IMG/VR virus record: IMGVR_UViG_3300029563_000007 | Coordinates: 1-58,356 of that record | Length of the DNA: 58,356 nt | Source: a virus | Direction: 5' to 3' (one strand) | In this document: piece by piece, positions 1-58,356 of the stretch | Position numbering within the stretch: position 1 is the stretch's first letter | How the letters are laid out: every line of letters starts with the position of its first letter | Notes under the pieces: model-generated | What the model saw: only the letters and a program-made list of their open reading frames with translations | Told to the model about the DNA's origin: nothing | The model's database searches: none | Translations under genes and position numbers: made by a program

Positions 1-225
1 GTATCAGACCTCGTTAAAAAGGGCATATTCCACGAAAAAGGCATAGACTTAGAGCACCTCAAGAAAGAGTGCGGCGATGTAATGTGGTACGTTGCTATGA
101 TTTGCGAAGCTTGCGGATTCAGTCTTGATGATGTAATGCAGACAAACATAGATAAGCTTATAGCACGTTATCCGAATGGCTTTGATTCTTACAGAGCTAA
201 TCACAGACAGGCAGGTGATAAATAA
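1..225 (+). CDS. mazG: MazG-like NTP pyrophosphohydrolase, C-terminal part of an ORF that starts at 58066 and crosses the contig junction
   Basis: Frame 1 reads ...EAGEVSDLVKKGIFHEKGIDLEHLKKECGDVMWYVAMICEACGFSLDDVMQTNIDKLIARYPNGF, stop TAA 223-225; bases 1-99 duplicate 58258-58356. Confidence 0.75.
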   Translation, partial: VSDLVKKGIFHEKGIDLEHLKKECGDVMWYVAMICEACGFSLDDVMQTNIDKLIARYPNGFDSYRANHRQAGDK

Positions 226-395
226 TGGGTAATCAGGATAAGCACTGTTACCAGTGCAAACATAGACATAAGTTATATTGTGAAAAGCCTTGTAATGCCT
301 GTAATGGCAATCCAAATGTTGTAAAAGGCAAGGATAACTTCACAGAGCTTGAAACAGCAAATAAAAATGCGGTACTCTTTGAAACAAAAGAATAG
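225..395 (+). CDS. small Cys-rich protein (56 aa, CxxC...CxxC)
   Basis: ATG overlaps mazG stop (TAATG); MGNQDKHCYQCKHRHKLYCEKPCNACNGNPN...; below the 60-aa track cutoff. Confidence 0.4.
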   Translation: MGNQDKHCYQCKHRHKLYCEKPCNACNGNPNVVKGKDNFTELETANKNAVLFETKE

Positions 396-400
396 CATAT

Positions 401-472
401 TGCCCCTTAGCCAAGTGGTCAAGGCACAGGATTTTGATTCCTGTATCGTGGGTTCAAATCCCACAGGGGTAG
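401..472 (+). tRNA. tRNA-Gln (anticodon TTG)
   Basis: Hand-folded cloverleaf: acceptor TGCCCCT/AGGGGTA, anticodon stem CAGGA/TCCTG with loop TTTTGAT, T arm GTGGG-TTCAAAT-CCCAC; no encoded CCA. Confidence 0.85.
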
Positions 473-835
473 TTCAAGTGTTTAATTACACTTGTGCCTT
501 TACAGGACTTATTGGTTTACTAGCATTAAGTCCTCCTTTCACCTCATAGCGAGAGCTGTTAAGGACTGTCAGATAGTCCGTGAGGTTTTGCGTATTATAA
601 ATACGCAAATAAAATTAAGTTATACCTATAGCGCAGCAGTTATCTGTATGGATAGACAGCGAGCGAAGCTACTTTCTTTGAGCCCAACTGCACGGGTAGA
701 ATGACATCCAAGCTTTGCCACGACCTGTTATAGGTGTCATAGCCTATACTGCTATTAAGACTAGCATTGTTTTTCAGTATCAACTATCCACCTTAATCGA
801 AACATTTTCACAATGCTAGTCTTTTAAAACGATAT

Positions 836-925
836 GGAGAAGCGGCAACGATTGGCGGTGTTGCGGCAGACTGTAAATCTGTTCCCTTGCGGTAAACATT
901 GTAGGTTCAATTCCTATCTTCTCCA
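836..925 (+). tRNA. tRNA-Tyr (anticodon GTA), long variable arm
   Basis: Acceptor GGAGAAG/CTTCTCC+A, anticodon stem GCAGA/TCTGT with loop CTGTAAA, T arm GTAGG-TTCAATT-CCTAT, long extra arm as in bacterial tRNA-Tyr. Confidence 0.8.
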
Positions 926-929
926 CTTT

Positions 930-1012
930 GCCGATATGGGATAAAGGTATTCCAGTAGCTTGCTAAGCTATCCAACAGAAATGTTGTTCGTGTTCGATTC
1001 ACGATATCGGCG
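930..1012 (+). tRNA. tRNA-Ser (anticodon GCT), long variable arm
   Basis: Acceptor GCCGATA/TATCGGC+G, anticodon stem GTAGC/GCTAT with loop TTGCTAA, extra arm CAACA-GAAA-TGTTG, T arm TCGTG-TTCGATT-CACGA. Confidence 0.8.
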
Positions 1013-1087
1013 TTTTGAAAGCACTTCTTGGGTCTGCGTGCGTAATGTTGTTTGCGGACTTATCCTAGGTTAAGAGGTGTAAGTAAG

Positions 1088-1131
1088 TTGCTATAAGTGG
1101 TGCCGTAAGGTTCGATTCCTTACATAGCAAT
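1088..1131 (+). ncRNA. tRNA-like acceptor/T-arm minihelix A (no D or anticodon arm)
   Basis: TTGCTAT-AAGTGGTGCC-GTAAGG-TTCGATT-CCTTAC-ATAGCAA: 7-bp acceptor-like stem, 10-nt linker, 6-bp stem with canonical T-loop. Confidence 0.5.
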
Positions 1132-1187
1132 TACAACAAACTAGGTTAGCTACCGAAAAGCACAAGCCTTAGTGCCTGTTTGTTGTT

Positions 1188-2318
1188 TTGTTAATAAGGC
1201 AGTTATCAGAAAGGCAGGTAATAAATATGCTATCAGAAAATGAAATCCAAACAAAAGTTAATTTTCTATCATCAGCAAGGTGTAACCACACATTCCATAA
1301 ATACATTGACATAACAGGCGATTTGATAGAGGGTGCGCTATTATCAAGAATTTTATATTGGTTTGCACCAACTAAAGATAACAAAAGCAAAGTCAAGATA
1401 TACAAAGACGGCGAATATTGGATTGCGAAACAAAGAAAAGACTGGTGGGAAGAGATAAGGATTACTGAAAGGCAGTATGATAAAGCAATTAAATCGTTGG
1501 TGAAAAAGAAATTTGTAATTACAGCAAAATACAAATTCAATTCAATGCCGACTATACATATACGACCTAATTATGATGTTATCAACGCAGAAGTTAAAAA
1601 ATGGGAAAATAGTATCAGGCAAGAGGTTATAGCAGAAGATGCAGGACAGGAGTTACATAAACAAGCAGACGGGAATGACACAAAATGTAATTCCCAAGGG
1701 AATAACACAAAGTGTAATTCGGGAGTGTCACAAGATGTAACTCTTTTAACAGGGATTACTAACAATGATTACCCTAACACTAATTACGGAACATTAAATA
1801 CAGAGTGTAATTCTCTTAACAGAGAACAATGCAATTCTTTTTTACCCAAAGATAAAAAAGCGAAAGAGTTTAAGCCGATAAGCGAATACTCTCAAAGTGA
1901 TTGGGAAGTTGCCGAAGAAAGAATGATAAGTAGAGCTGGCAATATAGCTTATGATTGGACTAACGATAAAACGCTCAAAGAAAATACAGAAGCATTCTTT
2001 AAATACTTTTTAGATAAACACGGAGAATGTACCGGAGAATATCACTACCCATTAACAGATAAGGTTTTATCAAGAGTAGTAGATAATTTAACAAAAGAAA
2101 CCGACATAGAGCGTGACGGATATACAGATACCTATTATGCGGCTATAAGTGATATGGACGATAATACAGACTACAAGATGTTGGTTGATGAATATTTCAA
2201 CACAAAGTTTTCAACACAATGTGATTACAGCTTAGTTCACTTTTCTTCTGAAAAGGTTTTAATTAACATTATGAATCACGCTTGTAAGAGTAGCTGGTGC
2301 GAAAGCAAAGAATGGTAA
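1188..2318 (+). CDS. replisome-organizer/DnaD-like DNA-binding protein (N-terminal winged-helix-like region), iterons inside the gene
   Basis: ORF track 376 aa (ATG alternative at 1227); N-terminus ...LLSRILYWFAPTKDNKSKVKIYKDGEYWIAKQRKDWWEEIRITERQYDKAIKSLVKKKFV resembles phage replication-organizer N-domains; function is inferred. Confidence 0.5.
   Translation: MLIRQLSERQVINMLSENEIQTKVNFLSSARCNHTFHKYIDITGDLIEGALLSRILYWFAPTKDNKSKVKIYKDGEYWIAKQRKDWWEEIRITERQYDKAIKSLVKKKFVITAKYKFNSMPTIHIRPNYDVINAEVKKWENSIRQEVIAEDAGQELHKQADGNDTKCNSQGNNTKCNSGVSQDVTLLTGITNNDYPNTNYGTLNTECNSLNREQCNSFLPKDKKAKEFKPISEYSQSDWEVAEERMISRAGNIAYDWTNDKTLKENTEAFFKYFLDKHGECTGEYHYPLTDKVLSRVVDNLTKETDIERDGYTDTYYAAISDMDDNTDYKMLVDEYFNTKFSTQCDYSLVHFSSEKVLINIMNHACKSSWCESKEW
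1686..1837 (+). repeat. iteron-like direct repeats TG(T/C)AA(T/C)TC x5 inside the 1188 gene (candidate ori)
   Basis: TGTAATTC at 1686, 1713, 1806; TGTAACTC at 1736; TGCAATTC at 1830, each preceded by A-rich ACAAA/ACAGA context. Confidence 0.5.
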
Positions 2319-2321
2319 GGA

Positions 2322-2525
2322 GTGATTATTATGGCAGCAGGCGTACACCCGCTAAACAAAGATAAGTTTTATGAAGCAATTAACCTGTACATATCGGGGC
2401 AGGTTTCACAGGTAAAAGCGGCAAAAGTAGCAGGTTGTAGCGTACCGACATTTAAGAAATATGCTAACAAGATTTATGGCGGCGAGGAATTACCAGATAA
2501 TTTATGGGGGAAGAACGATGATTGA
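2322..2525 (+). CDS. small HTH-like protein
   Basis: ORF track 67 aa; ...KAAKVAGCSVPTFKKYANKIYG helix-turn-helix-like. Confidence 0.5.
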   Translation: MIIMAAGVHPLNKDKFYEAINLYISGQVSQVKAAKVAGCSVPTFKKYANKIYGGEELPDNLWGKNDD

Positions 2526-2754
2526 GAGAATTGTTAATCGTTGGATAAGACGCAAGACAAAGAATCTGACAGAAATACCACTTTTTACGATGGTATTTAA
2601 TTACCGCAAGTATAAAGCAGAAGGCAAGAAAGACAGTTGTATGTTTTATACACACCCAGATATTGCTGATGACAAATTTGTAAAGAGTAAGTTACAAGAA
2701 GTTGTTGACTATATCAGAGATAACTATGATTTGGATATATTTACGAGGATTTGA
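2518..2754 (+). CDS. hypothetical protein
   Basis: In-frame ATG at 2518 (MIERIVNRW...) overlapping the upstream stop; same-strand packed array. Confidence 0.5.
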   Translation: MIERIVNRWIRRKTKNLTEIPLFTMVFNYRKYKAEGKKDSCMFYTHPDIADDKFVKSKLQEVVDYIRDNYDLDIFTRI

Positions 2755-2762
2755 GGTACAAT

Positions 2763-3065
2763 ATGAAAGATTGCTCAATTTGTAAATATTGTGATGAAGA
2801 TTTTGATTTTGATGAAGAAACAGGAGAAGAATATCCTGTTTATAATTGTCAAAAAGGAAATGATACATCACTTGACTGCGAGTGCAAGAATTTTAAGAAA
2901 TACAAGCCACAAAAATATAAAGAGAAAAATACCGAATGCGATATATGCGAGTACAGAGAAAAATGTGCAAAATATAGTTCCGGGATAGACTGTACAACCT
3001 ACAGAGATACAGAAACACATATTATTTATCCACAAGACAAATGTATTAAAAAGGCAAAGAACTAG
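2763..3065 (+). CDS. Cys-rich hypothetical protein
   Basis: ATG 2763 (MKDCSICKYCDEDF...), multiple CxxC pairs. Confidence 0.5.
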   Translation: MKDCSICKYCDEDFDFDEETGEEYPVYNCQKGNDTSLDCECKNFKKYKPQKYKEKNTECDICEYREKCAKYSSGIDCTTYRDTETHIIYPQDKCIKKAKN

Positions 3066-3125
3066 GCATTGAGATACCTAAAGATATTGAAAACTATTTC
3101 AAAGAATATGGAATTGAGGTGTAAT

Positions 3126-3341
3126 ATGTGTGAATTTTGCTCGTATAAAAACAATCCATTTATAATTTACGGAAAAGAAATCAAAATAAATAAATGTGCC
3201 AAAGAAACAGACTTGACGGAAGCACAGGTTATGAGAAACAGGGATGATGAAGTTCCGGGGATTGTGATTTATAAAGGACATAGCGCAACAGGATATTTTG
3301 ATATCAAGTATTGCCCTATCTGCGGTAGAAAGTTGGTGTAG
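3126..3341 (+). CDS. zinc-ribbon hypothetical protein
   Basis: SD GAGGTG then ATG 3126 (MCEFCSY...CPICGRKL). Confidence 0.5.
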   Translation: MCEFCSYKNNPFIIYGKEIKINKCAKETDLTEAQVMRNRDDEVPGIVIYKGHSATGYFDIKYCPICGRKLV

Positions 3342-3343
3342 TA

Positions 3344-3613
3344 ATGGCGGAACCTTTAAGTAAATTAGCAGAAAAATGTAAAAGTTGCCCTAAATCTGAA
3401 AAATGTGACCATAAAAGAATGGAGTTATGCGCTTTAGCGGATTTGCCACCACAAAATCTTGCAAGTGCTACACAAGGTATTTTGATAGACGCGGCAATGC
3501 CGGTTTTGAGGGAAGAAATAAAAAGCCCTTTAAGTCCATTTAGGTACAAAGACGAATTAGAAAAAGCAATAAATGATTCCCATTTTGGAAACAGGTTTAT
3601 GTATGGTGCTTAG
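3344..3613 (+). CDS. hypothetical protein
   Basis: ORF track 89 aa, abuts upstream stop. Confidence 0.5.
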   Translation: MAEPLSKLAEKCKSCPKSEKCDHKRMELCALADLPPQNLASATQGILIDAAMPVLREEIKSPLSPFRYKDELEKAINDSHFGNRFMYGA

Positions 3614-3627
3614 AAAGTTGGTGGAAG

Positions 3628-3795
3628 ATGATTAAAGAAGCATTGTTGGATATTTCAAAAGGATATGTCAAAGTTTTCTTTGATGGTAACCCAGTTGATA
3701 GTATATATAGTGTAGATGACATTACAGATGATGAGTCTGGAATGAAAAAGATACAACTTACTTTTTTGGTGAAAGAAGTGCTTTTTAAAGAATAA
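3628..3795 (+). CDS. hypothetical small protein (55 aa)
   Basis: SD GGTGGA then ATG 3628; MIKEALLDISKGYVKVFFDGNPVDSIYSVDDITDDESGMKKIQLTFLVKEVLFKE. Confidence 0.4.
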   Translation: MIKEALLDISKGYVKVFFDGNPVDSIYSVDDITDDESGMKKIQLTFLVKEVLFKE

Positions 3796-3831
3796 CCGAA
3801 GAGTTTGCCAATTTTGCAAAGGGGGATTACT

Positions 3832-4011
3832 ATGAAACATCAAAAAGAATGGCACACTTGTGACAGGTGCGGAAAAGAGATAAAAGTAGGGCTGTTGTGT
3901 ATGAACTCAATTACAAGGAGTGGCATATTAAATATGACTTACGATTTATGTAATGAATGTATGGAAGATTTTGAGAGGTTTATGAGGAATGAAAACATTG
4001 ATTGTAGATGA
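3832..4011 (+). CDS. zinc-ribbon hypothetical protein
   Basis: SD AGGGGG then ATG 3832 (MKHQKEWHTCDRCGKEI...CNEC). Confidence 0.5.
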   Translation: MKHQKEWHTCDRCGKEIKVGLLCMNSITRSGILNMTYDLCNECMEDFERFMRNENIDCR

Positions 4012-4165
4012 TTTAAACATTCCACCAAGTGTTATCGCAAGTGCCATTGTCAATAGAATTCCACTTAATGAAGATAAAAATTGTCACATTGAGCATTGGA
4101 GTACCAGATGGAGAATTGAAAAATATGGGAAACATACTTGTCTGGAAGTTAAGAAATTAAGATAA
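3989..4165 (+). CDS. hypothetical small protein (58 aa)
   Basis: ATG 3989 overlapping upstream gene end; MKTLIVDDLNIPPSVIASAIVNRIPLNEDKNCHIEHWSTRWRIEKYGKHTCLEVKKLR. Confidence 0.35.
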   Translation: MKTLIVDDLNIPPSVIASAIVNRIPLNEDKNCHIEHWSTRWRIEKYGKHTCLEVKKLR

Positions 4166-4169
4166 ACAA

Positions 4170-4210
4170 TTACCGACTACAGATTGATTGTAGCTGCTGA
4201 CCTTAGAAAG
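4170..4210 (+). repeat. hairpin-containing direct repeat, copy 1 (upstream of 4249 gene)
   Basis: TTACCGACTACAGATTGATTGTAGCTGCTGACC closely matches TTGCCGGCTACAGATTGGTTGTAGTCGCTACC at 4643. Confidence 0.6.
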
Positions 4211-4248
4211 CTAAAGGCTGATAAAACATATAAAAGGAGATAGAACCT

Positions 4249-4635
4249 ATGAAACAGTTATTTGTAAGTGTGCCTATGAAAGGCAGAACAGAGGAAGAAA
4301 TCAAAGCTAGTATTCAGAAGATGAAAAAAATTGCTGAAATATACGAGGGCGAAGAATTAGAGCTTATCGACAGCTACATTGAGGATAACCCACATAAAGA
4401 CAGTAAAGAAGCTGTGTGGTATTTAGGCGAGAGCCTTAAGAAGCTGGCACAGGCTGATGTATTCATTGGAATATGTGAGAGTTATGATTGGAACGGCTGT
4501 AGCATTGAAAGAGAAACAGCGGAAAAATATGGCATTAAAACATATATGATTCCAGCACGGTATGTAATTGATGATTATAATACACTTTTGAATAGATTGC
4601 ATCCGACTTGCTGTGATGCAATGCTGACATTCTAA
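4249..4635 (+). CDS. DUF4406 / nucleoside 2-deoxyribosyltransferase-like protein
   Basis: ORF track 128 aa; MKQLFVSVPMKGRTEEE...WYLGESLKKLAQADVFIGICESYDWNGCSIERETAEKYGI pattern recalled from that fold; SD AAAGGAG. Confidence 0.45.
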   Translation: MKQLFVSVPMKGRTEEEIKASIQKMKKIAEIYEGEELELIDSYIEDNPHKDSKEAVWYLGESLKKLAQADVFIGICESYDWNGCSIERETAEKYGIKTYMIPARYVIDDYNTLLNRLHPTCCDAMLTF

Positions 4636-4642
4636 TAAAAAT

Positions 4643-4683
4643 ATTGCCGGCTACAGATTGGTTGTAGTCGCTACCCTAAAACA
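4643..4683 (+). repeat. hairpin-containing direct repeat, copy 2 (downstream of 4249 gene)
   Basis: GGCTACA-GATTGGT-TGTAGTC stem-loop; see copy 1. Confidence 0.6.
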
Positions 4684-4720
4684 GTTATAGGCAGAGGTCT
4701 ATAAGCACCTTTGCTGAAAA

Positions 4721-6463
4721 GTGGAGGTGCTTTTCTTGAATTCTGAATTAAATCAACTGATAGATGATTGCGAAAAATACATATCCCAAAATGGAATAGA
4801 TGAAAATATCATAGAAACCTACTACAACGTGTGCCAGCTTGCCAAGAATGAGGGTGAAATTGACACAATGTTAAAATGTACGGCTAGGACAAAAGAACTC
4901 ATAGAAAAGGCTTGTATGCGCGATATAGGGCTATCTATGTGGGAGATAGAGAAGTTTGTCTTTAACAATAAAAGTTCCTTTGATTCGCTTGATAAATACT
5001 ATGATGTATTACTGCTTGAAGCCCAAAGCAAAATAGTAGATAGTGCATTTATGTATCTTGAAAAGAAAAGAGAACCTAAAGAGCGCTTCTATATGCCACG
5101 CCGCAAACAATTCTTAAGAATGGGGCTAATAGAAGCTTTGCAGGGTATGATTGATGATAAATACGATATATTGTGCGTATCATTGATACCAGGAGCAGGA
5201 AAGACGACTATTGAAAAAATGTTTAATGCTTTAGTAGCTGGTTGGTTTCCTAATGATTTTTGCCTTTTTTACTCCCATTCCGGCGACATTACACGAATGT
5301 ACTATGATGGCGTATACGATATTGTTACAAATGCTGATGAATATGCGTGGAACGAAATCTTTCCTAATTTGACAGTTACAAGCACTAACGCAAAGTTAGA
5401 ACAATTTAATATCGGCAAATATAAGCCATTTCCATCTGTGCAATGTACATCTGTAGGAAGTAAGAATGCCGGTAAAGTTCGTGCAAGTAAGTTTTTACTT
5501 GTGGATGATATGATAGGCGGCATTGAAGAAGCACTTAATCCTATGGTGCTTGATAAGCTATGGGATAAATATGCAGTAGATGCTAGGCAAAGAAAAATCC
5601 AAGATACGGACGGACACAATTGTAAAGAAATACACATTGCTACGCGTTGGAGTGTACATGATGTTATCGGAAGAATACAGAATATGTACGCAGGAAACAA
5701 AAGAGTTAAGACTATTGCCGTACCAGATGTAGACCCAGTAACAGGCGAGAGTAATTTTGATTATGAGTATAGCGGATTCACAAAAGAGTTTTTTGCTGAC
5801 CAACAGCTTTTAATGGATGAAATCTCTTACAGGTGTTTATACAAACAGGAACCTATCGAACGTGAGGGATTACTATTTCCAGATGATAAAATCCGCAGAT
5901 ACCTTAATCTGCCACACGGAGAACCGGAAATTATTACGGCACAATGCGATACAAAGGGAAAAGGTACGGATTATTTCGTATTGCCTGTATTGCAGAAACA
6001 CGGAGAAGACTATTACTGCATTGATTGCGTATGTGACAATACAGCTGATTATGAAGAACAATACAGAAATGCCGCAGGAGTGCTTGTAAATAATAAGGTG
6101 CAGGAATGCGAATTTGAGCGTAATGCCGGCGGCGATAGAGTGGCTATGGAAGTTAATAAGCGTGTTGAGAGCGTTGGGTGGATTTGCAATATTACTGATA
6201 CACCAACAGAAACAAACAAGGAAGCAAGGATATTTCAATGTTCTAACTGGATATTACAACACATTATTTTCAAAGACCCCTCACTTTATAAGCCTAATGA
6301 GCCATACGGAGTGATGATGTCACTATTAAAGCAATATTCAGTATCAGGTAAGAAACAATTAGATGATGTTCCAGATGTTTTCTCAAACTTTGCACTAAGA
6401 ATGACACAAGGTAATAGAACAGCTAAAGTTGAAGCTGCTATAAATCCATTTAGGAGGTATTAA
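4721..6463 (+). CDS. terL: terminase large subunit
   Basis: 580 aa; Walker A IPGAGKTT, Walker B FLLVDDM, ATRW coupling motif, C-terminal nuclease-like half. Start uncertain (GTG 4721, TTG 4736 or ATG 4868) because hairpin AAGCACCT/AGGTGCTT + T-run at 4703-4737 overlaps it. Confidence 0.85.
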   Translation: MEVLFLNSELNQLIDDCEKYISQNGIDENIIETYYNVCQLAKNEGEIDTMLKCTARTKELIEKACMRDIGLSMWEIEKFVFNNKSSFDSLDKYYDVLLLEAQSKIVDSAFMYLEKKREPKERFYMPRRKQFLRMGLIEALQGMIDDKYDILCVSLIPGAGKTTIEKMFNALVAGWFPNDFCLFYSHSGDITRMYYDGVYDIVTNADEYAWNEIFPNLTVTSTNAKLEQFNIGKYKPFPSVQCTSVGSKNAGKVRASKFLLVDDMIGGIEEALNPMVLDKLWDKYAVDARQRKIQDTDGHNCKEIHIATRWSVHDVIGRIQNMYAGNKRVKTIAVPDVDPVTGESNFDYEYSGFTKEFFADQQLLMDEISYRCLYKQEPIEREGLLFPDDKIRRYLNLPHGEPEIITAQCDTKGKGTDYFVLPVLQKHGEDYYCIDCVCDNTADYEEQYRNAAGVLVNNKVQECEFERNAGGDRVAMEVNKRVESVGWICNITDTPTETNKEARIFQCSNWILQHIIFKDPSLYKPNEPYGVMMSLLKQYSVSGKKQLDDVPDVFSNFALRMTQGNRTAKVEAAINPFRRY

Positions 6464-6469
6464 TTCACT

Positions 6470-6892
6470 ATGACAACTAAGGATTATCTGAATCAGATAA
6501 GTTATTACAACAAGATAATTGATAATAAATTGATAGAAATAACACAGTATAAAGAATTATCATACAGCATATCAGCAGTTGTTAATGAAGAAAGAGTCCT
6601 GTCATCATCAGATCCGGACAAAATAGGCTGTGGATATGTCAGACTTGAACAAATGGAAGAAAGCCTTGATAAACTCATAGACAAATACATTGATGTAAAA
6701 AACAAAATAATAGAGCAGATAGAACAGATAAACAACGAAGATTATTACACAGTATTGTTTCTAAGATATGTCAGAAAGTTTACATTTGAAAAAATTGCAA
6801 ATGAAACAGACTGGTGTTGGCGACAGGTACACAGGATACACGCTAAAGCATTACAAGCCTTTGAAGATAAATATGGAAATGAATATTTATAA
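6470..6892 (+). CDS. sigma-70 region-4-like / ArpU-RinA-type late transcriptional regulator
   Basis: 140 aa; C-terminus YYTVLFLRYVRKFTFEKIANETDWCWRQVHRIHAKALQAFEDKY looks like sigma region 4 HTH. Confidence 0.5.
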   Translation: MTTKDYLNQISYYNKIIDNKLIEITQYKELSYSISAVVNEERVLSSSDPDKIGCGYVRLEQMEESLDKLIDKYIDVKNKIIEQIEQINNEDYYTVLFLRYVRKFTFEKIANETDWCWRQVHRIHAKALQAFEDKYGNEYL

Positions 6893-7042
6893 AAGATGTC
6901 ATAGAATGTCACATTGCCGGCGTGGTATAGTATACCTGTAAGAAATTACAGAACTGTTTTTCATCAAATATTACAATCCTTTATCAGAAAGCATCGTTAC
7001 TTAATTGTGGCGGTGCTTTTTGTTATGCAACGAGGCAAAAAT

Positions 7043-7252
7043 ATGAATTTTTATATGAATAAAGATAAATCAATCATGTGTCCGAACTGCCATAAGTTTT
7101 TGACTAAGGCAGACAGCAAAGACCCACGAACACATAAGTTAGCGTGCAAGCATTGCCGTAAATGGATATGGTATGTGCCTAACGATGATGATAATTTTCA
7201 GATTAAAGAAATACCGGACAGCAGAAGTTCAAGCGGTATGACATTTTATTAG
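7043..7252 (+). CDS. zinc-ribbon protein
   Basis: ATG 7043; CPNCHK...CKHCRK; preceded by a terminator-like hairpin near 6990-7025. Confidence 0.5.
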   Translation: MNFYMNKDKSIMCPNCHKFLTKADSKDPRTHKLACKHCRKWIWYVPNDDDNFQIKEIPDSRSSSGMTFY

Positions 7253-7261
7253 GAGCAAGAT

Positions 7262-8695
7262 ATGAACACAATGTATTTTCAAGACCTTGTTAGAGGCTGT
7301 TATGGTAGAAAAATTGCATACACGAATGTAGATACAATAACTGCTAACAATGTTGTTAAGGTTATTGGAAGTACTATAGGTGTATTTAATTGGAATAAAC
7401 CAGTTATTAAGTATCTGTGGCATTACTACAAGGGCGACCAACCAATATTGTATAGGCATAAGCTAACCAATGAAGATATTACAAACAAGATTGTCGAGAA
7501 CCACGCATATGAAATTGTTCAGTTTAAGGTAGGACAGACATATGGCGAGCCAATCCAGTTTATTAGCCGTAAAGATGATGAAGCTATCAATAAGGCAGTT
7601 GACATACTTAATGATTTTATGGCGGATGCCAATAAGCAGGAGAAAGACATTAAAGCTGGAGAGTGGCAGTCGGCAACAGGTACATCATTCAAAGCAGTTC
7701 AACCTAAAAATGGAGATGTGCCATTCAGAATTGTAGCACCTACGCCAATGAACACTTATGTTGTTTACAATGAAAGCACAGAAGAACCTATGCTTGTTGT
7801 GCAGGAACTTAAAGACGAGGACGGAAATTGGTATAAAATGGCATTTTCCGACACTATGTCTTTTAGAATTGTTGACAGCAAAGTAGTTGAAGCAAAACTA
7901 CATACATATGGCGAAATTCCTATTGTTGAGTTCCCTAATAACCACGAAAGAATATCTGATATTGAGCTTGTCATAGGTATGTTGGACGCTATTAATAATA
8001 TGCAGTCTAACAGAATGGATAGTATACAGCAGTTTGTTGAGTATTGGGTTAAGTTTGTAAATTGCGAAGTTGACACAGAAACATTTGAAAAAATGAAAAT
8101 GAACCACGCCCTTACGGTTAAATCTATCAATAAAGACAACAAGTCAGACGTTGAGATTATGACACAGGAGCTTAATCAGACACAATGTCAAGTTGCTAAG
8201 GATGATTTGCTCGATAATCTTCAAGCTATCCTAGCGATACCAAATAGAGAATCACAAAACTCTGGCGGCGATACACAGGGAGCGGTATCTTTGAGAGCCG
8301 GATGGGATTTTTCAAAAACTAGAGCAAAGCAAAAAGACCCTATTGTAAAATCCGCAGAAAAAAGGCTTGCGATAGTAACTTTAAATGTATTGCGATTAGC
8401 AGGAAATGATTTAAAACTATCGCCAAGAGACTTTGATGTGCAAATTAATCATAGTCCGTTAGATAATCTCTATACAAAGACACAAGCACTTGCACAAATG
8501 CTACAAGCAGGAATAAACCCAAGAATAGCAGTTGCGACTTGCGGCTTATGGGGGGATGCGGAAAAAGTATCTTTACAATCGAAACCATATTTTGATGTTC
8601 TGTATAAAACAATAGATATGGTAAACAAAGAGATGAAAAAACAGCCAGAAAATAATCAACTTAATAATCAGCAAAATAAGGCGGTTATCGAATAA
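7262..8695 (+). CDS. portal protein (SPP1 gp6-like)
   Basis: 477 aa, position after TerL, N-terminal ...YLWHYYKGDQPILYR motif typical of SPP1-type portals. Confidence 0.8.
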   Translation: MNTMYFQDLVRGCYGRKIAYTNVDTITANNVVKVIGSTIGVFNWNKPVIKYLWHYYKGDQPILYRHKLTNEDITNKIVENHAYEIVQFKVGQTYGEPIQFISRKDDEAINKAVDILNDFMADANKQEKDIKAGEWQSATGTSFKAVQPKNGDVPFRIVAPTPMNTYVVYNESTEEPMLVVQELKDEDGNWYKMAFSDTMSFRIVDSKVVEAKLHTYGEIPIVEFPNNHERISDIELVIGMLDAINNMQSNRMDSIQQFVEYWVKFVNCEVDTETFEKMKMNHALTVKSINKDNKSDVEIMTQELNQTQCQVAKDDLLDNLQAILAIPNRESQNSGGDTQGAVSLRAGWDFSKTRAKQKDPIVKSAEKRLAIVTLNVLRLAGNDLKLSPRDFDVQINHSPLDNLYTKTQALAQMLQAGINPRIAVATCGLWGDAEKVSLQSKPYFDVLYKTIDMVNKEMKKQPENNQLNNQQNKAVIE

Positions 8696-8802
8696 TCGGT
8701 AGCTGCTTTTATTTTATACATTTTGCAGCTATGCGGTAAATAGCAGAAGACACAGCAGGAGCGACCTGCGGTAACAAAAGCGTGTGTTTAACGGAGGTAA
8801 TT

Positions 8803-9357
8803 ATGACAAGAGAAGATGTATTAAAACTTTTCCCAGAGGCAACAGATGAACAGATTACAAATCTTCTTAATCAGAACAATTCAGAAGTTGCTACGGAGAA
8901 AAACAAGGCAAAGCAGTACAAGGCTAAGGCTGACACAGCAGACGACTTACAGAAACAGCTTGATGAGATACAGGCTGGCAATCTGACGGAACTTGAAAAG
9001 GCAAATAAAGCCTTAGATACAGCTAATCAGCAGATAGCCGATTTACAGAAATCTAACGCTATCAGAGACCAGAGGGAAGCAGCTATGACTAATTTTAAGA
9101 TTACTGCTGAACAGGCAAAGACAGTTGTTAAAGATGATGGAAGCCTTGATTACACCGAACTTGGCAAGATTATGTCCGAGAAAGAAACAGCTGCGGCACA
9201 GGCTAAGGAACAGGAGATTGCTAAACATCAGGATATTCCGGGCGGTGGCAGTAATAAAGGTGGTGCAGACAATAAGACAAACGCTGAAAAGATAGCAGAA
9301 AGTCTTATATCTAATGCACCTAAGAACAATGACGTTTTATCACATTACATTCAGTAA
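8803..9357 (+). CDS. scaffolding protein (DUF4355-like)
   Basis: SD GGAGG then ATG 8803; helical, K/E/Q-rich, MTREDVLKLFPEATDEQITNLLNQ..., between portal and capsid. Confidence 0.65.
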   Translation: MTREDVLKLFPEATDEQITNLLNQNNSEVATEKNKAKQYKAKADTADDLQKQLDEIQAGNLTELEKANKALDTANQQIADLQKSNAIRDQREAAMTNFKITAEQAKTVVKDDGSLDYTELGKIMSEKETAAAQAKEQEIAKHQDIPGGGSNKGGADNKTNAEKIAESLISNAPKNNDVLSHYIQ

Positions 9358-9373
9358 TAACAGGAGGTAAGAA

Positions 9374-9727
9374 ATGGCAAAGGAAATGAATATGCAGTAT
9401 GAAAAGACTTCATACGCAGGAGATGTTCAGATTTTAAAGAGAGAGCCTAATGAAGCAATCCCACTGACACTTGATTTTGATGGCGTAACAACTACAAACG
9501 CACAGGGCAAGAAGATTGTCAAAGCAGGTACTCCAATCGGAGCAAATGGCAAGGCTGACAATACAGCCACAGTAGTAGGCATTTTAAGGTTTGATGTAAC
9601 AGAGGACAGACCGCAGGGCGTACTGCTCAAGAAAGCATATCTTAACACAAAGGTAGCAGAAGCACACTCAGGCGTTACATATGACGCAACAGTTAAGACA
9701 GCTCTTCCAATGATTGTATTTGAATAA
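9374..9727 (+). CDS. capsid-associated protein (possible decoration protein)
   Basis: 117 aa between scaffold and major capsid genes, SD AGGAGG; function by position only. Confidence 0.35.
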   Translation: MAKEMNMQYEKTSYAGDVQILKREPNEAIPLTLDFDGVTTTNAQGKKIVKAGTPIGANGKADNTATVVGILRFDVTEDRPQGVLLKKAYLNTKVAEAHSGVTYDATVKTALPMIVFE

Positions 9728-9744
9728 TAACAGGAGGTAAATAG

Positions 9745-10818
9745 ATGTTAATTAATGAAGTATTAGACAGTAAGTCTATTGCATTATCAGCAACAGAAAA
9801 CGCTAGTAATCAGATACCTTATCTTGGTTTACAGTGGTTTCCAGAAAGAAAGAAACAGGGGCTTGATTTAAGCTGGATTAAGACACATAAAGGACTTCCA
9901 GTATCACTTGCACCATCCAACTTTGACACAATCCCAACAATTAGAGCTAGAGAGGGATTAGGCAAGGAAAAAACACAGATGGCATTTTTCCGTGAGGGAA
10001 TGACAGTCGGTGAAGAGGAAATGCTTGAAATCGAGCGTATTCAATCAGCAGACGACCCTTACCTTGCAAGTGCTTTATCAAGCGTATATGACGATACCAA
10101 TAATCTTGTAAGTGGCGCAGAGGTTGTTCCAGAGCGTATGAGAATGTCACTTCTTGCCACAAGTGCAGGTCATCCGGTAATTGCTATTGAAAGTGACGGT
10201 GTTCAGTATGCTTACGATTACGATAAGGATGGCTCATACGCAAAAGACCATTACGCAAAGTTATCTGGCACAAGTATGTGGAGCGATACAACCAATTCAA
10301 AGCCACTTACAGACCTTAACAATGCAAGAAAGAAGTTACAGAAGCAGGGCAAGATTGCTAGATATGTGCTTATGAACAGCAATACATTCCAATATTTGCT
10401 TGATAATGCACAGATAAGAAACTCAATCCTTGCACAGAACCTTACAGCAACTATTGAGGTTGACGATGATACTGTTATTTCAGTAGTGCAGAAGAGGACA
10501 AAGCTTACCATCGTGCTTTACGATAAGATGTACATTGATGATGATGGTAAGGAACAGTATTTCTATCCAGATAACAAGGTTACACTTCTTCCAGCTGGCA
10601 ATCTTGGCAGCACTTGGTTCGGCACTACACCAGAAGAAAGAACTGCAAGACAGGTAGCTGATGTTGATGTAACAACATATGGCGTAGGTATTACAGTTGC
10701 TACAAAGACAGAGTACGGACCACCTATGAAGATGTCAACATTTGCTTCCGAGGTTGTACTTCCATCATATGAAAATATGGATAGCACATTCGTATATGAG
10801 GTTCATAGCGAAGAGTAG
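9745..10818 (+). CDS. major capsid protein (protein E-like family)
   Basis: 357 aa, SD AGGAGG, position; N-terminal IPYLGLQWFPERKKQGLDLSWIK resembles capsid protein E family. Confidence 0.75.
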   Translation: MLINEVLDSKSIALSATENASNQIPYLGLQWFPERKKQGLDLSWIKTHKGLPVSLAPSNFDTIPTIRAREGLGKEKTQMAFFREGMTVGEEEMLEIERIQSADDPYLASALSSVYDDTNNLVSGAEVVPERMRMSLLATSAGHPVIAIESDGVQYAYDYDKDGSYAKDHYAKLSGTSMWSDTTNSKPLTDLNNARKKLQKQGKIARYVLMNSNTFQYLLDNAQIRNSILAQNLTATIEVDDDTVISVVQKRTKLTIVLYDKMYIDDDGKEQYFYPDNKVTLLPAGNLGSTWFGTTPEERTARQVADVDVTTYGVGITVATKTEYGPPMKMSTFASEVVLPSYENMDSTFVYEVHSEE

Positions 10819-10830
10819 GAGGTGCAACTT

Positions 10831-11049
10831 ATGATATATCCATATATAGTGATTCATAACGGAAAATGGTATAACGCAGGCGAAGAGGTTCCCGAAGAGG
10901 GGGCTTTTTTAGGTTATAGCAAGACAACCATTAATCGAATGTCTACATCTGATTTGCAGGCTTTTGCCGCAGAACAAGGTATAAGCAACGCAGAAGAACT
11001 TACAGGAGCAGAGTTAAAGAAGCTGTTAATTGAGAAATTAGGATTATAG
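10831..11049 (+). CDS. hypothetical head-module protein with SAP/Rho-N-like C-terminus
   Basis: SD AGGAGGTG then ATG 10831; ...LQAFAAEQGISNAEELTGAELKKLLIEKLGL. Confidence 0.45.
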   Translation: MIYPYIVIHNGKWYNAGEEVPEEGAFLGYSKTTINRMSTSDLQAFAAEQGISNAEELTGAELKKLLIEKLGL

Positions 11050-11060
11050 GAGCTGAAATT

Positions 11061-11438
11061 ATGGAATACACTACATTAGAGCAAGTTAAAATCAGACTTA
11101 AACAATTTCATATTGATACAGTCACAAACGATGATGATACAACATCTGATGTGGTAGTGTTCGATAGCAAAGAGGATAATCCAATAATCGAACAGCTTAT
11201 TAAACAGGCTACAGAAGATGTAAAAGCAAGAAGAAATTACCCCGACAGCTACACGGATGAAATGATAACCGAGGACTTGAAGAAATTTGAGAGTGTTATT
11301 GTTAATCTGGCTGTCTATGACCATTCACAAGCGGGTGAAGCATTTATGGCAAGCTACAATGAGAATGGTGTCAACAGAACTTGGAGAGATAGAGACAGTT
11401 TATTTGTCGGGGTATTTCCATTTGCCAAAGTATTATAA
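11061..11438 (+). CDS. head-tail connector (gp6-like)
   Basis: 125 aa; MEYTTLEQVKIRLKQ... N-terminus typical of gp6-like connector/DNA-packaging proteins; position. Confidence 0.55.
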   Translation: MEYTTLEQVKIRLKQFHIDTVTNDDDTTSDVVVFDSKEDNPIIEQLIKQATEDVKARRNYPDSYTDEMITEDLKKFESVIVNLAVYDHSQAGEAFMASYNENGVNRTWRDRDSLFVGVFPFAKVL

Positions 11439-11556
11439 CGCCTATAGGGCATTACAGAATATTAAAGAAGATTGTGCGTTACCATTTTACTGATGTCGGC
11501 AATATGGTAGCAGGCGGTACACATTAAGGGTGGTGGGCAGTGTGCCATTATTAATT

Positions 11557-11898
11557 ATGAAAGGCGGTATATCAATGCCAATAGCAGTAATTATAAGCAT
11601 TATTTCAGTTGCTTTTTCCGTCTTTTTCGGACTGTTTACGTTGGGATTTAATCTTAAGAACAACAAAAAGTCTGACAATGCAGAACTTACAGAGCGTGTA
11701 AAAGAAAATACACGCATAAATATGAAACTTGACACAATATCAAGCAATACAACAGAGATAAAGAATGAAGTTACAGAAATGAGAAAAGAACTTAATTCTC
11801 ACGATAACAGGATTATTAAGGTTGAGGAAAGTGTAAAGTCGGCACACCACCGAATAGACGGATTGGAAGCACGACTTAATGAAGATAAGGAGGTATAG
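11557..11898 (+). CDS. membrane-anchored coiled-coil protein (XhlA-like architecture only)
   Basis: N-terminal TM PIAVIISIISVAFSVFFGLFTLGF followed by heptad-like helix; start ambiguous (GTG 11530, ATG 11557 or 11575). Confidence 0.45.
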   Translation: MKGGISMPIAVIISIISVAFSVFFGLFTLGFNLKNNKKSDNAELTERVKENTRINMKLDTISSNTTEIKNEVTEMRKELNSHDNRIIKVEESVKSAHHRIDGLEARLNEDKEV

Positions 11899-11902
11899 CA
11901 GA

Positions 11903-12172
11903 ATGGATATAACATCGGTAACAACAGTTGTAGCAATCGTTGTAATAACATATCTGATAGGCTTAGGAGCTAAGGCAATTCCACACATTAAGGATAATTA
12001 CATTCCTATAATTGTAGGCGTTGCAGGCGGTATATTAGGCATTATAGGTATGTATGTAATACCTGACTTTCCGGCAAATGATATTCTTAATGCAATCGCA
12101 GTAGGAATTGTGTCCGGATTATCAAGCACAGGTGTTAATCAGATTTATAAGCAGGTAAAGAACAATGCTTGA
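11903..12172 (+). CDS. holin (Hol44 / superfamily-6-like)
   Basis: SD AAGGAGG then ATG 11903; 89 aa with 3 hydrophobic segments, ...IPHIKDNYIPIIVGVAGGILGIIGMYVIP...AVGIVSGLSSTGVNQIYKQ. Confidence 0.6.
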   Translation: MDITSVTTVVAIVVITYLIGLGAKAIPHIKDNYIPIIVGVAGGILGIIGMYVIPDFPANDILNAIAVGIVSGLSSTGVNQIYKQVKNNA

Positions 12173-12623
12173 CATTAATAAGCAGGCTATGAAGTATTCA
12201 CTTCAAGGACAGACAGTAATTATCTACGAAAGAGACGATGACGGCAATATCCTTTATGAGGGATATACCGATACAGAGGGTAACTTCATTCCTTATCTTG
12301 ATGATGAGGGAAATAAGATACCTAAAGTTCTTGAAGAGAAAACGGGCTTTTCAGAGCCGGTCGATTTCAAAGCCAACATATCATTCAGCGGCGGAGAAGC
12401 ACAAAGCAAAGAATACGGCTTTGATACGGCTGATTTTGACGCTATTTTGCTGACAGATAGGGATACATTACCTATTCAAAAAGGCGACCTTATATGGCTT
12501 AATAGCAAGCCTACATACACATCTGACAGTCTTGTTGATGAAACATCAGCAGACTTCACGATTGTAGGCATTAAGCCAGCATTATATTCAACTAAGTATA
12601 TGCTTAAAGCAGTTGTAAAGTAG
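12165..12623 (+). CDS. head-tail joining module protein
   Basis: ORF track 152 aa, overlapping start; position only. Confidence 0.4.
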   Translation: MLDINKQAMKYSLQGQTVIIYERDDDGNILYEGYTDTEGNFIPYLDDEGNKIPKVLEEKTGFSEPVDFKANISFSGGEAQSKEYGFDTADFDAILLTDRDTLPIQKGDLIWLNSKPTYTSDSLVDETSADFTIVGIKPALYSTKYMLKAVVK

Positions 12624-12631
12624 GTGCATCT

Positions 12632-13174
12632 ATGGCAAGACATACAATTAATATATCATTGTCTGAAAAGTCCGTAAATGAAGCTATCAGGCAGCTACAA
12701 CAGTATAAGAACTGGCTTATCAAAAAGACTTTACAGCTTGTCAAAGAGCTTGCAGAAGTTGGAATACCTGTTATAGATGAAAATATGGCAAAAGCAAGTT
12801 ATACATATGATGAGAAAGGTGTTCGTAGCGGTTCAGATACAAGCCATCACAGTTATGTTGAGATAAAATCTGTTGGAGAATATGCCGAAGCAAAATTAAT
12901 TGTAGAGGGCAAAGAACTTATGTTTATAGAGTTCGGAGCTGGTGTATTCTACAATGGAGCGGCTGGAAGTAGTCCACACGACAAAGGTGTTGTTAATGGT
13001 ATGGTTATAGGCTCATACGGCGAACATCACGGCATACAAAAAGTGTGGGGTTACTATGACGATGACGGAACCTTAGTTCTTACACACGGCGTAGAAGCAC
13101 AAATGCCTGTTTATAAGGCTGATATGGAAATCATACAGAAATATGTTGAGGTAGCAAGGAGAGTATTTAGTTAA
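12632..13174 (+). CDS. HK97 gp10-like tail-completion/head-tail joining protein
   Basis: 180 aa; N-terminal helical segment then FIEFGAGV motif reminiscent of gp10 family; position. Confidence 0.4.
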   Translation: MARHTINISLSEKSVNEAIRQLQQYKNWLIKKTLQLVKELAEVGIPVIDENMAKASYTYDEKGVRSGSDTSHHSYVEIKSVGEYAEAKLIVEGKELMFIEFGAGVFYNGAAGSSPHDKGVVNGMVIGSYGEHHGIQKVWGYYDDDGTLVLTHGVEAQMPVYKADMEIIQKYVEVARRVFS

Positions 13175-13373
13175 TTTTAACCCATTCTGCTCTATAACCT
13201 ATTATATCAAGAATTTCTATAACTTCATTATAAGTAAAACTTTCTTTGCGAAAGCGATTACTAAAATTTTGAAAAGAAAGATGTGTTCCGTGCCTACGAT
13301 TTAATTCAGCATTTACTTGTGACATAGTAAAACCTTGAGATACAATAAGACCTTTTAATTCGTCTTTTAACAT
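13167..13373 (-). CDS. small HTH protein, opposite strand inside the structural module
   Basis: 68 aa; SD AAGGAG on the minus strand; MLKDELKGLIVSQGFTMSQVNAELNRRHG... Confidence 0.6.
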   Translation of the reverse strand: MLKDELKGLIVSQGFTMSQVNAELNRRHGTHLSFQNFSNRFRKESFTYNEVIEILDIIGYRAEWVKIN

Positions 13374-13445
13374 AAAATCAACTCCTTTATATTATTTTTA
13401 ATATATTATCATAATAAAATTAAATTGTAAAGTTTAATAAAACGC

Positions 13446-13474
13446 TTGATAATTATAATATATTGGTTTATAAT
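13446..13474 (+). promoter_or_regulatory. sigma-70-like promoter of the 13506 gene
   Basis: TTGATA (13446-51), 17-nt spacer, TATAAT (13469-74) in an extremely AT-rich gap. Confidence 0.55.
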
Positions 13475-13505
13475 TAAATTATAAAATTTAATTAAAGGTG
13501 ATATT

Positions 13506-14303
13506 ATGGGAAAAGCGATTGATTTAACAGGGAAAAGGTATGGCAGATTAATAGCTGTTGAAAAAGTGAAAAATCCAAATGATAAGCACCACGCATACTG
13601 GAAATGCAAATGTGATTGTGGGAATTTTATTATTACAAGAAAAGACTCTCTCGAAAATGGACACACAAAATCTTGCGGTTGTATAAGCGCGGAGAAAGGC
13701 TATCATAATCACGGATACTCACACGAAAAGTTGTACAGCATTTATTATGGTATGAAATACAGATGTTATAACCCAAACTGTGATTCATATTCATTATATG
13801 GTGGCAGAGGAATAAAAGTATGTGATGAATGGTTAAAAAATGTAGAAAATTTTATTAATTGGGCTTACAAAAATGGGTACGATAATAAAAAGACTAAAGC
13901 TGAACAATCCCTTGACAGAATAGATGTTAATGGCAATTATGAGCCATCTAATTGCAGATGGGCTGATAAAGATGTTCAAAATTATAACAAAAGATGTACA
14001 AGAAAGATAGTTATAAACGGAGAAGAAAAAACATTACTTGATTTACATAAAGAATATGAAATATCAATGACTACATTGAGAAGTAGATATCAAAGATATT
14101 TAAAAGGTTTATGTACTGTTGACGAATTAATTCAGAATACAAAAATAATAAATAAGCCCCAACAGATAATTATTAGGGTTGGTGAAGAAGAACACAATTT
14201 GACAGAATGGGAAAAAATAACAGGCACATCAAGAAAAACCATAATTCATAGATATAGAAAAGGGGCAAGAACATATGAAGAGTTATTTAAGAAAGGTCGC
14301 TGA
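13506..14303 (+). CDS. free-standing Zn-ribbon DNA-binding protein of the GKRYGRL...CxCxCG...SCGC family (homing-endonuclease-like)
   Basis: 265 aa; LTGKRYGRLIAVEK...WKCKCDCGN...SCGCI...YGGRGIKVCDEW...LDRIDVNGNYEPSNCRWA plus two C-terminal HTH-like repeats; paralogs at 37387 and 56041. Confidence 0.55.
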   Translation: MGKAIDLTGKRYGRLIAVEKVKNPNDKHHAYWKCKCDCGNFIITRKDSLENGHTKSCGCISAEKGYHNHGYSHEKLYSIYYGMKYRCYNPNCDSYSLYGGRGIKVCDEWLKNVENFINWAYKNGYDNKKTKAEQSLDRIDVNGNYEPSNCRWADKDVQNYNKRCTRKIVINGEEKTLLDLHKEYEISMTTLRSRYQRYLKGLCTVDELIQNTKIINKPQQIIIRVGEEEHNLTEWEKITGTSRKTIIHRYRKGARTYEELFKKGR

Positions 14304-14316
14304 AAAGCGACTTTTT
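14296..14316 (+). terminator. rho-independent terminator
   Basis: GTCGCT-GAAA-AGCGAC followed by TTTTT. Confidence 0.6.
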
Positions 14317-14366
14317 CATTTTGCAAGAAGCGATAATCTTTACATAGCAAGAGAGGTGTTTAGCTA

Positions 14367-14783
14367 ATGGCAAATGCAAACGATTGGGCGACAGACCTTG
14401 AAAACACAGTCACAGCACTTGTCAAGGCTAAAACCCTAACACAATTAAAGAAAACATACCCAAAGATAGTCATAACCAATGAGGGAGAAAACAGCGGTCA
14501 AGCAGTATTTCCAACAGTATACATTCATTTACTGCCAGCAGTAGAACAAGGACAAACACTTGACGGACAGACAATAAACGCATTGTTAGCAACATTTCAA
14601 GTAGATGTTACCACTAACACAAGCAAGTCTGACTGTCGCAAGGTTATGACGATAATTACAGATACATTTAAAACAATGAGATTTCAAGGCAATGCAATGC
14701 CAGAGTTCTCAATCAGCAATAAAGTACATAAGAGTACCGCACGATTTAGGCGGTTAATCGGAGCAAATGACAGATTATTGTAA
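14367..14783 (+). CDS. tail terminator / head-tail joining-like protein
   Basis: 138 aa immediately upstream of the tail tube gene; position only. Confidence 0.4.
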   Translation: MANANDWATDLENTVTALVKAKTLTQLKKTYPKIVITNEGENSGQAVFPTVYIHLLPAVEQGQTLDGQTINALLATFQVDVTTNTSKSDCRKVMTIITDTFKTMRFQGNAMPEFSISNKVHKSTARFRRLIGANDRLL

Positions 14784-14785
14784 CA

Positions 14786-14811
14786 AAGAGCAGAAATGCT
14801 CTTATTTTTTT
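14786..14811 (+). terminator. rho-independent terminator or attenuator
   Basis: AAGAGCA-GAAA-TGCTCTT then ATTTTTTT. Confidence 0.55.
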
Positions 14812-14833
14812 GCGAATTTTTAGGAGGTAGACA

Positions 14834-15316
14834 ATGGCAGATACAGTAGCAGGATTAAGTGCACTGGGAATCACGTTTAGTTATGGAGTTGAAACTACAG
14901 CAGGTACTAAACCAACAGCGTTTAAACTTCTTCATAGAATCAATTCTATTGATGAGATTACAGTAACCCCAGAGGCTATAGATGCATCAGCACTTGAAGA
15001 TTTACAGACAAGAAACATTGCAGGTAGAGATACAGTTACAGATACAGTTGCGGTAACAGTTAATAAGACGGAAGCTACAATCAAAGAGTGGAAAGACCTT
15101 ATTACAGAATATAAGGCTTTAACTGATGGAAAGAGAATGTGGTTTCAAGAGATTACTCCGGGTATATCAGATGCGGAGTTCTTTGTTGCACAGCCGCCTT
15201 CAAAGTTACCAATTACGGGCAAGGAGCAAAATTCACTTCTTACAATGGCTATCAACCTTATTATTGAGGATATGGTAGGAACAGATACAGCAGTAACCCC
15301 AACATCGGGGGAATAA
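14834..15316 (+). CDS. major tail (tube) protein
   Basis: 160 aa, SD AGGAGG, directly upstream of the chaperone pair and tape measure. Confidence 0.65.
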   Translation: MADTVAGLSALGITFSYGVETTAGTKPTAFKLLHRINSIDEITVTPEAIDASALEDLQTRNIAGRDTVTDTVAVTVNKTEATIKEWKDLITEYKALTDGKRMWFQEITPGISDAEFFVAQPPSKLPITGKEQNSLLTMAINLIIEDMVGTDTAVTPTSGE

Positions 15317-15428
15317 TGAGCTATTCGACTAAATCAAAAAAGGCTGTGTCGGATAGCGTAGAAAACGCCAAAACAGCCGACTACACATCATATCTTGATG
15401 ATGTAACAGAATAATTAATTTAAAAGGC

Positions 15429-15454
15429 AGGTGCGGTGTAAAATCCGCACCTTT
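15429..15454 (+). terminator. terminator-like hairpin
   Basis: AGGTGCGG-TGTAAAAT-CCGCACCT then TT. Confidence 0.45.
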
Positions 15455-15491
15455 CCCTATATGGACGATAGGGTGGGAAAGGGTAAAAATT

Positions 15492-15980
15492 ATGATGAAT
15501 ATTAATGTAAATGGAAAAGAATACAAAGTTGAGTTTAGCTTCGGTGCAGCAGAATGCAAGGAAATTGTGCAGAAAATGTTTTCTGTCGTTAATGGTTCTT
15601 ACTTACTTGCACAGACAGATAAGAGTGTTGCACAGGCTTCCTTTGATGGATTGGCAAATATGACAGCAGATGTGCCAGAGATTTGCATTTTAGCCATTTA
15701 TGCAGGCTGTATTGACAATAACCCAGTAACTATGGATGAAGCAAAGGAACTCACTAGAGCATATATTACAGAGAAGAGAAAGACAGATAAGAGTTATGGA
15801 TATAGAACATTGTTTGAAGAAATCAAGAAAGCGATGGAAGATGATGGTTTTTTCGAGTTGAGCGGAATAACAGCGATGTTAGAGGAAATGGCGAACAATG
15901 TGGAAGAAGCGACACAGGAGCAGAAGAAGCCGACAGTAGTTCCACAAGACCACAAGAAAAAGCAGACTTCCACAAAATAA
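15492..15980 (+). CDS. tail assembly chaperone (G-like)
   Basis: 162 aa, acidic, directly before the tape measure. Confidence 0.65.
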   Translation: MMNINVNGKEYKVEFSFGAAECKEIVQKMFSVVNGSYLLAQTDKSVAQASFDGLANMTADVPEICILAIYAGCIDNNPVTMDEAKELTRAYITEKRKTDKSYGYRTLFEEIKKAMEDDGFFELSGITAMLEEMANNVEEATQEQKKPTVVPQDHKKKQTSTK

Positions 15981-16348
15981 TCTGGGAAGAATACTTTGTT
16001 TTATCCAGTTCACTAGGCGTTAGTTATTCAGACTTTCTTAAAATGACACCTAAAAAGCTATGGGCTGTTGTAGAGGGTAAGAAACTTGAAAGGCAACGAA
16101 TGGATTCAGATATATGGCTTGCGATAGGTAGTTACATACTCCCAGCAATCAAGATAGGTGTTAGAAGTGGTGCTTGGGGTAAAGGCGAGCTTGAATACCC
16201 AGACAAGCCTATTTATAGAGATATTAACAAAAAAGAGAACAGCAAAGATGAAATACAAAGAAAGAGAGAAGAGTTTGTTTTGAATATGAAAATACGAAAA
16301 GCAAACTGGGATTTAACACACCCTAAAAATGATAAGCCGGAGGTATGA
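15956..16348 (+). CDS. -1 frame extension of the tail chaperone (GT-like fusion product)
   Basis: -1 frame is open from 15845 across the G stop (15978-80) to 16348; A-rich run AAGAAAAAG at 15954-62; track lists only 16043..16348. Confidence 0.55.
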   Translation, partial: EKADFHKIIWEEYFVLSSSLGVSYSDFLKMTPKKLWAVVEGKKLERQRMDSDIWLAIGSYILPAIKIGVRSGAWGKGELEYPDKPIYRDINKKENSKDEIQRKREEFVLNMKIRKANWDLTHPKNDKPEV

Positions 16349-19300
16349 GCGTGGAATTAGATTCATTAGAAGTCAAAATTACCGGTACTGCCACTAAAGC
16401 TATCAATTCTGTTGATAAACTGATAAATCAGCTTACAAGGCTGTCAACATCACTTGCGACTGTAAATGGTTCATCATTAAGCAGTCTTGCGAGCGGTGTT
16501 AGTCAGTTAGGTTCTGCTATGCAGAATATGAACGCAGGGACAGCAGATTTTACCCGACTTGCTAAGAACATCACAAAGATAGGTTCTGTTGATTCGGTTG
16601 CACTAACTAACACAGCTACATCACTTCAAGCTGTCACAAAGGCAGTTGCAAGCATATCAGCTATTCCGCAAAATGCAACACAGGTCACAGAATTTGCAAA
16701 GTCACTTGGTAAGCTAGGCAGTAAGAGTATAGAAAATGCCGTTGTAAACATTCCAAAGCTAGGCAATGCTTTAAATGGCTTAATGACAACGCTATCAAGA
16801 GCACCAACAGTAAGTCAGAATGTTATTCAAATGACTAACGCATTGGCTAATCTTGCTAGTCAAGGTAGCAAGGTGGGTACTTCTTCAAACTCACTTCAAA
16901 AGTCACTGTATGGCGTTTCTACGAGCGTCAGGACAGCGACTAAGAGCAGTTGGAACTTGGCAAGTGCAATAGGTAAGTTTTATGCCACTTATTTTATGGT
17001 AATTCGTGGCAGTAAGAAACTTATAGAAGCCATCAAGTCAACAACAGATTACATTGAAGCGTTCAACTATCAAGCGGTTGCGTTTGGTAAGATTGGTTCA
17101 GAGTGGGATAAAGATTACGAAAAGTACGGATATGATAACGCAACAGCATATGCAGAGAGCTTCCAAAGCAGAGTAAACGATACTCTCGGAAAGCTGTCTG
17201 GTTTAAAAGTTAATGTTCAAGGTGGCTTGCTTGAAGAAAGTGGAGCAAAGAACTTAGGACTTAACATACAAGAGATAACACAGTATGCTTCGCAGTTAGC
17301 TTCTGTCACTAACTCATTAGGACAGACAGGCGAAGCGACAACGGCAATAACAAAGTCAATGACAATGCTTGCAGGCGATATAAGCTCACTTTTTAACGTG
17401 GACTATTCAACAGTAGCACAGAACTTACAAAGCGGTTTAATCGGACAATCGAGGGCATTGTACAAGTATGGTATTGATATTACCAATGCTACATTAGCGA
17501 CGTATGCTTACAACTTAGGCATTTCTAAGTCGGTGTCTGAAATGACACAGATGGAAAAACAACAGTTAAGAGTGTTGGCAATATTAGACCAGAGTAAAGT
17601 ATCTTGGGGCGATTTAGCCAATACGATTAACAGTCCATCAAATATGTTACGACAGTTCAGCAACAATATGAAAGAGGTAGGAATGGTAGCAGGACAGCTA
17701 TTTATTCCAATTCTTTCAAAGGTTATGCCAATAGTAAACGGAGTAGCTATTGCAATCAAAAGATTATTAGTCAGCCTCGCTTCTTTAATGGGCGTTAAGA
17801 TTGACTTTGAGAGCTTCGGACAAAGTGGCTATAAAGACACATCAGACGGCTTAGAAGATATTTCAGATGGCTACCAAGATGTAGCTGATTCAGCTAAGAA
17901 AGCTACATTATCCCTTATGGGATTTGATGAAATAAATAAATTACAGGACGATACAAGCTCAAGCAAGGGTTCAAGTGGCGGTGGCGGTAGCACTATTGAT
18001 TTGACAGACGATATTGCTAAGGCGGCGGCAGAATATGAAGCGGCGTGGAATAAAGCGTTTGCCAATATGGAAAATTCGGCAGTTGCCTGGGCTGACAGAA
18101 TAGAGAAAACACTCGAACCTGTTAAACAGATTTTTAAAGATTTTGCAGTTGGTGATTTCTTTAAGGCGGGGCAAGATACATCTAACCTAGTGGCAGGAAT
18201 TTTTGATTGGTTTGCAAAAGCTATAGATGATGTTCCGTGGTTTAAAATCGGTCAGAAAATGGGAGATTTCCTTGCAGGCATTAATTGGACTAAGGTGTTT
18301 AAATCGGCGGCTAAAGTGCTTGTACAAGGCTTAAAAGCGGCTATTGAATTATACTTAGGTATGCTATCTAAAGCACCTATAGAAACACTTCTTATATCGC
18401 TTGTGGCAGTCCCTAAAGTACTTAAGGCGATAGGCGGTTCAGCAGTTGTAGCTAGTATAGTAAAAACGTACAAGACACTTGATAAATTTGCAACAACAGT
18501 AGCGGCGGCAACAGGCGCACTTAATGGAAATAAAGCGGCGGCTTCGGCACTAACATTTATGTACCCAAAGGCGGCTAAAACTGTAACTGATGTTAATAAA
18601 ACCTTTAATGCCCTTAAAACATCTTTAAATGACAATGGCTTTTTCGCTACATTTAATGAGGGGATTGAAACTATTAGAGGCAAAATGTCAGCATTGCAGA
18701 AAAGTGCAATAGGCGTTATAGGTGTATTTGCAGAGTTTTCGCTTGTTAAGAGCGGCTTTTATGAATTGGCGGTAGGAAGTGATAACCTTGTAGTTTCTAT
18801 TGCTAAAATAGCAGGCGGCGTAGGCGTAGCAACGGCGGCGTTAAAACTCATAGGCTTATCAAACCCATTCACAGCATTAATAGTGGGTGCTACTGGCTTA
18901 ATATCGTCAATAGTGGGTATCTCACAAGCTGTAAAAGAAGCAGAATTTAATAGTATGTTTACAGCATTGCAAGATACTGGAACTGTCACAATGAAAGAAT
19001 TAGGCGATGTAGCCAAAGACTCTTTTGGAAAAATAACAGATGGTATAACTGAAACCACAGACAAACTTAAAAATATATCAGAAGCAAAAGAAAATCTTGA
19101 AGAAACAACAGATAATGTAAATCTTTTAAAAACAGCGGTTGAAGATGGAGCATACACGACTAATGAAAAAATGCCGGAAATTATAGAACAATTCCAAAAC
19201 TTATTAAGTGAATCTAAAAATGTATTCAATGATGAATATGATGTTATCGTTGGTAATGTTGTAGGTGCTTGGAAAGATATTCTTGAAGCGCAAGGCGTTG

Positions 19301-20943
19301 CAATTCCAGAGTATGTGGCACAATTAGCAAGTTTACGCGACAAAGGAAATGAATCGTTTACAAGTATGAGTTCAGATTTAGAAACACTTATACAGCAGTT
19401 TAATGATGGGAAAATATCAGAAGAAGAGTTCTTAAATGCGGCTACGCCTTTAATAGATAAAATATCTTCTATTAATAGTGACAAGTCGGTTGATAATGCG
19501 ACACTTGCTATTCAAGGATTTGGCGGCGCATTAGATATATCACAGTATATGACAGAATCCGGACTTGATGTTCAAAGATTTAGTGAGGCTGTAAATGAAG
19601 TTGTAACAGCGGCACAAAACGGAAAAGATAACCTATCCACATTGGGAACGGAATCGTCACAAGCTATAACGGATATGAGAGATAGGCTTACAGCTTTAGG
19701 AATAGATGCAAGTCAATTTGATTGGTCAAGTTTATATGGTGCTAGTGATACGCAAGTACAACAAGGCACAGAGAGAATAGACGCGGCATATATGCAATAT
19801 GCTAATCAAGTACAGTATAACTTGCTCAATCAACTTCCATCAGTAGTTGAAGAAGCAACAAAAGACTATGAAAACCTAAACCCAATAGCTAAAATATTCA
19901 CAACAAAAGAAAACTATATTAAAAGTGTTATTGAGAAATGGCGTAAAAGCACATTAGACCCAGCACTTGATTCTGTTAAAGATGGCTTTAATCAGTTAGG
20001 AATAGACGGAAGCGTGTACGCTGATGAAGCGGCAGACAAGCTCACAACATCGCTATTTGATAGTATTAGAGTTTATTCCAATGTTGGTGTTAACAACACA
20101 AAGCCTAAACTTAAGGAAGATTGGCAAGAAATGCTTGATTCTGCTTTAAATGAAGCAGGAGAAGCAGTAGACGTAGAGGGCTATGGAAGAAATACAGTAG
20201 ATGGCTTTGTTAACGGAATTGTTGATAATGTTAATAAAAGCAACAATGCTGTAAGAGATTGGATGGATGAATTAGATAGAAATATTCACGATAGTGCAAT
20301 GAATTTTGGTTCACCATCAAGGCGTGCGGAAGAATACGGAAGATGGGTTGTTGAGGGTTTTAACAATGGTTTATCTGACAATTTAAGTAGCACATATAGC
20401 GCGATTGATGATTACGTTAACAATGTTAAATCGAGCTTTGATGGCATATATGATTCATTATGGGATATAGGTCATTATGCAGGCAGAGGTTTCTATGATG
20501 GCTTAGAAAGTATGGAAAACAGTATTTTTAGCGAAGCTAGATACATCGCAGATAACGTATCTGATACAATAAGAGATGCCTTAGACATTCATAGTCCATC
20601 AAGAGTTATGAAACAGATAGGTGAATACACGATAGAGGGCTTCAAACAAGGTATGGAGCTTAATTACAAACCTGTTGAGGTTTCTTTAAGCGACTTTACT
20701 AGCGATATTATTCAAAGCACAAAAGCAAGTAAATTTAATGCAAATACTAGCATACCTACAATGCCACAAATTAATATGGATAATAGCGCCACAACAGAAA
20801 CTAATATGTTATTAAGGCAACTAATATACGCTGTTGAAAATGGAAGAACAATAGAAATTGATGGACAAGAGATATTCAGAGTTACACAAAAGCAAGCAAA
20901 TATGTACACAGCAATGACTGGGTTACCTGCATATAATATATAA
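16345..20943 (+). CDS. tape measure protein
   Basis: 1532 aa, helical/Ala-Ser-rich with hydrophobic central segments, canonical position. Confidence 0.9.
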   Translation: MSVELDSLEVKITGTATKAINSVDKLINQLTRLSTSLATVNGSSLSSLASGVSQLGSAMQNMNAGTADFTRLAKNITKIGSVDSVALTNTATSLQAVTKAVASISAIPQNATQVTEFAKSLGKLGSKSIENAVVNIPKLGNALNGLMTTLSRAPTVSQNVIQMTNALANLASQGSKVGTSSNSLQKSLYGVSTSVRTATKSSWNLASAIGKFYATYFMVIRGSKKLIEAIKSTTDYIEAFNYQAVAFGKIGSEWDKDYEKYGYDNATAYAESFQSRVNDTLGKLSGLKVNVQGGLLEESGAKNLGLNIQEITQYASQLASVTNSLGQTGEATTAITKSMTMLAGDISSLFNVDYSTVAQNLQSGLIGQSRALYKYGIDITNATLATYAYNLGISKSVSEMTQMEKQQLRVLAILDQSKVSWGDLANTINSPSNMLRQFSNNMKEVGMVAGQLFIPILSKVMPIVNGVAIAIKRLLVSLASLMGVKIDFESFGQSGYKDTSDGLEDISDGYQDVADSAKKATLSLMGFDEINKLQDDTSSSKGSSGGGGSTIDLTDDIAKAAAEYEAAWNKAFANMENSAVAWADRIEKTLEPVKQIFKDFAVGDFFKAGQDTSNLVAGIFDWFAKAIDDVPWFKIGQKMGDFLAGINWTKVFKSAAKVLVQGLKAAIELYLGMLSKAPIETLLISLVAVPKVLKAIGGSAVVASIVKTYKTLDKFATTVAAATGALNGNKAAASALTFMYPKAAKTVTDVNKTFNALKTSLNDNGFFATFNEGIETIRGKMSALQKSAIGVIGVFAEFSLVKSGFYELAVGSDNLVVSIAKIAGGVGVATAALKLIGLSNPFTALIVGATGLISSIVGISQAVKEAEFNSMFTALQDTGTVTMKELGDVAKDSFGKITDGITETTDKLKNISEAKENLEETTDNVNLLKTAVEDGAYTTNEKMPEIIEQFQNLLSESKNVFNDEYDVIVGNVVGAWKDILEAQGVAIPEYVAQLASLRDKGNESFTSMSSDLETLIQQFNDGKISEEEFLNAATPLIDKISSINSDKSVDNATLAIQGFGGALDISQYMTESGLDVQRFSEAVNEVVTAAQNGKDNLSTLGTESSQAITDMRDRLTALGIDASQFDWSSLYGASDTQVQQGTERIDAAYMQYANQVQYNLLNQLPSVVEEATKDYENLNPIAKIFTTKENYIKSVIEKWRKSTLDPALDSVKDGFNQLGIDGSVYADEAADKLTTSLFDSIRVYSNVGVNNTKPKLKEDWQEMLDSALNEAGEAVDVEGYGRNTVDGFVNGIVDNVNKSNNAVRDWMDELDRNIHDSAMNFGSPSRRAEEYGRWVVEGFNNGLSDNLSSTYSAIDDYVNNVKSSFDGIYDSLWDIGHYAGRGFYDGLESMENSIFSEARYIADNVSDTIRDALDIHSPSRVMKQIGEYTIEGFKQGMELNYKPVEVSLSDFTSDIIQSTKASKFNANTSIPTMPQINMDNSATTETNMLLRQLIYAVENGRTIEIDGQEIFRVTQKQANMYTAMTGLPAYNI

Positions 20944-21005
20944 TTGAATTTAATACAATGTTGTGATACACTCTAACCATTAGGATAGCAAGGGGGTGTA
21001 TCACA

Positions 21006-21344
21006 ATGAAAAGGAAAGCGATATGCTTAATTATTTGGGTGTTATTATCTGCGACTTTTATATGGTATCTACAGGATAGCGGCAGAAGAACAGGCAGTAA
21101 AATTCAAGATTATTTGGAGTTTTGCACAGAGAAAAATGAAAAAGGTACAGAAACAAGCGCGGAAGTATCAACACGAAACTTTATAAATGAAGAGCTTTAT
21201 AATATGTCTGAATGGTTTCGGAGAGAAGATTTATCCCTTGGATTCGTTATAGTGATATATGTTAGTGGAACAATGGTATGTTGCTATTTTGGAAATAAAA
21301 AGGAAAGGGAAAAGCAATATGGAGATAAGCAAAGCGGGAATTAA
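21006..21344 (+). CDS. membrane protein (2 predicted TM segments)
   Basis: 112 aa; ICLIIWVLLSATFIWYL and LGFVIVIYVSGTMVCCYF hydrophobic segments; first gene of an island between tape measure and distal tail genes. Confidence 0.55.
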   Translation: MKRKAICLIIWVLLSATFIWYLQDSGRRTGSKIQDYLEFCTEKNEKGTETSAEVSTRNFINEELYNMSEWFRREDLSLGFVIVIYVSGTMVCCYFGNKKEREKQYGDKQSGN

Positions 21345-22041
21345 AGCTCATGCACTTATAACGGCGCAAGAACGTAATATACAAAGTGATATTCAAGATT
21401 GGAATAACTCAATATTAATTGTTGATAATATATATGAGGCTATTAATAAAATTGACAGTGACTATGCTAAAATGCTTAGTGGGAAAGAATTTGGGCTAGT
21501 GTACCCAACGATTAATAATCAATTTGAAGTATACATTAAGTATGGCAATGATTTAGTAAATATGATATCAACAACACATCATGAATTAACTCATATTGAT
21601 GACTTTACTATCATTGGAGAAAAATTCGGGATAAAGAACAAAAGAGAATTGACCGAAAATGATTATATAAGGCTTTGGTCTGAATTTCATGCAACGTACA
21701 TTTCAATGACAGAAATATTGAAGTACAATGAAAAATATGATTACCCAGCGATTAAAAAAGAAACAACAGACAAGTTAATTAATTATTACAATAGTTGCAC
21801 AGGAAAAATGGTGAAACAGCAAGACGTTTTCGACACTACTGTTAGAAATTATGGAATTTTTTTTGCAATATGTGATTATGGAAAAACGAAAGATAATCCA
21901 CCACCAGAATATATTAGAGGATTTAATTATTTTGCAGTATACGCCTTTTTAAATCAGCATAAGGATATTTATAAGTTTATTGATGATTACAATACATGGA
22001 AAGTGTTAGTTAATAGAACTTTAAGAATAAAAAGTAAATAG
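21319..22041 (+). CDS. HExxH-motif putative metallopeptidase
   Basis: ATG 21319 (MEISKAGIK...), motif STTHHELTHIDDF; family not recognised. Confidence 0.5.
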   Translation: MEISKAGIKAHALITAQERNIQSDIQDWNNSILIVDNIYEAINKIDSDYAKMLSGKEFGLVYPTINNQFEVYIKYGNDLVNMISTTHHELTHIDDFTIIGEKFGIKNKRELTENDYIRLWSEFHATYISMTEILKYNEKYDYPAIKKETTDKLINYYNSCTGKMVKQQDVFDTTVRNYGIFFAICDYGKTKDNPPPEYIRGFNYFAVYAFLNQHKDIYKFIDDYNTWKVLVNRTLRIKSK

Positions 22042-22258
22042 CTTACAGGCAGGATTTTTTACAGGTGTCGTTAAGAATAAGAGCGAATACGGCAAAGAAA
22101 AAATATACATATATTTTTCAAAAGATTTTAATTTAAAAAGCGGAAACTATAAAGCTGGCGATAAAATAACTGCATATGGCTTGATTGTTAATTGCAAAAA
22201 CAATGGAGCTGGCAGTTATAACAGTATTAGCTTTATACCACGTTTTATAGAAAAATAA
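22031..22258 (+). pseudogene. start-less 75-codon open frame (gene remnant or frameshifted C-terminus)
   Basis: Open frame ...GFFTGVVKNKSEYGKEKIYIYFSKDFNLKSGNYKAGDKITAYGLIVNCKNNGAGSYNSISFIPRFIEK* with no ATG/GTG near its 5' end; +1 relative to the 21319 gene. Confidence 0.35.
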
Positions 22259-22265
22259 TCCCTTA

Positions 22266-22299
22266 ATGGAGCGTATCTTTCGGTGCGTTCCATTTTTTA
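22266..22299 (+). terminator. rho-independent terminator
   Basis: ATGGAGCG / GCGTTCCAT stem followed by TTTTTT. Confidence 0.65.
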
Positions 22300-22310
22300 T
22301 TAAAAAGTGC

Positions 22311-22363
22311 TTGACAATTATTGCAAGGGCAGTTATTATAATAGCATAAATATTGCAAGGGCA
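22311..22363 (+). promoter_or_regulatory. promoter with duplicated operator-like repeat ATTGCAAGGGCA
   Basis: TTGACA 22311-16, 17 nt, TATTAT 22334-39; ATTGCAAGGGCA at 22320-31 and 22352-63. Confidence 0.55.
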
Positions 22364-22367
22364 ATAA

Positions 22368-22571
22368 TTGAAAGGAGTGATTATTATTAGTCCAGCAGGA
22401 AGACCACATAAGGAAAACCCTAGAAATGTTAATCTTAATATCAGAATAACAAAAGATGAAGCTAATCGTATTCAGAAATGTGCTGATGAATTGAAATTAA
22501 CAAGAACCGACACCATTATGAAAGGTATAGGGTTAGTAGAAAAAGAACTTAAAGACAACAAAAAAGAGTAG
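22368..22571 (+). CDS. ribbon-helix-helix (Arc/Mnt/CopG-like) regulator
   Basis: ...GRPHKENPRNVNLNIRITKDEANRIQKCADELKLTRTDTIMKGI fits an RHH beta-strand plus two helices. Start unclear: TTG 22368 lacks an SD, and SD AAGGAG 22372-77 is followed only by in-frame GTG/ATT codons. Confidence 0.55.
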   Translation: MKGVIIISPAGRPHKENPRNVNLNIRITKDEANRIQKCADELKLTRTDTIMKGIGLVEKELKDNKKE

Positions 22572-22688
22572 CAACAAGTCGGTCAAAACTTTTAGTTGCT
22601 ACTCAAACCACCAATCCGAAAGGAATTGATAAATCTATCATATCAGTTTCTTTCGGAAAATTCAAGAATATTTTCGGAGGAAAAACAA

Positions 22689-22892
22689 ATGAGTAATGTA
22701 GAAATCGTAACAAATATTGACATAGCGTCAGAAATTGCACACGCAACAGTAACAGAAGTTTTAGCAAATATGGAAAACGAAAGAGTTTCATATGTTCTTA
22801 TGGGAGTTTTGCAGCAGATAGAAACCATTCAGGACAATGTTAATAATTTTGATTTAAAGGGACAGGACAAGTCTGCAAAGGAAGTGGCATAA
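22689..22892 (+). CDS. hypothetical small protein
   Basis: SD GGAGG then ATG 22689 (MSNVEIVTNIDIASEIAH...). Confidence 0.5.
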   Translation: MSNVEIVTNIDIASEIAHATVTEVLANMENERVSYVLMGVLQQIETIQDNVNNFDLKGQDKSAKEVA

Positions 22893-22981
22893 TATTATTG
22901 CGTGAGGCATTGTGGGCATATACTCCCACTACGCAATAAGTTCTGTTTTGAGCAAATGATAAATTTGTAGGAGGTAAAATA

Positions 22982-23743
22982 ATGAGTTATAATAATCCAA
23001 CTACAAAAGATGACACTCACAATGAGATTAAGGCACCAATGAACACTAAGAATATTTGCGGCGTAGACTGCTATGAGCAGAATGGCGTTGCTTACTTAAG
23101 ATTGGAAAATGTTGCTAGAGGACTTGGGTTTACCACAACTCAAGTGATTAATGGTAAGGAATATGTAAATATTCGCTGGAACGTTGTAAAACAATATCTT
23201 AATGATATTGGCTTTTTGCAGGAAGTTGCAAAAGACGATTTTATCCCAGAAAACATCTTCTACCGCCTAGCAATGAAAGCCAAAAATGAAACAGCAGAGA
23301 AATTTCAAGCATTAGTAGCTGATGAGATTATTCCGTCAATTCGCAAGAATGGAATATATGCTACCGATAATGTTATTGATGAAATACTGAATAATCCAGA
23401 CTTTGGAATAGAATTATTAACAAAGTTAAAAAAAGAAAGGCAAGCAAGAGTTGAAGCAGAAAGAAAGAACGCTATCTTAACACACGTCAATAAAACATAT
23501 ACAATGACGGAGATTGCTAAAGAGCTGAACTTAAATTCTGCTATTCAACTTAACAAGTTGCTTGCTGATAGAAAAATTCAGTACAATGTCAATGGAACTT
23601 GGGTTCTTTACTCACCATACAGCAGTATGGGATATGAGGAAATTAAACAAGAAATTCTTGACAGTGGTAAAGTAATCTATCATAGACGAATTACCCAACT
23701 TGGAAGAGAATTTATACTGCAATTATTCAATAATGTTGCATAA
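22982..23743 (+). CDS. antirepressor (Bro-N-like N-domain plus KilA-C/ANT-like C-domain)
   Basis: 253 aa; ...LENVARGLGFT..., ETAEKFQALVADEIIPSIRKNGIY, TMTEIAKELNLNSAIQLNKLLADRKIQ. Confidence 0.7.
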   Translation: MSYNNPTTKDDTHNEIKAPMNTKNICGVDCYEQNGVAYLRLENVARGLGFTTTQVINGKEYVNIRWNVVKQYLNDIGFLQEVAKDDFIPENIFYRLAMKAKNETAEKFQALVADEIIPSIRKNGIYATDNVIDEILNNPDFGIELLTKLKKERQARVEAERKNAILTHVNKTYTMTEIAKELNLNSAIQLNKLLADRKIQYNVNGTWVLYSPYSSMGYEEIKQEILDSGKVIYHRRITQLGREFILQLFNNVA

Positions 23744-23970
23744 GTTCTCTTGTGAGATATAATAGCTCAAACAGAAAGAAAATTCAATAGCTGTAAGAAA
23801 TTTACAGCTATAAAAAATCAGAACAAGTTGAATAGACCTGTTCTGATTAGCACATATGAGTACATATAAGTTGCTCACGTCAATAATAACAAATAAATAG
23901 CAAAATGACAAGGACATTTCACTTAATTGTGAGGTGTCCTTTTTGTGTGCTTAGGAAGTGAGGTTTTACT

Positions 23971-24405
23971 ATGAATTTTATACAATACATAAAGCAAGCG
24001 TGGAAAGCTGGCACTAGCGGCGGCACTCCATTAAGTCCAGATAGACTTAACCATATGGAAGATGGAATTAAGAGTAATAATGATATGATAAGTGAACTAA
24101 ACAGCAATATAGCTAATAGTGACATTGAGGGAATATTTAATTACCTAGGTCTTGAATTAATCATATACCACAAATTGGGCATATGTTACCTGCATTCCAG
24201 CGGCAGATTAACTCAAGCATTTCCAAAAGAATGGACCACAATTGGTGAAATAAGCAATATAAATTACAAAGGTTATGGACACTTAGCCGCTAATACTAGT
24301 GGAAAAATAATAAAATTTGCATATATAAATGGAACTCTAAGTGCATATGCACCAAGTTCAACAAATGCGATTGAATATGTACAAGACAGTTGCGTACTTA
24401 TCTGA
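23971..24405 (+). CDS. small tail-fibre-tip / receptor-binding-like protein, expressed variant
   Basis: SD GGAAGTGAGG; N-terminus MNFIQYIKQAWKAGTSGGTPLSPDRLNHMEDGIKSNNDMISELNSN carries the TPL..xLNHMEDGI motif common at fibre N-termini. Confidence 0.55.
   Translation: MNFIQYIKQAWKAGTSGGTPLSPDRLNHMEDGIKSNNDMISELNSNIANSDIEGIFNYLGLELIIYHKLGICYLHSSGRLTQAFPKEWTTIGEISNINYKGYGHLAANTSGKIIKFAYINGTLSAYAPSSTNAIEYVQDSCVLI
24029..24108 (+). repeat. left arm of an 80-bp inverted repeat
   Basis: 71/80 identical to the reverse complement of 24730-24809; perfect 20-bp core AGACTTAACCATATGGAAGA. Confidence 0.85.
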
Positions 24406-24462
24406 ATTAACTATTTACCAATTTTTAATTATTAAACTTTAGGGTAATCAGAAAAAAATAAA

Positions 24463-24783
24463 TTATAAAGCTGTACACAATAAAATTTCCACATAGCCAT
24501 TAAAGTATGTGTTACTACCTGCCCACCCACCAACTTGGCATATATGTCCATCTGATATACCAACCATTGTGTAAGTAATACCAGCATTTCTTCCTAAGTG
24601 TTGCCCACATATACCTATTGCTTTATAGCCGGTAGGTAGCGTGAATTCCTTTTCTATTAGGAACGGCTTGTTAGCTTCAATTACTGCATTATCGTAACTA
24701 ACCTTGATTACTTTAAATAAATTATAAGAATTGCTGTTTAGCTTGCTTATCATATCGTTATTATTCTTAATTCCGTCTTCCAT
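24463..24783 (-). CDS. promoterless alternative C-terminal cassette of the 23971 protein
   Basis: Minus-strand frame stays open upstream of its ATG through the repeat (…SISPDRLNHMEDGIKNNNDMISKLNSN…); no SD before the ATG; C-terminal 89 aa unrelated to variant 1. Confidence 0.5.
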   Translation of the reverse strand: MEDGIKNNNDMISKLNSNSYNLFKVIKVSYDNAVIEANKPFLIEKEFTLPTGYKAIGICGQHLGRNAGITYTMVGISDGHICQVGGWAGSNTYFNGYVEILLCTAL

Positions 24784-24809
24784 ATGGTTAAGTCTGTCTG
24801 GGCTTATTG
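24730..24809 (-). repeat. right arm of the 80-bp inverted repeat
   Basis: See 24029-24108; 5 of 9 differences are synonymous in the shared reading frame. Confidence 0.85.
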
Positions 24810-24838
24810 AAGTAAATATATAGAAAAGAGGTGATTGA

Positions 24839-25210
24839 ATGATAAGCGCTGTAATTATCGAGGGAGTAACATTCCCAGTAGCATATAACGGCTACACATA
24901 CAGTAGAAATAAGATATGGTCTAAAAACACAGGCAGGAACGACTATGGCGAAATGGTAGGCACAATCGTAGCTATCAAAGACAAAGTAGAACTGCAATTA
25001 CCGCCACTTACAGGCGAACAGGCATTGTTACTTGATAATGTGATTAGCGACATAGATAACCCATTCCCAACAGCACAAGTCCTGTTCTTAGGCGGTCAAC
25101 AAAAGGAAATGACAATATACACAGGAGATGTGACATATCCGTATCTCACAAGAGCGAAGAATGAGGACGGATTAATAGTCGGAGCGAAACTAAGCTTAAT
25201 TCAGAAATAA
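24839..25210 (+). CDS. distal-tail region protein
   Basis: 123 aa, SD AGAGGTG; position upstream of the large tail-tip gene. Confidence 0.4.
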   Translation: MISAVIIEGVTFPVAYNGYTYSRNKIWSKNTGRNDYGEMVGTIVAIKDKVELQLPPLTGEQALLLDNVISDIDNPFPTAQVLFLGGQQKEMTIYTGDVTYPYLTRAKNEDGLIVGAKLSLIQK

Positions 25211-25221
25211 GGAGATTAACT

Positions 25222-25548
25222 ATGAAAATAACAGGAAATGAAGTTTTAGCACATTATGAAGCACTTGCAAGTGTAGCACAGCTTAAAATGGGTGGCAGAT
25301 TAGCAGTTGCCATTATGTCTAACATTAAGATGTTAGAGCCACACTTTAAGGCAGTCGTGGAAACGATAGAAAAGATACGCGAGGAAAATAAAGATAACAA
25401 CGATAAGATAAAATCAGAACTTGAAGAACTAGGAGAACAGGAAATAGAAGTATCTGAATACACAAAAGTTGATATAAGCGCATTTGATAGTTGTGAAGCC
25501 ATTGAGCCAGCTAACATTATCGCACTTAGCTTTATGATTAACGATTAA
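25222..25548 (+). CDS. tail-module hypothetical protein
   Basis: 108 aa, SD AAGGAG. Confidence 0.4.
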   Translation: MKITGNEVLAHYEALASVAQLKMGGRLAVAIMSNIKMLEPHFKAVVETIEKIREENKDNNDKIKSELEELGEQEIEVSEYTKVDISAFDSCEAIEPANIIALSFMIND

Positions 25549-25573
25549 TCAGCAGAAAGGAGCAATCCAATAA

Positions 25574-28500
25574 ATGAAAAATATTAATTGGGGTGCGGAT
25601 TTCAATTTGCTGTATGCAAGATATTACAGCAAATATTTAGTTGACGGAAAAGAATACAATCAGACACTTAATGAGTTTAAGTACAGCAACATAATCAATC
25701 CGAACAATAGCATTTCCATAGGTAACACTTGCAGTAGTAGTGTTACCTTTTCTATTTATAATCCAGAAATCACGCTTGAAAATAAGGATATAACTATTTT
25801 TGAGGGCGTTAAGGGCGATAGCGGCATTGAGTATGTACAGATAGGCATATTTACTGTAATTAAAGAAGAAAGCAATGGCGAATACACTAAGTACACAGCT
25901 TATGACAAGATGTACAAAGCTGAAAAAGGTTATTTTACTAAATTAACTTATCCTAGTACGGATAAGGCTATTTTAGAAGAAATCTGTACAAAGTTAGGCA
26001 TACAGTTAGCAACTAGCATAACAAACACACATACAATTACAGATAAGCCACAAGGTTATACAATGCGTGAAATGATTGGTTATATGGCTATGCTACAAGG
26101 TGGAAATGCGGCTATTAATTCTGACGGAAACCTTGAAATAAAGTGGTACAAAGATAGCGGTTATGTGCTTGACGGACATCAATACTATCAGCAAGGGGTT
26201 ACTTTTACCACTAGCAAAGATTTTACGATAAGAAAGCTGACTTGTAACAATACAAAGTCTGGTGATAGCAAAACAAGTGAGATAACTGCCGGCGACGGAA
26301 CAACAGGACTTAGCTTTGCTAATCCATTTATGACACAAGCTAACTTAAATGAGATTTATAACAAGATAGGCGGCTTTCAGTTTAGACCGCTTACAGTTAA
26401 GTTTTTAGGTGATTGGCGATTAGAGGTAGGCGACATTATAACTGTTAATAAGGGCGGCGTTGATTACAAAGTACCTATAATGCAGATTACGCACGAATGT
26501 GACGGTGGTTTAATGGACACAGTTACATCTATCGGACAATCTGACACAGAAAACAGCAATATTGCTAGTGGTCCGATAACAAAGCAAATGGAACGATACT
26601 ACGCTGATTTAGTCTTAATCAACAAGGCAGTTATTGAAAATGCTTATATGACTAATGCCAATATTGAGAATTTAAAGGCACATCAAGCATATATCGACCA
26701 ACTAAAAGCCAATAAGATTGAAGCTGTCACAGCAGATATTGTTAATTTGACGGCAAATAAAGCTACGATTAATGAAGCTAATATCGCTAAGTTGCAAGCA
26801 GATTATGCACAGATAGGCGTGTTAAATGCTGATGTAGCAGATATTAAGACCTTAATGTTTGGTTCAGCGACAGGTAAAAGCTTAACAACAGAATTCGCTA
26901 ATGCAGTTGTAAGTGTTATTGGCGATGCACAGATAAAATCTGCTATGATTGATAGTATAGCCGCAGATAAGATTACAAGTGGGAAGATTTATACAAACCT
27001 TGTTGAAATTCTAAGCGAAAGCGGAAATCTTGATATAGCTGACAATACGATACAGATAAAAGATGATAACAAGGTTGCAAGAGTTCAAATAGGTAAAGAC
27101 GCTAATTCGGACTACAATATGTATGTCTGGGATAAAGCTGGCAATCTTATGTTTGATGCCTTAGGACTTACTGAAAAAGGTGTTACGAGGAAAGTTGTTC
27201 GTGATGATGTTGTTCAAGATAATGCTAATATCAATGCAAGCAAGCTGGATATTGAAACACTATTTAATGTTATCAATAACGATAACACCCATACACTTAA
27301 GAGCAATAAAATTTATCTGGACAACGAGGGGCAGACACTTAATGTCATTATGCAAGCTATAACAAGTGGTGCTGGCAAAGATTATACTCAATGGGGCGGT
27401 ATGATGAAAGTTGCTAGTGATTTTATCACTAACAAGTTGTGGTGGACTGAAAATGTTGACAACGAAAGCATTAAGACTAAGTTTTCTACTGTTAATCAGA
27501 AACTAGATAGCTACGAAATCACGTTATCCGACTTATACCAACAAACGAACGATAATTTTATGGTGTATACAGTTACAGAAACACCTAACAAAGATAATTA
27601 CCCAGCTATTGATTGGTTCATACCTATTTATCCGTCAGATGATTTGTTTCCAAGCGATAATCTTACTTGGACTTATAGCAATGATGAATACGCAAAATAT
27701 CACGGGGCAATAGCATACAACGAAACAGCTCATAAAACTTGGCGTTGGGCTAAAGATGGTAAAGGTAATTGGGGTTGGAAAGAGGTATCTAACACACAAT
27801 TAGCCTATATGCTTAATCAGAACGCTAGTCTTAAGATTAATCTTAATAGCATATCAACAGAATTAACACAGACAAAGAAAAATCTGACAGATAATTATAG
27901 TACAACAACTACTATGATTAACAAAATTACGCAGGAAATTAATGATAATGGTTCAAGTATTAGTTTGGCACTTAGTGGAACTTACGCTAAGTCAAGCGAT
28001 TTAGAAAGTTATGCAACTAAAACAAGCCTTGATTTATATATCAAAAAAGACCCTAAAACAGGCGAGCTTAAGAGTGCTATCGAAGCTATTGCAGATACAA
28101 TAAATATTACTGCAAGGGGTGGGCTTAATTTAAGTGGCAACAGGTTTACATTAAACAGCACGAACACCAGCATTACAGCAGACGGAACTATAACTTGTAG
28201 CAATCTGATTGCCAACGGCGGAAACGTTGGCGGCTGGAAAGTGTCTAAAGATTCAATAAGTACAATATTTAAGCAGAATAATGACTTATTCAGAATTGCA
28301 TTACAAATACCTGGTGATATTACACCATATGTTTTTTCGGTTTTTCACGGAACTGCAGATGAGGGATACAGCAAAAGTCCTAATTTTTATATAAGTCAAA
28401 CTGGTAAACTATATGCAACTAACGCACAAATTACAGGAAGCGGCTATTTTTCGTCTGGCACGATTGGAGGCTGGGACATCAGCAAGTCTTCTATCTATAA

Positions 28501-29539
28501 AGATTACGGCAAATATAGAACTTATATACAGGCACCCGCTAATTCCGAAGCTTGGACATTCTCTTGCCAAGAAGAAAGAGATGGGGCATATTATGGTAAT
28601 TGGTACGTTCGTGCGGATGGATATATGTATGCTTCTAAAGGTCAAATTGGCAATTTCTCAATTGATAATGGTATATTGTCGACATATCAAAATAATGGAA
28701 TTAAAGGAATGTCGATAGACCAAAATTACATTAAATTCTATTCTTGGGTCGACGATTACGAAAATTATGTAGGTTCGATAACTACAACAAGATACTATAC
28801 TAGCAATAATGAAGTAAGAAGAGCTTTAGTGCTCAATGCAGATTATGGAGATGTTGTCGGAATAAATTGTACCAAAGAGAAAACAGAAAATACGGAATAC
28901 GAATTCGTTATAAGAATAAACAACGATTTAAACAAATCATTAGAGTTTTTTTCGCCCAATATTTCGATGAATGGCGGTTACCAAGACAATATTAAAAAAC
29001 CAACGACACTTACAGTATATTGCTATAATCCAAATTCGGGAAAAGACACACAAAATGTCAGAATTACAAATACAGAGGACAGACACTACGAGAACTGCGA
29101 ACTGTCAGTATATGGAAGTACATACATAGGATATGATTTGCGATGTTTCGGGTCAATTTATGGAACAATTGCTTCTGATTCAGACGAGAACGTAAAAAAA
29201 GATGTTCATTTATTGAATTCAGAAGACTCTTCTGAATTTATCTACAATTTAAAACCTTGCGAATTTAAAATGATTAACGGTACTTCTAATCGCTACCATC
29301 ACGGATTTATTGCACAGCAGGTTAAAGAAACTATGAAAGATGACTGGGGATTATTTATCGATAAAAAGATTAATAATGATAACTACGAAACACAAGTCTC
29401 AGACGAAAACGGAAATACAACTAAAGAGCTAACAGCAAGATACGCATTACGCTATGATGAATTAATAGCGGATATAGTTGCGACTGTACAATCGCAGAAT
29501 ATGCGTATTAAAAAATTGGAAAAGCAATTAAGCAATTAA
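25574..29539 (+). CDS. tail tip/fibre protein with C-terminal peptidase S74 intramolecular chaperone domain
   Basis: 1321 aa; N-terminal minor-structural/Tal-like region, coiled-coil repeats, C-terminus SDENVKKDV...NRYHHGFIAQQVKE...LRYDELIADIV typical of the S74 auto-cleaving chaperone. Confidence 0.7.
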   Translation: MKNINWGADFNLLYARYYSKYLVDGKEYNQTLNEFKYSNIINPNNSISIGNTCSSSVTFSIYNPEITLENKDITIFEGVKGDSGIEYVQIGIFTVIKEESNGEYTKYTAYDKMYKAEKGYFTKLTYPSTDKAILEEICTKLGIQLATSITNTHTITDKPQGYTMREMIGYMAMLQGGNAAINSDGNLEIKWYKDSGYVLDGHQYYQQGVTFTTSKDFTIRKLTCNNTKSGDSKTSEITAGDGTTGLSFANPFMTQANLNEIYNKIGGFQFRPLTVKFLGDWRLEVGDIITVNKGGVDYKVPIMQITHECDGGLMDTVTSIGQSDTENSNIASGPITKQMERYYADLVLINKAVIENAYMTNANIENLKAHQAYIDQLKANKIEAVTADIVNLTANKATINEANIAKLQADYAQIGVLNADVADIKTLMFGSATGKSLTTEFANAVVSVIGDAQIKSAMIDSIAADKITSGKIYTNLVEILSESGNLDIADNTIQIKDDNKVARVQIGKDANSDYNMYVWDKAGNLMFDALGLTEKGVTRKVVRDDVVQDNANINASKLDIETLFNVINNDNTHTLKSNKIYLDNEGQTLNVIMQAITSGAGKDYTQWGGMMKVASDFITNKLWWTENVDNESIKTKFSTVNQKLDSYEITLSDLYQQTNDNFMVYTVTETPNKDNYPAIDWFIPIYPSDDLFPSDNLTWTYSNDEYAKYHGAIAYNETAHKTWRWAKDGKGNWGWKEVSNTQLAYMLNQNASLKINLNSISTELTQTKKNLTDNYSTTTTMINKITQEINDNGSSISLALSGTYAKSSDLESYATKTSLDLYIKKDPKTGELKSAIEAIADTINITARGGLNLSGNRFTLNSTNTSITADGTITCSNLIANGGNVGGWKVSKDSISTIFKQNNDLFRIALQIPGDITPYVFSVFHGTADEGYSKSPNFYISQTGKLYATNAQITGSGYFSSGTIGGWDISKSSIYKDYGKYRTYIQAPANSEAWTFSCQEERDGAYYGNWYVRADGYMYASKGQIGNFSIDNGILSTYQNNGIKGMSIDQNYIKFYSWVDDYENYVGSITTTRYYTSNNEVRRALVLNADYGDVVGINCTKEKTENTEYEFVIRINNDLNKSLEFFSPNISMNGGYQDNIKKPTTLTVYCYNPNSGKDTQNVRITNTEDRHYENCELSVYGSTYIGYDLRCFGSIYGTIASDSDENVKKDVHLLNSEDSSEFIYNLKPCEFKMINGTSNRYHHGFIAQQVKETMKDDWGLFIDKKINNDNYETQVSDENGNTTKELTARYALRYDELIADIVATVQSQNMRIKKLEKQLSN

Positions 29540-29563
29540 GGACATCTTCGGGTGTCCTTTTTT
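29540..29563 (+). terminator. rho-independent terminator
   Basis: GGACATC-TTCG-GGTGTCC then TTTTTT. Confidence 0.7.
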
Positions 29564-29588
29564 AATGCGAATTAGGAGGTAAAACACA

Positions 29589-29882
29589 ATGTTAGACATC
29601 AACTCATCAATTCAGAAGAACGGAACATTATCCGTTCAAAACTCAGACGGGGCACTTAAACAGGTAGCTTATCTGTCAGCTACAATCAGCGAAAGCGGCA
29701 CAGTTAGTATGTCAGCTAGCTTCAATGACTTTGCGGCATACTTGGCAAATGATATAGCACTAGACAGCGAGCTTAAGAGCTTTCTTGATGGTGTTAAAAA
29801 CACATACAAGGCAACATACAGCACAGAAGATAGCACAGTTGGTTCAGATGTAACAGGAACAGTAGAAAGTGAGGTATTTTAA
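29589..29882 (+). CDS. hypothetical protein between tail fibre and lysin
   Basis: 97 aa, SD AGGAGG. Confidence 0.45.
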   Translation: MLDINSSIQKNGTLSVQNSDGALKQVAYLSATISESGTVSMSASFNDFAAYLANDIALDSELKSFLDGVKNTYKATYSTEDSTVGSDVTGTVESEVF

Positions 29883-29884
29883 TT

Positions 29885-30991
29885 ATGATTAAATGTGGAG
29901 ATTTTTCAGCGTGGAATGGTGTAGTTGACTGGAACAGAGTTAAGGCGGCAGGACTTACTCACGCTATTCTTAAGGTTATCAGACGTGATTTTGACCCAGA
30001 TAAGCAACTTGAAAACAACTGGAAAGGCTGTCAGTTAGCAGGTGTGCATATTTGCGGTGTATACAACTATGTTTACACACCAACAGTAGAAGAAGCTATT
30101 GCGGCGGCTAACAGAGTGCTTGAAGTGCTTGACGGACGTAAGGTAACTGTCTGGATGGACGTTGAAGATACTTGTATGCGAAACTTAGGTTCAGAGCTTA
30201 TTGATATTATCAAGGCTTACAAAGAGGTTATTGAGGGTGCAGGATATGACTTTGGCGTATATACTGGCTTATCATTCTATGGTAGTTACATCAAGCCCTA
30301 TACAGACCCTAGCGACTTAGATTGTCCGTTCTGGATAGCACGTTACTACTTAGGATATGATGAAATGCAGTTAAATGATGATGTTAACGCAGATAAGACA
30401 CCCAGTATCGACCATTATCTTGCGGGGTGGCAGTATACTTCTAGCGCAAGAATTGACGGTGTAGACGGAGTTTGCGACTTATCAGAATTCTATGGCTTTC
30501 ATAATGAAGAAGATAATACAGAAGATAACAGCGAAGAAGATAACACAGAGGATAGCACAGATGAACACGTATATGCTACATACGCCGCTTATACCGATAG
30601 ATGGTGGGGTGAAGTAGAAGATAGAGAAGATTGGGCTGGTGCAGGCGACAATAAAGCTATCACAGCACTTATTATCAAGGTTAGCAGAGGTTCAGTTAAG
30701 TACAGAGTTCACTTAAAGGGCGGAGATTGGCTTCCTTATGTTACTGGCTTTAATTATGACGATTACGATAATGGCTATGCAGGTGACAAGAAGCACGAGA
30801 TTGACGCAATAGAAATCATTTACTATACACCAGAGGGCGAGCCTTGGAAGTATGCTAAGTATATGGTATCTGTATTTAACAACCGCAACTTCTATCCAGA
30901 ACAGGTAGATGATGAAACATCAAACGGAATGGACGGATATGCAGGCGTTATGGGTAATGCAATCGACAAGTTCCAGTTAGTTGTCGAATAA
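29885..30991 (+). CDS. endolysin, GH25 muramidase domain plus acidic linker and C-terminal putative wall-binding domain
   Basis: N-terminus GDFSAWNGVVDWNRVKAAGLTHAILKV... resembles GH25 (D.S..QG.IDW..VK); NEEDNTEDNSEEDNTEDSTDE linker. Confidence 0.7.
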   Translation: MIKCGDFSAWNGVVDWNRVKAAGLTHAILKVIRRDFDPDKQLENNWKGCQLAGVHICGVYNYVYTPTVEEAIAAANRVLEVLDGRKVTVWMDVEDTCMRNLGSELIDIIKAYKEVIEGAGYDFGVYTGLSFYGSYIKPYTDPSDLDCPFWIARYYLGYDEMQLNDDVNADKTPSIDHYLAGWQYTSSARIDGVDGVCDLSEFYGFHNEEDNTEDNSEEDNTEDSTDEHVYATYAAYTDRWWGEVEDREDWAGAGDNKAITALIIKVSRGSVKYRVHLKGGDWLPYVTGFNYDDYDNGYAGDKKHEIDAIEIIYYTPEGEPWKYAKYMVSVFNNRNFYPEQVDDETSNGMDGYAGVMGNAIDKFQLVVE

Positions 30992-31135
30992 AGTTGAAAT
31001 AACACGACCGAAAGTATTTGAAATATACTAACGATAAATGTATAATAAACTTGTCTTTAAGAAAAGACCCTTAAACATTTTCAAGTTCTGGCAGGCGATA
31101 TTGTTTGATTGGCGTTGGCAATATCGCCGCTACAC

Positions 31136-31164
31136 TTGACACTATAGAACGTGTGTTCTATAAT
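31136..31164 (+). promoter_or_regulatory. consensus sigma-70 promoter with a palindromic operator in the spacer
   Basis: TTGACA 31136-41, 17 nt, TATAAT 31159-64; TATAGAAC-GTGT-GTTCTATA palindrome 31143-62. Confidence 0.65.
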
Positions 31165-31214
31165 AATCGTATCGCTATCAAACGTGCAAGGGCAAGAGAG
31201 GGGAGTGCGGGTTT

Positions 31215-31334
31215 ATGAGTAATGAGGAATACAGGCAAATAATAATAGAAACAGTCAATAACTGTAATAATAAAAGATTTTTAAAGTTTTTATATGAATT
31301 AATTATATCATTCAAAAAGAAATGGGGCATTTAA
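31215..31334 (+). CDS. 39-aa protein (moron-like)
   Basis: SD GAGGGGAG then ATG 31215; MSNEEYRQIIIETVNNCNNKRFLKFLYELIISFKKKWGI; ends in bidirectional hairpin GGGGCAT-TTA-ATGCCCC. Confidence 0.45.
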   Translation: MSNEEYRQIIIETVNNCNNKRFLKFLYELIISFKKKWGI

Positions 31335-31690
31335 TGCCCCTCTTTCTCATACCAATAGGCTATATTGTCAAATATAGTTTGTTGATGTTCTTTATTAAGT
31401 TTCATTAACTTCTTAACACTATCCAACATTTTCTTATCTGACATCAAGTCGGGAATAATATCAGCATTATCAGTAGATAAATTATCTTCCCATCCCATTA
31501 AATATGATGGAGAAATATCAAGAATCTGTGCAGCAATCTGAATTTTATCACTTGGTATGTTTGTTACGGCATTGTTTTCATACTTATATAATGTCTGTTT
31601 AGAAACGCCCATCTTTTTAGCCAACTCTACTTGTGACATATTGTTAAGCTCTCTTTGTTCCTTAATCCTATCTCCAACAGTTTTAATCAT
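31331..31690 (-). CDS. CI-like repressor (XRE-family HTH)
   Basis: 119 aa; VGDRIKEQRELNNMSQVELAKKMGVSKQTLYKYENN; divergent from a Cro-like gene. Confidence 0.8.
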   Translation of the reverse strand: MIKTVGDRIKEQRELNNMSQVELAKKMGVSKQTLYKYENNAVTNIPSDKIQIAAQILDISPSYLMGWEDNLSTDNADIIPDLMSDKKMLDSVKKLMKLNKEHQQTIFDNIAYWYEKEGH

Positions 31691-31713
31691 TAGTGTTTCC
31701 TCCTTTCCTATCG

Positions 31714-31810
31714 GTAACTTGATTATAGCACAAAAAAGTTACAAGTCAAGAAAAAAATAACTTGACAAGTTACTTTTGTGGTGTATAATAAGAGTAACTT
31801 CAAAAGTTAC
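31714..31810. promoter_or_regulatory. genetic-switch region: divergent promoters plus GTAACTT/AAGTTAC operators
   Basis: Rightward TTGACA 31762-67 and TATAAT 31784-89. Leftward TTGACT (rc 31744-49) and TGcTATAAT (rc 31722-27). Palindromes TAACTTG-A-CAAGTTA 31758-72 and GTAACTT-CAA-AAGTTAC 31794-810; half-sites 31714-20 and 31736-42. Confidence 0.7.
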
Positions 31811-31833
31811 GAAGTTGGAAAGGAGATGAGAAG

Positions 31834-32043
31834 ATGGTTGATACAAATAAGCTTCGTGGGATTATTGCTGAAAACGGAAAAACGCAGACAGAAGTTGCAC
31901 AAATGATAGGTGTAACACCCAAGACTTTCTATTTACGAATGCACAAGGGAGTTTTTGGCAGTAACGAAATTCAGATTATGATTGATAATTTGAATATTGA
32001 AAATCCTATGGAGATTTTTTTTGCAAAGAAAGTAACTTCATAA
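31834..32043 (+). CDS. Cro-like HTH regulator
   Basis: 69 aa; KTQTEVAQMIGVTPKTFYLRMHKG; SD AAGGAG. Confidence 0.65.
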   Translation: MVDTNKLRGIIAENGKTQTEVAQMIGVTPKTFYLRMHKGVFGSNEIQIMIDNLNIENPMEIFFAKKVTS

Positions 32044-32048
32044 GTTAC
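32032..32048. promoter_or_regulatory. third copy of the switch operator palindrome
   Basis: GTAACTT-CAT-AAGTTAC overlapping the cro-like stop codon. Confidence 0.55.
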
Positions 32049-32063
32049 TGGAAAGGAGTAAGA

Positions 32064-32318
32064 ATGGCAAGCTTTATTGATGAAGTAGAGAAAAGTTATC
32101 TTAATAGTCTTAAAGACAACTTATGCAAAACCTGTGAGGGAGCTGCATTTATGGAGAAATACTTTTCTTCAAGGTCTGCTATCTCTGAATTAGAGAATAA
32201 AGTTTTATCAGAACTCAAAGATAGCAAACTAACAGTTACGGAAATGATTGGCTTTTTAGAGTATATGAAACAGTCTATTAAAAACCACTCATTTCTTCCG
32301 CGAGAGAAAGAACACTGA
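32064..32318 (+). CDS. hypothetical early protein
   Basis: 84 aa, SD AAGGAG. Confidence 0.5.
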   Translation: MASFIDEVEKSYLNSLKDNLCKTCEGAAFMEKYFSSRSAISELENKVLSELKDSKLTVTEMIGFLEYMKQSIKNHSFLPREKEH

Positions 32319-32508
32319 TACAGCATTCTTTGTCAGAAGTAATGTTACCAGCTGGTATTTCTTTAGCAGTCTTGAGTATAGATAATACTTTGTCAGAGTA
32401 AGGGTATTCAAGACCGCAGTTAGGGCAAACAATCTTGCTAGTAGATATATCTTCGTTAACAGTATATCTGCTATAACAAGTGCAAGTTATTTGAAATTTT
32501 AGAAGCAT
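32278..32508 (-). CDS. zinc-ribbon protein on the opposite strand
   Basis: 76 aa, minus-strand SD GAAAGGTGG; CTC...CPNCG; 3' end overlaps 32064 gene convergently. Confidence 0.5.
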   Translation of the reverse strand: MLLKFQITCTCYSRYTVNEDISTSKIVCPNCGLEYPYSDKVLSILKTAKEIPAGNITSDKECCISVLSLAEEMSGF

Positions 32509-32571
32509 ATTTACACCACCTTTCTTTATTTAGTAAAGGAATTATAACATAAAAAGGAGATAATAATAACA

Positions 32572-32973
32572 ATGAATGAAATTCAAATTAATTTATTAAA
32601 AGATTACATACTTGAGGATTTAGAGAAAACAAGAAAAAGCGACATATCTGCAAAAGAAAAGGCAGAATTGGAAATTTCAGCTTTAAGAGCACTTGTAGAG
32701 TTAGAAAACAGTCCGGTAGCCGCAAAAATTGACAAGGCTTATGAAAATTTTACGGCGCAGAAAAACGAAATGGATATTAATAAAAATTTTTATGATAAGG
32801 TTGCTGAATATTGCGGCGAAAGAAAAATGCCAATATCAGCATTTGAAAAAATGTGTAGCATTGGTAATGGAACGTGTGGTCGTTGGAGAGATAGTATGTC
32901 TTCACCAACATTAACTACTATGCAGAAGATTGCAGAAGCAACAAAAATTCCGATTGAAAATTGGGTCAGATAA
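32572..32973 (+). CDS. protein with C-terminal XRE-type HTH
   Basis: 133 aa; ...ISAFEKMCSIGNGTCGRWRDSMSSPTLTTMQKIAEATKIPIENW. Confidence 0.55.
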   Translation: MNEIQINLLKDYILEDLEKTRKSDISAKEKAELEISALRALVELENSPVAAKIDKAYENFTAQKNEMDINKNFYDKVAEYCGERKMPISAFEKMCSIGNGTCGRWRDSMSSPTLTTMQKIAEATKIPIENWVR

Positions 32974-32987
32974 GAAAGGACATGTTT

Positions 32988-33740
32988 ATGGAGTTACAGA
33001 TTTTTAGCAATTCAGAGTTTGGAGAAATCCGAACTATTACTAAAGATAATGAGCCTATGTTTTGTCTGGCTGATGTATGCAAGGCATTGGAAATATCAAA
33101 TGTAAGTCAGCTAAAAACAAGGCTCAAAGAAGATGGGGTCATTACTAATGAGGTAGGGGTACAGACAGGCGTTAAAGCTGATGGCACTCCAGCAATTCAG
33201 AAAGTAAGAATGAACTTTATCAACGAGAGCAATCTTTACAAGACAATCTTTCAGAGCCGTAAAGAAAGTGCGGAGAGATTTACAGATTGGGTTACAGGAG
33301 AGGTGCTTCCGTCAATCAGAAAGACGGGTAGTTATGGTATGCCAAAGACAACAGGCGGTCAGATACAGCTTTTAGCACAGGGTTATACAGAACTTGAACA
33401 GGCTGTTAACTCTATCAAAGAAGATATGACAGAGCTTAAGGATAACACACCTCTTTACGGCTGTGAGATTGATGAGGTCAAACAGCACGTTAATAGAAAA
33501 GGCGTAATTGTACTTGGTGGCAAGGATAGTGAAGCTTATAAGAACGGCAGTATTCGCAGTTCAGTATATTCTGACATATATAAGCAGTTAAAACGTGAGT
33601 TTGGTTGCGTGACAACATATAAAAGCATAAGAAGAAAGTACATTGATAATGTACACAAGTTTATAGATGATTATGCGTTGCCTATGGCACTTGCTGAACA
33701 GGTAAAAGAAGCTAATGCACAGATAAGTATGAGCTTTTAA
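32988..33740 (+). CDS. antirepressor (BRO-N domain plus ORF6C-like C-domain)
   Basis: MELQIFSNSEFGEIRTITKDNEPMFCLADVCKALEISN...ESAERFTDWVTGEVLPSIRKTGSYG. Confidence 0.75.
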   Translation: MELQIFSNSEFGEIRTITKDNEPMFCLADVCKALEISNVSQLKTRLKEDGVITNEVGVQTGVKADGTPAIQKVRMNFINESNLYKTIFQSRKESAERFTDWVTGEVLPSIRKTGSYGMPKTTGGQIQLLAQGYTELEQAVNSIKEDMTELKDNTPLYGCEIDEVKQHVNRKGVIVLGGKDSEAYKNGSIRSSVYSDIYKQLKREFGCVTTYKSIRRKYIDNVHKFIDDYALPMALAEQVKEANAQISMSF

Positions 33741-33755
33741 GGAAAGGAGTAAGGG

Positions 33756-33908
33756 TTGGAAAGATTGATAAAAGAATTAATCGCAGTTGAGAAAAAGAGA
33801 AATTCCTTGCTTGCGGAACTGAATAAGATTTTAAAGAAACTGGTAAGTAAGGAAAATGAGTGCAGTAGAGATAAGCACAGCGATTACGATGATAGATTTA
33901 CTTTTTAG
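33756..33908 (+). CDS. hypothetical small protein (TTG start)
   Basis: SD GGAAAGGAG 7 nt before TTG 33756; coiled-coil-like LERLIKELIAVEKKRNSLLAELNKILKKL. Confidence 0.3.
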   Translation: MERLIKELIAVEKKRNSLLAELNKILKKLVSKENECSRDKHSDYDDRFTF

Positions 33909-33941
33909 TAATATCACAATTTTTAAGATAAGGAGAAGTTT

Positions 33942-34091
33942 ATGGAAGATATGATAGCAGAAAGAAACAAGTTAGAAGTCTCTATTGCGCCATACAAGAA
34001 AGCTAAGAGAGACAGCAGGATAGCTGAATATTTATGGATGTTATCAGCAATATTATTTATTGCGCAAATGATATTTCAGCTTATTAATTAG
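33942..34091 (+). CDS. small membrane protein (49 aa)
   Basis: SD AAGGAG; C-terminal hydrophobic YLWMLSAILFIAQMIFQLI. Confidence 0.35.
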   Translation: MEDMIAERNKLEVSIAPYKKAKRDSRIAEYLWMLSAILFIAQMIFQLIN

Positions 34092-34108
34092 AAAGGAGTT
34101 TTAGCAGA

Positions 34109-34390
34109 TTGATATTTATTATTTCTGAAAAAGGCGAAAGAGAGCAGATTAATGAGGTGGAAAAACTTGAAATCCTGGCACACATTGGCAGAAGAACAAG
34201 TTACCTCTTAGGAAGAAATAAGAATTGTGAACTCTTAAGAAGAGCAGTTGTAAAGGACATTTTAGGGCAGTTAAAGCACGAATACGGGTGTGGTTTGAGT
34301 GAACTCAAAAAGAAGTACATAGCAGACACTCACGATTATATCGACTGCTACGAACTGCCTACAATAATGAAAGAGAGATATAAGCTATGA
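34109..34390 (+). CDS. ORF6C-domain-like small protein
   Basis: 93 aa; VVKDILGQLKHEYGCGLSELKKKYIADTHDYIDCYELP parallels the C-terminus of the 32988 protein. Confidence 0.45.
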   Translation: MIFIISEKGEREQINEVEKLEILAHIGRRTSYLLGRNKNCELLRRAVVKDILGQLKHEYGCGLSELKKKYIADTHDYIDCYELPTIMKERYKL

Positions 34391-34539
34391 TACAGGGATT
34401 TATGCTAGGAACGATATTCGGGATGTTTTTAGAACTGGCTTGTATCGTTCTGACAATGGCAAGGGCAAAGAGAAAAGAAAGGATTGAACAATATGAAACA
34501 GGTAAACGAGAAAGTAATAACAGTACAGGATTGCATTGA
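34387..34539 (+). CDS. small membrane protein (50 aa)
   Basis: ATGA overlap with the upstream stop; MIQGFMLGTIFGMFLELACIVLTMARAKRKE... Confidence 0.3.
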   Translation: MIQGFMLGTIFGMFLELACIVLTMARAKRKERIEQYETGKRESNNSTGLH

Positions 34540-34621
34540 TATGTACGAGAAGAAAGATATGGTGACAGTTATAGACGGCGGCAAAGTCGTAGGATTCGTT
34601 AAGAGAGGAGAAAAGGAATGA
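34493..34621 (+). CDS. hypothetical 42-aa protein
   Basis: MKQVNEKVITVQDCIDMYEKKDMVTVIDGGKVVGFVKRGEKE; stop overlaps the next start (ATGA). Confidence 0.3.
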   Translation: MKQVNEKVITVQDCIDMYEKKDMVTVIDGGKVVGFVKRGEKE

Positions 34622-35259
34622 TAACAAATAATAAAGCCTATATGATAGGTAAGATTGCTAAGAAACCAGTATTTTCACACGAGGTTTATGGTGAGGGATT
34701 TTATATTTTTCACATAGAAGCTCCAAGAAAAAGCGGCAATGTAGATACGCTTCCGGTCGTTGTATCTGAAAGACTTGTTGACATTAACAGACTAGATGTA
34801 GACAGAACTGTAGTAATTAACGGACAGATTAGGTCATACAATCAACACATAGATGGCACACATAGCCATCTGATACTTAGCATATTCGCTAGGGAGATTG
34901 ATATATTAGAGGATGTTGAAATTCCACTGGATACGAACAATTCAATTGAAATCGTAGGGCATTTATGCAAAGCACCTACATATAGAACAACACCGCAAGG
35001 CAGAGAGGTATGTGACATTATGATGGCTGTCAATAGAGCCTATGGTAAGTCAGATTACATACCTTGTATCGTATGGGGAAGAAATGCGAGATTTGCAGGT
35101 AGACTTGAAGCTGGGGAACATATTCAGATTCAGGGAAGATTCCAGAGCAGGGAATACGCTAAGAAGATAAGTGACAATGAAGTTGAAACAAGAACTGCTT
35201 ATGAAGTATCGGTAAGCAAGATTGATTATGCAGATGAGGGCGAAGCTAATGTGCAGTGA
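34618..35259 (+). CDS. tandem OB-fold SSB-like protein
   Basis: 213 aa; two SSB-like halves (MIGKIAKKPVFSHE...INGQIRSYN and IVGHLCKAPTYRTTPQGREVCDIMMAVNR...IQGRFQSREY). Confidence 0.5.
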   Translation: MITNNKAYMIGKIAKKPVFSHEVYGEGFYIFHIEAPRKSGNVDTLPVVVSERLVDINRLDVDRTVVINGQIRSYNQHIDGTHSHLILSIFAREIDILEDVEIPLDTNNSIEIVGHLCKAPTYRTTPQGREVCDIMMAVNRAYGKSDYIPCIVWGRNARFAGRLEAGEHIQIQGRFQSREYAKKISDNEVETRTAYEVSVSKIDYADEGEANVQ

Positions 35260-35440
35260 TATTACGGTTAGAGAGTTAGCAAGTATGGCGCTTGATGAAG
35301 ATGCGATGTGTCAGATATGGTCACCACGATACGGAACAATCTTTGATGGTTCGTTTAATGAAGCTAAAAATTGTACATACATAAATATCGTGGTTGATAG
35401 CTTTCAGGTTGAAGATGGTGTATTTATTATGAATATATAA
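35249..35440 (+). CDS. hypothetical protein
   Basis: ATG 35249 (MCSDITVRELASMALDEDAM...). Confidence 0.4.
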   Translation: MCSDITVRELASMALDEDAMCQIWSPRYGTIFDGSFNEAKNCTYINIVVDSFQVEDGVFIMNI

Positions 35441-35453
35441 ATAAGGAAAGGAT

Positions 35454-37394
35454 ATGTTTATGGAAAGAACAGTTTTAAAAAAGGTAGCTCTTGAAAACTT
35501 TATGTGCTATGCACACGCAGAGCTTGATTTTTATGCCATTACAAAGATTATGGCTAAGAATGGCAAGGGTAAGTCAACTATTGCCACAGCTTATCTGTGG
35601 TGTCTGTTTAACTGTGATTATGAGCTAAAGGATAATCCGGTTGTAAGAAGAGAGGTTGGCGGAAAGTCCGTTGATGATATGGACACAAGCGTTGAACTTA
35701 CACTTGATGTTGACGGAAAAGAAATAACTATGAAGAAAGTGCAGAAAAGAACCTACAGCAAAGATGGTAGCAGCTACAAGGACGATAACAAGTATTTTGT
35801 CAATGATGTGCCTAAGACATTAAAGGATTTCAACGCATATCTTGATGTGGATATGAATGTATTCAAGATGTGCAGTAATGTAAATGCTTTTCTTAATCAG
35901 AAGCCGGCAGAAATGAGAGAATACCTATTCGGTCTTGTAGGAGATGTTACAGACCTTGATATAGCTTCACAGAAAGCTGAATTAGCCGAGTTAGTTCCTT
36001 TACTTAATAAGTATACAGTTGAAGAATTATCCGCTATGAATAAAGCTACAAAGACCAAGATTACAAAGGATTTGCCTATTCTTGACGGACAAATTAAGGA
36101 AAAGGAAAGGGATATACAGCTTAAACAGGCTATTGAAGTATCTGACCTTGAATTACAGAAGAACAGCCTTAAAGAGCAGATTGCTGATTGCGTGGCAAAG
36201 CAGACCGACAATGAAAAGCTGATGGCTGAATATGACAAGGGTAGTTCGGATATTCTCAATTTGAAGTTTGAACTTAACGATATGTCACGCAAGGCTAATG
36301 AGGACAATGTTAAGGCAAGAAGAAATCTTGAATCACAGATTAGCAACCTTAATTATGTGATTATAGATAGTAAGCAGTCAGTAAGTAGTGCAGAAATTAT
36401 TGTTAGTCTTGATAAAGATAAAATAGCTGAATATCAGAAAACACTTGATGATAGCAGAACCGAATGGAAAGCCGGAAAAGAGCGTGTATTTGACGAGAAT
36501 AACCTTATTTGCCCTTATTGCAAACAGGGATACCCGGAGGATAAAAAAGAGGAATTAAGGGCAGATTTTAAGACGCACAAAGAAGCAGAACTTAACAGAA
36601 TTACTGATAAAGGCAACACAGCTAAGAAAATGCTTGATGAAATCAAAGGATTGTTAGTTGAAGCTGAACAGGAATTGGCTGACAGAAAGCAGAAGTTAGA
36701 AAAGCATTTAGTTGATTTAGCAGACCTTGAAAAGCAGTTATCAGAACTTCCGCAGGAAATTGATGCATCAGCCACAGAAGAATACAAGGCACTCGAACAG
36801 CAGATTGCTGAAAAGGAACAGGCTATGCACAAAGCTAATGATATTTCAGCAATCAAGGCAGAATTAAAAGCACAGGAAACAGCTTTAAGGCAGCAGTTAG
36901 CAGAATGCGAAAGTCAGATTGCAAAGTCTGATACGGCAGCAGATGAACAGCGACTTGAAGAATTAAAGCAGACAAGGATTGATTCTGAACAGAATAAGAC
37001 TAATGCCGAGAAAATCCTTGATTTACTTGATGAACTTGACAAAGCAAAGAATGAAGCCTTGACAGAAGCGGTAAACAGTCATTTTGGGTTAGTTAAGTGG
37101 CAGTTGTTCACTTATACAAAGTCTGGTGGTTATAAAACAGTTTGTATTCCTACCATAGATAACAAATCGTTATTAGATTGTACATCAAATAAAGCAAAGA
37201 AAATTATGGGGAAGATAGATATATGTTTATCTATTCAAAAAATATGTAACATAAATTGCCCTTTAATTGTTGATGATATAGAATCACTCGATTCAGAAAA
37301 TGTATCAAATATTATAAAAAAAAATAAATCACAAGTAATAATGCTAGCTGTTAGTGATGGAGATATGGAAATTTTGGAGATAAAAAATGATTAG
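35454..37394 (+). CDS. SMC/SbcC/RecN-like AAA ATPase
   Basis: 646 aa; N-terminal P-loop KNGKGKST, long central coiled coil with CPYC hook-like motif, C-terminal LIVDDIESLD Walker B. Confidence 0.7.
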   Translation: MFMERTVLKKVALENFMCYAHAELDFYAITKIMAKNGKGKSTIATAYLWCLFNCDYELKDNPVVRREVGGKSVDDMDTSVELTLDVDGKEITMKKVQKRTYSKDGSSYKDDNKYFVNDVPKTLKDFNAYLDVDMNVFKMCSNVNAFLNQKPAEMREYLFGLVGDVTDLDIASQKAELAELVPLLNKYTVEELSAMNKATKTKITKDLPILDGQIKEKERDIQLKQAIEVSDLELQKNSLKEQIADCVAKQTDNEKLMAEYDKGSSDILNLKFELNDMSRKANEDNVKARRNLESQISNLNYVIIDSKQSVSSAEIIVSLDKDKIAEYQKTLDDSRTEWKAGKERVFDENNLICPYCKQGYPEDKKEELRADFKTHKEAELNRITDKGNTAKKMLDEIKGLLVEAEQELADRKQKLEKHLVDLADLEKQLSELPQEIDASATEEYKALEQQIAEKEQAMHKANDISAIKAELKAQETALRQQLAECESQIAKSDTAADEQRLEELKQTRIDSEQNKTNAEKILDLLDELDKAKNEALTEAVNSHFGLVKWQLFTYTKSGGYKTVCIPTIDNKSLLDCTSNKAKKIMGKIDICLSIQKICNINCPLIVDDIESLDSENVSNIIKKNKSQVIMLAVSDGDMEILEIKND

Positions 37395-38046
37395 CGAAAA
37401 TAAAAGAATAAAAACCAAAGATATAACTGGAAAAAGGTATGGAAAGCTTATCGTTCTTGGTTTTTGTGAGTACAAATATTCTAAATCTGGGCACAAGAAT
37501 TGCTATTGGAATTGCTTGTGCGATTGCGGTAATGAAAAAGTGGTATCAAGCGATAGTTTAAGAAGTGGTAATGTAAGAAGTTGTGGTTGCATAAAAACTC
37601 AAAGAAACGCAGAGTATTTTACTACTCATAATAAAACACATACCAGATTGTACAGCATATACACAGATGTTAAGCAACGCTGTTTTAACCCGAATAGCAA
37701 AGCTTATTTTTATTATGGCGGTAGAGGAATAGTGATGTGTGATGAGTGGAAAAATAATTTTTGCTTATTTTACGATTGGGCTATTGAAAATGGCTATGAA
37801 GAATCACTAACCTTGGAAAGAATAGACGTAAACGGAAACTATGAACCATCTAATTGTACTTGGATTCCGGCTAGAGAGCAATCTAAGAATAGGCGTAATA
37901 GTCATTATATCACGCACAATGGAACTACTAAAACGTTATCAGATTGGAGTAGTGAGCTAAAAGTTAGTAGGCAAACTTTAAGAAAATGGGAAAATGAGAG
38001 TAACGGTGAAAATGCGATAGAAAGAGCAATACAAAGAAGAAAGTGA
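37387..38046 (+). CDS. Zn-ribbon DNA-binding protein, paralog of 13506 (homing-endonuclease-like)
   Basis: ITGKRYGKLIVLGF...WNCLCDCGN...SCGCI...YGGRGIVMCDEW...LERIDVNGNYEPSNCTW. Confidence 0.55.
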   Translation: MISENKRIKTKDITGKRYGKLIVLGFCEYKYSKSGHKNCYWNCLCDCGNEKVVSSDSLRSGNVRSCGCIKTQRNAEYFTTHNKTHTRLYSIYTDVKQRCFNPNSKAYFYYGGRGIVMCDEWKNNFCLFYDWAIENGYEESLTLERIDVNGNYEPSNCTWIPAREQSKNRRNSHYITHNGTTKTLSDWSSELKVSRQTLRKWENESNGENAIERAIQRRK

Positions 38047-38055
38047 GGATTAATT

Positions 38056-39123
38056 ATGGCAGAGAATACAGCAGTTGCGGAAAAGAAAGCGTTTACCACC
38101 TCATTAAGTGAGTGGAGTAATACAATGACAGGACTTATTATCAATGATTATAAGGCTGTTGGAATGGATATGGACGATTATGCAAAAGAGTGTGCTATGG
38201 AAGCAATGACAAGCATATTCAATCTTGTTAAGAGCGACCCTAAGATTGATATGAGAAATCTTGATACAAGCAATTTAAGGGGCATTGTCAAGCGTTGTGC
38301 AAGCCTTAAGTTAAATGCTAGTGCATACCCAAGAGAGTGCTATTTTCAGTTAAGGAATGTAAAAATAGGAGTTGACCCGCAGACAGGCAAGGATGTATGG
38401 CAGAAACAGGTTGAAATGGGAATCGAGGGTACAGGTTATGACTCTTTGCTTGCCAACTATGGAAAAGATGTTAAGCAGGTTTATCCGTACTGGGTAATTA
38501 AAGAGGGTGACAAGTACATACCACCTAAGCATAAAGGACTTACAGTTACAGAGCCGGAGTGGGAAGAAAGCGGATTATCTGATAAAGCGGTAAGAGTTGT
38601 ATATCCTGTTAAGCTGTTAGACGGAACAGTAACATATCTTTCTGCTGATAGAGATAGTGTTAAGGTAAATCTTTTAGCTCATGTTAAGCAAAACATAATG
38701 AATGAGACTTTTGGTATCTGTGAGGACAGATACCACGCAACACCAAAGCAGAAAGCAGAAATTAAGGCTAAGAAAGACGAGATACTTAATGCCTTAAGAG
38801 CGTGCAAGACAGTAGATGAAATGCTTGAATGTGAAATTGCAAGACCATTCATCAGCGGTGCTTGGCTTGATACGCCAGAGAGTATGATTCAGAGAAAAAT
38901 GTGCAACAACGCTACAAGGAAATACCCTAAGAACTATGACCCAATGGCACGACAGGCACAGGTTGAAATGGATGAGGTATATCAAGTTGCACAGGCTGAA
39001 ATTGCCGAAAATGCTAATACTGTTGAGTTCATAGAGAATACGGAAGATGTTGATACAACAGCCGCAGAAGCAACAGAAGAACAAACAGACAGCACATTGC
39101 CACCATTTATGCAGGCAGAATAG
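38056..39123 (+). CDS. RecT-family single-strand annealing protein (putative)
   Basis: 355 aa; context beside ATPase, MBL and SSB genes; C-terminal WLDTPESMIQRKMCNNATRKYPKNY resembles the RecT W..pe.M..K..r motif. Confidence 0.5.
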   Translation: MAENTAVAEKKAFTTSLSEWSNTMTGLIINDYKAVGMDMDDYAKECAMEAMTSIFNLVKSDPKIDMRNLDTSNLRGIVKRCASLKLNASAYPRECYFQLRNVKIGVDPQTGKDVWQKQVEMGIEGTGYDSLLANYGKDVKQVYPYWVIKEGDKYIPPKHKGLTVTEPEWEESGLSDKAVRVVYPVKLLDGTVTYLSADRDSVKVNLLAHVKQNIMNETFGICEDRYHATPKQKAEIKAKKDEILNALRACKTVDEMLECEIARPFISGAWLDTPESMIQRKMCNNATRKYPKNYDPMARQAQVEMDEVYQVAQAEIAENANTVEFIENTEDVDTTAAEATEEQTDSTLPPFMQAE

Positions 39124-39133
39124 GAGATTGAGT

Positions 39134-39466
39134 ATGAGAGTAATTTCACAGGACGGAACATTAGATGTTCCATATAATGATTATCAATTATTTGTTATTG
39201 GTGCTAAATATGATGCAAAAGTAGCACGTATATATTGCCAAAGCTCATACGCACCAAGTGTAAAAATTGCTGAATATTCAACCAACGCAAAGGCACTTAA
39301 AGCTATGAAAATGCTTAGAAAAGTGTATGAAAATAATGTGTTTTATCATTGCACAGCCAGTTCAAAGCGTTTTGAAGAAGTACAGCGTATTTTGAGTGAG
39401 GAACAATTCCGGAAAGCTACAACAGAGTACTTTCAGTTTCCACAGGATGATGAAATCGAGGTGTGA
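39134..39466 (+). CDS. hypothetical protein
   Basis: SD AGGAG then ATG 39134 (MRVISQDGTLDVPYNDY...). Confidence 0.45.
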   Translation: MRVISQDGTLDVPYNDYQLFVIGAKYDAKVARIYCQSSYAPSVKIAEYSTNAKALKAMKMLRKVYENNVFYHCTASSKRFEEVQRILSEEQFRKATTEYFQFPQDDEIEV

Positions 39467-39468
39467 GT

Positions 39469-40199
39469 ATGAAATTAAAATGCTTAGGCTCATCATCAGC
39501 CGGAAATTGCTATCTGCTAACTTCCAACAGTGAAGAAACGCTTATCCTTGATTGTGGAATACCGATTAGGAAAATCAAGAAAGGCTTAGATTGGAACATA
39601 AGGGGGATTACGGGTGTGATTATAAGTCACACCCACCTCTAGACCATAGCAAGTCAGTAAACGATTTTAAATCAATGGGAATACCGATACTTGCCCCATA
39701 TTTAGGCGATAGCTGTAAATCAATGAATATGGGCGAATTTACAGTGAAACCCTTTGATTTAACGACAATAGACGGAAATTGGACACATACCAATGCAGAC
39801 GGAACACCTTGCCCGATATATGGCTTTCTGATTACTCACCCGGAAATGGGGAGAATGCTTTACATAACCGATTGTGAGGTTGTCAAGTGGAGATTTAAAG
39901 ACATAAACAACATTCTCTTAGGCGTGAATTATGACAAGGATTTAATCGACAAGGACAATGCAGGCAAAGCTAATCACGTATTCAGAGGTCACTTAAGTAT
40001 TGATACAGCTTGCGATTTTGTTAAGGCAAATTATTCAGATAACTTGCAAAACGTCATAATGTGCCATTTATCAAGTGAAAATGCTGATAGAGATAGTTTT
40101 ATCGAGAAGATGAAAAAAGTTGCTTATGGGGCGAATGTAGATGTTGCAGAGCGCAACAAGGAATGGTTACTTGCTAATCCTAATGAGTGCCCGTTTTAG
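39469..40199 (+). pseudogene. MBL-fold metallo-hydrolase gene split by a frameshift inside the HxHxDH motif
   Basis: Frame A: MKLKCLGSSSAGNCYLL...GVIISHTHL then TAG 39640-42. Frame A-1 continues LDHSKSVNDFKSMGIP... to 40199. Junction CACCTCTAGACC contains a CT dinucleotide repeat. Confidence 0.7.
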
Positions 40200-40209
40200 A
40201 AAGGAGATA

Positions 40210-40722
40210 ATGACTATGAATTTCAAATGGAGTGAGGAGGAAGTCCTTTTATTAAAAGATAAATATTCTTGCTCAACAAATGATGAATTAATTGCCTTAT
40301 TTCCTAATAAAACATTTTTGGCAATCTATAAAAAAGCTTATTCGCTTAACTTAAAGAGAGATGAAGAAATTAAGTTTTTGAACAGGTCAAAGACTAAAAG
40401 TGGTAAAAATGCTAGTAATTGGAATGGCGGTGTTAGGAGAACAAGCAAAGGATATATACAAATATTAATGCCGGAACATAAAAGAGCAGATAAAGGCGGG
40501 TACGTTATGGAACATATCTTAGTTTATGAAAAAGCCACAGGAATAGAAGTGCCACGAAATTGTTGCATACATCATTTGAACGGGATAAAAAATGATAACA
40601 GAATTGAAAATTTATGTATGATGACAAATTCAGCACACACAATATATCATCATACAGGGCAAAAAAGAAGTGAAGAAACTAGAAAACGAATTTCAGAAAG
40701 CAAGAGGAAAAAATATGAATAA
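40210..40722 (+). CDS. HNH homing endonuclease
   Basis: ...CCIHHLNGIKNDNRIENLCMMTNSAHTIYHH (HNH core); start ATG 40210 or 40216. Confidence 0.8.
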   Translation: MTMNFKWSEEEVLLLKDKYSCSTNDELIALFPNKTFLAIYKKAYSLNLKRDEEIKFLNRSKTKSGKNASNWNGGVRRTSKGYIQILMPEHKRADKGGYVMEHILVYEKATGIEVPRNCCIHHLNGIKNDNRIENLCMMTNSAHTIYHHTGQKRSEETRKRISESKRKKYE

Positions 40723-41143
40723 AGTGATAATTTCGGGGAGAGTTGTTAGGGATGCTGATGTTAGATATTCACAGACAGCAAACGGAAGTATGGCGGTAGC
40801 AAGGTATACATTAGCTGTTGACAGAACTTTTAAGAAAGAGGGCGAACAGGCAGCAGACTTTATTAACTGTATTGCATTTGGCAAGAATGGAGAGTTTGCA
40901 GAGAAGTATTTACATCAGGGAACTAAGATTATCGTTGAGGGCAGATGGCAGACAGGCAACTACACTAACAAGGACGGACAGAAAGTCTACACTAATGATT
41001 GCGTTGTTGAAAGACACGAGTTCTGCGAAAGTCGTACTAATCAGCAGAGCAACAATAATGGAATTATGGGCGGTAATGCTAGTTCAGACAGTTTTATGTC
41101 AATTCCAGACAATGTAGCTGACGAGGGATTACCATTTAATTAA
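40715..41143 (+). CDS. ssb: single-stranded DNA-binding protein
   Basis: MNKVIISGRVVRDADVRYSQTANGSMAVARYTLAVDR... OB fold, Q/N/G-rich tail ending DEGLPFN. Confidence 0.9.
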   Translation: MNKVIISGRVVRDADVRYSQTANGSMAVARYTLAVDRTFKKEGEQAADFINCIAFGKNGEFAEKYLHQGTKIIVEGRWQTGNYTNKDGQKVYTNDCVVERHEFCESRTNQQSNNNGIMGGNASSDSFMSIPDNVADEGLPFN

Positions 41144-41155
41144 AGAGGTGTGAGT

Positions 41156-41467
41156 ATGAAAGAGAATGAAGCAATAGAAAAACTGAAAAATATGCGATTA
41201 TATATGCAGATTACGGACAAGAACAACGATTGCAAGTTTACAGAAGATGATTACAAGGCTAACGAAATGGCAATACAGGCACTTGAAAAGCAGATACCAA
41301 TGAAACCTATATTTAACCATAACCTTAGTGATACTCTTTCTTTATTCCATTGTGAATGTGGAAACGCAATCAAAGTCAGTCACGATATAGGAATAATGGA
41401 TAAAAACAATGCACCAAATTACTGCAGTGAGTGCGGTTGTAAGCTAGATTGGAGTGATGAAGAATGA
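41156..41467 (+). CDS. zinc-binding hypothetical protein
   Basis: ATG 41156; HCECGN...CSECGC. Confidence 0.45.
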   Translation: MKENEAIEKLKNMRLYMQITDKNNDCKFTEDDYKANEMAIQALEKQIPMKPIFNHNLSDTLSLFHCECGNAIKVSHDIGIMDKNNAPNYCSECGCKLDWSDEE

Positions 41468-41742
41468 GAATGATTGACGCAGATAAATTATTAGAACTGA
41501 TGAAAGACCAGAAAGAAAGAGAAATAGGAGCATACGCAAAAGGCATAAATGCCGGTCTGAATATCGTAAAGAGTATTATCAATGATGAAACACAAACTCC
41601 AACTGCCTATGATGTGGATAAGGTTGTAGAGCAGTTGAAAACAGACTCTTCTGTAAGATTGTATGGAAGTGGTAATAGCAATAATTATCTTATTCCTCTT
41701 GAAAGGGCAATAGAGATAGTAAAGGCAGGAGACAATATATGA
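41464..41742 (+). CDS. hypothetical protein (MRMIDADKL family)
   Basis: 92 aa; N-terminus paralogous to the next gene. Confidence 0.45.
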   Translation: MRMIDADKLLELMKDQKEREIGAYAKGINAGLNIVKSIINDETQTPTAYDVDKVVEQLKTDSSVRLYGSGNSNNYLIPLERAIEIVKAGDNI

Positions 41743-41921
41743 GATTGATTGATGCAGATAAACTAATTGAGGATATTCACAAAAGAAATTATATCGATAA
41801 GGCTTTATCTGAAATACTTGAAACTATCATTAATGAACAACCAACGGCTTTCAGTATGGCAGCTAAACCTATTGATAATTTTATAAATCCTTTTGAAGTA
41901 AAGGCAGGTGGTAATTCTTGA
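41739..41921 (+). CDS. hypothetical protein (MRLIDADKL family)
   Basis: 60 aa; tandem paralog of 41464. Confidence 0.4.
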   Translation: MRLIDADKLIEDIHKRNYIDKALSEILETIINEQPTAFSMAAKPIDNFINPFEVKAGGNS

Positions 41922-42508
41922 GTTATCAGAACATAGCGAGAGCCAAGGCAATAGAGAAAAGTAATAAGCAAAGGCTACTAAAGATAAATCCAAAACTTGA
42001 TGATAGGAGTGGCATTTATTTTTTGACCAGAGTTGACGAGAACAATATTCCTTATTTTTACATCGGGCAAGCACTACACCTATCGCAGAGGATGTGTGGT
42101 CACCTTGTAGGGTATCAGCACATAGATTTATCAATCAAGAAAAGAGGATTTTATAGCAAAGATAATCCTTATGGTTGGAAACTAAACTTTATTCATTACC
42201 CAGAAAACGAACTTGATAAATGGGAGCAGTACTGGATTTTGGAGTACACCAAGAAAGGTTATCAGTGTCGCTATAATAAGACAGCTGGCGGTCAAGGAGA
42301 GGGTAAAGAAAAGATAAATGAATTTAAGCCCTCTAAAGGCTACAGAGACGGCATACAGCAAGGCAAAAAGGTATTAGCGAGGGAATTATCGTCTATCGCA
42401 GAAAAGCACCTTATAATCCGATTGAAGCCCGAAAAAGAGCATAACAAGGTGTCGCAGAAACAGTATGAGAAGTTTATGGATTTATTGAAAGTGGGTGAAA
42501 GTGAATGA
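41918..42508 (+). CDS. GIY-YIG nuclease (homing-endonuclease-like)
   Basis: SGIYFLTRVDENNIPYFYIGQALHLSQRMCGH...WEQYWILEYTKKGYQCRYNKTAGG; TTG start overlapping the upstream stop. Confidence 0.75.
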   Translation: MSYQNIARAKAIEKSNKQRLLKINPKLDDRSGIYFLTRVDENNIPYFYIGQALHLSQRMCGHLVGYQHIDLSIKKRGFYSKDNPYGWKLNFIHYPENELDKWEQYWILEYTKKGYQCRYNKTAGGQGEGKEKINEFKPSKGYRDGIQQGKKVLARELSSIAEKHLIIRLKPEKEHNKVSQKQYEKFMDLLKVGESE

Positions 42509-42810
42509 CAAAAGCGGAAGAACTTTTAAACAAGGCAAAAGAAAAATACGCAGAGGGAGAAAAATACAGAAAGCTTGCCAATAGCTATTTTAAAAGTTGT
42601 AGGGAATATACGATTGAATACAGGATGGAAAGTGTAGATAGGGTTTTGGATTTTATTCGTGATGAATACAGAGCCGGCAGAATTTGCAACCTTGAAATGC
42701 TATTGTGTCATTGCCAAAACAAGCTGAATGGAAATATTGATGGAACGGAATTAGACCTTGATGAGCATTTAAGAGGAGTTCCTTTTGAGAAAGTGGGTGA
42801 TTCGGAATGA
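42505..42810 (+). CDS. hypothetical protein
   Basis: ORF track 101 aa, overlapping start. Confidence 0.45.
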   Translation: MTKAEELLNKAKEKYAEGEKYRKLANSYFKSCREYTIEYRMESVDRVLDFIRDEYRAGRICNLEMLLCHCQNKLNGNIDGTELDLDEHLRGVPFEKVGDSE

Positions 42811-42947
42811 ATGATTGCAATGGCTGTAGATACGAAAACAGCACAGATATAGAGGTGCATTTAGAATTTTGTACGAATTGTAAAAGAGCCTATTCCAATG
42901 AAGAAGATAGGGAATTTCACGAAGATAAGTATAGGACTATAGACTAA
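42807..42947 (+). CDS. small zinc-ribbon protein (46 aa)
   Basis: ATGA overlap; MNDCNGCRYENSTDIEVHLEFCTNCKRAY... Confidence 0.35.
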   Translation: MNDCNGCRYENSTDIEVHLEFCTNCKRAYSNEEDREFHEDKYRTID

Positions 42948-43010
42948 AAATCAAAGAAAGGAATAGGTTGTCGCGACATAAAACCGAGGTTTCCTTTTGG
43001 TAGATTTAGA

Positions 43011-43731
43011 ATGAAAGTACATTGTTTATTTGAACAGTCAGGAACATTCAAGAACGCTTTCAAGAAGTACGGAATTGAAGCCTACGACTATGATATTCAG
43101 AATGAATTTGGCGAAACCGACTATGTTACTGACCTTTTCGAATAGATTGATAGGGGGGTATCAGGGTGAGCCGAGTTTGTTTGATAAGATAAGCCCTGAT
43201 GATTTGATATTTGCATTTTTCCCTTGCACTTATTTTTCAGACCAGGGATTGAGACATCTGGCTTGCACGGCTTATCAGTACAGGAATTACACTATTGAGC
43301 AAAAATGTGAATTGGCAATGAAGCGGCATAAGGAACTTGATTTGTTTTATGAAAAGCTGAATAAATTAGTGATAATTTGTCAGCGAGGTCATTTGCAAAT
43401 TGTAATTGAAAATCCATTGAATACAAGTGGATTACATTACCTTACAAACTTCTGGTGCTTGAAGCCAAGTGTAATTGACAGAGATAGGACACAGAATGGG
43501 GATTATTACAAGAAGCCTACTCAGTATTGGTTTATTGGATTAAATCCTAAAAACAATCTTATTTTTGAGCCGTTGGAACAAGTAGAAAGTATGCAACCAA
43601 TACAATATATGACAAATAAAAATTCTTTAGGTATAGACAGAAAAACGGCAAGGTCAATGATACACCCACAGTACGCAGATAGATTTATCAGACAATATAT
43701 TCTTGATGAAGAGATATGGAGAGGTAAATAA
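43011..43731 (+). pseudogene. SAM-dependent DNA methyltransferase-like gene (C5-MTase-like FPC and ENP motifs) split across two frames
   Basis: Frame A: MKVHCLFEQSGTFKNAFKKYGIEAYDYDIQNEFGETDYVTDLFE then TAG 43143-45. Frame A+1: ...GGYQGEPSLFDKISPDDLIFAFFPCTYFS...LQIVIENP... to 43731. T4 at 43135-38 and G6 at 43153-58 at the junction. Confidence 0.55.
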
Positions 43732-43922
43732 TGAAAGACGAAACAAAGCAGGAAATACAGGTAGTCCTTGACCTGCTAAAAGGCAGTCTTACAAGAAATG
43801 GTGTAAGTATGGCAACAGACAGAGAGGGCAACTTAATGTTCTTTGATACATCTACCTATGTTAGAAGTAAAGGTAAGGAATTTGACGGATTCAGAGTTAA
43901 TATTAATGATTTAGTGAAGTAA
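43731..43922 (+). CDS. hypothetical protein
   Basis: ORF track 63 aa, ATGA-type overlap. Confidence 0.45.
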   Translation: MKDETKQEIQVVLDLLKGSLTRNGVSMATDREGNLMFFDTSTYVRSKGKEFDGFRVNINDLVK

Positions 43923-43950
43923 CAATGTGACAGAACTTGAAGAGGTAATT

Positions 43951-44712
43951 ATGGCAGGCAATTTTATTAAAATTGACAGAAAGATTTTAAAGTGGGAATG
44001 GTGGAGCGATATTAATACATTCAGACTTTTTATGTATATGTTGATAAGTGCCTATTGGAAAGACGGAAATTATAAAGGCAAGATAATTGAAAGAGGGTCT
44101 TTCCCCTCTTCAATATCTGAATTATCAAAAGAAACTAATTTGTCTGTAATGGAAATTCGTACCTCACTAAAACACTTACAATTAACAGGCGAAATAACAA
44201 GCAAAGCAACAAACAAATTCACGATATTTACTGTGGTTAACTACAATTTGTATCAAACGGATAACAAGCAAGATAACAAACAAATAACAAGCAACTTAAC
44301 AGACAATCAACAAACAGATAACATTCTATTAACAAACTCTATATTAAAAGAAAGTAAGAATGAAAGAACAGAAGAAATTAAAGAAGATAAGAATACAGAA
44401 AAAGATATTACTAACGTAATATCCAAAAAGAAAAGTTATTACCCAGATGATGAATTACTTGATGAAGCATTTAATGAGTATGTGACAATGCGTAAGAGAA
44501 TTAAAAAACCTATATGTACCGACAAGGCATTACATAGGGCTATGAACACTCTTGAAAAGCTGTCAGGTGGAGATAATGACTTGGGTGTTAAAATTCTTAA
44601 TCAGTCAGTAGACCATTGCTGGCAAGGACTGTTCGAGCTGAAAGAAGATAATTCTAATAAGCAAGGCAATCAGATTTTCAATAAGGGTGCTATTGACTGG
44701 GATAATGTGTAA
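43951..44712 (+). CDS. replisome organizer / DnaD-like replication protein
   Basis: MAGNFIKIDRKILKWEWWSDINTFRLFMYMLISAYWKDGNYKGKIIERGSFPSSISELSKETNLS... typical organizer N-domain; tandem 12-bp repeats inside. Confidence 0.6.
   Translation: MAGNFIKIDRKILKWEWWSDINTFRLFMYMLISAYWKDGNYKGKIIERGSFPSSISELSKETNLSVMEIRTSLKHLQLTGEITSKATNKFTIFTVVNYNLYQTDNKQDNKQITSNLTDNQQTDNILLTNSILKESKNERTEEIKEDKNTEKDITNVISKKKSYYPDDELLDEAFNEYVTMRKRIKKPICTDKALHRAMNTLEKLSGGDNDLGVKILNQSVDHCWQGLFELKEDNSNKQGNQIFNKGAIDWDNV
44258..44324 (+). repeat. tandem 12-bp iterons inside the organizer gene (candidate ori)
   Basis: GATAACAAGCAA GATAACAAACAA ATAACAAGCAA CTTAACAGACAA TCAACAAACA GATAACATTC. Confidence 0.6.
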
Positions 44713-44732
44713 AAAAAAGGGGGGCAGTAAGA

Positions 44733-44912
44733 ATGAGCAGATTAGATGATACACTTAATGGAATTAATTTCAGATACGATTATCCGCACAACGGAAGGGT
44801 TGAATCACTTTTAAGAACAATAGCGATTAATAGTGCTATTATATGCGACAAATTAGATACTATTTCTAATCAACTGAAAGGAGATGGCAATGACAAGAGA
44901 AGAAACAGTTAA
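44733..44912 (+). CDS. hypothetical 59-aa protein
   Basis: ATG 44733 (MSRLDDTLNGINFRYDYPHNGRVESLL...), overlaps the next gene start. Confidence 0.35.
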   Translation: MSRLDDTLNGINFRYDYPHNGRVESLLRTIAINSAIICDKLDTISNQLKGDGNDKRRNS

Positions 44913-45552
44913 AATCATCCGCATTATGTGTGATTGCTACCCTAACTACAAGCCTAACAACTTATCCGAAACAGTAGATGTGTGGAATATGATGCTGAAT
45001 AATTACAGTTATGAACAAGTGTCAGTTGCACTTAAAGCATACATCAACTCTGATATAAGCGGATTTGCTCCAAGTATAGGACAGTTGATAGGTAAGATAC
45101 AGACAATATCACAGCCACAGGAGCTTGACGGAATGACAGCTTGGGGATTGGTTAGTAAGGCGTTACGGAATGGTACTTATGGAGCAGTTGAAGAATTTAA
45201 CAAGCTACCGCCACTTGTAAAACAGGCGGTTGGTTTGCCAGATAACCTTAAAAACTGGGCAACATCAGATTATCAGACGATTGAAACAGTAATACAATCG
45301 AATTTCTTAAGAACCTATGAAACAGTTGTTAAGCGTGCAAATGAAATAAATCGTATGCCAGACGACATTAAGTCACTTATCGAAAAGACGAATGCAATTT
45401 CGTATAAAGCTCAATTCCAGCAAAAATTCCAAAGGGATATAAATACACCTACAATCAAAGAAAATGTCCTTATTGGTCAAAATACAAACGCAGAAGAATA
45501 TATTGAAGCACCTAAAGAAGTGCAAGATAGAATTGACAGAATGAGAGGTTGA
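44890..45552 (+). CDS. helicase-loader-like protein (G39P-like N-domain)
   Basis: MTREETVKIIRIMCDCYPNYKPNNLSETVDVWNMMLNNYSYEQVSVALKAYI resembles the loader/inhibitor of G40P family; follows the organizer gene. Confidence 0.4.
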   Translation: MTREETVKIIRIMCDCYPNYKPNNLSETVDVWNMMLNNYSYEQVSVALKAYINSDISGFAPSIGQLIGKIQTISQPQELDGMTAWGLVSKALRNGTYGAVEEFNKLPPLVKQAVGLPDNLKNWATSDYQTIETVIQSNFLRTYETVVKRANEINRMPDDIKSLIEKTNAISYKAQFQQKFQRDINTPTIKENVLIGQNTNAEEYIEAPKEVQDRIDRMRG

Positions 45553-45558
45553 TTTTCA

Positions 45559-46203
45559 ATGGAGACAACGCCAATTAGTCCGCAGAAGAAATTATATAAT
45601 TACCGCCGAGAGAATGGATTGTGCCCTAAATGCGGCAAGCCGCTTGATAGAAAAGGCTTTTATTGTGAAGAATGTAGGGAGAAGCAAACGACTTACAGTA
45701 GAGAAACTAGAGAACTTTGCAGGCAGTTTAAAATTTGCCCGGAATGTCGCAAAAATAAACTTGTGGGTGATGAAAAGATATGTCCGGAATGTTTGGCTAA
45801 CAAAGCTGAATATAGAGCTAATCACCCATTAAGTGATGATAAGCGAAGAAAAAACAATGAAGCATTTAAACAATATTCAAAAAACTTATATGCTGAACGT
45901 AGAAAAGCTGGCATATGTGTTAGATGTGGCAAGGCTAAAGCTGTTAAGGGTAAAGCAAAGTGTTTTATATGTCAGAGTAAAGATAATGCTATCCACAGAA
46001 AAAGAACTGAAAATAGGCAAAATATAAAAGAATATCGCAAAGAAAATCACTTGTGCTATTACTGTGGAGAACCTATTAACAGACCACAAGGGCAATTGTG
46101 TCAGAAATGCTGGCAGACAGACTATGAAAGGGGTAAAAGCCTTAAGAATGATAACAGCAAGCACTACTGGCGATACGACAATCAGTTTCTAAGAAAGAAG
46201 TGA
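45559..46203 (+). CDS. protein with four tandem CxxC...CxxC zinc-ribbon repeats
   Basis: CPKCGK..CEEC, CPECRK..CPEC, CVRCGK..CFIC, CYYCGE..CQKC. Confidence 0.5.
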   Translation: METTPISPQKKLYNYRRENGLCPKCGKPLDRKGFYCEECREKQTTYSRETRELCRQFKICPECRKNKLVGDEKICPECLANKAEYRANHPLSDDKRRKNNEAFKQYSKNLYAERRKAGICVRCGKAKAVKGKAKCFICQSKDNAIHRKRTENRQNIKEYRKENHLCYYCGEPINRPQGQLCQKCWQTDYERGKSLKNDNSKHYWRYDNQFLRKK

Positions 46204-46207
46204 AAAT

Positions 46208-46486
46208 ATGAGCAAGGCAGAACAGAAAAAGTTTAAGGAACAAATGTTGCGTGTTCAGATGAACAGAATTAGCAATGAACACCAGAAAAAAAATTTTGAA
46301 TCAGCATTGATATTAATTATGTGGGTACTACATGATAAGTTCGGTTTCGGACAGCAGAGATTAACAAAAGTACAGAGAGAACTTAAAGTACTTATAGATA
46401 ACTATAATGACGGATTATTCACAGCGGAAGAGCTTGTTAATCAGTTATACGAAGAAACAGGAATAGAACATATTAAGTTTAAATAA
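46208..46486 (+). CDS. hypothetical protein
   Basis: ORF track 92 aa. Confidence 0.45.
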   Translation: MSKAEQKKFKEQMLRVQMNRISNEHQKKNFESALILIMWVLHDKFGFGQQRLTKVQRELKVLIDNYNDGLFTAEELVNQLYEETGIEHIKFK

Positions 46487-46498
46487 GGAGATAGGCTT

Positions 46499-46897
46499 AT
46501 GAAGTTTTCGGGACTGACTAAGCCGGAGCTTGATGAAATAATTGAAAATGCCAATTTCACAGAAGAGGAACTAAGAATTTTCAAGTTGCTTGTGGGTAAT
46601 ATGAGCTTAGAACAGGTTAGTCAAAGACTTATGTTATCCAAAGCAACAATTTCAAGAAGAGTTAAGGATATAAAAATCAAGATAGAAAGGACTGATGACA
46701 TGGTTAAAACAATTCCTATATGGGAAAAAGTTACATTAACAGTTGAAGAAGCGTCCGAATATAGCAATATCGGAATTAATAGAATCAGCAGTATGCTTAA
46801 TGAAATTAGCTGTCCATTTGTTTTAAGAGTTGGGAATAAGAGGCTTGTTAAGCGTAAGGAGTTTGAGCACTATATAGAAAAAAGTAACGAAATATAG
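46499..46897 (+). CDS. two-domain DNA-binding protein: sigma-region-4/LuxR-like HTH plus excisionase-type HTH
   Basis: EEELRIFKLLVGNMSLEQVSQRLMLSKATISRRVKDIK and LTVEEASEYSNIGINRISSMLNE...LRVGNKRLVKRKEFEHYIE; directly upstream of int. Confidence 0.5.
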   Translation: MKFSGLTKPELDEIIENANFTEEELRIFKLLVGNMSLEQVSQRLMLSKATISRRVKDIKIKIERTDDMVKTIPIWEKVTLTVEEASEYSNIGINRISSMLNEISCPFVLRVGNKRLVKRKEFEHYIEKSNEI

Positions 46898-46915
46898 AGA
46901 TATATTGAAATATAT

Positions 46916-46959
46916 GCCTTGATGTAGTAATATGTGGTTGTCTATATCAAGGCTTTTTT
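46916..46959 (+). terminator. rho-independent terminator whose loop carries a GTAGTAA arm-site-like word
   Basis: GCCTTGAT...ATCAAGGC then TTTTTT; GCCTTGATGTA recurs at 48454-64. Confidence 0.6.
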
Positions 46960-46979
46960 CAAAAGAAAGGAGCTTTTGA

Positions 46980-48167
46980 ATGGGAAAAGATTTAAAAGGT
47001 AAAGAACTAGGTGTAGGATTGTCGCAGCGAAAGGACGGTGTGTATCAAGGGAGATATAAAGATAGATTTAATAAGATTAAATATATTTATGGCACAAAGT
47101 TATCAGAAGTTAAAAAAGAATTGGCTGTTGCAATAGCAGAAAATATTCAATTTACAAGCATTAGAGATGATATTAAGCTGGACGATTGGTTTAATCGTTG
47201 GATAGAAGTGTACAAAAAGAAAAGTGTACGCCCTAATACCCTTAGAGAATACACTCACATATACAATAAAAATATATCACCTTTTTTAGGAAATCGCAAC
47301 ATAAATTCCTTTGTTAAATCAGATATTCAAACACTAATTGATAAAATAGCTGATGACAATTATAAATATGAACGGCAGAACAAGATTAAGGTTATACTTA
47401 ATGATATGTTCAGTAGAGCAATAGAAGATGACTTAATGATTAAAAATCCAGCAAAAGGTGTAAAGCTTAGGGCTGATAAAGAACTTAAAGCTTTCACACT
47501 AACAGCAAAACAACAGATAGAGTTTTTAGAAGCAAGTAAAGGGACATTTTACGATAATTTGTATAATGTGGCAGTTAATACAGGCTTGCGGCCAGGGGAA
47601 TTGTTTGCACTTACACCTAATGATATACACTTAGATGAGGGGTATATTGATGTTAATAAGACACTTGTGTATCAAAAATACCTTGATGATAAGTGCAAAA
47701 CTTTTCACATTGAGCCGCCTAAAACCAAACAGAGTTATAGACAAGTACCTATTAACAGCGAATGCATTAAATATCTTGAAAAGCAGTTCGAATTAAAGGA
47801 TATTGTAAAGTGCAAAAGACCTAAAGAGCAGAACAATTATTTGTTTGTGACAAGTTATAACACGCCTCTCAATTCGCAGATTTATTCAGATTCAATTAAA
47901 GCTATTGTTAAGCAGATAAATCTTGCAAGAAGTTTTGATAACGAATTTCCTGTGTTTAGTGGACATACTTTAAGACATACTTTTGCTACAAGATGTTTTG
48001 AAGCAGGTGTGCAGGCAAAAGTTGTTCAATCATATTTAGGTCATGCAACTCTTAAAATGACAATGGATTTATATACACATGTAACAGAAGAAAGAGCGGC
48101 AGTAGATATTGAAAGAATTGTGAAAGACAAGGACAACATTGTTGATTTTAAGAAAAGTGCTGTGTAG
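46980..48167 (+). CDS. int: tyrosine integrase (Tn916-Int-like, with N-terminal arm-binding domain)
   Basis: 395 aa; N-terminus ...VGLSQRKDGVYQGRYKDRFNK..; catalytic GLRPGE, HTLRHTFAT, LGHATLKMTMDLYTH. Confidence 0.9.
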   Translation: MGKDLKGKELGVGLSQRKDGVYQGRYKDRFNKIKYIYGTKLSEVKKELAVAIAENIQFTSIRDDIKLDDWFNRWIEVYKKKSVRPNTLREYTHIYNKNISPFLGNRNINSFVKSDIQTLIDKIADDNYKYERQNKIKVILNDMFSRAIEDDLMIKNPAKGVKLRADKELKAFTLTAKQQIEFLEASKGTFYDNLYNVAVNTGLRPGELFALTPNDIHLDEGYIDVNKTLVYQKYLDDKCKTFHIEPPKTKQSYRQVPINSECIKYLEKQFELKDIVKCKRPKEQNNYLFVTSYNTPLNSQIYSDSIKAIVKQINLARSFDNEFPVFSGHTLRHTFATRCFEAGVQAKVVQSYLGHATLKMTMDLYTHVTEERAAVDIERIVKDKDNIVDFKKSAV

Positions 48168-48437
48168 TAAGTGTGTAGTACTACACACATTAAAACTGAA
48201 AAAACCACAAAATAAGAGGGTTTAAGATGCATAATATATTTAACTTGGAAAACTTATTATGTATACCAGACGACCCCTTATGAACTTAACAAAAAGCACG
48301 ATAAATGCGGTATTTAAGGGTTTTTATGTGACATTAGACTGATTATCAATTTCCACATATTTCTATGTATTTCAATGCATTTCAATAGCAAAAGTGTGTA
48401 GTAAGTGTGTAGTAACAAGATTAAAAGTGTGTAGTAA
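48162..48437. repeat. attP-type region with five GTGTAGTA(A) arm-type repeats and an 18-bp palindrome
   Basis: GTGTAGTAA at 48162, 48173, 48396, 48407, 48429; palindrome GTGTGTAGTACTACACAC 48171-88; CATTTCAAT x2 at 48370-87. Confidence 0.6.
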
Positions 48438-48476
48438 ATTAAAACTAAATAAAGCCTTGATGTATGACATAAATAT

Positions 48477-48509
48477 GAGAAGAACTTGATAATGTTCTTC
48501 TCTTTTTTT
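48477..48509 (+). terminator. rho-independent terminator at the edge of the att region
   Basis: GAGAAGAAC-TTGATAAT-GTTCTTCTC then TTTTTTT. Confidence 0.7.
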
Positions 48510-48544
48510 ATGCAAAAATATAATCAGAAAGAGAGGTAATGCGA

Positions 48545-48700
48545 ATGTTTTCTGATGAAGTTAGAGAAAAAATCTTAAGCAAAGAAGAATTGCAAAAGCT
48601 TGACTTAGTGACATTATCTCTTGTTATCCACGCAATCGAGGAAGTTTTAGAGGAGGCAGACAATGAACAATCCTTATCAAGCAGTGCCTATGATGAATAA
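48545..48700 (+). CDS. hypothetical acidic 51-aa protein
   Basis: SD GAGAGG then ATG 48545; overlaps the next gene by 38 nt. Confidence 0.3.
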   Translation: MFSDEVREKILSKEELQKLDLVTLSLVIHAIEEVLEEADNEQSLSSSAYDE

Positions 48701-49193
48701 TTCTTATATGCAATCTCAAAATCCATATATGGATAGAATGAACTTTTTGCAAAATTATCAGCAGAGCTTGCAACAACAGCCTATGCAGATGAATCAGCAG
48801 CCTATGCCACAGCAGATAGCAGGCATTAACGGAAGAATAGTACAGACAGTTGAAAATATTAATGCAAATGAAGTGCCTATGGATGGCTCAATGGCATTTT
48901 TTCCAAAACAGGATATGTCGGAAATATATGTTAAGGGTTGGAATGCTGACGGAACAATTAAGACGGTTGTGTATAAGCCTTATACAGCCCCTAAAGATAA
49001 TCAGACAGTAAATTCTATGGCTAATACAGAAAACGCTAAATTTACCCTATCAGACGAAAGCACACAGCTATTTCTGAATAAGTTTGAGGAATTATCGGAG
49101 AAAATAGGGCAGTTGGAAAATAGATTTGATAAATCTTTAGGAACACAGAGAAAAACATCAAGAACTCAAAGTAAGGGCGGTGATGAAGAATGA
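48663..49193 (+). CDS. Q/M/N-rich N-terminus plus beta-rich domain protein, unknown function
   Basis: 176 aa; MNNPYQAVPMMNNSYMQSQNPYMDRMNFLQNYQQSLQQQPMQMNQQPMPQQ then INGRIVQTVENINANEVPMDGSMAFFPKQDMSEIYVKGWNADGTIKTVVYKPY. Confidence 0.6.
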   Translation: MNNPYQAVPMMNNSYMQSQNPYMDRMNFLQNYQQSLQQQPMQMNQQPMPQQIAGINGRIVQTVENINANEVPMDGSMAFFPKQDMSEIYVKGWNADGTIKTVVYKPYTAPKDNQTVNSMANTENAKFTLSDESTQLFLNKFEELSEKIGQLENRFDKSLGTQRKTSRTQSKGGDEE

Positions 49194-49417
49194 ATCAGCA
49201 GTTAATTCAAACTATAAATCAACTTAAGTCAATTCGGAATCCACAGCAAATGGCAATGAATTGTTTACAACAGTCGGCACAGCGTGGAAATCCTATGGCA
49301 AAAAACTTGCTTAATCAGATAAACAGTGGAAACACGCAAGGCGCAGAGCAAATTTTAAGTAATTTTATGAATACACAAGGAATAAACCTTAATGATATTA
49401 AGGGTATGATGAATTAG
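49190..49417 (+). CDS. Q/N-rich helical small protein
   Basis: 75 aa, ATGA overlap. Confidence 0.5.
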   Translation: MNQQLIQTINQLKSIRNPQQMAMNCLQQSAQRGNPMAKNLLNQINSGNTQGAEQILSNFMNTQGINLNDIKGMMN

Positions 49418-49488
49418 GACATTTTGGGTTGTGCGCACATAATGACCGGTTATCCCATTTGTTAATAAAATAAATGGAGGTAAACAAG

Positions 49489-50256
49489 ATGTTTAATTCA
49501 AACGGAGTTAGTCTCGCAGATATTGCCGCAGTAACAGGCAATAATCGTAATAACGATGGTATGTGGGGCGATGGTGCATGGTGGATTGTAATTCTCTTAA
49601 TCTTTGGCTGGGGCAATAACGGCTGGGGCGGTTTCGGTGGAAATGGCAACGGCGCAGGCTACACTGATTCAGCTATACAAAGAGGTTTTGACAATCAGGC
49701 AGTTATCAGCAAGTTAGATGGCATTTCTAACGGACTTTGTGACGGCTTTTATGCTATGAACAACAGTATGCTCACAGGTTTCAATGGCATTAACACAAAT
49801 ATTATGCAGACAGGCTATGGCATCCAGCAGGCTATTAACGCTGATACAGTCGCTAATATGCAGAATATAAACGCATTACAGGCACAGCTTGCTAACTGCT
49901 GCTGTGAAACTCGTGAAGCTATCCAAGGTGTAAACTACAACATGGCAACTAACACTTGCGCTTTACAAAACACAATGAACAATAACGCAAGAGACATTAT
50001 CGACAGTCAGAATGCAGGAACGCGCGCTATTCTCGATTATCTCTGCAATGAGAAAATTTCTTCCTTACAGGCAGAAAATAACGACCTTCGCAGAGCAGCT
50101 TCGCAGGATCGTCAGAGTGCATTACTTACAACTCAGATGGCAGCTCAGACACAGCAGATTATCAATGCTGTAAATCCGGCACCAATTCCGGCATATACAG
50201 TACCTAATCCAAATGCGTATTATGGATGCGGATGTAATACAGGATGCGGATGCTAA
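49489..50256 (+). CDS. membrane protein with G/W/N-rich segment, Q/N-rich repeats and Cys-rich tail
   Basis: SD GGAGG then ATG 49489; GAWWIVILLIFGWGNNGWGGFGGNGNGAG, CCCETREAIQG, C-terminus YYGCGCNTGCGC. Confidence 0.6.
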   Translation: MFNSNGVSLADIAAVTGNNRNNDGMWGDGAWWIVILLIFGWGNNGWGGFGGNGNGAGYTDSAIQRGFDNQAVISKLDGISNGLCDGFYAMNNSMLTGFNGINTNIMQTGYGIQQAINADTVANMQNINALQAQLANCCCETREAIQGVNYNMATNTCALQNTMNNNARDIIDSQNAGTRAILDYLCNEKISSLQAENNDLRRAASQDRQSALLTTQMAAQTQQIINAVNPAPIPAYTVPNPNAYYGCGCNTGCGC

Positions 50257-50409
50257 ACAATTAAATAATCAAGTATCTTAATCAAATTTAATCGGTTTAA
50301 TTCTTAGTTTATCTTGGTTTTAATCGGTTTAATCGAGTTAAGTATCGAGTTTAACTCGAAAGAAAACTCGGAAGATTATGTCTGCTAAGCAGTATTACTT
50401 ACAAACACA

Positions 50410-50441
50410 AAGGGCAGGCTATAATGTTTGCCCTTATTTTT
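50410..50441 (+). terminator. rho-independent terminator
   Basis: AAGGGCA...TGCCCTT then ATTTTTAT. Confidence 0.6.
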
Positions 50442-50461
50442 ATGAAAGAGAGGTAAAAATA

Positions 50462-50881
50462 ATGGAAATAACAGGAATTGCGTTACAAACAGTTGCCGCC
50501 GGCGAAGATGTGGCATTCACAGAAACAGCAGTGAACGGAACAAAATGTATCGTACACAGACAGGGAAGCGGAATTATCAAGTTAAGAGGTATCACAAATC
50601 AGTGCAAGGCTAGATTTTTGGTATCGTATTCCGGCAACATTCAGATTCCGACAGGCGGTACAGTCGGAGCTATTTCACTTGCCATTGCAGTAGACGGAGA
50701 GCCTTTACAGTCAACACGAATGATAGTTACTCCGGCAGCAGTACAAAATTTATTTAACGTTTCAGCGCAGGCATACGTTGATGTGCCTTGTGGTTGTTGC
50801 AGTACAGTAGCGGTGCAAAATACATCTACACAGGCTGTTGAGGTGCAGAACAGCAACTTAATCGCAGTAAGGGAGGCTTGA
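50462..50881 (+). CDS. beta-sandwich protein reminiscent of BclA C-terminal / C1q-TNF-like jelly-roll domains
   Basis: SD GAGAGG then ATG 50462; VAFTETAVNGTKCIV...GIIKLRGI...FLVSYSGNIQIPTGG..ISLAIAVDGEPLQ...VAVQNTSTQAVEVQNSNLIAV; pattern-level resemblance only. Confidence 0.4.
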   Translation: MEITGIALQTVAAGEDVAFTETAVNGTKCIVHRQGSGIIKLRGITNQCKARFLVSYSGNIQIPTGGTVGAISLAIAVDGEPLQSTRMIVTPAAVQNLFNVSAQAYVDVPCGCCSTVAVQNTSTQAVEVQNSNLIAVREA

Positions 50882-50885
50882 TGAT

Positions 50886-51500
50886 ATGCATAAATGGGCT
50901 AAACAGATTATGGAATGTGTCAAGGCAAAAGTTGAAGCAATCGGATTAGATAGCTTTGAGGGGCAGAACCTTGACGATTTAAAGGATTTTACAGAAATAG
51001 CGAAGAATATAGCTTGCTTTGACAAGGATTACAGAATTGTTGAAGCTATGGAAAAGTCAGAAGATAATGAGGATATTATGCGTATGCTTGAACAGTACGA
51101 AGATTATCCGGACAGAAGATTTTACGACCACTACCGCTATGCAGATGGAAGATTTGCCCCTAAAGGTAAAGGAACATACCGCAGAGGATATGAAGAACCA
51201 CCTTATTACCATATGTACCCAGAAAGAGATATGGATAGAGAGTATGGCAGAATGTACTATACAGAGCCTACAAGTACACATACCGCTGAAAGTGGCTATG
51301 ACAGGGCAAAGAGAATGTATACAGAAACTAAAGAAATGCACAAAGCTAATACACCAGAGGATAAGGAGCATAAGATGAAGTCCCTTGACAGCTACACTAA
51401 GGAACTTGCAAGCGACATTACAGGTATGGTTGCCGATATGTCAGCAGAAGAAAAAAACTTACTTAGAACAAAGTTAAGCACTCTTGTATCTAAGATTTGA
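50886..51500 (+). CDS. Tyr/Arg/Glu/Pro-rich protein, unknown function
   Basis: 204 aa; ...YRRGYEEPPYYHMYPERDMDREYGRMYYTEP... Confidence 0.5.
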   Translation: MHKWAKQIMECVKAKVEAIGLDSFEGQNLDDLKDFTEIAKNIACFDKDYRIVEAMEKSEDNEDIMRMLEQYEDYPDRRFYDHYRYADGRFAPKGKGTYRRGYEEPPYYHMYPERDMDREYGRMYYTEPTSTHTAESGYDRAKRMYTETKEMHKANTPEDKEHKMKSLDSYTKELASDITGMVADMSAEEKNLLRTKLSTLVSKI

Positions 51501-51507
51501 TTTTAAG

Positions 51508-51543
51508 GGCTATGGGTAGCAATATTCATAGCCTGTTTTATTT
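51508..51543 (+). terminator. terminator-like hairpin
   Basis: GGCTATG...CATAGCC then TGTTTTATTT. Confidence 0.5.
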
Positions 51544-51559
51544 AGAAAGGGGCATACAG

Positions 51560-51880
51560 ATGATTTTTAACATCAATGGTACAATTTGGCACATACAATA
51601 TAAAAATTCAAATTCAAGTGAATTAAGGCGGTCGGACAACACAATTAGCTTAGGTGTAACTGACAGAAACACGCATACAATATACCTGTCAGACAAATTG
51701 CAGGGATTTATGCAACGCAAAGTGCTTATACACGAAGTATGCCACGCAATCTGTATGTCTTATGATGTGTATTTACCGATTGAGCAGGAAGAAATATTGT
51801 GCGATTTTGTAGCAACTTACGGAGATGAAATATTTGATATTGTTGATATGGTGCTTGGGGCAGTTAGGAGAGTGGGATAA
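51560..51880 (+). CDS. small HExxH putative metallopeptidase
   Basis: SD AAAGGGG then ATG 51560; motif VLIHEVCHAI. Confidence 0.45.
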   Translation: MIFNINGTIWHIQYKNSNSSELRRSDNTISLGVTDRNTHTIYLSDKLQGFMQRKVLIHEVCHAICMSYDVYLPIEQEEILCDFVATYGDEIFDIVDMVLGAVRRVG

Positions 51881-52026
51881 TGAGTATTGATGAGCTATTG
51901 GAAATAATTCAAAGGACTAATCCAACTATGACAAAGGAATTATTGATATATGAGCTTAGTCAATGTCAGTATTCAAGTAAGGCGTTGATACATACAGAAG
52001 AATGCTGTCAAAAAATTTCGAGGTAA
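51880..52026 (+). CDS. hypothetical 48-aa protein
   Basis: ATG overlaps the upstream TAA; MSIDELLEIIQRTNPTMTKELLIYELSQCQYSSKALIHTEECCQKISR. Confidence 0.35.
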   Translation: MSIDELLEIIQRTNPTMTKELLIYELSQCQYSSKALIHTEECCQKISR

Positions 52027-52039
52027 CGCATTCAATACG

Positions 52040-52305
52040 CCCCCAGGTATGGCATTTTGTATTCGCAATTTCGATTTTGACAATTCCCAAAATTTGGTCC
52101 AGATTTCGTTCAAATCCTACTTAAAAATTGGAAAAATTTCTCCACAAATTTTATTGCTAAAAATTTTGATACCCCCGTCATATGCAATTTTGGAATCCAA
52201 AAATCGGTTACGCAGAATTTCAATTTTTGCTCCCGATTTCGTTCAGATTTGCCCTGAAAAATTGATGAAAAACTTCAACAGATTAAAGTGCATTATATAA
52301 ACTTG
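52040..52305. repeat. two degenerate ~132-bp tandem repeats rich in phased A/T tracts
   Basis: Both units start CCCCC(A/G).. (52040, 52172) and share GCAATTT.., GATTTCGTTCA(A/G)AT (52102, 52235) and ..AAAAATTG..AAAAA..TTC. Confidence 0.55.
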
Positions 52306-52424
52306 ACTGGCTGTGGTTCGCGTTTATTTTGGCGTTGTGGCTTTGTGATTTGCCCTGTACGGCGGTTTTATTGTGTCGGTGTAGAACTTATAAGCCTACA
52401 GAACAAAACAGCCTTAAAACGCCT

Positions 52425-52453
52425 TTGAAAGCGTTGTATAAAATGGGTATAAT
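52425..52453 (+). promoter_or_regulatory. near-consensus sigma-70 promoter with no ORF downstream
   Basis: TTGAAA 52425-30, 17-nt spacer, TATAAT 52448-53. Confidence 0.55.
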
Positions 52454-52600
52454 ATACCCTTGAAAGTTGTGGAAGCTGTTGTCAGTTCTGGAGAATTCAA
52501 CAGAACGCACGCCGCTCCAACCGGGTACACTTGTACACCTAAAAAGCGCAAAAGCCTTATATATAAGCATAGCATTATTATATTAATTTTTCAAGGTACG

Positions 52601-52629
52601 CAAAGAAAAGCATATAAAAATATATGCTT
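52601..52629 (-). terminator. rho-independent terminator (minus strand)
   Basis: Minus strand AAGCAUAUA-UUUU-UAUAUGCUU followed by UUCUUUG. Confidence 0.6.
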
Positions 52630-52631
52630 AA

Positions 52632-52673
52632 TGCTTGCGGCTGGAATCGAACCAACCAGAACCCACAGCAAGC
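52632..52673 (-). ncRNA. tRNA-like acceptor/T-arm minihelix B
   Basis: Minus strand GCUUGCU-GUGGGUUCU-GUUGG-UUCGAUU-CCAGC-CGCAAGC-A; 6 of 7 acceptor pairs; no D or anticodon arm. Confidence 0.5.
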
Positions 52674-52674
52674 C

Positions 52675-52700
52675 AAAAAGGGCGCAGATTGTACGCCCTT
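52675..52700 (-). terminator. rho-independent terminator (minus strand) after the 52699 gene
   Basis: Minus strand GGGCG-UACAAUCUG-CGCCC then UUUUU. Confidence 0.6.
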
Positions 52701-52980
52701 AATCATTGAGAAAATTATAAATTTTTTCATTCTGTTTGTTTTCCTTGAACAAATAAAATGCTTCTAGCCTGTTAGGCTTTTTCAATAATTTTTTAACATC
52801 ATTTTCGCTGTCGTGCTCAATCGAGCAGAAAATCATAAATACACAACATTTTATTTTTTTAATCTCTTCGCTGTCAACTCTAGCAAAATCAAAAAAGTTT
52901 TTGATAGCGTTCTTGTATGCTTTTTCACAAGCTGGAATGGTCTTGTATGGTAAGTCTTTTGTATACCATTTTTTATTCAT
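52699..52980 (-). CDS. hypothetical protein
   Basis: 93 aa, minus-strand SD GGAGG. Confidence 0.55.
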   Translation of the reverse strand: MNKKWYTKDLPYKTIPACEKAYKNAIKNFFDFARVDSEEIKKIKCCVFMIFCSIEHDSENDVKKLLKKPNRLEAFYLFKENKQNEKIYNFLND

Positions 52981-53025
52981 TGTTATACCTCCATATTTTC
53001 ATTTTCCCCCTGACATCAGGGTAAA

Positions 53026-53066
53026 AGCAAGCCGGGGAATCGAACCCCGGAAACGCCAGCCTTGCT
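53026..53066 (-). ncRNA. tRNA-like acceptor/T-arm minihelix C
   Basis: Minus strand AGCAAG-GCUGGCGUUU-CCGGGG-UUCGAUU-CCCCGG-CUUGCU; its first two nt are the AG of the upstream UAG stop. Confidence 0.55.
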
Positions 53067-53298
53067 AATTTGCATAATAAAAATCAAAAACTTCTTTTCT
53101 TTCGGCTTGTCGCATTGCAAGAACACGCTCGAAAGCTCTTTTTACTAAAGGGAGAACATTTGCGCCCGATTTAATTGATTTCGCAATAGCAAGCATCTCT
53201 TCCGACGTCTTGTCGTAGATATAGCTAATAGCATTGTCAAAAGTCTCCTCCGAAATTTTTAATTCTTTCAAATCCTGTTGATATGTTTTAAATTCCAT
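53065..53298 (-). CDS. hypothetical protein
   Basis: 77 aa ORF track. Confidence 0.55.
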   Translation of the reverse strand: MEFKTYQQDLKELKISEETFDNAISYIYDKTSEEMLAIAKSIKSGANVLPLVKRAFERVLAMRQAERKEVFDFYYAN

Positions 53299-53322
53299 AA
53301 AATCAACCTTCCTTTCATTTTT

Positions 53323-53499
53323 CTATAAATACAGTTCCATAAATCTTCCACTTTTAGTTTTACTTTTAGTTAATACAACACCAGGGCGGTCAACTTTTAC
53401 ATATTGGGCAACTAATTCTTCAATTACTTCTTTGCTGTAGTATTGTTTCAAAGCTTCTCTTGTGTAGTCTTTTGCTTCTTCTAATATCATCATTTTCAT
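53323..53499 (-). CDS. hypothetical 58-aa protein
   Basis: MKMMILEEAKDYTREALKQYYSKEVIEELVAQYVKVDRPGVVLTKSKTKSGRFMELYL; tightly packed in the minus operon. Confidence 0.4.
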   Translation of the reverse strand: MKMMILEEAKDYTREALKQYYSKEVIEELVAQYVKVDRPGVVLTKSKTKSGRFMELYL

Positions 53500-53515
53500 A
53501 TACTCAACATCCTTT

Positions 53516-53695
53516 CTATGCGTTTGCTTCTGCTCTTAAAATCTCAATGCATTCTTTTTTCGTGTGCTCTCCGTAAAATTTTATAGGCTTATGAAATGCC
53601 TTTGCAAGGGCAAAATTTTCTTGATTTTTTAAAAATAAATCACGGATTTCTAAAAATGTCTTTTTGTGGCTTTCATACTGTTCTTTTTTTGTCAT
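53516..53695 (-). CDS. hypothetical 59-aa protein
   Basis: MTKKEQYESHKKTFLEIRDLFLKNQENFALAKAFHKPIKFYGEHTKKECIEILRAEANA; SD-like GGAUGG upstream. Confidence 0.4.
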   Translation of the reverse strand: MTKKEQYESHKKTFLEIRDLFLKNQENFALAKAFHKPIKFYGEHTKKECIEILRAEANA

Positions 53696-53723
53696 AATAA
53701 TTAACCATCCTTTCTTTTTGCTT

Positions 53724-53782
53724 GTCTCATCAGTGGCAAGGTTGCAACCCTACACCAGACCGCCGGGCGGCGGTTTCGACTA
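53724..53782 (-). ncRNA. hammerhead self-cleaving ribozyme, type II topology (candidate)
   Basis: Minus strand GUC-GAAA-CCGCC(GCCC)GGCGG-UC|UGGUGUAGGGU(UGCA)ACCUUGCCA-CUGAUGA-GAC; all invariant core nucleotides in the canonical order. Confidence 0.7.
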
Positions 53783-53929
53783 TATCTTTATGAACATTTC
53801 CCAAGGTGCTATAATAATACCGCCTTTACAATCGGCGTATATTATTACTTCCCCATTTTTGGTTATTTCGTACTTTTTAAAAGTACATTCTATCTCATTG
53901 CCGTAAATAATCTTGTCGCCTATTTTCAT
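53780..53929 (-). CDS. hypothetical 49-aa protein
   Basis: SD GGAGGG then ATG; MKIGDKIIYGNEIECTFKKYEITKNGEVIIYADCKGGIIIAPWEMFIKI. Confidence 0.4.
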   Translation of the reverse strand: MKIGDKIIYGNEIECTFKKYEITKNGEVIIYADCKGGIIIAPWEMFIKI

Positions 53930-53941
53930 TTTTAACCCTCC

Positions 53942-54322
53942 TTATTCTGTAATCCTTTCAAATATTTCTATTGTTTTGCGTGCGTTTTCCCTCTTCTTTT
54001 CAGCCGTATAACTATGGCGGCGGCTCTTTAATGCCTTTCTTGCTGTCTCTATGCTATTAACTCCCCACGCTGCGGCTTCTCTTAATAACTCAACCTCTTC
54101 TTTTGGTAGCTTAATAGCTCTTAAAGTGTCAGAGTTGATAGAGTAATCATCTTTAATTCCCGGATACAAATCTTGGCAAACTGGAATATATTCATCACTC
54201 CCCATATTCTCGCCGATATTCCATACATAGAAACCAAATGGAATCTTTTCAACTATTTTATAAATATCTGTTTTACCTAATGTTTCACTTGTAATTGTGT
54301 CGCCCTTAACTTCAAATCTCAT
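53942..54322 (-). CDS. hypothetical protein, first gene of the minus-strand operon
   Basis: 126 aa ORF track. Confidence 0.55.
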   Translation of the reverse strand: MRFEVKGDTITSETLGKTDIYKIVEKIPFGFYVWNIGENMGSDEYIPVCQDLYPGIKDDYSINSDTLRAIKLPKEEVELLREAAAWGVNSIETARKALKSRRHSYTAEKKRENARKTIEIFERITE

Positions 54323-54431
54323 ATTCTTGCACCATCTCGCCGATTGTGATATAATCGGCTTACCTTTCTTTTTTTGATTGGTGGCGGTTCGTTCTTGGTA
54401 GGAGTGACCGCCTTATTTATTTTGTAGCTTA

Positions 54432-54475
54432 ATAATAACACCTTTTAAGGTGTATGTCAACACCTTTTAAGATGT
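54432..54475 (-). promoter_or_regulatory. leftward promoter with palindromic operators
   Basis: Minus strand TTGACA (rc 54455-60), 17 nt, TATTAT (rc 54432-37). ACACCTTTTAAGGTGT (54438-53) fills the spacer; near-copy ACACCTTTTAAGATGT at 54460-75. Confidence 0.6.
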
Positions 54476-54497
54476 TTTTAAATTTTGTTTTTAAGTG

Positions 54498-54526
54498 TTG
54501 CAAAACTGCAATATTTTATATATAAT
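54498..54526 (+). promoter_or_regulatory. rightward promoter of the HTH gene
   Basis: TTGCAA 54498-503, 17 nt, TATAAT 54521-26. Confidence 0.55.
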
Positions 54527-54557
54527 AGTAAAAACAAAACAGAAAGGAGCTTGCGAA

Positions 54558-54785
54558 ATGCTTACATATAAAATAGATGTATTAAAAGAGCTGGCACAGC
54601 GTGGCTACACCGCAAACAGAATGAGAAAAGAGAAGATATTGAGTGAAAGCACGATGCAGAATTTAAGGAATAAAAGCGATATTAATACAAAGACATTAAA
54701 TACATTATGTATTATTTTAAGATGTCAGCCAAGCGATATAATAGAGATAGTACCAACCGATGACGAGAAGATAAAATATTTTTAA
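54558..54785 (+). CDS. Cro/C1-type HTH regulator (HTH_26/YozG-like)
   Basis: MLTYKIDVLKELAQRGYTANRMRKEKILSESTMQNLRNKSDINTKTLNTLCIILRCQPSDIIEI. Confidence 0.65.
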   Translation: MLTYKIDVLKELAQRGYTANRMRKEKILSESTMQNLRNKSDINTKTLNTLCIILRCQPSDIIEIVPTDDEKIKYF

Positions 54786-54787
54786 AT

Positions 54788-54832
54788 AACACTAAAAATA
54801 GTGTTGACAATATAACGCTATCGGTATATAAT
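54788..54832 (+). promoter_or_regulatory. consensus promoter overlapped by a palindrome
   Basis: AACACTA-AAAA-TAGTGTT 54788-805; TTGACA 54804-09, 17 nt, TATAAT 54827-32. Confidence 0.6.
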
Positions 54833-54881
54833 CAAGGTACATTAAAAGAAAGGACAGCCGCAAAGCTGAAAGGTGAAGAAT

Positions 54882-55364
54882 ATGGAAATAACAAAAGAAA
54901 TACGCGAAGGCAAAGAGATTTACGCGCAGCGAAAGAATTATGAAAATGTTGAATTAGCTGTGCTTAATGGTGCTACAGAAGAACAGGCACAAGCAATAGC
55001 ACGATTGTGCGGAGATAGACACTATATCCATAGGAACAGAAGCAGAGTTTTTTATGCTGAGTCCGGCGATGCCGAGACGATTGGGGAGTTGCTAAGTAAT
55101 TGCTCAACAGAGAGCATTAATGACTATTTAAGCAAGGCAGGACTGCCGAGGATAGAATACACCTACAGTTTTGATGATGATACATCTAACGATTATCTTT
55201 ATGAGCTAGAGGAAATGACACGAGAGGAAGCAGAGGAAAAAACCGAAGAAGTTATGAAACAATTTGACGAGGATATAATGAAATATATCCAAGATTTTGA
55301 CAAAAAATATAATACACATTTTACCCCTACTTTAGCGGGAAGAACGAAGGGATACGAATTTTAA
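54882..55364 (+). CDS. hypothetical protein with acidic C-terminal half
   Basis: ATG 54882 (MEITKEIREGKEIY...), ...DDDTSNDYLYELEEMTREEAEEKTEEVMKQFDEDIMKY. Confidence 0.5.
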   Translation: MEITKEIREGKEIYAQRKNYENVELAVLNGATEEQAQAIARLCGDRHYIHRNRSRVFYAESGDAETIGELLSNCSTESINDYLSKAGLPRIEYTYSFDDDTSNDYLYELEEMTREEAEEKTEEVMKQFDEDIMKYIQDFDKKYNTHFTPTLAGRTKGYEF

Positions 55365-55385
55365 GAAAGGTTAAAGGTGGAAAGA

Positions 55386-55937
55386 ATGAAAACAATAAGC
55401 ATTGACAAGCTCAAGAAGATGAGCTACGAAGATGGAAAAGCAATTTTAGTAAATGCCGGATATAACGCAAAAGCCGGAAAAGAAAATTATCAACCTTGTA
55501 ATACGGAATATGAATATGCAACAGATATTTATTTCTGTTTAGAAAATAAGGACAGATTAAAAGAAATAGATAGAATATGTTGCACTATATACTCTGACGA
55601 GTATATATATACTAACGAAGATGAAGGTGTATATAATGTGTTAGATAGTGACACGTTAAAAACAACCTGGGAAAAAGATGACCCACGAATAACAAAAGTG
55701 GGTGTTCTTGCCAATTTAAAAAAACTTATTGGTAGGAATATAGATGACCTTGATACAGATGTATGTGAGGCTTTTGAAGATTATGACGAGCAAGGCGAGA
55801 CTTGTATGTCTTGCGAAGAAAGTCAAGATAATAGTTATACTTATGTAGCATCTATAGATGTTGAACTTTCGACGTCATTCGTCATAAATTGCGATAGTGA
55901 TAACGTAATAATAGACGTTTGGATACAAGAACGATAA
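55386..55937 (+). CDS. strongly acidic hypothetical protein
   Basis: SD AAAGGTGG then ATG 55386; D/E-rich throughout (…DDLDTDVCEAFEDYDEQGETCMSCEESQDN…). Confidence 0.5.
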   Translation: MKTISIDKLKKMSYEDGKAILVNAGYNAKAGKENYQPCNTEYEYATDIYFCLENKDRLKEIDRICCTIYSDEYIYTNEDEGVYNVLDSDTLKTTWEKDDPRITKVGVLANLKKLIGRNIDDLDTDVCEAFEDYDEQGETCMSCEESQDNSYTYVASIDVELSTSFVINCDSDNVIIDVWIQER

Positions 55938-55969
55938 AAAATAACTGATTTAAGCTAGGAAACTGCGTA

Positions 55970-56012
55970 AGATGTATAATCGTTAAAATAGGCGGTTATA
56001 CATCTTTTTTTA
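55970..56012 (+). terminator. rho-independent terminator
   Basis: AGATGTATAA...TTATACATCT then TTTTTTT. Confidence 0.65.
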
Positions 56013-56040
56013 TTTTAAAACAGAAAGCAGGAATACAACG

Positions 56041-56736
56041 ATGAAAAGAATAGAGTTTGAACCAGGAGAAAAAATTTCTGGCACGTATTGGACAGTTATA
56101 GAAGAAGCCCCAAGTAAAAACGGGGAAAGATATTACAAATGTCGCTGCATTTGTGGAAAAGTTAAAGAAGTAAATGTTAAAAATTTAAAGTATGGGAAAA
56201 GTAAATCGTGTGGCTGTGTGGCAGCTAAAAGATTAAGCAAAAAATACAAGGGCGTTGTTAAAAAAGAGAATGATATAGATTTAACAAATAAAATATTTAA
56301 CAAGATTAAAGTGGTTAAACGCATAAGTGGGAAGGGAGTTCAAACAATATGGGAGTGTGAATGTTTAAATTGTGGGAAAATCTTTAATAAAACCCAGCAC
56401 AATCTCGCATCTGGTCGATGTGTGTCCTGTGGATGTGCAAAGCGGGAAAATTCTAAGAAAAATATTAATAAATATTTAGGACAGGTAGAAAAAACAAATC
56501 TTAGCACAATTAATAGCGATAAGCCGGGGAAAGCGAACACTTCCGGAGTTAAGGGCGTAAGCTATCGAAAAACAACGAACAATTATGTTGCATACATTGG
56601 ATTTAAGGGCAAATTGAATATAATAGGCTATTTTAAGACGCTAGAAGAAGCAGCAGCCGCACGAAAACAAGCGGAAGAGAAATTGTATAAGCCAATTTTA
56701 GAAAAATATAACTATAAATCAAACAAAGAAAATTGA
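56041..56736 (+). CDS. Zn-ribbon repeat protein with C-terminal AP2-like domain (third paralog of the 13506 family)
   Basis: YKCRCICGK...SCGCV, CECLNCGK...CVSCGC, then NTSGVKGVSYRKTTNNYVAYIGFKGKLNIIGYFKTLEEAAAARKQAEEKLY. Confidence 0.55.
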   Translation: MKRIEFEPGEKISGTYWTVIEEAPSKNGERYYKCRCICGKVKEVNVKNLKYGKSKSCGCVAAKRLSKKYKGVVKKENDIDLTNKIFNKIKVVKRISGKGVQTIWECECLNCGKIFNKTQHNLASGRCVSCGCAKRENSKKNINKYLGQVEKTNLSTINSDKPGKANTSGVKGVSYRKTTNNYVAYIGFKGKLNIIGYFKTLEEAAAARKQAEEKLYKPILEKYNYKSNKEN

Positions 56737-56788
56737 CTTTGCAATATATTTATGCTATATTATTTTAATAATTAAATATAAGATTTAC

Positions 56789-56825
56789 ACCCGATAATAT
56801 TAATATTGTTATCGGGTTATTTTTA
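56789..56825 (+). terminator. rho-independent terminator
   Basis: ACCCGATAA...TTATCGGGT then TATTTTTAT. Confidence 0.6.
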
Positions 56826-56883
56826 TGTTATTAGATATATAAAATTAATTAGCTGGAGCAGACCCAGCAGAAAGGGGGAACAT

Positions 56884-57546
56884 ATGGAGAAACTACAGGA
56901 AACACCAGACACACCGGAGATATTCCAGAATGACATAGAATTATATCTGACAAAATTTTGTGAAGAGCACAACATCGAAGATATGACCAAAGAACCACAG
57001 AGCAGATGGAATGCTGCATTAATGTATATAAATAAATATGTTTTTAGTGATAAAAGTATATTAAAGTTAAATAAGAATATTAATAAAAATAATACTAATT
57101 GCATAATGGATAATAATTTTAATATGTATGATTATGATAAAGTTGAGTATATATTATATATATATTATTATTTATGTGCTGTATATGATAAAGAGTGTAG
57201 TATTATAGGTTTTAGTTTATTAACTGGAATTAATAGGGATACTATATACGACTGGGGTACGAAAGAGAAGAAGCTAAGTACAAAAAGTTGTGACATCGCG
57301 GAAAAACTGCGCATATTCCGTGAGGAAAGTTTATCAAATAAATTGGCAACCGGCAACAAAAATCCGGTCGGAGTTCTGGCAATACTCAATCGTCATTTTG
57401 CTTGGAATCTTCCCGGCGTGAGTAGAGAAAGCACCACAAAAACAGCGCTGACAGCTGCAGAAATACGCCAGCAATTAAACCAAAATAATACACAATTAAC
57501 GGATAAACAGCAGATAAACGCTGTAAACAATTCAGACACAATTTAA
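56884..57546 (+). CDS. terS: terminase small subunit (putative)
   Basis: SD AAAGGGGG then ATG 56884; ...SIIGFSLLTGINRDTIYDWG (HTH-like) and NKNPVGVLAILNRHFAWNLPG resembling the TerS ..G.IF.LKN.. motif. Confidence 0.5.
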   Translation: MEKLQETPDTPEIFQNDIELYLTKFCEEHNIEDMTKEPQSRWNAALMYINKYVFSDKSILKLNKNINKNNTNCIMDNNFNMYDYDKVEYILYIYYYLCAVYDKECSIIGFSLLTGINRDTIYDWGTKEKKLSTKSCDIAEKLRIFREESLSNKLATGNKNPVGVLAILNRHFAWNLPGVSRESTTKTALTAAEIRQQLNQNNTQLTDKQQINAVNNSDTI

Positions 57547-57697
57547 ACAGCTTGCAAACCGCTTAAATACTGGGTTTGTGAGTAATAAGTATTTATATAA
57601 CGCTGATAAATTAAGGTTTATCGGCGTTATAGTATGGATATGGTGTTAATTGTGTTAATTATTTGAGAATATGGCATAAAATAGACACAATTACATA

Positions 57698-57739
57698 GAC
57701 GAGGGCGGAGGGGGTTTATTTGTCCTCGGAACACGCCCC
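57698..57739. other. isolated GC-rich island in a ~520-bp ORF-free AT-rich region (candidate packaging site)
   Basis: GACGAGGGCGGAGGGGGTTTATTTGTCCTCGGAACACGCCCC flanked by ATAGACACA words (57681, 57951) and GTGTTAATT x2 (57643-60). Confidence 0.3.
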
Positions 57740-58065
57740 AACTAAGTCACTCAATTATCCAAAATAACAAAAAGTCCTTATATATTAATATATATTTATA
57801 TTATTATTACCCACATAATACACATATTATATAATTATATATAAATAACACATAACCATTAATCATATAATTAATACCAATAAATCACTTATATATTTAA
57901 TTAAAAATAATCCAATTAACATCTATACATTTAAGCTAATTAGGTGTATAATAGACACATATTAATTAATCACAAGATATTCAATAAGCACATCAGAAAA
58001 CGGCTAATTCAGCTGAGTAAATTCCAAAAAAATTTCAAAAAATAAAAAAGAGTTAGGAGTTATAA

Positions 58066-58356
58066 ATGCAGGGCAATGAATACCAAAAATTGGCTATGCG
58101 TACTAACGATAAAAAGGCATATCGTAGATTATATATTGAATTAACTGGCAAGCTTCCACTTAGTCCTATAACAGAAAGCAATGCTAAGTGTAGCAACATA
58201 AATGACATAGCAGGACTTCTTAATGGTGTCTTAGGTTTAACTGGCGAAGCTGGCGAGGTATCAGACCTCGTTAAAAAGGGCATATTCCACGAAAAAGGCA
58301 TAGACTTAGAGCACCTCAAGAAAGAGTGCGGCGATGTAATGTGGTACGTTGCTATG
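58066..58356 (+). CDS. mazG: MazG-like NTP pyrophosphohydrolase, N-terminal part (continues at base 100 of the circle)
   Basis: SD AGGAG then ATG 58066; MQGNEYQKLAMRTNDKKAY...LLNGVLGLTGEAGEVSDLVKK. Confidence 0.75.
   Translation, partial: MQGNEYQKLAMRTNDKKAYRRLYIELTGKLPLSPITESNAKCSNINDIAGLLNGVLGLTGEAGEVSDLVKKGIFHEKGIDLEHLKKECGDVMWYVAM
58258..58356 (+). repeat. 99-bp terminal overlap identical to bases 1-99 (circular closure of the assembly)
   Basis: Direct comparison of both ends; the overlap lies inside one continuous ORF. Confidence 0.9.

Follow-up and report, generated by a model that had tools for sequence, protein, structure and literature searches.

In mitochondrial tRNA punctuation, and likewise at plant t-elements, RNase P and RNase Z set the ends of mRNAs, and stop codons are truncated at the junction. 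The early cistrons of phage T7 are parted by RNase III, which cuts structured intercistronic sites and leaves protective hairpins on the products. In vertebrate nuclei, the MALAT1 mascRNA and MEN-beta modules end longer transcripts: RNase P and RNase Z cut them, a CCA tail is added, and the cut gives the upstream RNA its mature 3' end. The subject of this report, termed C, is a 41-nt intercistronic RNA element of a gut phage that resembles each of these in part. As in mitochondrial punctuation, a tRNA-like structure abuts coding regions, but the mitochondrial systems are organellar and usually employ full tRNAs or larger t-elements, whereas C is minimal and belongs to a bacterial/phage setting in which no polyadenylation restores a truncated stop codon. 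Like mascRNA, which is cloverleaf-like and about 60 nt long, C would form the tRNA-like end of a longer transcript. Like the T7 sites, it would enlist a host endonuclease to cut a polycistronic phage mRNA, although the enzyme and the RNA fold differ.

Hairpins composed of an acceptor stem and a T-stem-loop are efficient substrates of bacterial RNase P, and the model substrates of McClain, Guerrier-Takada and Altman, which are cleaved efficiently at the canonical site, have C's minimal architecture but are synthetic (PMC11143913). Phages also furnish natural non-tRNA substrates of RNase P, the C4 RNA precursor of P1 and P7 and the M3 RNA of phi80 (PMC11143913); unlike the intercistronic C, these are precursors of antisense or small RNAs. 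Theta (HDV-like) ribozymes adjoin viral tRNAs in gut phages (Kienbeck et al. 2024, PMC10879173), and there, as at C, gut Caudoviricetes pair tRNA-shaped RNAs with RNA-cleavage modules. The theta ribozyme trims a real tRNA, whereas at C a mimic would bring in host enzymes, and the RNA trimmed would be an mRNA.

Closest of all are the arrays of hammerhead ribozymes that flank genes of non-constant identity in prophages, including one in Clostridium scindens, and that cleave in vitro (Perreault et al. 2011, PMC3088659). The operon described below is a locus of this kind, and probably the one already published: in both, a Lachnospiraceae-type prophage carries small genes whose identity is not constant, each bounded by an actual or putative RNA-cleavage element. 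C differs from the hammerheads in having no ribozyme motif; it would depend instead on host RNase P and RNase Z, and would leave 5'-phosphate and 3'-hydroxyl ends rather than 5'-hydroxyl and 2',3'-cyclic phosphate ends. Ribozymes of the hammerhead and twister classes number in the hundreds in the gene arrays of bacteria and prophages; reviews note that classes unrelated to one another turn up in the same contexts, which implies a need for cleavage (PMC6765202). We found no report in the literature of tRNA mimics in hammerhead arrays, or of tRNA-like minihelices in phage operons.

Element C and its operon

The window, by which we mean the whole stretch of 58,356 nucleotides analysed, belongs to a temperate phage, a human-gut prophage that encodes Xis (46499-46897) and a Tn916-type tyrosine integrase (46980-48167) some 5 kb from C. 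C lies in a leftward operon with the order ORF126, ORF49, hammerhead candidate, ORF59, ORF58, ORF77, C, ORF93, terminator-like hairpin and B, a second minihelix. The features that matter here are the following:

54432-54460, minus strand: promoter-like site, TTGACA-17-TATTAT with TG, heading the operon
53716-53781, minus strand: candidate type II hammerhead, between ORF49 (53780-53929) and ORF59 (53516-53695)
53065-53298, minus strand: ORF77, the upstream cistron; the acceptor stem shares its first two bases with the UAG stop (53065-53067)
53026-53066, minus strand: C, a 41-nt intercistronic acceptor/T-arm minihelix
53061-53066 and 53026-53031, minus strand: 5' and 3' acceptor strands of C
53051-53060, minus strand: linker of C
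53045-53050 with 53032-53037, minus strand: T stem of C, enclosing the T loop UUCGAUU (53038-53044)
53025, minus strand: discriminator U of C
between 53067 and 53066, and between 53025 and 53024, minus strand: predicted RNase P and RNase Z cut sites, respectively
53008-53021, minus strand: small hairpin CCCUG-AUGU-CAGGG, beginning 4 nt past the acceptor 3' end
52988-52992, minus strand: Shine-Dalgarno (SD) sequence GGAGG of ORF93
52699-52980, minus strand: ORF93, the downstream cistron, with its ATG at 52978-52980
52678-52700, minus strand: terminator-like GC hairpin and U run, separating the ORF93 stop from B
52633-52673, minus strand: minihelix B, GCUUGC-10 nt-GGUUGG-UUCGAUU-CCAGCC-GCAAGC
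52608-52629, minus strand: AU-rich hairpin AAGCAUAUA-UUUU-UAUAUGCUU, beginning 3 nt past the 3' end of B

The minus strand from 53067 to 53025 reads U-AGCAAG-GCUGGCGUUU-CCGGGG-UUCGAUU-CCCCGG-CUUGCU-U. A 6-bp acceptor-like stem is joined by a 10-nt linker to a 6-bp T stem under a UUCGAUU loop, and the two stems, 12 bp in all, are stacked without a gap, as in tRNA. The original prediction had described C as a tRNA-like acceptor/T-arm minihelix followed by a small hairpin and the SD of the next cistron; the sequence and fold are exactly as described, both downstream features are found, and every part of that reading open to testing has been borne out. Folded alone, the 43-nt RNA adopts the proposed structure as both its minimum free energy (MFE) and its centroid form, at -16.9 kcal/mol. 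Thermodynamics alone is not the argument, since the folding z-score of C is no better than -1.2 and the MFE structure, once longer flanks are included, loses the acceptor stem and retains the T hairpin alone; z-scores of -1.1 to -2.3 are unremarkable, and the measure is unhelpful for RNAs so short and GC-rich.

C has the U54-U55-C56-R57-A58 loop, the G53-C61 pair and the 12-bp stack of a tRNA T arm, and the coaxial helix, T loop, position at a transcript junction and lack of CCA of a tRNA-like processing element. As the original prediction had it, C is not a tRNA gene: ARAGORN finds tRNAs only at 400-1013, the Rfam tRNA model has no match at 53026-53066 even at E values up to 10, and a mere 10 nt separate the acceptor 5' strand from the T stem. 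The Rfam mascRNA-menRNA family (RF01684) aligns with exactly 53026-53066, but at 17.9 bits (E = 1.8) against a threshold of 42.5, and C is therefore not a member. Nor is C an att core, a point on which the earlier reading is again upheld. Its 3'-half 21-mer, GGTTCGATTCCCCGGCTTGCT, has five exact occurrences among one genome for each of 185,579 species, none inside an ARAGORN tRNA and four of them the same minihelix in phage-like contigs; no bacterial tRNA matches, the integrase is about 5 kb away, and the 5' strand is present. A terminator scan flags the T hairpin of C together with the CUUGCUUUUA that follows, but most relatives have no U run there (CUACC, CUCGCC, UUACC, AAAAUA), and an intrinsic terminator can be set aside. 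No known class of self-cleaving ribozyme (hammerhead, twister, twister-sister, pistol, hatchet or HDV-like) matches at C in Rfam with E up to 10, and the Rfam searches returned no theta/HDV match.

The small proteins encoded beside C gave nothing convincing in Pfam, PHROGs, PADLOC or NCBIfam; two matches, with E values of 0.003 and 0.005, are weak and far below any cut-off. No homologues were found by blastn against sequenced phage isolates. The ORF93 protein is indexed in 132 blocks of an assembly collection, and the eight places shown are all metagenome contigs, one of them labelled human gut. A Lactamase_B domain, a lead towards an RNase Z/J-like protein, was matched in a pooled scan, and three follow-up scans assigned it to no ORF. 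A search for repeats or iterons in the ORF-poor stretch beside B yielded nothing convincing.

Recurrence of the architecture

The window holds three minihelices. B shares the architecture of C but not its stem sequences, and is found at 116 loci; in some relatives an SD and another gene follow its AU-rich hairpin. Since B sits 3' of the terminator-like hairpin, it may often go untranscribed. The third, A, lies at the other end of the window, downstream of the phage tRNA cluster:

1088-1130, plus strand: minihelix A, UUGCUAU-10 nt-GUAAGG-UUCGAUU-CCUUAC-AUAGCAA
1134-1199, plus strand: int-alpA-like RNA, a long hairpin beginning 3 nt past the 3' end of A
1188-2318: O-like replication initiator gene, with the int-alpA-like RNA upstream

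The ORF at 1188-2318 had been considered as an integrase, a reading rejected in favour of the O-like initiator. Suppressor tRNAs are present in relatives of the phage, and in most relatives one occupies the A slot; the minihelix replaces that tRNA directly 5' of the same hairpin RNA. Assorted tRNA 3' fragments stand in the slot in some others.

When such an element is defined by the T-loop TTYRANY and by two stems, T and acceptor, that are directly stacked and have no fewer than 6 bp each, three occur in the window, compared with a mean of 0.06 and a maximum of 1 in 300 dinucleotide shuffles. A covariance model scores them at 60, 52 and 48 bits, and the next match at 12.8 bits, but the same three elements seeded the model, and their scores are not independent evidence. 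Independent evidence comes from a search of public viral contigs by the 3' half of C alone: the relatives returned all have a complementary 5' strand.

In all, C occurs in 72-91 distinct contexts in related Lachnospiraceae-type gut phages. Nearly all relatives have the complementary 5' strand; in one pair (L012/L178) C is a broken hybrid. Its stems hardly vary; its linker is free to do so, in both length (6-15 nt) and sequence. In a relative whose flanking proteins are about 60% identical, the C stems are identical and the linker differs in length and sequence. The linker had been described as a 10-nt segment containing GG, which is correct for the window; the GG is not universal, being present in 35 of 44 distinct linkers. 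One-sided changes within the stems mostly retain the pair as G-U, and the remaining changes are insertions or swaps of pairs (CCGGAGG/CCUCCGG and CCCGGG/CCCGGG). Covariation, which had been proposed as the check on the two stems, is consequently weak within C and is carried mainly by its paralogues, A, B and a further type, D. That the stems of C hardly covary despite large divergence of the flanks may mean that the constraint is sequence-specific, or that C is spread by recombination and not maintained by its structure alone.

The four types are unrelated in sequence and have one architecture. Across them, 98-100% of cells pair, and 10 of the 12 pairs change on both sides. On the sense strand, 22 cells are G-U and 14 are A-C, a count that bears on the strand under selection; A-C mismatches occur in the T stem of some B variants. 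The T loop is UUYRANU in all variants, with two G-C closing pairs. A tRNA stacks 7 + 5, or 12, base pairs, and of the 61 C variants 39 have a stack of that length, as do 25 of the 26 B variants; the exceptions among these 87 have 13-14 bp, save one C variant with 11 bp. CCA is encoded by none of the elements, nearly all of which have U at position 74. In B. subtilis, tRNAs without an encoded CCA take the RNase Z route. The nucleotide at N-1 is U in 52 of the 61 C variants.

The surroundings of C are equally stereotyped. At least seven unrelated gene families lie upstream of C and 17 downstream, in about 40 combinations, and in every context a stop codon stands 0-6 nt before the stem. The fusion of the 5' strand to a stop codon, first remarked in the window, is kept across unrelated upstream genes; the stop (UAG or UAA) actually overlaps the stem in about 20 of 72 contexts, the window's included. 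Stops in two or three frames precede the element (e.g. TAATTAATAATTAG). A hairpin begins 3-4 nt past the 3' end in 44 of 59 contexts of C, 47 of 51 of B and one of four of D, and 2 nt past it in the other three of D; its stem sequence differs between variants. Past the hairpin come an A-rich spacer, GGAGG and a start codon. Some relatives have the order C-gene-D-gene-B. One (L212) has a junction without any element, and another (L202) has a plain GC hairpin.

Hammerheads in equivalent slots and a proposed mechanism

The hammerhead candidate of the window has intact core motifs (GAAA, GUC and CUGAUGA) and a predicted cut between 53758 and 53757, and at its 5' edge it is fused to the stop codon (UAG) of ORF49; at 31.3 bits it falls under the 37-bit threshold. 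In the same operon of eight relatives (L002, L004-L007, L228, L229 and L232), Rfam Hammerhead_II matches exceed the curated threshold. A separate hammerhead finder recovered most of these, and missed L232. The order along the operon is always hammerhead, C, D where present, and B. After members of the ORF77 family, C is found in three phages and a hammerhead in four, and two gene families on the upstream side and two on the downstream side adjoin either C or a hammerhead. The operon has, in short, the properties of the ribozyme-punctuated prophage gene arrays of Perreault et al. (2011). We regard these equivalent slots as the decisive new evidence on C; it is indirect, but it gives strong support to the role in mRNA processing or end stabilisation that the original prediction put forward.

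Structure, conservation, slot architecture and interchangeability with hammerheads are all evident from comparison of sequences, and on that footing we consider C probably, though by no means certainly, to be a module at which the host's RNase Z and RNase P cleave the RNA between cistrons. C would be a portable, transcribed tRNA mimic in which a canonical T loop tops a 12-bp stack and the 10-nt bulge is disposable, set in a prophage operon whose accessory genes are small and shuffling. The minihelix would be bound by host tRNA-maturation endonucleases, and RNase Z would cut past the discriminator. The downstream mRNA would then begin 2-3 nt ahead of the small hairpin, which would shield its 5'-monophosphate end. 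RNase P may cut as well, at the 5' side. The upstream message would either keep the minihelix as a 3' cap, or lose it as a mini-tRNA of about 42 nt that is freed and CCA-tailed. A canonical RNase P cut would remove those stop codons that overlap the stem, which favours the version with a 3'-side cut and a 3'-end cap. In either version, C would be the host-enzyme-dependent equivalent of the self-cleaving hammerheads of the same operon. The cleavage itself, the enzyme responsible and the fate of the ends are what we infer.

Other readings, and what cleavage would mean

It is unlikely that C is instead a joint at the level of DNA, a recombination hot spot of about 45 bp that shuffles cassettes and whose RNA structure is incidental. 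Such a joint might serve as portable homology, or as a recombinase core with inverted 6-bp arms and a 7-bp spacer. It would suit the multiplicity of unrelated families that C joins, upstream and downstream, the stops in two or three frames that precede it, the invariance rather than covariation of its stems, the hybrid in one relative of a C 5' half with a foreign 3' half, and the presence of a phage-encoded tyrosine integrase. Yet types A-D share no arm sequence, and what they do keep, a 12-bp stack and a T loop of tRNA consensus closed by G-C pairs, is nothing that a recombinase would need. Each stem retains its two strands, whereas the linker is free to change; the downstream hairpin and SD speak of design at the level of the transcript; the same slots also take hammerheads, devices that act as RNA; and the integrase is of the Tn916 type and 5 kb away. 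The two views are not exclusive, for a functional RNA module can double as homology for shuffling.

A distinctly unlikely reading is that C is never cleaved, and that minihelix and hairpin form a structural insulator, either a barrier to exonucleases or a device that uncouples translation. A stable, GC-rich T hairpin directly 3' of a stop codon, the fusion of that stop to the stem, and the plain hairpins in the same slot of some relatives all agree with this. A plain hairpin would suffice for the purpose, however, which does not explain why the T-loop consensus is strict, why the stack is 12 bp long or why CCA is absent, and equivalence with self-cleaving ribozymes points to cleavage.

It is very unlikely that the excised RNA is itself the product, with separation of the cistrons a by-product. 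In that case a CCA-tailed mini-tRNA of some 42 nt, made early from an accessory-gene operon, would act in trans, as a decoy or sponge for acceptor-end toxins, defence enzymes, nucleotidyltransferases or synthetases, or as a substrate for aminoacylation. The invariance of the type C stem across diverged flanks suggests a sequence-specific partner, the operon consists of small, fast-shuffling accessory genes, and there are three copies per genome; but no known identity element is evident (no G3:U70, for example), the wholly different stems of the four types tell against a single such partner, and hammerheads swap in without releasing any such RNA, from which it appears that the cut is what matters.

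That C represents a new class of self-cleaving ribozyme is highly improbable: it occupies the same genomic slots as hammerheads, classes have been discovered before by proximity to hammerheads, and unrelated ribozyme classes share such contexts (PMC6765202), but the T loop contains its only conserved unpaired bases, the variable linker leaves no plausible catalytic core, and no Rfam ribozyme family matches at E values up to 10. We give equally little credence to a decayed tRNA pseudogene, intrinsic terminator or att remnant, functionless today, for although the terminator scan flags the T hairpin and the CUUGCUUUUA beyond it, and tRNA 3' fragments lie in the A slot of some relatives, most relatives have no U run past the element, the architecture with its complementary 5' strand has been retained repeatedly and independently, and no host tRNA matches.

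Host-enzyme cleavage at C, the reading that we prefer, has practical as well as biological implications. The arrangement of stop codon, 12-bp minihelix, 3 nt, small hairpin and SD would be a design rule reusable in synthetic Firmicutes operons, and a common human-gut prophage operon that holds a ribozyme site and putative host-RNase sites together offers an experimental handle. If this reading is true, mitochondrial tRNA punctuation and the engineered tRNA-gRNA arrays would have in C their first natural counterpart from bacteria or phages. And if C does swap with hammerheads at the same junctions, what is selected in these operons would be intercistronic scission, rather than ribozyme chemistry or the nature of the end groups.

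Element C and its junctions

The minus strand of the window reads, from 53067 to 53025, U AGCAAG GCUGGCGUUU CCGGGG UUCGAUU CCCCGG CUUGCU U. The tRNA-like acceptor/T-arm minihelix originally predicted here (element C) is the structure we recover: the isolated 43-mer folds, as both minimum-free-energy and centroid structure, into a 6-bp stem, a 10-nt bulge-like linker, and a second 6-bp stem with a 7-nt loop, the two 3' strands being contiguous. Its fusion to a stop codon also holds, the UAG of the upstream cistron (ORF77, 53065-53298) supplying the first AG of C, and so does the sequel of a small hairpin and a Shine-Dalgarno sequence; the latter is GGAGG, reached after an A-rich spacer and followed by the ATG of the next cistron (ORF93, 52699-52980). 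Neither ARAGORN nor the Rfam tRNA model reports a tRNA at C, as had been expected. A sub-threshold Rfam mascRNA match (17.9 bits) covers exactly the element, and the sole other Rfam echoes there are tmRNA T-arm matches. The observation of C is confirmed.

Features of the window, with one minihelix from relatives
53008-53021, minus: small hairpin, four nt beyond C
52633-52673, minus: minihelix B, GCUUGC-10 nt-GGUUGG-UUCGAUU-CCAGCC-GCAAGC
1088-1130, plus: minihelix A, UUGCUAU-10 nt-GUAAGG-UUCGAUU-CCUUAC-AUAGCAA
in relatives: minihelix D, ATCCGTT-10 nt-GCAGGG-UUCGAAU-CCCUGC-GACGGAU
53716-53781, minus: type II hammerhead candidate between ORF49 and ORF59, predicted cut between 53758 and 53757
within the 1088-1199 slot region, plus: int-alpA-like RNA, 53.8 bits in Rfam, lying before the gene for an O-like replication initiator
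46.5-48.2 kb: Tn916-type integrase and Xis
52594-52566, minus: promoter-like site, extended -10, within an ORF-poor stretch
52459-52445, minus: terminator-like hairpin, within the same stretch

When viral contigs were queried with the 3' half of C alone, all phage relatives returned had the complementary 5' strand, and none of their matches lay inside an ARAGORN tRNA. Across the 72-91 distinct contexts compared, the stems are almost unchanging (AGCAAG/CUUGCU and CCGGGG/CCCCGG). Where one strand alone has changed, the pair mostly survives as G-U (GGCAAG, AGUAAG, CUGGGG); in other cases a pair is inserted or swapped (CCGGAGG/CCUCCGG, CCCGGG/CCCGGG). The linker, 9-15 nt long, varies freely in length as well as sequence, and contains GG in 35 of 44 distinct cases. 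One relative, L228, has the stems and loop of the window, a 15-nt linker, and proteins only ~60% identical. Its contig is binned as a Treponema sp. MAG and looks like a phage fragment, so that its placement in Treponema may be an error of binning; its reverse strand at ~3520-4500 reads hammerhead-gene-hammerhead-gene-C-like.

The neighbors of C vary widely, with at least seven unrelated ORF families upstream and 17 downstream, in ~40 combinations. The upstream ORF always stops 0-6 nt short of the stem, either at a UAG or UAA overlapping it or at the UAA of a conserved AUAAUUAGCAAG. Most contexts (44 of 59 for C, 47 of 51 for B) have a small hairpin that begins 3-4 nt past the acceptor 3' end; the sequence of its stem varies (CCCGG/CCGGG, CCUC/GAGG, GUCCU/AGGGA, UGCCA/UGGCA and others), and the Shine-Dalgarno sequence and start codon come after it.

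Sister elements and tRNA-like constraints

A T-loop hairpin scan of the window finds three outside real tRNAs, A, B and C, all of one architecture; this number is beyond chance (mean 0.06 and maximum 1 in 300 dinucleotide shuffles). A covariance model built from 17 minihelix sequences scores them at 60, 52 and 48 bits, by construction since all three were among its seeds; the next best match in the window reaches 12.8.

All minihelix loops read UUYRANU, with two G-C closing pairs. In tRNA the acceptor and T stems stack as 7+5 = 12 bp. Among 87 C and B variants, 39 of the 61 C and 25 of the 26 B have an uninterrupted stack of 12 bp; one C variant has 11 bp, and all the others have 13-14 bp. CCA is encoded in none of the minihelices, position 74 is nearly always U, and N-1 is U in 52 of the 61 C variants. 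Types A, B, C and D have no stem sequence in common, yet superpose exactly. The covariation that the original prediction proposed as a test is present between the paralogous types A-D (pairing holds in 98-100% of cells, and both sides change in 10 of 12 pairs, in a set gathered partly by structure-based scan or by the model itself) and absent within C. This absence suggests sequence-specific recognition, or a module spread by recombination. Some B copies have T-stem mismatches.

The main rival reading, that C is a DNA-level mosaic joint or recombinase site, accounts for shuffled genes, stops in more than one frame, stems that hardly change and a single hybrid element. It leaves unexplained the T-loop consensus, the 12-bp rule, and the recurrence of one architecture in sequence-unrelated types, and is probably a complementary truth rather than an alternative. 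An uncleaved insulator, a trans-acting mini-tRNA, a new ribozyme and a pseudogene are further rivals. An att remnant is rejected, an exact-match genome-wide search of one genome per species and the integrase position both being against it, and a terminator fails because relatives lack the U run.

Several related sequences were seen in passing. The octamer GGCUUGCU is common to the 3' end of C (53026-53033, minus) and the 5' end of B (52668-52675, minus), and thus forms a short direct repeat on either side of the ORF93 cassette; the acceptor strands of B are nearly the reverse complements of those of C. A further type, AGCUAA-13 nt-UAGCCGG-UUCGAUU-CCGACUA-UUAGCU, follows an ORF93 homologue in L013 (3290-3345). 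In L012 (2905-2950) and L178, the 5' half of a broken C is joined to a different 3' half, which makes another hairpin. Mycobacterium phages Predator, Cuke and Fowlmouth (e.g. NC_011039.1 37885-37904) carry a 20-nt exact match to the C T arm (CCGGGGUUCGAUUCCCCGG-like) where no feature is annotated, perhaps tRNA-like elements that annotation has missed in these unrelated phages.

A prophage operon punctuated by hammerheads

The ~58-kb window, with 36% G+C, is a temperate tailed phage that carries genes for a terminase, a GH25 lysin, RecT and SSB. No likeness to the C region was found among sequenced phage isolates. IMG/VR relatives number well over a hundred (the replication-initiator query matched 188 stretches, and the B pattern 116), some from samples with HMP-style identifiers, and C is present also in Lachnospiraceae and Clostridium sp. 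CAG:510 assemblies. In the assembly collection 132 blocks index ORF93, and one contig bearing it is 398 kb long, which indicates that the phage exists as a prophage.

The operon in the window runs promoter (54432-54460), ORF126, ORF49, hammerhead, ORF59, ORF58, ORF77, C, ORF93, terminator-like hairpin, B, hairpin. The hammerhead candidate scores 31.3 bits against the Rfam gathering threshold of 37 (local E = 3.7e-4). It has every core nucleotide, folds into a three-way junction, and is homologous to above-threshold copies in relatives; the ORF49 UAG is fused to its 5' edge, as with C. Type II hammerheads above the curated threshold occur in eight loci (L002, L004-L007, L228, L229 and L232), always in the same operon and strand as C, and twice in L006, in successive intergenic gaps. 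The core GAAAC...GUC...CUGAUGA is also seen after the ORF77 homologue in relatives without a scanned C. The order is always hammerhead, C, (D), B, and some relatives have C-gene-D-gene-B. In the window B follows a terminator-like hairpin; in other phages a hairpin, Shine-Dalgarno sequence and gene follow B.

What comes after the ORF77 family differs between phages: C in the window, L008 and L002, a hammerhead in L004, L007, L179 and L224, and nothing in L212. Four gene families, two of them upstream and two downstream, are found next to a hammerhead in some loci and next to C in others, and some junctions do without the element. The comparison of loci shows a mimic of the tRNA top half that is conserved at intercistronic junctions and interchangeable with self-cleaving ribozymes.

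This is exactly the kind of array described by Perreault et al. in 2011, in which multiple hammerheads, active in vitro, lie on either side of single prophage genes whose identity is not constant, in Clostridium scindens among others, and were proposed to process long phage transcripts (PMC3088659). A later review found the reason for hammerhead-gene associations still undetermined (PMC6765202). Our literature search for tRNA mimics in such hammerhead-flanked prophage arrays found no report.

Other RNA features were noted. A 91-nt tRNA-Tyr(GUA) with a long variable arm and unusual D region is called by ARAGORN at 836-926 (plus), and is not reported by the Rfam tRNA model at gathering threshold. 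An ORF-poor stretch of ~600 nt between convergent units (52030-52630) is kept in relatives and has neither an Rfam match nor convincing repeats; its promoter-like site and terminator-like hairpin would yield an sRNA of ~115 nt.

Possible processing of the minihelix

Host RNase Z would cut C after the discriminator, between 53025 and 53024, leaving the downstream mRNA with a 5'-monophosphate 2-3 nt before the hairpin. A 5'-monophosphate so placed shields Firmicute mRNAs from RNase J1. Hammerhead products, unlike the proposed C product, start with a 5'-OH directly at stem I and have no separate hairpin. Scanned together against Pfam, 50 window proteins gave one match (E = 3.9e-7) to Lactamase_B, the metallo-beta-lactamase fold of RNase Z and RNase J; it was not located in any of the 30 of these ORFs rescanned.

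RNase P might also cut, between 53067 and 53066, acceptor/T-stem-loop hairpins being good substrates for it (PMC11143913). This would strip the ORF77 stop codon in the window, and likewise the stop in about 20 of 72 contexts, so the phage either tolerates 5' cleavage or makes regulatory use of it, or else mostly keeps the minihelix. Left on the upstream mRNA, it would act as a 3' cap, the '3'-end stabilising' variant of the original prediction.

Minihelix A bears on the same idea. The slot directly 5' of the int-alpA-like RNA is polymorphic (window 1088-1199, plus; L021 7034-7160; other loci): in most relatives it is occupied by a suppressor tRNA with anticodon UUA or UCA, in others by odd tRNA 3' fragments, and in the window by minihelix A. 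Replacement of a full tRNA by A, 5' of the same hairpin RNA, supports processing. The presence of suppressor tRNAs is a hint that some members of the phage family recode stop codons.

Comparative evidence supports the processing or 3'-end stabilising role first proposed, and supports reading C as a putative tRNA-like processing signal set in ribozyme-punctuated prophage operons. As such, C bears on the question of what hammerhead arrays do in bacteria.

Follow-up and report, generated by a model that had tools for sequence, protein, structure and literature searches.

Comparative sequence evidence for a sub-threshold type II hammerhead ribozyme with a pseudoknot between two small cistrons of a temperate-phage operon

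In vitro cleavage has been described for type II hammerhead ribozymes that carry a loop I pseudoknot, for ones with a stem II of as little as 1–2 bp, and for clusters that flank prophage genes (PMC3088659). In natural type II hammerheads, stem II is often only 1–3 bp long, normally 2–3 bp, and the fold is held by loop I pairing as a pseudoknot with the bases just 3′ of stem II (PMC3088659). Three type II copies from Desulfovibrio cleave in vivo (PMC8782182). For the clustered hammerheads of prophages, Perreault et al. proposed in 2011 that the two halves of the mRNA become uncoupled (PMC3088659), and the purpose of bacterial and phage hammerheads was rated unresolved in 2019 (PMC6765202). The fate of an RNA end made by a ribozyme has been followed for glmS in Bacillus, where the 5′-OH is the entry point of RNase J1 (PMC3997798).

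We analyzed a motif in a viral DNA stretch of 58,356 nucleotides (IMG/VR record IMGVR_UViG_3300029563_000007), which we refer to as the window. Judged from its relatives, the motif is genuine: it belongs to the known class of type II hammerheads, scores below threshold, and is found in a typical phage setting. The window represents a temperate tailed gut phage of roughly 58 kb and 36% G+C, with genes for an SPP1-type portal, a large terminase, and a tail fibre with an S74 chaperone domain, and with a tyrosine integrase at 46980–48167. With 23 kb of the window as query, GenBank phages showed no near match, and distant mode gave short HTH-gene matches only. Elsewhere in the window (400–1199), three tRNA genes (Gln-UUG, Tyr-GUA, and Ser-GCU) are followed by an int-alpA RNA motif (1134–1199, 53.8 bits); the 376-aa ORF directly after this RNA (1188–2318) matches replication-initiator O-like PHROGs, not an integrase.

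The motif is part of an operon that runs leftward and divergently from a Cro/CI-type HTH gene. In this operon, small ORFs of 126 and 49 aa are followed by the hammerhead and then by ORFs of 59, 58, 77, and 93 aa. Pfam, PHROGs, and NCBIfam gave nothing usable for the six operon proteins. The 59-aa protein has 22 database homologues, and the 49-aa ORF has no hit in the three family databases and no homologue in the at least 118 related loci described below. The 84-nt gap between these two ORFs consists of the ribozyme motif and an SD sequence. At operon junctions with gaps of 12, 16, and 24 nt, no ribozyme was found. The elements that frame the motif are as follows.

54432..54460, minus strand: promoter-like TTGACA-17-TATTAT with a TG extension, upstream of the first gene (126 aa); consensus match only
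53780..53929, minus strand: upstream ORF (49 aa), preceded by a strong SD (AAGGAGGG); the UAG stop (53782–53780) overlaps stem II
53516..53695, minus strand: downstream 59-aa ORF, ATG at 53695, with an SD-like AAAGGAUGG at 53713–53705
52678..52700, minus strand: terminator-like hairpin and U run right after the last operon ORF (93 aa); consensus match only

The number of promoter-like sites in the region was not above that in shuffled sequences.

The ribozyme itself, read on the minus strand, is composed of the following parts.

53718..53780, minus strand: whole type II hammerhead ribozyme with pseudoknot tail (Rfam match 53716–53781; covariance models)
53778..53780, minus strand: stem II 5′ strand GUC (11.3–11.1), from sequence reading; paired family-wide
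53775..53777, minus strand: core G12 A13 A14, columns invariant or nearly so in 109 relatives
53777–53774, minus strand: GAAA, from sequence reading
53759..53774, minus strand: stem III hairpin, A15.1-U16.1 plus five G-C pairs, from sequence reading and folding
53757..53758, minus strand: predicted cleavage site, 3′ of C17 (53758), from the hammerhead consensus
53734..53757, minus strand: stem I hairpin; the outer five pairs all covary
53727..53733, minus strand: core C3 U4 G5 A6 U7 G8 A9 (CUGAUGA), from sequence reading
53724..53726, minus strand: stem II 3′ strand GAC (10.1–10.3), from sequence reading and family alignment
53718..53721, minus strand: 3′ tail GCAA, which pairs with loop I UUGC (53747–53744); pseudoknot, covaries

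The 5′ to 3′ order of these parts is the stem II 5′ strand, GAAA, hairpin III, C17, hairpin I, CUGAUGA, and the stem II 3′ strand; stems I and III end in loops and only stem II is left open, which is the type II topology. Stem III reads CCGCC-GCCC-GGCGG (53773–53760) with its GCCC loop at 53768–53765, and it is closed by A15.1 (53774) and U16.1 (53759). Both Watson-Crick pairs that flank the core are present, G53726-C53778 (10.1–11.1) and U53757-A53734 (1.1–2.1). Every canonical core base is found in the window copy at the right spacing, and the cleavage nucleotide, H17 (not G) in hammerheads, is C53758. Hammerhead chemistry predicts a 2′,3′-cyclic phosphate on 53758 and a 5′-OH on U53757. A preliminary description of this DNA had drawn a type II hammerhead here, and its coordinates, core, GUC cleavage triplet, and three stems all check out on the minus strand. 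Its reading of the type II topology, the position of the cleavage site, and the intercistronic placement was likewise supported, and the G that the upstream UAG stop shares with the stem II strand was confirmed at 53780. For stem I, 9 bp and a UGCA cap had been described. Relatives vary in a way that fits another arrangement, in which 53757–53753 pair with 53738–53734 (five outer pairs), U53752 is bulged, and three inner pairs carry the loop GUUGCAA (53748–53742).

The same description had cautioned that stem II is weak. This concern is resolved by the pairing of loop I with the 3′ tail, a pseudoknot that covaries across the family. In the window, UUGC (53747–53744) pairs with GCAA (53721–53718) to give 4 bp, and most near-identical relatives retain 3 bp; the pseudoknot competes with the U53747-A53742 closing pair. 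Helices between a loop and its own tail had a mean of 4.32, compared with 3.05 for permuted tails (z ∼15), and 0 of 2000 permutations reached the observed mean. A score of at least 4 was obtained for 72% of the 92 distinct loop/tail combinations and for 24% with permuted tails. The partners change together, as in UGACC/GGUCA, UGGC/GCCA, UUGCC/GGCAA, and UAGUC/GACUA. An extra A-U pair that had been drawn beyond stem II is not supported, and the 3′ bases assigned to it belong to this tail in the family. With the pseudoknot tail the ribozyme extends to ∼53718, past the end of the original span (53724–53782).

Against the hammerhead covariance models, which had been named at the outset as a check on the assignment, the outcome was split. 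At the Rfam gathering thresholds no hammerhead was found in the window, and only the tRNAs and the int-alpA RNA were reported. Because of this result, an E-value scan was needed, in which RF02276 (Hammerhead_II) matched 53716–53781 on the minus strand with 31.3 bits. This score is below the curated gathering cut-off of 37 bits, whereas the E-value is significant (E = 1e-4 for 301 nt and E = 0.02 for the whole window). The score below 37 bits reflects the subtype; the core is not broken. A generic type II pattern (CGAAAC..GTC..CTGATGAG) gave one match in the window and none in 100 dinucleotide shuffles. Folding energy alone was not significant (z = −1.33) and in the MFE fold stem I slides out of register into C3/U4, so the thermodynamic fold was set aside as support. 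The impression from the full-length fold that A/U-rich flanks mask the SD and AUG was dropped as chance (z = 0.28).

A covariance model of our own, R1, was derived from alignment A1 of 78 distinct sequences, the window sequence among them. With filters off, R1 found a single copy in the window at 81.5 bits, with a runner-up at 7.8 bits. Because R1 contains the window sequence, a further model, R2, was built from 81 more distant copies taken from loci without the window subtype. R2 scored the window at 67.8 bits (E ∼1e-17; runner-up, 9.4 bits), to be read with the caveat that about one-third of its training copies had been retrieved by a window-derived pattern, by which 27 positions are matched by construction in those copies. 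Neither R1 nor R2 detected further hammerhead copies in the window with filters off. The decisive support for reading the motif as a hammerhead is comparative.

Relatives were collected by an exact-pattern scan of viral contigs (GTCGAAAC..GTCTGG..CCACTGATGAGAC), which matched at least 118 viral loci with at least 126 instances and at least 69 distinct cores; R1 found 219 copies in 100 related loci. Hammerhead positions in relatives are covariance-model coordinates, as regex-based mapping missed most copies. Searched for in the genome collection, the window-type stem I had 0 exact matches, and the broad pattern had only 4. Two checks were independent of the RNA pattern. Many of the R1 matches reach 37–70 bits with Rfam Hammerhead_II and hence pass its cut-off, and when the 59-aa protein and its homologues were used in place of the RNA to retrieve loci, a hammerhead was again found immediately upstream of the gene. 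The Rfam cut-off misses copies of the window type and of “type B” (∼31 bits; L009:4733-4806, L009:5043-5116, and L127:2916-2979) and catches “type C” copies of the same operons (62–70 bits; L009:4498-4567 and L127:2449-2517). The subtype is likely to be under-annotated in gut viromes. Related phages have two to three different hammerhead “alleles” in the operon and from 2 to ∼12 copies, mostly 280–470 nt apart, that flank single small ORFs. The large arrays of ∼10–12 type II hammerheads, with each copy separating single small ORFs, are those of more distant contigs (L087, 1838–6039; L032, 9141–13229; L004, 8155–11329).

Covariation was computed on a model-guided alignment (A4) of 109 copies. 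In this alignment, where fitting to the model favors the structure, 98.9% of the helix cells are paired, compared with 24–63% in slid-partner controls. Double-sided changes occur in 12 of the 14 modelled pairs, and the covariation score was 0.70, compared with 0.17 in shuffles. Stem II is paired in 99.4% of cases and shows a compensatory change from UA to CG in 15 of 108. The A15.1-U16.1 pair is AU in all 108 distinct rows and C15.2-G16.2 is also invariant; the four inner pairs of stem III covary. C17 was kept in 109 of 109 sequences, and the CUGAUGA core varies only at U7 (9/109) and U4 (3/109, U4C). Among close relatives, the polymorphisms U/C at 53754, G/A at 53748, and U/G at 53752 fall at wobble, loop, or bulge positions. 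A MAFFT alignment of distant copies (A3) placed gaps in stem I that were inconsistent with the structure and was not used for the model.

The placement of the ribozyme is also conserved. In 65 of 95 distinct instances, the stop codon of an ORF of 30 aa or longer is a TAG that overlaps stem II, its G being the first base of the stem, or a TAA that abuts it. The end of an ORF lies within 12 nt of the hammerhead in 81 of 95 distinct instances, and in most instances the next ORF starts 17–32 nt past stem II. The 58 contigs that carry the window ribozyme subtype among the matches listed belong to the same phage lineage, with neighbor proteins up to 90–95% identical in the closest.

Taken together, we consider it likely, with a probability of about 0.72, that the motif is a functional-looking type II hammerhead with a pseudoknot in the leftward operon of a temperate phage, where it splits the operon mRNA between cistrons. 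The ribozyme probably cuts the operon mRNA at this point; both the cleavage and its purpose are what we infer from sequence. Against this reading count the Rfam score below the curated cut-off, the short pseudoknot of the window, the operon junctions that have no ribozyme, and the promoter and terminator, which are consensus matches only. The stem II 3′ strand would be transcribed last, after which the RNA would fold and cut itself after C17 (53758/53757). The upstream fragment would retain the intact 49-aa ORF and its stop and would have stem III, a G-C-rich hairpin, and a 2′,3′-cyclic phosphate at its 3′ end. The downstream fragment would carry its 5′-OH on the first nucleotide of stem I, which is base-paired; past this hairpin would come an unpaired SD and the 59-aa ORF. 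When folded, the predicted cleavage products adopt these structures, with the SD unpaired. One operon mRNA would in this way become two messages that decay and are translated independently, with the ribozyme serving as an insulator or punctuation mark between cistrons. Cleavage may stabilize or destabilize the downstream message; destabilization is conceivable because in Firmicutes a ribozyme-made 5′-OH can invite RNase J1 (PMC3997798).

The sequences around the ribozyme suggest a further property that has to be weighed against this reading. The window-type hammerhead (53718–53783) is 93–100% identical in 58 contigs among the matches listed, and its 150-nt flanks are at background identity (∼50–56%). 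Homology of the window to contigs L123, L124, and L127 begins exactly at the 5′ edge of the ribozyme (53782/53783), and the orthologous downstream gene, where present, is only ∼61% identical at the protein level. The ORFs flanking ∼116 instances fall into 55 upstream and 51 downstream clusters. By these comparisons the ribozyme is a mosaic breakpoint that travels with its downstream module, and recombination at the element is likely, because function alone does not require such sequence identity. The nearest relatives among the matches listed, L123–L126, come from four independent metagenome samples and are 97–98% identical in nucleotide sequence from 53782 downward; in these relatives, position 12 is A instead of G (GUCAAAAC), and stem III contains a C-A mismatch. 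A U4C core (CCGAUGA) occurs in the L127 group and in some sister copies. The core variants are located as follows.

L123:2912-2984, hammerhead with G12A; the same element in L124–L126
L127:2913-2983, hammerhead with U4C
L015:10893-10967, hammerhead with U4C
L038:4918-4992, hammerhead with U4C
L051:7770-7844, hammerhead with U4C

The G12A copy is probably a catalytically dead natural allele, and the U4C copies may be slow or conditional variants; these alleles imply that loss or weakening of catalysis is tolerated at this junction. All of these observations except the U4C copies would also fit a role at the DNA level, in which the element is a conserved linker where related phages recombine small gene cassettes and RNA cleavage is secondary or ancestral; G12A is a change that catalysis would not tolerate. 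We regard this explanation as unlikely. The stems of the family covary and only the core and the pairing are kept, which is the signature of selection on RNA; recombination can be a by-product of any conserved sequence, and the DNA and RNA roles are not exclusive.

The same variants bear on the possibility that the window copy is an inactive or very slow relic, which inherited the fold and has no useful cleavage rate in its host. The persistence of G12A in the nearest relatives among the matches listed and of U4C in sister copies, the pseudoknot of only 3–4 bp, the slipped stem I register of the MFE fold, and the Rfam score below threshold all point in this direction. Nevertheless, the window copy has all canonical core bases, its sequence type is nearly unchanged in dozens of phages, and published type II ribozymes with a 1–3-bp stem II and a pseudoknot are fast (PMC3088659), and we consider a relic improbable. 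Equally improbable in our view is a regulated cut, in which a ribosome terminating at the UAG over stem II melts stems II and III and cleavage is not constitutive. The stop codons that overlap or abut stem II in 65 of 95 instances would fit such gating. Stem III starts 9 nt past the stop, a distance that falls within the ribosome footprint. However, the overlap may be mere compaction, ∼15% of instances are without a nearby ORF end, and the conservation of A(−1) (80/109) and of A(−1) and A(+1) together (73/109) is possibly structural. The G-C-rich stem III and the folding z-score that is not significant could suggest that the likeness is due to chance or that the motif is simply a terminator or attenuator hairpin; this reading is refuted by the comparative data. 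There are hundreds of covarying homologues, the R2 E-value is ∼1e-17, the pattern is lacking in all 100 shuffles, and stem III is not followed by a U run.

The splitting of operon mRNA by a hammerhead may not be the only kind of punctuation in this operon. A tRNA-like minihelix occupies the 84 nt that separate the 77-aa ORF from the 93-aa ORF, and another lies beyond the last gene.

53026-53066, minus strand: tRNA-like minihelix, 77-aa/93-aa ORF gap, from sequence reading
52633-52673, minus strand: second tRNA-like minihelix, right after the terminator-like hairpin of the operon (GCUUGC...GUUGG-UUCGAUU-CCAGC-CGCAAGC)

The first of these (53066–53026) reads AGCAAG, a 10-nt bulge, CCGGGG-UUCGAUU-CCCCGG, and CUUGCU, followed by UUUAC. 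A 6-bp acceptor-like stem is stacked on a T stem of 6 bp, whose loop is the canonical UUCGAUU, and the 10-nt bulge stands in for the D and anticodon arms. Its first bases are overlapped by the upstream UAG (53067–53065), the layout seen at the hammerhead; both structures incorporate the preceding stop codon in their first base or bases. The minihelix is 87–94% identical in L123 and L127, in different gene contexts, and occurs in ∼50 related loci among the matches listed, in the same operons. Several sequence classes keep the pairing; the candidates were pre-selected for pairing, and only the diversity of pair types is informative. The second minihelix (52673–52633) is also present in L028, L104, L123, L124, and L125. 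The Rfam mascRNA-menRNA model gave weak matches of 17.9 bits to the window minihelix and 24.2 bits to that of L127. By analogy with the t-elements of plant mitochondria or with mascRNA, the minihelix is a candidate processing signal for RNase P/Z. A rival reading takes it for a tRNA-derived att core; the L127 copy, which appears to lie inside an integrated prophage on a 594.7-kb bacterial contig, argues against a split attP. In L127, the 77-nt gap between the first two operon genes holds, instead of a ribozyme, a plain G-C-rich hairpin (CCGGCGGCGG...CACCGCCGG, L127:2040-2085), a third kind of intercistronic element in the operon family.

From these elements we tentatively sketch a punctuated operon, in which the hammerhead and the tRNA-like minihelix, two unrelated modules of RNA processing in equivalent positions between cistrons, would insulate the mRNA of each small gene and serve as conserved joints for the exchange of cassettes between phages. 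The minihelix would presumably be cut by host RNase P and/or RNase Z. We view this broader model as possible and still rather doubtful. If true, it would explain a near-identical ribozyme across genomes with unrelated flanks. It carries the hint that a ribozyme and a tRNA-like minihelix can stand in for each other as punctuation of operons, and that both also act as joints for recombination.

The ribozyme class and its phage context were described in 2011, and the ribozyme itself is not new. What the present case adds is a subtype with many members, present in dozens of viral contigs from the human gut and elsewhere, that falls below the curated threshold of Rfam. With one ribozyme between two defined cistrons, it offers a clean natural system for studying the purpose of bacterial and phage hammerheads. 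Near-identical relatives have natural G12A and U4C alleles at this junction, and the copy number in sister phages ranges from 2 to ∼12.

In functional terms, the locus can be likened to RiboJ-type synthetic insulators, reportedly introduced by Lou et al. in 2012 and said to be an engineered type III hammerhead derived from sTRSV. By analogy, a hammerhead just upstream of an SD would shed the upstream RNA context and leave a 5′ hairpin; the window ribozyme is a natural type II hammerhead, whereas RiboJ is an engineered type III. The comparison with glmS (PMC3997798) concerns self-cleavage in a bacterial mRNA, where the 5′-OH determines the fate of the downstream message, with cleavage at the present locus being predicted. 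Unlike glmS, which is ligand-activated and located in a 5′ UTR, the window hammerhead is without an evident ligand pocket, and its predicted 5′-OH is base-paired.

The closest likeness in structure is to the type II hammerheads of RF02276 and Perreault et al. 2011, with which the window copy shares the topology, the core, a 3-bp stem II, a pseudoknot 3′ of stem II, and an intergenic phage or prophage context; its relatives in the same operons pass the Rfam cut-off. It differs from the RF02276 model in a longer, bulged stem I, one extra base in stem II, and a pseudoknot of 3–4 bp, and it scores 31.3 bits. Like the clustered hammerheads of Clostridium scindens, Azorhizobium, and Agrobacterium ardA (PMC3088659), it lies between cistrons of a long phage transcript, and its relatives carry multiple copies that flank single genes, as in those prophage clusters. 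In contrast to these clusters, the window has a single copy, and the flanking genes here are all unannotated. With ∼10–12 copies in a few kilobases, contigs L032, L087, and L004 exceed the triple arrangements described for prophages (PMC3088659).
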